Assembly: GCF_004010195.1 (NCBI RefSeq)
Contig: NC_057718.1
Span: 79,040,676 to 79,063,215, forward strand
Direction: 5' to 3'
Length of the DNA: 22,540 nt
Origin: Chiloscyllium plagiosum
Taxonomy: Eukaryota
The notes under the pieces are model-generated. The model worked only from the letters and a program-made list of their open reading frames with translations, ran no database searches and was not told the DNA's origin. The translations under genes and the position numbers were made by a program. Within the stretch, counting starts at the first letter, position 1; the number at the start of each line of letters is the position of its first letter. Shown piece after piece: positions 1 through 22,540 of this stretch.

Positions 1-1427
1 GCATAGATGGTTTTCCCACCCATCATCACAAAATTAAAAGCAGCTGCTACCGGATGCTGGAGGTGCAGTTAAAGAAGTTGAATCCCTTGTTCAACAAATC
101 AATATATCCTTTTTTGGAAGACCCCACCATACCAAGTTGTAAATGTCCCATTAGCCCAGGAATTTAATGAAACGCTGTTTATGAACCTGAATGTATGGGG
201 CATAGGATTAAAATATTTGTTACATTTTGTAGATATGGCTATTAGATTCAGCGTTATCTACTGTAATAAGCAACAAAGAGAAATAGACAATAATGGATTT
301 TTTATGGATAAGTGAGTTGGCATAACTCCAGAGTGCCAACAAGATTTATGACAATTACAACATTTAAAAGGTATTTGGATGGGTATATGAATAGGAACGA
401 TTTAGAGGGATATGTGTCAAGTACTGGCAAATGGGCTAGATTAGTTTAGGATATCTGGTCAGCGAGGACAAGTTGAACCTAAGGGTCTGTTTCCATGCTT
501 TACATCTCTGACTCTAACACATGAGAATATGCAAAAGATTTTTCTTTGGACATGTGCAAATACTTAAATATAGTAATGCCAATGAACATTGCAGAAAGTC
601 CATTTGACAATGGTTTGGGTAAAAGAAATCATGCAGTAGCTGATGACATGTAATCCAAGATGAATTGAATTATCAGCTTCATTTTCTCTACCCACTTAAA
701 TGTGCTATACGATGGCAAGACAGAGTTTATCAAAGTTGCAAGCATGAGAAAAAATTCAGAGAACATTACACTTCATTCAGCCATTTTGGGGAACTTCTGT
801 TTTCATGACCGGGTTTACAACTAGTGGACTTAAGGAATGGAAAAGTCTGTGAAAAAAATTAGAGGATGTGATGGGAAGGCTCTTAACAGTATAACATGGG
901 AAACAGACCATAAAAGCACATTCCCGACAAGTAGTAAAGGTGCATTATGCATTTTCACGAAGATGATAATAAAATGGCACATTGGGTGTTTCTTGTGATG
1001 TGGAATACAGAGGGGGGAGATTTGGAATTTCAAATGTTTGGCACAGATGCATGTGCTAATCGTGGCGAGTGAGATTGTCTGCCTGAAGTGGGTTCAGGTG
1101 TGGTGTGCCAGCCAGAAGGATCAGAATATTGGAGAAAGGCCCTGCATTGAGCTGGTAGGTCTATGGGCAAATACAAAAATTGCTTAATTATCCAAAAGGA
1201 AGCTAGAGAGATATGAGGGCATTGGAGTGGAGTCATAATTTGAGAGATATGCATCACTAAGAGAAAGAGAGTGATTTATAGCCAATCTTGACAGGAATAG
1301 TCTACAGAGACCTCAATAAATCAGGTGACAAGCCAAAGAAAATGCACAGAACCACAAATCCCAGTGATTGAGAGGCATTTGTAACTGCCACTAGATTAGA
1401 AGACCGTATTTGGTGAACTAAACAACA
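1..1427 (+). mobile_element. Decayed Ty1/copia LTR retrotransposon (GalEa-like), integrase region and INT-RT linker; starts before the window
   Basis: Manual translation across frameshifts and stops gives HRWFSHPSSQN*KQLLPDAG (zinc-binding HH part), KTPPYQVVNVPLAQEFNETLFMNLNVW..LHFVDMAIRFS (118-255) and EYAKDFSLDMCKYLNIVMPMNIAESPFDNGLGKRNHAVADDM (~525-650). These match copia/GalEa integrase motifs such as LPLA.DFNE.VAMDL and TAAESPFSNGLCERNH. Interrupted by a CR1 tail at 351-517. Confidence 0.8.
351..517 (+). mobile_element. 5'-truncated CR1 (HER1-type) LINE 3' end
   Basis: ACAATTACAACATTTAAAAGG...GATATCTGGTC...TACATCTCTGACTCTA closely matches the 3' end of the long CR1 at ~4125-4296. Confidence 0.85.
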
Positions 1428-2197
1428 CATCTTAGAGAAAAAAGATAGCAATTGTTTTAGCCAAGGTTTTTGCCAAAGTAGGGTTCCAAAGCATGTCCGA
1501 TTTGGAGGAAAATGGAAGCAGGCAAACAATCCACGTATTTTTAAGTGCAGAGTCAGCATAGATGTACGCCACAGGCACAAATTCCAATGTGAGTTGTACA
1601 AGAAAATTTTCTGATTCAGTATGTGGATGTACCTACTAGAGAAGGTGCAAAGCTTCATTTACCTTTGTGAAATAAGGCAGGGCAAGTGACTGAGGTGTCA
1701 GTGAGGGAGCACTTTGGGGCCAGTGACCATAATTATATTGGTTTAAAAATAGTGATGGAAAAGGATTGACTGGATCTAAAAGTTGAAGCTCTGAATTGGA
1801 GGAAGGCCAATTTTGACGATACTAGGCAAGAACTTTTAAAAGTTGATTGGGGGCAGATTTGCAGGTAAAGGGACAGTTGGGAAGTGGGAAGCCTGCAAAA
1901 ATGAGATCATGAGAGTCCAGAGACAGTATAATCCTGTCGGGGTGAAAGGCAAGGCTGGGAGATGTAGGGAATACTGGATGACTAGAGAAATTGAGAATTT
2001 GGTCAAGAAAAAGAAGGAAGCATATGTCAGGTATAGGCAGCAGAGATAGGTTGAATCCTTAGAGTACAAAGGCAGTAGGAGTATTTTTTGGCGGGAAATC
2101 AGGAAAGCAAAAAGCAGACATGAGAGAGTTTTGGCAAATAGGTTTAAAGAAAATCCAAAGGAATTTTAAAATTCCATTAAGGACGAAAAGATAGCTA

Positions 2198-2276
2198 GCG
2201 GTTCCACACGTAAACTGACTTGCTAATCTTTGAGGACCCCTCAAAGATCAGCAAGTCAGCCTATGTGTGGAACCGC
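2198..2276. repeat. Fold-back inverted repeat, 38-bp arms, 3-nt loop
   Basis: 2198-2235 is the reverse complement of 2239-2276 at 34/38 positions. Confidence 0.95.
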
Positions 2277-2515
2277 AAGAGATGAAGAGATACTAAGCGA
2301 GTATTTTGCATCAGAGTTTACTGTGGAGAAAGAGATGGAAGATATAGAATGTGGGGAAACAGATGGTGACATCTTGAAAAATGTCCATGTTATAGAGGAG
2401 GTGTTAGTGGCTTAAAACGCATAAAGTTGGATAAATCCCTGGGACGTGATCAGGTGTGCCCTGGAACTCTGTGGGGAGTTGAGAAGTGATTGTTGCACCC
2501 CTTGCTAAGATATTT

Positions 2516-2837
2516 GATTAGATTAGATTAGATTAGATTCCCTACAATGTGGAAGCAGACCCTTCGGCCCAACCAGTCCACATCGACCCTCCGAAGAGTA
2601 ACCCACCCAGACCCATTTCCTTAATGCAACTAATACTATGGGCAATTTAGCATGGCCAATTCACCTGACCTGCAAATATTTGGACTGTGGGAGGAAACCG
2701 GAGCACCCGGAGGAAACTCACGCAGACACTAGGAGAATGTGCAAACTCCACACAGGTAGTTGCACGAGGCTGGAATCAAACCTGGGACCCTGGTGCTGAG
2801 AGGCAGCAGTGCTAACCACTGAGCCACCATGCCGCCC
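2516..2837 (-). mobile_element. Full-length tRNA-derived V-SINE (HE1-type) inserted in CR1
   Basis: Minus strand begins GGGCGGCATGGTGGCTCAGTGGTTAGC (A box), then GGTTTGATTCC (B box), the V-domain TGTGTGGAGTTTGCACATTCTCC..GGGTGCTCCGGTTTCCTCCCA, a CR1-like tail and an (AATCT)n end at 2516-2539. Confidence 0.92.
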
Positions 2838-4296
2838 TGTGTATTATTGATAGTCACAGGTGAGGTGCCTGAAGACTGAAAGTTGGCTAATGTGGTGCCA
2901 CTATTTAAGAAAGGTGGTAAGGAAAGGCCAGGGAACTATCAACTGATGAGCCTGGCATCTGTGGTGGGCAAGTTGTTGGAGGGAATCCTGAGGGACAGGA
3001 CTGACTTATATTTGGATAGGCAAGGACTGATTAGGGATAGTCACCATGGCTTTGTGCATGGGAAATTGTGTCTCACGAACATGATTGAGTTTTTTGAAGA
3101 CGTAACAAAAAGGATTGATGAACATAGAGTGGTGGACGTGATCCAAATGGACTTAAGTAAGGTGTTCGACAAGGTTCCTATGGTAGACTGGTTAGCAAGG
3201 TTAGATCACATGGTATACAGACAAAACTAGCCATTTGGATACAGAACTGTCTTGAACATAGACAGAAGGTGGTGGTAAAGGGTTGCTTTTTAGACTGGAG
3301 GCCTGTGACCAGTGGTGTGTCACAAGGATTGATTCTAAGAACACTTTTTTTTGTCTTTTATATAAATAATTTGGATGTGAACATAGAAGGTATGGTTGTA
3401 AGTTGCAGATGATACCAAAATTGGAAGTGTAGTGGACAGTGAAGAAGGTTACCTCAGTACAATGGGATCTTGATCAGATGGGCCAATAGGCTGATGTGAG
3501 GCAGATGGAATTTAATTTAGATAAAGTGAGATGCTGCATTTTGGAAAGGCAAATCAGAGCAGGACTTATACACTTAATGGTAAGGTCCTGGGCAGTGTTG
3601 TTGAACAGAGACCTTGGAATGTAGGTTCATGGCTCCTCGAAAGTGGAGTTGCAGGTAGATAGGATAGTGAAGAAGGCGTTTGGTATGCTTTCCTTTATTG
3701 GTCAGAGCATTGAGTATAGGTGTTGTGAGGTCATGTTGTGCAGGGCATTGGTTTGGTCACTTTTGGAATATTCTGGTCTCCCTGCTATAGGAAGGATGTT
3801 GTGAAACTTGAAAGATTGACCAGGATGTTGGCAGTGGTGGGGGGGGGGGGGTTGAGCTATTGGGAGAAGCTGAATAGGCTAAGGATGTTTTCCTGGAATA
3901 TTGGAGGCTGAGGGATGACCTTATAAAGGTTCATAAAATCATGAGGGGTGTGGATAAGGTAAATGTACAAGAAGTTTTCTCTGTGGTGGGGGGAGTCCAA
4001 AACTAGAGGGCACAGGTTTTAGGGTAAGAGGTGAAAGATTTAAAAGGGACCTAAGGGGCAACATTTTCACACAGAGGTTAATGCATATATGGAATGAGCT
4101 GCCAGAGGAAGTGGTGGAGACTGGTGCAATTACAACATTTAAAAGTCATCTGGGTGGGTATATGAATAGGAAGGGGTTAGAAGGATATGGGCCAAATGCT
4201 GGCAAATGGGACTAGAGATATTTAGGATATCTGGTTGGCATGGGTGAGTTGGACTAAAGCGTCTGTTTCCGTGCTGTACATCTGTGACTCTAACTC

Positions 4297-5546
4297 AAAT
4301 TTGGAGAATACTCAGGTTGCAGATAAACGTCAGCCCTGCTGTACAGAAAGCATCATTGTCAAATGGGACCAAAAGGTCAAGGAAAGGTTGCGAACCAGAA
4401 GTTTTGAGCAGTGCCTGGGTGACAGATCAGTATCAATTCACCTATAGTGGGCAATGTGGTTTTTATAATATTTTTGACTCTCTTTAACTACCCGTTCATG
4501 GGGTCTAAGTCCACAAATCTAAAAGCAGCTTTTCTGGAGGGTAACTTACTTCAGAGAGAAGTGTACCTACAGCATTTTGAAGGAAGCATCCAACCTAGGT
4601 ATCTCTGGAAATTGAATAAAATATTTGTGTTGGTAAATACTTTCTTGTGTAGTATTTTTTGGTGATGGCACTAAGGTGGGTACCTTTATGATGCATGGTG
4701 TCGATTGTTTTCTTAATGAGATAGCAAAATGAGTTTGAGAAGGGATTTAAAATCGTGCTTCAGGTCCTTTTGGATATGTTGGTTTGGAGATGAAGTAGTT
4801 TGAATCAGATGTCGTTTCACATCAACAATCTTTCTTGCAAAGTGCTAGTTCCATCATCATTGGTCTTGTCAGGTCTGCATAAAAAGATGTGCCTGCTTAT
4901 GTTGCTGGCTTGTCAGCAATTGGTTAAGTGTGCAAACGAGAGCAGATGCAAATTTTGCTGAGTTAAAACTTCTGATGAAAAACTTGAAAGGCTGAGCATA
5001 TCTAAAAAGTAAATTTAAATGTACGGATATGTATGCTGAAATATTCAGCTTTAGATGATCATGACAACATTTTTTGTGATGTCTCACCTGCCAACCTCAT
5101 TGAGGAATTTTTCAGTGTAGGTGGTTCATAATTCCTCATGGCAGGGTGCATGGGAAGAAAAGTAGCCTTGTGGTTTGGGAAGTCAAACAATGAGTAGTCA
5201 AGAGTATAATGAGCATGGAAACTTTTGCACTGGTAGATGTGATGGATATAGCGTTTTATTTATCTAAGGTTTAGAAGAAATGTTCTGTGTAAGGGGTCTC
5301 GAGGAACCATACCTATTGAATGCTATCTACATAACAAACCCTTGGGACAGTGTACGTTCTACAAAATATGTAAATGAAATTAAACTGAGAATAAAAATAG
5401 CAGTCTAAAGCAAATTTTGGAGCAAATTAAAATATCAAAACACAGATAGGGACATATAAGCAAACATTTATTGTGTTATTTTACTAAAGGAAATGCCTCT
5501 AATGAGAAGTTAGGGGAACCTGGAAGAAGGACACTTTGTATTGTAA
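4297..5546 (+). mobile_element. Ty1/copia (GalEa-like) reverse transcriptase plus RNase H remnant; continuation of the 1-1427 element
   Basis: KVKERLRTRSFEQ (KARLVARGFEE-like), NLKAAFLEGNLLQREVYL..LWKLNK, FMMH..D (HVDD-like, ~4685), FCDVSPANL (RNase H FSDAS-like), ETFALVDVMDIAFYLS, STKYVNEIKLRI, ending LEEGHFVL* at 5544-5546. The INT-RT-RH order is that of copia. Confidence 0.82.
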
Positions 5547-5631
5547 ACCTTAGGGATGTTAAATTTATTTTGTGTGTGTGTATCTTTTAAGTATGTTTGT
5601 GAAATTTATTTTTTAGAAAAGGTTCTGACAG

Positions 5632-5858
5632 TGTTAGAAATAATGGTCTCTTTACGAAATACCCAGGACATGCTCCAGAGATAATCGAGAGCAACTGATG
5701 CTCATTGGAGCATGCATTTAACTCCATCACGAAGGGTGGTTGTTTAGGTAGGGATGTGAGTAGATTGTTGTTTGTACTGAAATCTGAAAAGCTAATTAAT
5801 ATTTGAGCAAGGCAGACTGACTCATACTTTGATTTAATAGATAATTAGCAGTATAACA
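5632..5858 (+). repeat. Candidate 3' LTR of the copia element
   Basis: Bounded by inverted TGTTA (5632) ... TAACA (5858), about 85 nt after the pol stop and just after a decayed purine tract (AGAAAAGG). The 5' LTR is outside the window, so this is unconfirmed. Confidence 0.5.
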
Positions 5859-6318
5859 ATCCTGAATTATGGGTAAATGTATGTCATCTCTTTGTTCTTC
5901 AGAAATGTCTGCAGTGGCCAAAATAGTTTAGCATATGTTAGCAGCAGGGACAGTTTAAGCAATAATGATTTCTACACAGTATCAGAGGCCTATGATCTAT
6001 GAGGCAGCTCAAGTCTTGAACTATGATGGAAATCAGCCTCTCTGGTTATAGTGGTAGCAAATATTTGTTCACGGCAACTGTGGTACTTAAAACCAGCCAG
6101 CCTGTAGAAATGGAGTCACTAAATCAATATTTTGCCTTAGTTTTCAGTGTGGAGGACATTGTGTCATCCAATAATAATGGATAATTCAGAGATTATATAA
6201 AAAAGGAGGAACTTAGAGCAATCATCATTACCACTAGAGAATAAGTACTGAGCAAACTGTTGAGATTGAAGGCAGATAAGTCCTCCAGGGCCTGATAGTC
6301 TGCATCCTAGGATCCGAG

Positions 6319-6608
6319 AGGAACATCGAACATTACTGCGCAGTGCAGGCCCTTTGGCCCTGTATGTTCTGCCGACCTGTGAAATCAGTCTGAAGCCCAT
6401 CTAATCTACAATATTCCATTTTCATCCATATGTCTATCCAATGACTGTTTAAATGCCCTTAAAGTTGGCGAGTCTACTGCTGCCACAGGCAGGTTGTTCC
6501 ACGACCCTACTGGTCTGAGTAAAGAAACTACCTCTGACATCTGTCCTATATTTATCACCCCACAATGTAAAGCTATGTTCTCTCGTGCTAGCCATCACTA
6601 TGCAAGGA
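6319..6608 (-). mobile_element. CR1 LINE 3' end (different subfamily), antisense
   Basis: GAACATCGAACAT tail repeat followed by CAGGCCCTTTGGCCC..., TTAAATGCCC..., GTTCCACG..CCTAC..CTGAGTAAAGAAA, the typical reverse-strand CR1 3' UTR layout. Confidence 0.75.
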
Positions 6609-6763
6609 AGGGGTAGCAGAGATAGTGGACCCTTTGCCTATAATATTCCAACATTCTCTGGATACCAGAATGGCTTCACTGGATTGGAAAAATGCTAATA
6701 TAACACCCTTATTCAAAAAGGGAGGGAGGCACAAGGAATGACGCTACAGAACAGTTTAACATA

Positions 6764-7058
6764 TGGATGTAGGTTTGCTCGCTGAGCTACAAGGTTTGTT
6801 TTTAGATGTTTTGTCACCATACTAGGTATTTATGTTTGTTTCCTTGGTTTGGTGTCCCCATCTGTGTTTGGTGATATTATTTCCATATGAAATCCCAAAC
6901 ACACAAATAGAAAGCAGGCTACACAGCCAGTGCTTCACCCGGTGGCTCACTGGAGATGTTACCCAGTACGGTGACGAAACATCTGAAAACGAACCTTCCA
7001 GCTCAACGAGCAAACCTACATCCAGAAACTCAACCTGAGCTACAAATGTTCTCAAAAC
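6764..7058 (+). mobile_element. Non-autonomous Penelope-like element terminus with inverted repeats and a degenerate hammerhead motif
   Basis: ~65-bp imperfect inverted repeats at 6764-6828 and 6960-7024. CTGGAGA-T-GTTACC-cagtac-GGTGAC-GAAAC-ATC at 6950-6983 resembles a PLE hammerhead. Confidence 0.7.
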
Positions 7059-7958
7059 AAAGGTTAATCATATCATTGGGAAATTTAGAATCCATCATTA
7101 AAAGTCAAAATCAATCCATCGCAGTCAGCGTGGTTTTATGAAGGGTAGGTCATGCTTGATTAAATTGCTACAGTTCTTTGAAGGTGTAACAAGCAAAGCG
7201 GATAATGGGGATTCTGTCGATGTAATATATCTTGACTTCAAGGTGGTGCTGCACAAAATGTCAAGACACAAAATTAGATTACATGGGGTTAGGGGTATTT
7301 ATTACTTGGCTAGAGTATTGGCTAACGAAGAGTAAGCAGTGAATTGGGTTGAAAAGAAATTGGTGTTTTTCTGGTTGTAACTGCGGGGGTGCCACAGAGT
7401 TCGGTCTTGGGCCCATCTATTTACAATCTATTTTAATGACTTGGATGCAGCAATAGAAGTACTATAAACAAATTTGCAATTGACACTAAAATAGGTGGAG
7501 AAAATAAGTTGTCGTGAAGAAGTAAAAATTTACAAGTGGGTATGGATTGATTAGGTGAATGGACAAAATGTGACAGATGAACTGAAAGGGTGAGGTTATC
7601 AGTTTTGGTTGCAGGAATAGAAAGATGATCTGTAATCTAAATGGAGAGAAACTTCAGTAGCAAAAGTGTTAGCATTTAGACAAGCTCTTGCTGCTATCAG
7701 TGGCCGTTCCCTTACTAATGTGGATTGCATACAAAAGACAGTGTTCTTCCCTTAATCCTGAAAAAGGACCAAAAAAAGCATTATGCTGTACAGGAATCTT
7801 GCTGTCTAATTAGGAAGCTTTGATTTCTCCCAAAAGACTTTCTTACTTAGTCTTTTGACTTGATAGGGAAATTCCATGTGTCGATTTACTGTGCTGCTAA
7901 TGTGATTAGTTGCCTGGGAGATGGGTCCAAAAGAAAATGTTGGCATATTCAAATGTAG

Positions 7959-8174
7959 TGTGGTGCTGGAAATGTGTACAGCAGGTCAGGCAGCATCCAA
8001 GGAGTTGGAGAATCAACGTTTTGGGCAAAAGCCCTTCTTCAGGATTCCTGATGAAGGGCCTTTGCCCAAAACGTCGATTTTCCTGCTCTTCAGATGCTGC
8101 CAGACCTGCTGTGTTTTTCCAGCACCACACTCTCAACTCTAATCTCCAGCATCTGCAGTCCTCACTTTTGCCTC
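7959..8174 (+). mobile_element. Palindromic Penelope-derived short element with 13-bp TSD and two back-to-back hammerhead motifs
   Basis: Direct repeat TATTCAAATGTAG at 7946-7958 and 8175-8187. ~87-bp inverted arms centred at 8045. Confidence 0.85.
8010..8082. ncRNA. Two minimal type-I hammerhead ribozyme motifs on opposite strands, both with G12>A (probably inactive)
   Basis: + strand: CTGATGA-A-GGGC-cttt-GCCC-AAAA-CGTC (8048-8075). - strand: GAATC-CTGAAGA-A-GGGC-tttt-GCCC-AAAA-CGTT-GATTC, with stem I GAATC/GATTC. Confidence 0.65.
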
Positions 8175-9116
8175 TATTCAAATGTAGATTCCTATGCTAC
8201 AGTAAGAATGCCTCTTTGACGTGACTGCATATATGGAACTGCACCTGGTATTTAAGTGAGATTAGATCGTTTGGATTAATGTGATTGTCAAGAGGAAAAT
8301 CCTCTACTTTTTGTTGGAATCACTTTTTAAATAATGTACACAGAAGAAAAGGTCGTTGAGCTCACACAAATTCACTATGTTCTACACTCATCCCTGTGAC
8401 CATGCTGTGCTTCTCCTAGAAGTAAAGTAAGAAGGAATTACTGCATCATACTCCCTCTCCTATTTATCCCCTTGAGGACAAGCAGGCAAACCTCGGGAAA
8501 TTCTGAGTAGGTCATTAATCAAATGTTTTCTGTCTGGCTGCCATAGTTTTTCATAAATATGCTTTACACCTTAAAGAAAAACTGCAAGGAAGCAGCCCAC
8601 TTTAGGATAGTTATTCTGAACATTGAACATTCTTAAAGATTTTATCTTCTGCTTTCCCAATTGAAGTATTGCTGTCCAGTTCTGTTCAACCATGTCACCT
8701 CAAAACATCTTATTCACTTGTATGCTACTGATGTTTTTAATAATTTTAAGATCCAAATCCAATCTCAAGTCTGTGCCTGTCCAGTTAGTATAGATGCAAA
8801 TGATTAAAGAAAATTTTAGTATATTTGGACCAGTGATTATCCGCATAACACCCTTGTATCATCTTTAGATCCAATATGATTGAGACGTATGGGAATCCCA
8901 GTGAATTTCACCAAACACTTGGTTGAACTTCTCTGTGATCTGATTTATACTAATTGGTCAATGCAATAGATCTTAAGACCCTGTTCATCTTGGTGACAGC
9001 ACCCAAACCTTTGAAGAGCAATCAATGACTACCTTAAGTATAGTCTTTTTTGCATCCTTACCTGTTAGAAGCATGAGTTTTGTAAATCTGTTAATGTAGT
9101 TGTACATCATTTTATC

Positions 9117-9366
9117 TTAGAGTCATAGAGATGTACAGCACGGAAACAGACCCTTCGGTCCAATGTGTCCATGCCGACCAGATATCCCAACCCAATTTAG
9201 TCCCACCTGCCAGCATCTGGTCCGTATCCCTCCAAACCCTTCCTATTCATATGCCCATCCAGATGCCTTTTAAATGTTGCAGTTGTACTAGCCTCCACCA
9301 CTTAATCTGGCAACTTTATTGCATACACATACCACCCTCTGAGTGAAAAAGTTGCCTCTTAAGTGT
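9117..9366 (-). mobile_element. 5'-truncated CR1 (HER1-type) LINE 3' end, antisense
   Basis: TAGAGTCATAGAGATGTACAGCACGGAAACAGACCC... is the reverse complement of the tail at ~4050-4296. Confidence 0.9.
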
Positions 9367-10340
9367 CTTTTTCATTCAGAGGGTGGGTATGCAACCACTT
9401 CTCCAGCATCCTAAAATTAAATAGCTATGCTTCGTCTTCTGTCTCAGATTCTCTTTGCCCAATGTTTGAGTAAGTTTGTTGACTGTACTCTATGCTTTAA
9501 TTTAATAGGAAGGAACTTGGCATCAATCCTGGATATTCCATTAAGAGAGAGATTTTTGAATAGACAGTGTATTCCTGTTACAATCTCTTTTAAAATGGAT
9601 TTACTTGGGCATAGAAACTTCCAGCACTTTGTGTCTTCTGTGTGTTTGGAACTTTCACTATCAACTTAAGTATTTCCTATGGATTTTTTTTTGAGATGCA
9701 TTGTAATGTGAATCGATCAGAAATAAGTTCTGTCGCTCAGCCTGAAGTTAAGATCTAGAATTCTGGTGTTTGTATATTATGAAATTTATTCAACTGTGTA
9801 TATGTGTATCTGTGAATATAATACAAATACAGTAGCCCAATTTACTTCAAACACAATATTTGCAGTCACACTGTTTTTTCATTAATATTATTCTCTCTGC
9901 TGTTCTTTCAACCTTAGTCCACAGGTGGGTTAGTCCACAGTATCCTCGGCTTTTTATCTAAGCATCTCAAAGGATAGGAAAAGAAAAGCAAAAGCCTTAA
10001 GTAATAAGAAATTGTATTTACTTCTATGTTGATGGTAGATCAATTCACTTGTGCAGTGAGAATACAGTAGCTCAAAACTATGATCTAGAGTGAAGAAAAC
10101 TTAATGGCTATTGCAATGTTTTATCAGGAACGCCATTGTCAGAGAAGCAATTGAATAGTTAAGTGTTAAGGGCATTGGATTCATACTTGCTTTTTTTTCA
10201 TTTTTAGCTACTGAATGTTGTTGTAGTGGTACTATTGCTTGAATGATGCCTGCTGAAGTATTCTACTGTACTGTTTTACTTTCATTATGCTTAGCCAAGT
10301 TCTGGGTGAAACTTGAGTTGGAGCAGTCCCCTTTGCAAAT

Positions 10341-10367
10341 CGTAATCTTTCTTTCTTTACATTTCAG
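10341..10367 (+). promoter_or_regulatory. 3' splice acceptor (branch-point-like CGTAAT, polypyrimidine tract, CAG)
   Basis: CGTAATCTTTCTTTCTTTACATTTCAG immediately precedes the start of MAP3K4 homology. Confidence 0.85.
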
Positions 10368-11746
10368 AAAAGGTGACTGTGCCAAAGCAGCTGACATCTA
10401 AAGACAAGAACATTGAAAATGTAACTGTAATCAGTGATAAGCATGGGAAGAAACAACGCTCCAATATGCGAACAACAGAAAGAGACCATAAGCAAACAGT
10501 GCAATGTGCATTTATGTTAGACCCTATCACTGGGTCTTCTGCAAAGAATTCAGTTCCTAACAAGCCTTACCTCTGCCTTAGCTGTAGTAACTCCAACTCT
10601 CCAGTCTCGGTGCCCGTTAACAGGCCAACACGGCAAACTTCTAGAACAGATTGCCCAGCTGACCGCTTGAAATTCTTTGAAACTTTGCGATTACTTCTTA
10701 AGCTTACCTCAGTTTCTAAACGAAAGGAGAAGGAGCAGAGGGGTCAGGAAAATACCTCTTATGAATTGAACAGATCAAATGAACTTATTTGGCTGGAGCT
10801 ACAGGCCTGGCATGCAAGTCGTAGCATAAGTGATCAGGATGTTTACCTATACACTGCGCGCCAAGCTGTCCCTGATATTATTGATGAAGTTTTGAACTTC
10901 AAAGTAAATTATGGAAATCTCTGTGCTTGCAAAAGGGATGGTTATGCTGATGCTGCTGGAGATGATGAGATTTTTCAACAGAAGACTGAATGTTTTAGGA
11001 CTTCAGGAACACATGTCTTTGGTCACAGTAATTATCAGGAACACATCCAGTGTCAGAGAGTTGCATTTGAGCAGGTTAAAAGTATTATGGAGCTGCTAGA
11101 GTCTGTGGAAGCACTTTATCCATCATTGCAGGCCCTTCAGAAAGACTATGAGAGGTATGCTGCAAAGGACTTTCAAAGCAGAGTGCAGGCGCTCTGCTTA
11201 TGGCTAAACATAACTAAAGATCTGAACCAGAAATTGAACTTAATGCGCACAGTCTTGGGCATTGAGAAATTACCAAACATTGGCTGGCCAGTGTTTGAAA
11301 TTCCATCTCCTCGTCCTTCTGGAGCAAGTGACCCAGATGAGGAAGAGGACAATAGTGACAACTGCTCACAGACTTGCCTGTTGGAAAATGAAGATGCGCT
11401 TGGACATGAAGATGAAATCACTGAGTCAGAAAATGACAGAGAATATAGTGCATGTAAGCACAAAGCAGGGATACATGTTCATTTTCAGTCTTTGGATGGT
11501 CTCCCAAAGAAATTTGAAAGATCCATGTCTGAAGATGAAGCACCATTAATGGGAAATCAGACTGCTGAGTGCCCATCTGACACTAGTGTCAACAGAAATT
11601 GTCAAACCTCTATTTATAGGCCTTTTGTTGATAAAGCACTGAAACAAATGGGATTACGGAAGCTCATAATGAGACTTCACAAGTTAATGGATGGGTCCCT
11701 ACAAAGGACTCGAATAGCACTGGAGAAAGATGTTAGTACACTGGAG
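10368..11746 (+). CDS. MAP3K4: MAP3K4 (MEKK4/MTK1) large internal coding exon, N-terminal regulatory region; ortholog of human exon 3; phase 1 start, phase 0 end
   Basis: Translation contains MAP3K4 signature blocks RQTSRTDCPADRLKFFETLRLLLKLTSVSK, NELIWLELQAWHA, EALYPSLQALQKDYE, IGWPVFEIPSPRPS and TSIYRPFVDKALKQMGLRKLI.RLHKLMDGSLQR. Flanked by ttcag| and |gtaaga. Length 1379 nt = 2 + 459 codons, open throughout. Confidence 0.96.
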
Positions 11747-11752
11747 GTAAGA
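11744..11752 (+). promoter_or_regulatory. 5' splice donor GAG|GTAAGA
   Basis: Consensus donor exactly where MAP3K4 homology ends (..STLE). Confidence 0.9.
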
Positions 11753-11929
11753 GCTCTGACTTAGTGGTAACAATGCTGAAATTATGAAGGTTTTAAAACT
11801 TTTTTTCAAGACATTAGTCATATTTTATATTTGTTTTTGCCTTTTATGACAGTATTAAATACCCTTTAACTAATACTGAATGTTATAAAGTTGCATCTAT
11901 CAGGACATTATAGACAATGGCTGGTACGA

Positions 11930-12200
11930 AAGTAAAAATACAAAATATTGATGGTATTAGTATGCCAAACATCATCTGTAGAGAGAAAAAAAAGTTAACA
12001 TTTCAAGTCAATGGACTTTTTATGAGAACTGGAGGACATCAGTAATTTACCAGGTTTTCAGAAAGAACAGAGTCGAGGAGTGTACTGAGCAGAATGAATT
12101 GAAAAAAGAAAGTCTGTGATAGGGCAGGGATGATTAAATACAGTAAAGGATAATGTTGGCAAAAGAAATGGTAATGATACAAATTGAGGTTTGGAAGTCA
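11930..12200 (-). mobile_element. Old, highly diverged Penelope-like terminus
   Basis: CATCATCTGTAGAGAGAAAAAAAAGTTAACATTTCAAGTCAATGGACTTTTTATGAGAACTGG resembles the GCAGCATC...ACGTTTC...TTCATCAG layout of the other PLE ends. Minus strand gives a decayed core CTCATAA..AGTC..GACTT-GAAATGTT. Confidence 0.5.
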
Positions 12201-12324
12201 AACATGAGAAGAGAAACACCAACTTGAAAGGAACTAACTGAATGTAAAACATACTAAAGCATGTCACTGGAGTGTTGCCAAGACACTGAAGCACTAACAT
12301 ATGTTGCAAAACCAGATGGTTAAT

Positions 12325-12640
12325 GTTGATTTTGAGCGAAGTCTTAATGGCGAAGAAAGAGGTGGATAACTTCAGTGACAGAATTCCATACTATGCAATC
12401 CTGGCAGCTGAAAAGATTTCTGCCAGTTATAAAACAGTGAAGATTTCTGGTGCACACAGCCAGAATTGGAGGAGCAAAATTTTAGACAATTAAAGGACTA
12501 GAAGAGATTTAACATAAGAAAGGGTAAAGCTATGGAGGAATTGGAAAATAAGGATGAAGTGGTGTAAAAAGGTTTTACTGAAACATAAGCTATTGTCAAT
12601 TGGATACCGATGCCTGAATGGAATCTGGTGTGCCAATGGT
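12325..12640 (-). mobile_element. Diverged L2 LINE fragment
   Basis: GAATTCCA..GGCAGCTGAA..GCCAGAATTGGAGGAG shares motifs with the L2 piece at 21800-22040. Confidence 0.55.
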
Positions 12641-12666
12641 TGCATTAGGCTCGCTTTTCTTTATGA

Positions 12667-12779
12667 TTTTTATTGAATTCATATTTCAGCATCTGCTATG
12701 ATGGGATTTGAACATGTTCCCATAACATTAGCCTATGATTCTGGATTACCAAGGACATTACCACTCTGTCACTGCCTCC
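12667..12779 (-). mobile_element. tRNA-derived SINE 5' head (SacSINE/Deu-SINE-like)
   Basis: Minus strand GGAGGCAGTGACAGAGTGGTAATGTC (A box) .. GTTCAAATCCCA (B box) .. GAATTCAATAAAA. Confidence 0.65.
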
Positions 12780-13271
12780 TCATATATAATATCCCACTTT
12801 AGCTTTATATCAACAAATCCGGGAAAATTTGTGCAGTGTAGTTTTCAATTCTGTGTGAAAAAAGTTTACCTGCCAAGTACCCATATGTACAAACAATGGT
12901 GTTGCCAATATTAAAATGATAGACTTAGGAATTGCAGAGAAACGAGTACAGGTGTAATTTGCATTCTAATTTAAAATATTAAGTACTTTTTTTATTTGCA
13001 ATAAAAGTTCTAATTTGTATGCTTGAGAAATAAAGAATTCAACCTTGGGGTGAATGTGATTATGAAAATAAATTGATTGCAAATTCCTTGGGTTCTGTTT
13101 CCACCTCCTTGAATTATATTTCAAGTGATCATATCAGCTATATGACCATAGAATATACTATAGTAGTATTGCTTGGCAGTTTGCTCTGCATTCCAGGTTA
13201 TGATGTAGGCCTGGTAAAAATCTTATGATTTTAAAATAAGAGTTCTGTGTTTTCTTGAGAGAATCTATTTT

Positions 13272-14148
13272 GACAGCACTCTGGCAATAGCACTGAAGAC
13301 TGCTCCAAAACTTGCCACACTCCTAGCCACCTGCTCCAGTATAGCTACAACACTAGCAAGTCCCCAACAATGTGGAAAATTGCCAACGTGTGTCCTGTAC
13401 ATACAAAGCAGGATAAATCCAACCCAGCCAATTATCACTCCTTTAGTATACTCTTGATCATTAATAAAGTGATGGAAGGTGTCATCAAACAGCATCTGCT
13501 TAGCAATAACCTGCTCACTGGTTTGGGTTCTGTCGGAGCCACTCGGCTCCAGACCTAATTACACCCTTGATTCAAACATGGAAAAGGAGTTGAATTCCAG
13601 AGGTGAGGTGAGAATGACTAGGCTTGACATCAAGACCGCATTTGACTAAACGTGGCATCAAGGAGTTCTGACAAAGCTGCAATCATTGGAAATCCGGGGG
13701 CAAACTCTCAGGTGGTTGGAGTCCTATCTGGTGCATTGGAAGAAGACTAAGGTTGTTGGAGGTTAGTCATCTCAGCTCTAGGACATCTCTGTAGGAGTCT
13801 GTCAGGGTAGTGTCCTAAGCCCTGCAATCTTCAGCTACTTTATCAATGACCTTCCCTCCATCATACCATCAGGAGTTAGAATGTTTTGCACTATTCTGAA
13901 CTCCTCTGATACTGAAACAGATCATGTTCATATGCAATAAAACCTGGATATAGGCTGATAAAATCCAGATGTGGGCTGACAAATTTGTGCCAGCATTGAC
14001 CATCTCCAATAAAAGACAATCTAACCATCACTTCATGACATTTAGTGCCGTTACAATCATTGAATACTCCACTGTCGACATCCTTGGGATTACTGTTGAC
14101 TAGAAACTCAACTGGTCCTGCTGTATAAACAGTAGCTACAAAAGTAGG
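13272..14148 (+). mobile_element. CR1/L2-group LINE RT fragment (left part, split by a Penelope insertion)
   Basis: MWKIANVCPVHTKQDKSNPANYHSFSILLIINKVMEGVI, LDIKTAFD, GVCQGSVLSPAIFSYFINDLPS. Confidence 0.85.
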
Positions 14149-16051
14149 AACAAATTACTGCAGACACTGGAATCTGTGCTGAAGACAATGCTGGAGATCA
14201 CAGCAGGTCAGACAGCCTCCATAGGAAGAGAGCAGTGCTTTGAGTCTAGATGACTTTTCATCAGAGCTGAAGTAAAGTGTGAAGAGGACAGCTTTTATGC
14301 TTCAATTTGGAAGAATTGGGGTAGTGGGTGTAGGGTGCTGATGGAGCAAGGATGTTAACAGTTCAGCTTAAGTGATTGGAATGTCAGAATGGCAGAACAA
14401 TGATGTGTCCCTGCCAGACTTGAAAGGATACAAGTAGTTCTCTTATAACGCCATAGTTCGGTTTCCGTGTGATCTTGCTTTTTAAGAAAATCATGCGATG
14501 TGAGCATCATTTAAACTAATGAGGCCAGAATAGCTTTATAGCCAATACAGGTAAGGAAAGTTCACGTTCAACAAATATTGGTCTAAATTCGGCAATCATG
14601 TTATAGCCAATTTGTGTTGTAGAGACACATACTAAAGAACTGTGCTATAGGAGAACCCCGTTAGTAAGTGGGATGAGGGGACGGGAGGACATGATAAGCT
14701 AAAAGATAGGGAAGAGATATTCACAATTTAAAGGTGTTCAACTCCATATTGAGTCCAGAAGGCTGTAAAGTGCCTAGTCTGAAGATGAGATGTTCCTCCA
14801 GTTAGCACTGTGATTCACTGGAACACTGCAGCATGTGGAGGACAGGCATGTGGTTATGTGAGCAGGACACCGTGTTAAAATGACTGGCTGCATGAAGGTC
14901 GGGGTGGTTCTTGTGCACAGATCGGAGGTGTCCTGCAAAGTGGCCACCCAGTTTGCATTGGGCTTCTACAATGTAGAGTAGGCCACATTGTGCACAGCAA
15001 ATACAATACACAAGATTGGAGGGGGTGTAGATGAAATGCTACTTCACCTGAAAAGACTGCTTAGGCCCTGGGATAGTGAGCAGGGAGGAGGTGAAGGCCC
15101 ACGTGTTACATCTGTGGTTACATGGGACGGTGCTATGCAGAGGGGGTATGGTGTTGGTGGTTGTGGAATCAACTAGCATGTCCTGGAGGAAACGATCCCT
15201 GAGAAATGAAGGCAGGGAGTGAGGGGAAAGATGTGTTTGGTGGTAGCGTTCTGATGGAGCTTTGAAATGTCGGAGAATGATCTTTGAACACGGCTGTTGG
15301 GATGAAAAGTGATGGCAAGAAGAGCCCAATCACATTGTTGTGAGTAATGGCAAGGGCAAGTGTGGAAGCTCAGGTGATAGGATGCATTTAAGGGCCCTGA
15401 TAACTGGGACCCATGTAGGTGCCCTCCTTTGACTTGGCTGAAGTGAGATGAATTAAAGGAGAATTGTTCAGTGAGAGAACACGTTCAGCCAGGTGGAGGT
15501 GAGTGGTGGTGGTGGGTGGGGATTGTTCAGGCCTCTGGTTGAGGAAGAAGCTGAGAGCTCTCAGACCATCCTGGTGGGGAATGGAGATACAGAGGGATTG
15601 GGCATCCATGGTGAACAGGAGGCAGTTAAGGCCAGGGAACTGGAAATTGTCAATATAAGGGAGGGCATCAGGAACATTGCAGATGTAGGTAGGCAGGGTC
15701 TGTACAAGTTGAGAGAAGGTGGAGCCATGGTAGGAGGAAATGAGCTCAGTGGGGCAGGAGCGATGGGCCTACTGGGGCAGTCTGGTTTGTGGATTTTGGG
15801 AAGGAGGTAGAAATGGGCTGTCCAGAGTTAGGCGACTACTAGGTTGAAGGCAGTGGGAGAAGGATCTCCAGAGGTAATGAGCCTTTGCAAGATAAGGAAC
15901 CGTGCACCAGACTACAGCAGCACTACCTTTTGTTTGATAACAGAGTTAGGGTTGGACCTAAGACAGCAAAGTGTAGTAATTTCAGAAGGGGACAGGTTAG
16001 AGTGGGTGAGAGGAGCAGAGAAATTGAGATGACCAATGTCACATTGGCAGT
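14149..16051 (-). mobile_element. Penelope-like retroelement (Neptune-type): RT, Cys linker and GIY-YIG endonuclease; decayed and internally deleted
   Basis: RT MDAQSLCISIPHQDGLRALSFFL..GTYMGPSY (15609-15400). Linker PCNHRCNT. GIY-YIG YCICCAQCGLLYIVE..HL..SHFN..LEEHLIFRLGTLQPSGLNMELN, stop at ~14721. Terminal hammerhead-like CTGATGA-A-AAGTC-atcta-GACTC-AAAG at 14264-14238. Confidence 0.9.
14431..14661. mobile_element. Tigger/pogo-like MITE inserted in the PLE 3' UTR
   Basis: TA flanks. Imperfect terminal inverted repeats GTTCTCTTATAACGCCATAGTTC and GAACTGTGCTATAGGAGAAC. No coding capacity. Confidence 0.6.
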
Positions 16052-16625
16052 TCAGAGGCTAGGAATACTTCAGTGTGTAACTCACCACCTGACTCCCCAA
16101 AGCCTAAAAGGGACAAGTAAGGAGTGTGATGGGATACTCTGCACTTGCCTGAATGAGTACAGCTCCAAAAACGCTCTAAGATTGACAACGTCCAGAACAA
16201 AACAGTCTGCTTGATTGGCACCATAATAACCACAAGCATCCACTCCCTCCACTACCAGCACTCAGTTGGAGCAGTGTGTAATATTTAGACTATGCAAGGC
16301 AGAGAAATTTGCCAAAGATCGTTAGCACTTTCCAAACCCATGTCGACTTCCATCTTGAAGGAAAGTGGCAGCAGATACATAAGCGCAACACCATCTGCAA
16401 GTTCCCCTCCAATCCACTCCTCATCCTGACTTGGAAAAATATTACCGTTTCTTTGCTGTTGCTGAATCAAAATCCTGAGACTCTCTCCCTAACAGTATTG
16501 TGGATCTGCTGAGCATGGACAGCAGAGGTTTAAGAAAACAGCTCTCCACCAGGTTTTCAAGGCCACCCAGGGGTTGGCAATTAATGCTAGCCTGCCAGCA
16601 ATGCCCACATCCCACACAATAAAGG
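16052..16625 (+). mobile_element. Right part and 3' UTR of the LINE split at 14148
   Basis: Resumes TCAGAGGCTAGGAATACT.. (continuing ..GCTACAAAAGTAGG). Ends GCCCACATCCCACACAATAAA. Confidence 0.8.
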
Positions 16626-16632
16626 ACATTCG

Positions 16633-16763
16633 TGATTTGAAGGTGCCTGTGTTGCACTAGGGTGTACAAAGTTAAAAATCATTCAACACCAGGTCATATA
16701 GTCCAACAGGTGAAGGAGCAGTGATCCAAATAAACCTGTTGGACTATAACTTGAGATTTTTAA
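16633..16763. mobile_element. Internally deleted palindromic PLE-terminus element
   Basis: Perfect 15-bp inverted repeat at 16697-16711 and 16734-16748 around a TGAAGGAGCAG remnant. Same family as 17520-17725. Confidence 0.7.
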
Positions 16764-16796
16764 AGAAAATTCATGTTTTTGTCATGTTAACATAAT

Positions 16797-17517
16797 TAGG
16801 TCATTTAGTTATACAGCACAGACACAGACTCTGTCCAACAGGTCCAAGCTGACCAGATATCCTAAATAAATCTAGTCCCTTTCTATTTATATACTCATCC
16901 AGATGTTTTAAATGTTGCAATTGTACCAGCCTGCACCACTTTCTCTGGTAGCTCGTTCCATGTCCCTTGTCCCTTTTAGGCTTTGGGGAGTCAGGTGGTG
17001 AGTTACACACTGAAGTATTCCTAGCCTCTGAACTGCCAACGTGACATTGGTCATCTCAATTTCTCTGCTCCTCTCACCCACTCTAACCTGTCCCCTTCTG
17101 AAATTGCTGCACTTCGCTGTCTTAGGTCCAACCCTAACTCTGCGTGGAAAATGTTGGATCCCTTTTTAAATCTTTCCCCTGTTACCTTAAACCTATGTCC
17201 TCGAGTTTTAGATTCCCCCATCCTGGGAAAAGACCTTGTCTATTTACCCTATCCATACCCCTCATGATTTTATAAACCTTTATAAGGTCACTCCTCAGCC
17301 TCTGCTCCAAGGAAAATAGCTCCAGTATATTCAGCCTCTCCCCATATTTCAAACCCTCCAACTCTGGCAAAATCCTTGTTAATCTTGTCAAAACAGTTAC
17401 AAGTTTAACAACAGTCTTCCTTTGGCAGGGAGACCAGAATTGCATGCAGTATTCCAATAGTGGCTTAACTGATGTCCTGTATAGTCACAACATAACCTCC
17501 CAATTCCAATCCTCAGC
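16797..17517 (-). mobile_element. CR1 (HER1-type) LINE 3' portion, antisense, carrying a templated insertion
   Basis: ORF 17182-17457 EYCMQFWSP..RLTRILPELEGLKYGERLNILELFSLEQRLRSDLIKVYKIMRGMDRV. The 3' UTR matches 4050-4296. Confidence 0.9.
16966..17142 (-). repeat. 177-bp inverted duplicate of 15941-16117
   Basis: 173/177 identical by manual alignment, with no indels. Confidence 0.97.
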
Positions 17518-17519
17518 AA

Positions 17520-17725
17520 TCTAGGTTTGTTCAATATGTCATTTCAGTTGCATGACACAGTGATCTTTTGCTATACATTCTGTGGTCTTACTCCACAGCT
17601 ACCTGATGAAGGAGCAGCACTCTGAACGCTAGTCCTTCCAAGTAAACTTGTGGGACTATATAACTTGGTGTTGTGTGATTTTTAGCTTTGTCTACCCCAG
17701 TCCAACACCGGTTCATCCACATCAT
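17520..17725 (+). mobile_element. Penelope-like 3' terminus with a degenerate hammerhead
   Basis: CTGATGA-A-GGAGC-agc-ACTCT-GAAC-GCTA at 17603-17631, followed by GGACTATA..GGTGTTGTGTGATTTTTA..CCCCAGTCCAACACC. Confidence 0.7.
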
Positions 17726-17739
17726 GGCCAAATAACTCA

Positions 17740-17963
17740 GTAAGAGGGCCTAGCAATCACTTCCCTAGCTTCACAGAGTTTTAGGGTACACCTGATCGGG
17801 TCCCAGGGATTTATGCATTTTAAGTCGTTCAGCACCACGTCTTATGTAATATGGACATTTTTTAAGTTGTCACTATTTATTTCCCCACATTCTCTGTTCT
17901 CCATATCCTTCTGCACAGTAAACACTGATGCAAAATACTCATTTAGTGTCTTCCCCCATCTCC
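17740..17963 (-). mobile_element. CR1 ORF2 internal fragment, antisense
   Basis: TLNEYFASVFTVQKDMENRECGEINSDNLKNVHIT is homologous to ILSEYFASEFTVEKEMEDIECGETDGDILKNVHVI at ~2290-2395. Confidence 0.88.
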
Positions 17964-17964
17964 T

Positions 17965-18515
17965 TGTATTACATATATGGGCCATTTGATTCTGCAGGTT
18001 CATACCTGTGTTTATACTACACACAAAACCCCTCCCACTCCCCTTTATCCACCCCATTGCTGAATCCTTCTAATTTTTTTCTCCCTCAAGTTTTTAGCAA
18101 TTCTTGAATGCATGTATGCTGCTCACTTCAATGAGTGGTTGCCAGTTCAATGTTGTAAGCAATCTGGGAAATTTCTTCCCAGTTCTCTTTTTCGTTTATT
18201 GGTACTAAGCTTATGCTAATGGCACCTAATTCTGGGCATCTCGACATAGAAATGTCTGTTACTTTTAAAACTTTTCATTGTCTTCAAGATCTTTTAACAG
18301 ACCATCCTTCAGTATTTTCTTTTGTAAAAGATAGAGCACCAGCTTGTTCGGTTTTTCCTGATGGCTATAATTTACAGTTTTGATATTCCTGTGAATCTCT
18401 TTGCATTCTTTTCAGTACTTCTATTTCTTTTTTATGATATTGAGACTCAAACTGTTTGCAATAATCTTACACCATTAATATAACTTCTCTGCTTTTCATT
18501 TCTATCCCTCCATCA
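17965..18515 (-). mobile_element. Old diverged CR1 3' region, antisense
   Basis: GGGCCATT..CATACCTGTGTTTATACTACACAC..CCTCCCAC tail followed by decayed reverse-strand CR1 motifs (GTGAATCTCTTTGCATTCTTTTCAGT..GAGACTCAAACTG). Confidence 0.55.
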
Positions 18516-18640
18516 CCTTGATGTAATATTTTGAGATTCATTTCAAATGGCAAGTGGCTATTTATCCTGGATAATTTTAGTGGGGTAGTCATGAACATTG
18601 AATGAACAATGTTGACTAAGAAGCAAAGTCAACAATAATG

Positions 18641-19124
18641 GGAAGGATATTGTTAAACCTGGGTGCAGGAAAAATTAACAAGGATGTTGCTGAGACTGAA
18701 GGGTTTGTGTTATTAGGAGAGGCTGATTAGGCTGGGGCTTTTCTCCTTGGAGTGTTGGACACTGAGGGGTGACCTTTATGGAGGTTTTTAAAATCATGAG
18801 GTGCATGGATAGGGTGCTTAGGCAAGGTTGTTTTCCTGGGCTGGGGTGTCCAAAACTAGAGGGCATAGGTTTAAGGTGACAGCGAAAAGATTTAAAAAGA
18901 CCTGAGGGATAACTGTCTCATGCAGTGGATGGTGTGTCTATGCTACAAACTGCCAGAGGAAGTGGTGGAGGCAGGTACAATTACAACTTTAAAAGGCATC
19001 TGGGTGGGTGTATGAGTAGAAAGGGATATGGGCTTGGTGCTGGCAAATGGGACTAGGTCAGATTGGGATGTTTCATTGGCACAGATGAGTTGGACTGAAG
19101 AGTATGTTTGTGTTGTATGACTAA
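18641..19124 (+). mobile_element. CR1 (HER1-type) LINE 3' portion
   Basis: Colinear with 3790-4290 (AGGATGTTG..CTGAGGGGTGACCTT..CCAAAACTAGAGGGCATAGGTTTAAGG..GCCAGAGGAAGTGGTGGAG). Confidence 0.9.
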
Positions 19125-20805
19125 TGGGTAATATCTTCAGTTTTGTGCCGTGGATGAACTCTGCCATCACCTTTTTTCATGACTGACATTGGCATAGGGT
19201 TAAAGTGAGGACTGCAGATGCTGGAGATCAGAGCTGAAAATGTGTTGCTGGAAAAGCGCAGCAGGTCAGGCAGCATCCAGGGAACAGGAGAATCGACGTT
19301 TTGGGCATGAGCCCTTCTTCAGGAATGGCATAGGGTTACATGGCATCATCCAAGATTTGTTAATTGCATTGTTTATTTGGTCATCATGAGAGGGCATGTT
19401 CTCCACACCACCTCATGTAGTGCAGATTGCGATACTGACCACACTCTTGCCAGCAGCAATGCTTGGGTATACCTTCAAAGTTTTACAGTTCCAAAAACGT
19501 TGGCTTGGTGCACATGAGCATCACTGAACAAGTAACAATGCCAGAAATTGGCATTTTGCGCTGTTGCTAGAATGATTACTTCCCATCAGAGATATATCAG
19601 GAAGAGCTGAGGCTGGATTTGAAGTTGTTAAATGTAGTCATCCATGGTAAATGCAAAATAACAGATTGGTTGGAGACATACTCAGTTAAGATGACACCTG
19701 TCATTGATGTAGAAAAAAACCCATATGATGTACTTCATAAATTCAACAGCAAAAAACTGGAAGATACTTTCCAGGTAAAGGATATGGAGAAATTGCCAAA
19801 ATAAACTGGATCAACTTGTGTTGAGAAATCCAGCTTTCTTCGATAATGCAAAGTTACAATCTGCATAAAAAGGAATTGAAGATGTTTGGTCCTATCATAA
19901 TTAAAGTTGCCACTCTAAAGTCTGTAGATGATGGAATGCTTTCAGACAGAAGTAAACAGATATTTCTGTGAATTGTACTTCTGATGCGATGAATGTATTG
20001 AAGACCATGCTTGACGTTATTGCACTATGTCCTATCACGAATGAGTTAGCTCAGCTAAACTGAAAGAGGCCATACAGTTCTTAACAAGCAGGCAAGTGTC
20101 AACGATGGAATCCCTGACAAACTGTTCAAGTTGAGGTGTTCCATCAGTTGCCACACTTTTATGTCCTTGGCCACCTTTGCTTGCTCTATCATTCCATAGG
20201 AGATGCATAATGCAAAATCATCTTGCTATACAAAGAGAAAGATTGCAGAATTCCACAATAAAATATGGTGTCGCTCTCCTTAGTACCATGGAGAAGGTAT
20301 TTTTTCCTAAGGTTGTATGACACAAATTATGAGCATAAATCTTCTTTATATACCAGCTTTAAAAGAAATTTAAGGAACAGGGCATAGCACTGGCACTCTC
20401 CTCAAGGAAGGAGTATACAAGATGGGGAAAATAAGCTCACCGAAGCTCCTCAGTATCATCTACTTCCGTGACAATTTGCATTGTACAAAGGAAGACAGTC
20501 ATGTATTCAAAAACTTCTGCTGAGTGAGAAGTTGGTAGAGTCAGGCGATCAATTGGATCCCAGAGATCCACTTCAAGGATGCTTGCAAGAGTGAAATTAA
20601 GTGCCTTTGACATTGATAATCATATTTGGGAGTCAGTAGATGAAGACAGGAAAATAGCAATACCTGATGCGCACTAGTGCGCACCATGACGACTCGTGGC
20701 TACAGTAGTTTGACAACAGGCTGACACTGAAAATAACTGACACTTGCTGGAACTGCTCATTACCAGGATTGTCCTCTTTAGTCAGCAGCAAAGGTGCACC
20801 ATATG
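19125..20805 (+). mobile_element. Decayed RTE-clade LINE (endonuclease, RT and C-terminus, with deletions); may begin at ~18540
   Basis: VLHTTSCSADCDTDHTL (APE end), TDWLETYSVKMTPVI, LKEAI..NDGIPDKLFK, P*EMHNAK.., PKLLSII, HFKDACKSE, RIVLFSQQQRC. Confidence 0.75.
19203..19325 (-). mobile_element. 123-bp single-arm Penelope-derived element starting at a hammerhead motif, 13-bp TSD
   Basis: TGGCATAGGGTTA at 19190-19202 and 19326-19338. Minus strand begins TTC-CTGAAGA-A-GGGC-tcat-GCCC-AAAA-CGTC-GATTC. Homologous to 8045-8168. Confidence 0.85.
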
Positions 20806-20829
20806 CCTGGTGTTGCTTCTGCCATGTGC

Positions 20830-21300
20830 TCCTAACTCTCCATTGACCAGTATTCTGTTTCCTATCACTCTGCCAGTTTTGTGTCCATTTGCTGCTGTCC
20901 TTATTATTTCAGAACTTCCAACATTGCTCAGACTTGTGTGGCACTTTTGCAACAGCATGTATATGACATTAAAATGATTACTTTCTTCAATTCTCTGTTT
21001 CCTCATTAAAGTCTACATGTAGTCAGTTAAACAGCATTTTCCCTGAACAGATCGGTACAGGGTTTCCTTAATTAAACTGCATTTTCTCATGTAACTAATA
21101 TATTTATCATAAAATATCATTTCTAGCAGGTTACCCACCAGCTTGATAAAATTGACTGGCTTGTAGTTGCATGGCTTGCTGTCACACCTTTTTGTTTTGA
21201 ACAAAAGTGTAATGTTTGTGATTCTACCATATTTTGGCACCTATTTCTGAGCCAGTGTAAGACTGGAACATCGGAGCCAGGTCCTCTGCTGAAGCCTGAA
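20830..21300 (-). mobile_element. Old CR1 RT fragment, antisense
   Basis: ORF 21013-21240 ITNITLLFK..PCNYKPVNFIKLVGNLLE..LIKETLYRSVQGKCCLT. Confidence 0.75.
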
Positions 21301-21799
21301 AGAAATTATTTTGAAATTGGTGGTTTTGCTCTATTTTCATTGACATTAATTTTTTAATGTAATAGTATATTTACTACAGCTTCACGAATTTCCAGAAATA
21401 TAGCTGTTATTGGCCTCTTGCTTTGTTTGATTGTTCAAAAAAAAAATGGTATTCTGTCCTTCCTCTTATCTCCACTTTAGATTCTTGTAATTCCTCACAG
21501 GAATTAGAATGTGATGAGGCGATCTCAAACTTAGGGCACAGTATATCTCACAGTGATTAATTAGGAAAATACTAATTAGAGTTTTCACTTCTTTAGATGG
21601 TGTACCACTTGCGAGTTTGGATTTCAACACCATTACTTTAATTGAATAATTTGAATGGCCTTTGAAACGGAGTGTTAGGCTCATGTTTCACTGCAAGTCA
21701 CCGACGTTGAGATGATTATTTTGAAAATAAAACACAAAATTAACCATTTTGTCATGATTCTAAAATCACCTAAAGAATACAAATGCAAAATTCAAATTT

Positions 21800-22040
21800 G
21801 TACAACAATTTGCATTTATATGTTTCAGGCATTTCACACTGGTATTATCAAGCAAATTTGACCATAAGCCATATAAGGAAATAATTGGACAGACATGCAA
21901 ACAATAGGTCAAAGAGATTTTAAGGAATCTCTTAATGGAGGAAGGGAAGAAATTGCAAAGCTTGGAGTGACTGAAGGCATGACTGTAACTGGTTGGAATG
22001 AATTAAAATCAGGATGTTCAAGAAGCCAGCACTGGAGGAG
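21800..22040 (-). mobile_element. L2 LINE 3' end, antisense
   Basis: AACAATTTGCATTTATAT tail followed by GGTCAAAGAGA..TTTTAAGGA..CTGAAGGCA..GCCAGCACTGGAGGAG. Confidence 0.65.
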
Positions 22041-22050
22041 ACCAGAGATG

Positions 22051-22540
22051 CACCAATGACATAGGTAGGAGGAGGGCTGAGGATGTTAGGCAGGCTTTCA
22101 GGGAGCTAAGTTGGAAGCTCAGAGTTAGAGCGAACAGAGTTGTTGTCTCTGGTGCCACGTGATAGAGAGTCGAGGAATAGGGAGAGACAACAGTTAAATG
22201 CGTGGCTACAGGGATGGTGCAGGAGGGAGGGATTCCGGTATTTGGATAACTGGGGTTCTTTCTGGGGAAGGTGGGTCCTCTATAAACAGGATGGTCTGCA
22301 CCTGAACCTGAGGAGCCCCAGTATCCTTGGTGGGAGGTTTGCTAGTGCTCTTGGGGGGGGTTTAAACTAACTCTGCAGGGGCATGGGAACCCAGACTGTA
22401 GCATTAGGGTGCAGGACCTGGAGTGTAGGGACATGGCATCAATCTCAAAGGAGGGTGCCTGTAAACAGGAAAGTGGTTTGAAGTGTGTATACTACAATGC
22501 AAGAAGTATACGAAATAAGGTAGGTGAACTTGCAGCATGG
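22051..22540 (+). mobile_element. CR1 LINE: ORF1 SGNH/GDSL esterase C-terminal half and start of ORF2 endonuclease; continues beyond the window
   Basis: TNDIGRRR (block III) .. LNAWLQGWCRREGFRYLDNW..YKQDGLHLN (block V, DxxH), then LKCVYYNARSIRNKVGELAAW from ~22478. Confidence 0.9.

Follow-up and report, generated by a model that had tools for sequence, protein, structure and literature searches.

The question raised by this locus is whether a single exon of the whitespotted bamboo shark, Chiloscyllium plagiosum, forms a conserved protein-coding circular RNA in which one lap of translation ends at a stop codon overlapping its own start, as a preliminary description had proposed. There is disagreement over whether translation of circular RNAs serves a function or is noise, and few arguments for function would be stronger than a circle-specific start and stop conserved over long evolutionary times. 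Exon 3 of MAP3K4 is a fair test case. Human circMAP3K4 (hsa_circ_0078619) derives from this exon, is RNase R resistant and is reported to encode circMAP3K4-455aa, a product of 455 aa with two unique C-terminal residues that binds AIF; neither of two predicted IRESs was active, and m6A at A862, read by IGF2BP1, was needed for translation, with a further m6A candidate, A787, having a minor effect alone (PMC8976336). Both the exon and the human circle were already known. Among the literature matches listed, none dealt with circMAP3K4 of a fish or shark; most subscription papers lay outside the coverage of this search.

The shark exon was analysed in a stretch of 22,540 nt of genomic DNA (the window; Table 1). 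It is the third exon of the shark MAP3K4 gene and is orthologous to human exon 3. Translation of positions 10370–11746 was 100 % identical to MAP3K4 isoform X3 of the same species (XP_043552237.1), with 76–88 % identity to other cartilaginous fishes and 58–61 % to tetrapods (59–61 % to mammals). The exon covers residues 75/76–534 of the 1,562-aa shark protein, and its boundaries match both the RefSeq protein and human exon 3, in agreement with the identification of gene and exon in the preliminary description. The encoded part falls inside the Pfam domain MEKK4_N (PF19431) and the kinase domain (Pkinase) lies beyond it at residues 1298–1555, such that a product of this exon alone would have no kinase domain, as had been stated. 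Compared with the linear MAP3K4/MEKK4/MTK1 protein (MEKK4_N plus Pkinase), of which the exon is a part, no difference was seen. Three shark cysteines show the spacing (30 and 25 residues) of human C163/C193/C218, which act as redox sensors in the GADD45-binding domain (PMC7314524). What the exon specifies in the linear kinase is its N-terminal regulatory region, and this accounts for the conservation of the exon; coding for linear MAP3K4 is the established function of this stretch. The rest of the protein had no match in the window, placing the nearest exons more than 10.3 kb upstream and more than 10.8 kb downstream and indicating that both flanking introns exceed 10 kb.

Table 1. Position of the exon, its splice sites, candidate start and stop codons, m6A motifs and intronic repeat arms in the window
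Feature	Position	Strand	Detail
Retroelement-like fragment	3711..4076	+	71 % complementary over 397 nt to downstream 17138–17515
Upstream-intron repeat arm	8044..8185	+	84 % complementary over 142 nt to downstream-intron 19186–19326
Nearest upstream-intron arm with a cross-exon partner	9134..9353	+	Partner 18911–19117, 72 %
Polypyrimidine tract and AG splice acceptor	10343..10367	+	Would-be back-splice acceptor
MAP3K4 (MEKK4/MTK1) large internal exon	10368..11746	+	1,379 nt, phase 1 to phase 0
GTGA	10373..10376	+	In-frame GTG (Val) overlapping the shifted-frame TGA that ends the putative one-lap ORF
Out-of-frame AUG followed immediately by a stop	10419..10424	+	Minimal uORF upstream of ATG 10466
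Out-of-frame AUG in strong context	10443..10520	+	−3 A, +4 G; 25-codon ORF overlapping ATG 10466
First in-frame ATG of the exon	10466..10468	+	429-aa one-lap ORF
DRACH motif orthologous to human A787	11143..11147	+	Kept; shark A at 11145
Position orthologous to human A862	11218..11222	+	A862 corresponds to 11220; not DRACH, though Asp is kept
Out-of-frame AUG 17 nt before the donor	11730..11732	+	On the circle opens a 16-codon ORF crossing the junction
GTAAGA splice donor	11747..11752	+	Would-be back-splice donor

The length of the exon leaves a remainder of two when divided by three, so in any circle made from it the reading frame changes at the junction and a stop codon soon follows. Frame +2 is open over 459 codons. 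Recalculation on the circularised exon bore out the reading given earlier: joining donor to acceptor yields an ORF of 460 aa when read from GTG 10373 and of 429 aa when read from ATG 10466, and both ORFs end in ...STLEKR, with L-E-K-R followed by the TGA at 10374–10376, which overlaps the GTG at 10373–10375. The ORF therefore crosses the junction and stops over its own start; the start at the overlap is GTG, encoding Val, as in 18 of 18 elasmobranchs, rather than AUG. When the codons of the exon were shuffled 20,000 times, an ORF of at least 429 aa from the first in-frame ATG was obtained in 62.9 % and one of at least 455 aa from the first ATG or GTG in 52.5 %. The first shifted-frame stop fell within two new residues in 14.0 % of shuffles and overlapped an in-frame ATG or GTG in 19.2 %, and both occurred together in 1.9 % (about 1 in 50 per exon). 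When the exon start was slid along the exon, the overlap arose at one of 398 positions, namely the same GTGA site. This indicates that a long one-lap ORF comes almost automatically with such an exon phase and that the tight overlap is uncommon, although across the many exons of a genome it would be expected to recur.

The human arrangement is consistent with these figures. The primate ortholog has 454 exon codons, which implies 1,364 nt, equal to the published human coordinates, and counting from Met to stop gives exactly 455 aa. The human ORF thus has an ATGA overlap at the same position, and what had been stated of the human product stands when set against the report (PMC8976336). Shark and human share an orthologous single exon with the same phases and a one-lap ORF that ends two residues past the junction and is without the kinase domain; the overlap is common to them by descent and is not a second independent occurrence. 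However, the human start is AUG whereas that of the shark is GUG, the human m6A site A862 is without a DRACH counterpart in the shark, and circle and peptide have been reported experimentally in human (in one paper), whereas the shark circle is putative. A longer human MAP3K4 circle, hsa_circ_0078617, uses the same donor with an upstream acceptor (PMC5798954), so the overlap is irrelevant to that circle, and its existence counts against a conserved circle built around the overlap.

Other reported coding circles provide further comparison. In circ-AKT3, which encodes AKT3-174aa, start and stop codons overlap or are adjacent (PMC6716823), and here too a one-lap ORF stops beside or over its own start and yields a shortened piece of the kinase whose last few residues are new; it differs in being a multi-exon circle of another gene, with an AUG start, a reported IRES and the motif UAAUGA. 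Stagsted et al. (2019) described AUG circRNAs that are abundant and conserved and derive from 5′ exons. These circles resemble the shark exon in having an ORF on paper and long flanking introns, but contain an annotated start codon, which the shark exon does not. Genome-wide, their circle-specific stops were reported to be without constraint and their translation without ribosome-profiling support (PMC6487579). In addition, linear by-products of overexpression plasmids can mimic translation of a circle, as reported for circZNF609 but not for MAP3K4 (PMC7544230), which counts against a conserved coding circle.

To follow the start and stop across vertebrates, 100 species were compared with one protein each (19 cartilaginous fishes and 81 tetrapods), leaving out extra isoforms, unnamed proteins and the sequences of Narcine and Sphenodon, both of which are without the exon start. 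Codons were deduced from the protein sequences, Ser being taken as AGY and Val or Leu as NTG, and changes were counted by Fitch parsimony on the protein tree. The first codons, E-K, and the exon phases were fixed in all non-teleost species with data, as would be expected of a conserved circle. The overlap codon encoded Met in 75 species, Val in 19 (all 18 elasmobranchs and the walrus), Thr in four, and Ala and Leu in one each; Met-Thr occurred at this position in chimaera and frog. ATGA was certain in 42 of the 100 species and likely in 32 (Met-Ser), a further 19 could have TGA without AUG, and in seven TGA was impossible (Rhinoraja, the kiwi Apteryx, Ictidomys, the mustelids Gulo, Lontra and Neovison, and Motacilla). 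An NTG-A arrangement is thus possible in 93 of the 100 species, and loss of the TGA required at least five independent events on the tree.

The Met column underwent six changes versus a median of 4.5 over the first 32 columns in the same species, and four of the other six Met columns of the exon never change. At the residue after the Met or Val, seven of nine changes kept an A-starting codon. Of the 15 changes at the two codons, five destroyed the TGA versus 7.4–7.9 expected neutrally (P 0.10–0.16, from only 15 events and protein-inferred codons). This slight lean towards retention is not significant and would be explained by amino-acid similarity. The preliminary description had made its case depend on conservation of the TGA beyond the constraint of the linear frame; at the protein level, and with low power, neither start nor stop was found to be conserved to that extent.

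Met was absent from the exon start in all 117 anchored teleost proteins (121 examined, many of them isoforms, with four unanchored; 10 of the 117 were read by eye), and basal teleost exon starts read E-K-V-A, E-K-A-A or E-K-V-V, which cannot hold a TGA. Ancestry of Met versus Val is a tie at two steps, with Met in chimaera and tetrapods and Val in elasmobranchs and most basal teleosts. The start of the exon gave no alignment with relatives from hagfish and lamprey, a representative-set search added only distant or unnamed relatives, and coelacanth, lungfish, gar, bichir and sturgeon were not among the best 120 of 794 and best 120 of 776 matches. A metagenome scan for vertebrate exon DNA returned 15 loci of 27–44 % identity, none of them usable at the codon level. 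The proposal that a conserved coding architecture is as old as jawed vertebrates is not supported by this comparison, given the absence of AUG from 18 of 18 elasmobranchs and from teleosts and the repeated loss of the TGA.

The initiation context of the shark ORFs was then considered together with the m6A motifs. GUG 10373 is a near-cognate start with A at both −3 and +4, and circularisation would put an out-of-frame AUG (11730) 22 nt upstream of it. For AUG 10466, the base at −3 is a purine. At this position, 30 codons past the exon-start Val, all 18 elasmobranchs carry Met, chimaera carries Ile and all 81 tetrapods carry Leu; the elasmobranch Met could represent start-site turnover and would then favour a conserved circle, but replacement of Leu or Ile by Met is also frequent as a conservative change. 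Against such a circle, out-of-frame AUGs shadow both candidate starts. The exon contains 43 DRACH motifs. Human m6A positions were mapped through the primate protein; counted from the first base of the exon, 787 and 862 are each the second base of an Asp codon that follows Lys, and the fit of both to an m6A motif placement supports this numbering. The A787-type motif is kept in the shark, as a conserved circle would predict, but the motif on which human translation depends is absent, position 11220 being outside DRACH. As read from the genome, the shark exon has neither the AUG start nor the A862 motif, both of which define the human coding circle. Across vertebrates, the AUG, its overlapping stop and the A862 motif are replaced as quickly as the linear codons around them. 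The comparative result is mostly against function and adds a modest caution on the much-cited circMAP3K4-455aa.

Several features of the locus are those of exons prone to circularise, namely canonical AG/GT sites, a long exon (1,379 nt) and flanking introns of more than 10 kb. Exons that give rise to single-exon circles are unusually long and lie between long introns (PMC6376117). Eight inverted matches were detected between the two introns (1,274 nt, 71–84 %, 883 bits) and five direct matches (857 nt, 559 bits). Each of the two introns also contains internal inverted pairs stronger than those across the exon, reaching 177 nt at 98 %, and the arm nearest to the exon also pairs within its own intron (4042–4293, 79 %). 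Two pieces of decayed retroelements were noted: one in the upstream intron (2880–3227) gave a weak reverse-transcriptase match (RVT_1) and one downstream of the exon (22110–22367) a weak GDSL-lipase-like match, both under the Pfam cut-off. GDSL-lipase-like domains occur in some LINE ORF1 proteins, and from the reverse-transcriptase match we take the intron repeats to be LINE-like.

Evidence for the circle itself was sought in published and sequence data. A survey of circular RNAs in the liver of this species recorded 4,558 circles, and none of the 10 circles named in it was of 1,379 nt (PMC7759564). Proteins shaped like the product of the circle, of 252–804 aa and running from the exon start to a two-residue tail, were also searched for; the junction tail was present in none of the best 77 of 88 matches, which is weak evidence as most teleost ends were unanchored, and among the matches listed those with an anchored C-terminus ran into intron or the next exon. 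In a sequencing-run search, 18 contig sets from seven studies contained at least half of the sampled words of the exon; no RNA set was among the matches listed, which carries no weight for or against the circle. Back-splicing of the shark exon at some level may be regarded as about equally likely to occur or not.

Taken together, the locus is probably best explained as an ordinary annotated MAP3K4 coding exon, perhaps circularised, with an incidental one-lap ORF. Its conservation would be driven by the linear N-terminal regulatory region, including the GADD45-binding, redox-sensing cysteines, and a long exon between introns of more than 10 kb with inverted retroelement fragments may allow some back-splicing. 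The frame shift at the junction would lead to an early stop and, on paper, to a one-lap ORF without the kinase domain. The GTGA would then be a remnant of linear codons (Val or Met, then an A-starting codon) and not a selected start and stop, and any shark circle would most likely be untranslated or translated only as noise. Of the conserved coding circle first proposed, the exon identity, the ORF arithmetic and the human precedent hold, while the conserved coding architecture is not supported; a conserved coding circle in the shark is unlikely, and one that does code is probably unselected. Points that run against the ordinary-exon explanation are the scarcity of the overlap in shuffles (1.9 %), the 93 of 100 TGA-capable species, the seven of nine changes after the Met or Val that kept an A-starting codon, the Met found throughout elasmobranchs 30 codons downstream and the peptide support in human.

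A less likely explanation, to which only a small probability is given, is that the shark circle forms and is weakly translated from AUG 10466 or GUG 10373, without selection and in this lineage only, the position of the stop being incidental. The purine at −3 of AUG 10466, the number of DRACH motifs, the long introns and the thousands of circles in the liver of this species (PMC7759564) are all consistent with such translation. However, the strong out-of-frame AUG at 10443 opens an ORF overlapping AUG 10466, and GUG is near-cognate with A at +4.

It is more doubtful still that the exon-start Met is kept in many lineages as the start of an N-terminally shortened linear kinase isoform, arising by leaky scanning or from an alternative first exon. 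In elasmobranchs the Met at 10466 would take its place, and the overlapping TGA would be a by-product. Predicted isoform X5 of Ascaphus starts at the exon-start Met, and Heterodontus X3, Cetorhinus X4 and Narcine X1 are predicted to start at the 10466-type Met, but these models are automated predictions. Isoform models of the bamboo shark, as of the epaulette shark, splice a different upstream exon to the acceptor at 10367–10368 and so have another N-terminus, which also fits; the alternative upstream exon of the bamboo-shark isoforms was not found within the 22,540-nt window. Against a shortened isoform, conservation of the Met column does not exceed that of neighbouring columns, and teleosts have neither Met.

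The least probable explanation, slightly below the last, is an ancient jawed-vertebrate exon-3 circle under selection, back-spliced and translated by cap-independent initiation. Chimaeras and most tetrapods would use the ATGA, and sharks and rays, having lost that AUG, would use GUG or a downstream AUG that became fixed later. The inverted repeats across the exon, the frequency of ATGA and the human report would favour this explanation, and the missing AUG, the TGA losses and the absent A862 motif speak against it. The product of the circle would, with equally little probability, be a kinase-less N-terminal fragment sequestering GADD45, acting in trans on the kinase domain or binding AIF. If true, this would be a coding circle conserved for more than 400 million years with turnover of its start codon, and its GADD45-binding, redox-sensing fragment would tune p38/JNK signalling.

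Several further observations concern the gene and its introns. Isoform models of MAP3K4 in several mammals, birds and lizards omit, in frame, the exon following the exon-3 ortholog. The exon start of teleosts is strongly diverged from that of other vertebrates, and in many pairs of teleost isoforms the sequences at the acceptor differ by a single residue (e.g. K-A-D-L versus K-D-L), which suggests a tandem acceptor of the NAGNAG type. In the downstream intron, an inverted pair (15941–16117 and 16966–17142) is 98 % complementary over 177 nt with its arms 848 nt apart and is probably a recent retroelement insertion or a local inversion. The upstream intron contains short, near-perfect hairpin or palindromic elements (7957–8131, 2195–2279 and 6764–7024; 82–88 %) that resemble small transposon relics; no tandem repeats were detected in the window. 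GC skew is strongly positive (up to 0.43) in the repeat-rich intron blocks at 1001–6000 and 15001–16000 and reverses at 17001–18000, in line with the orientation of the repeats.
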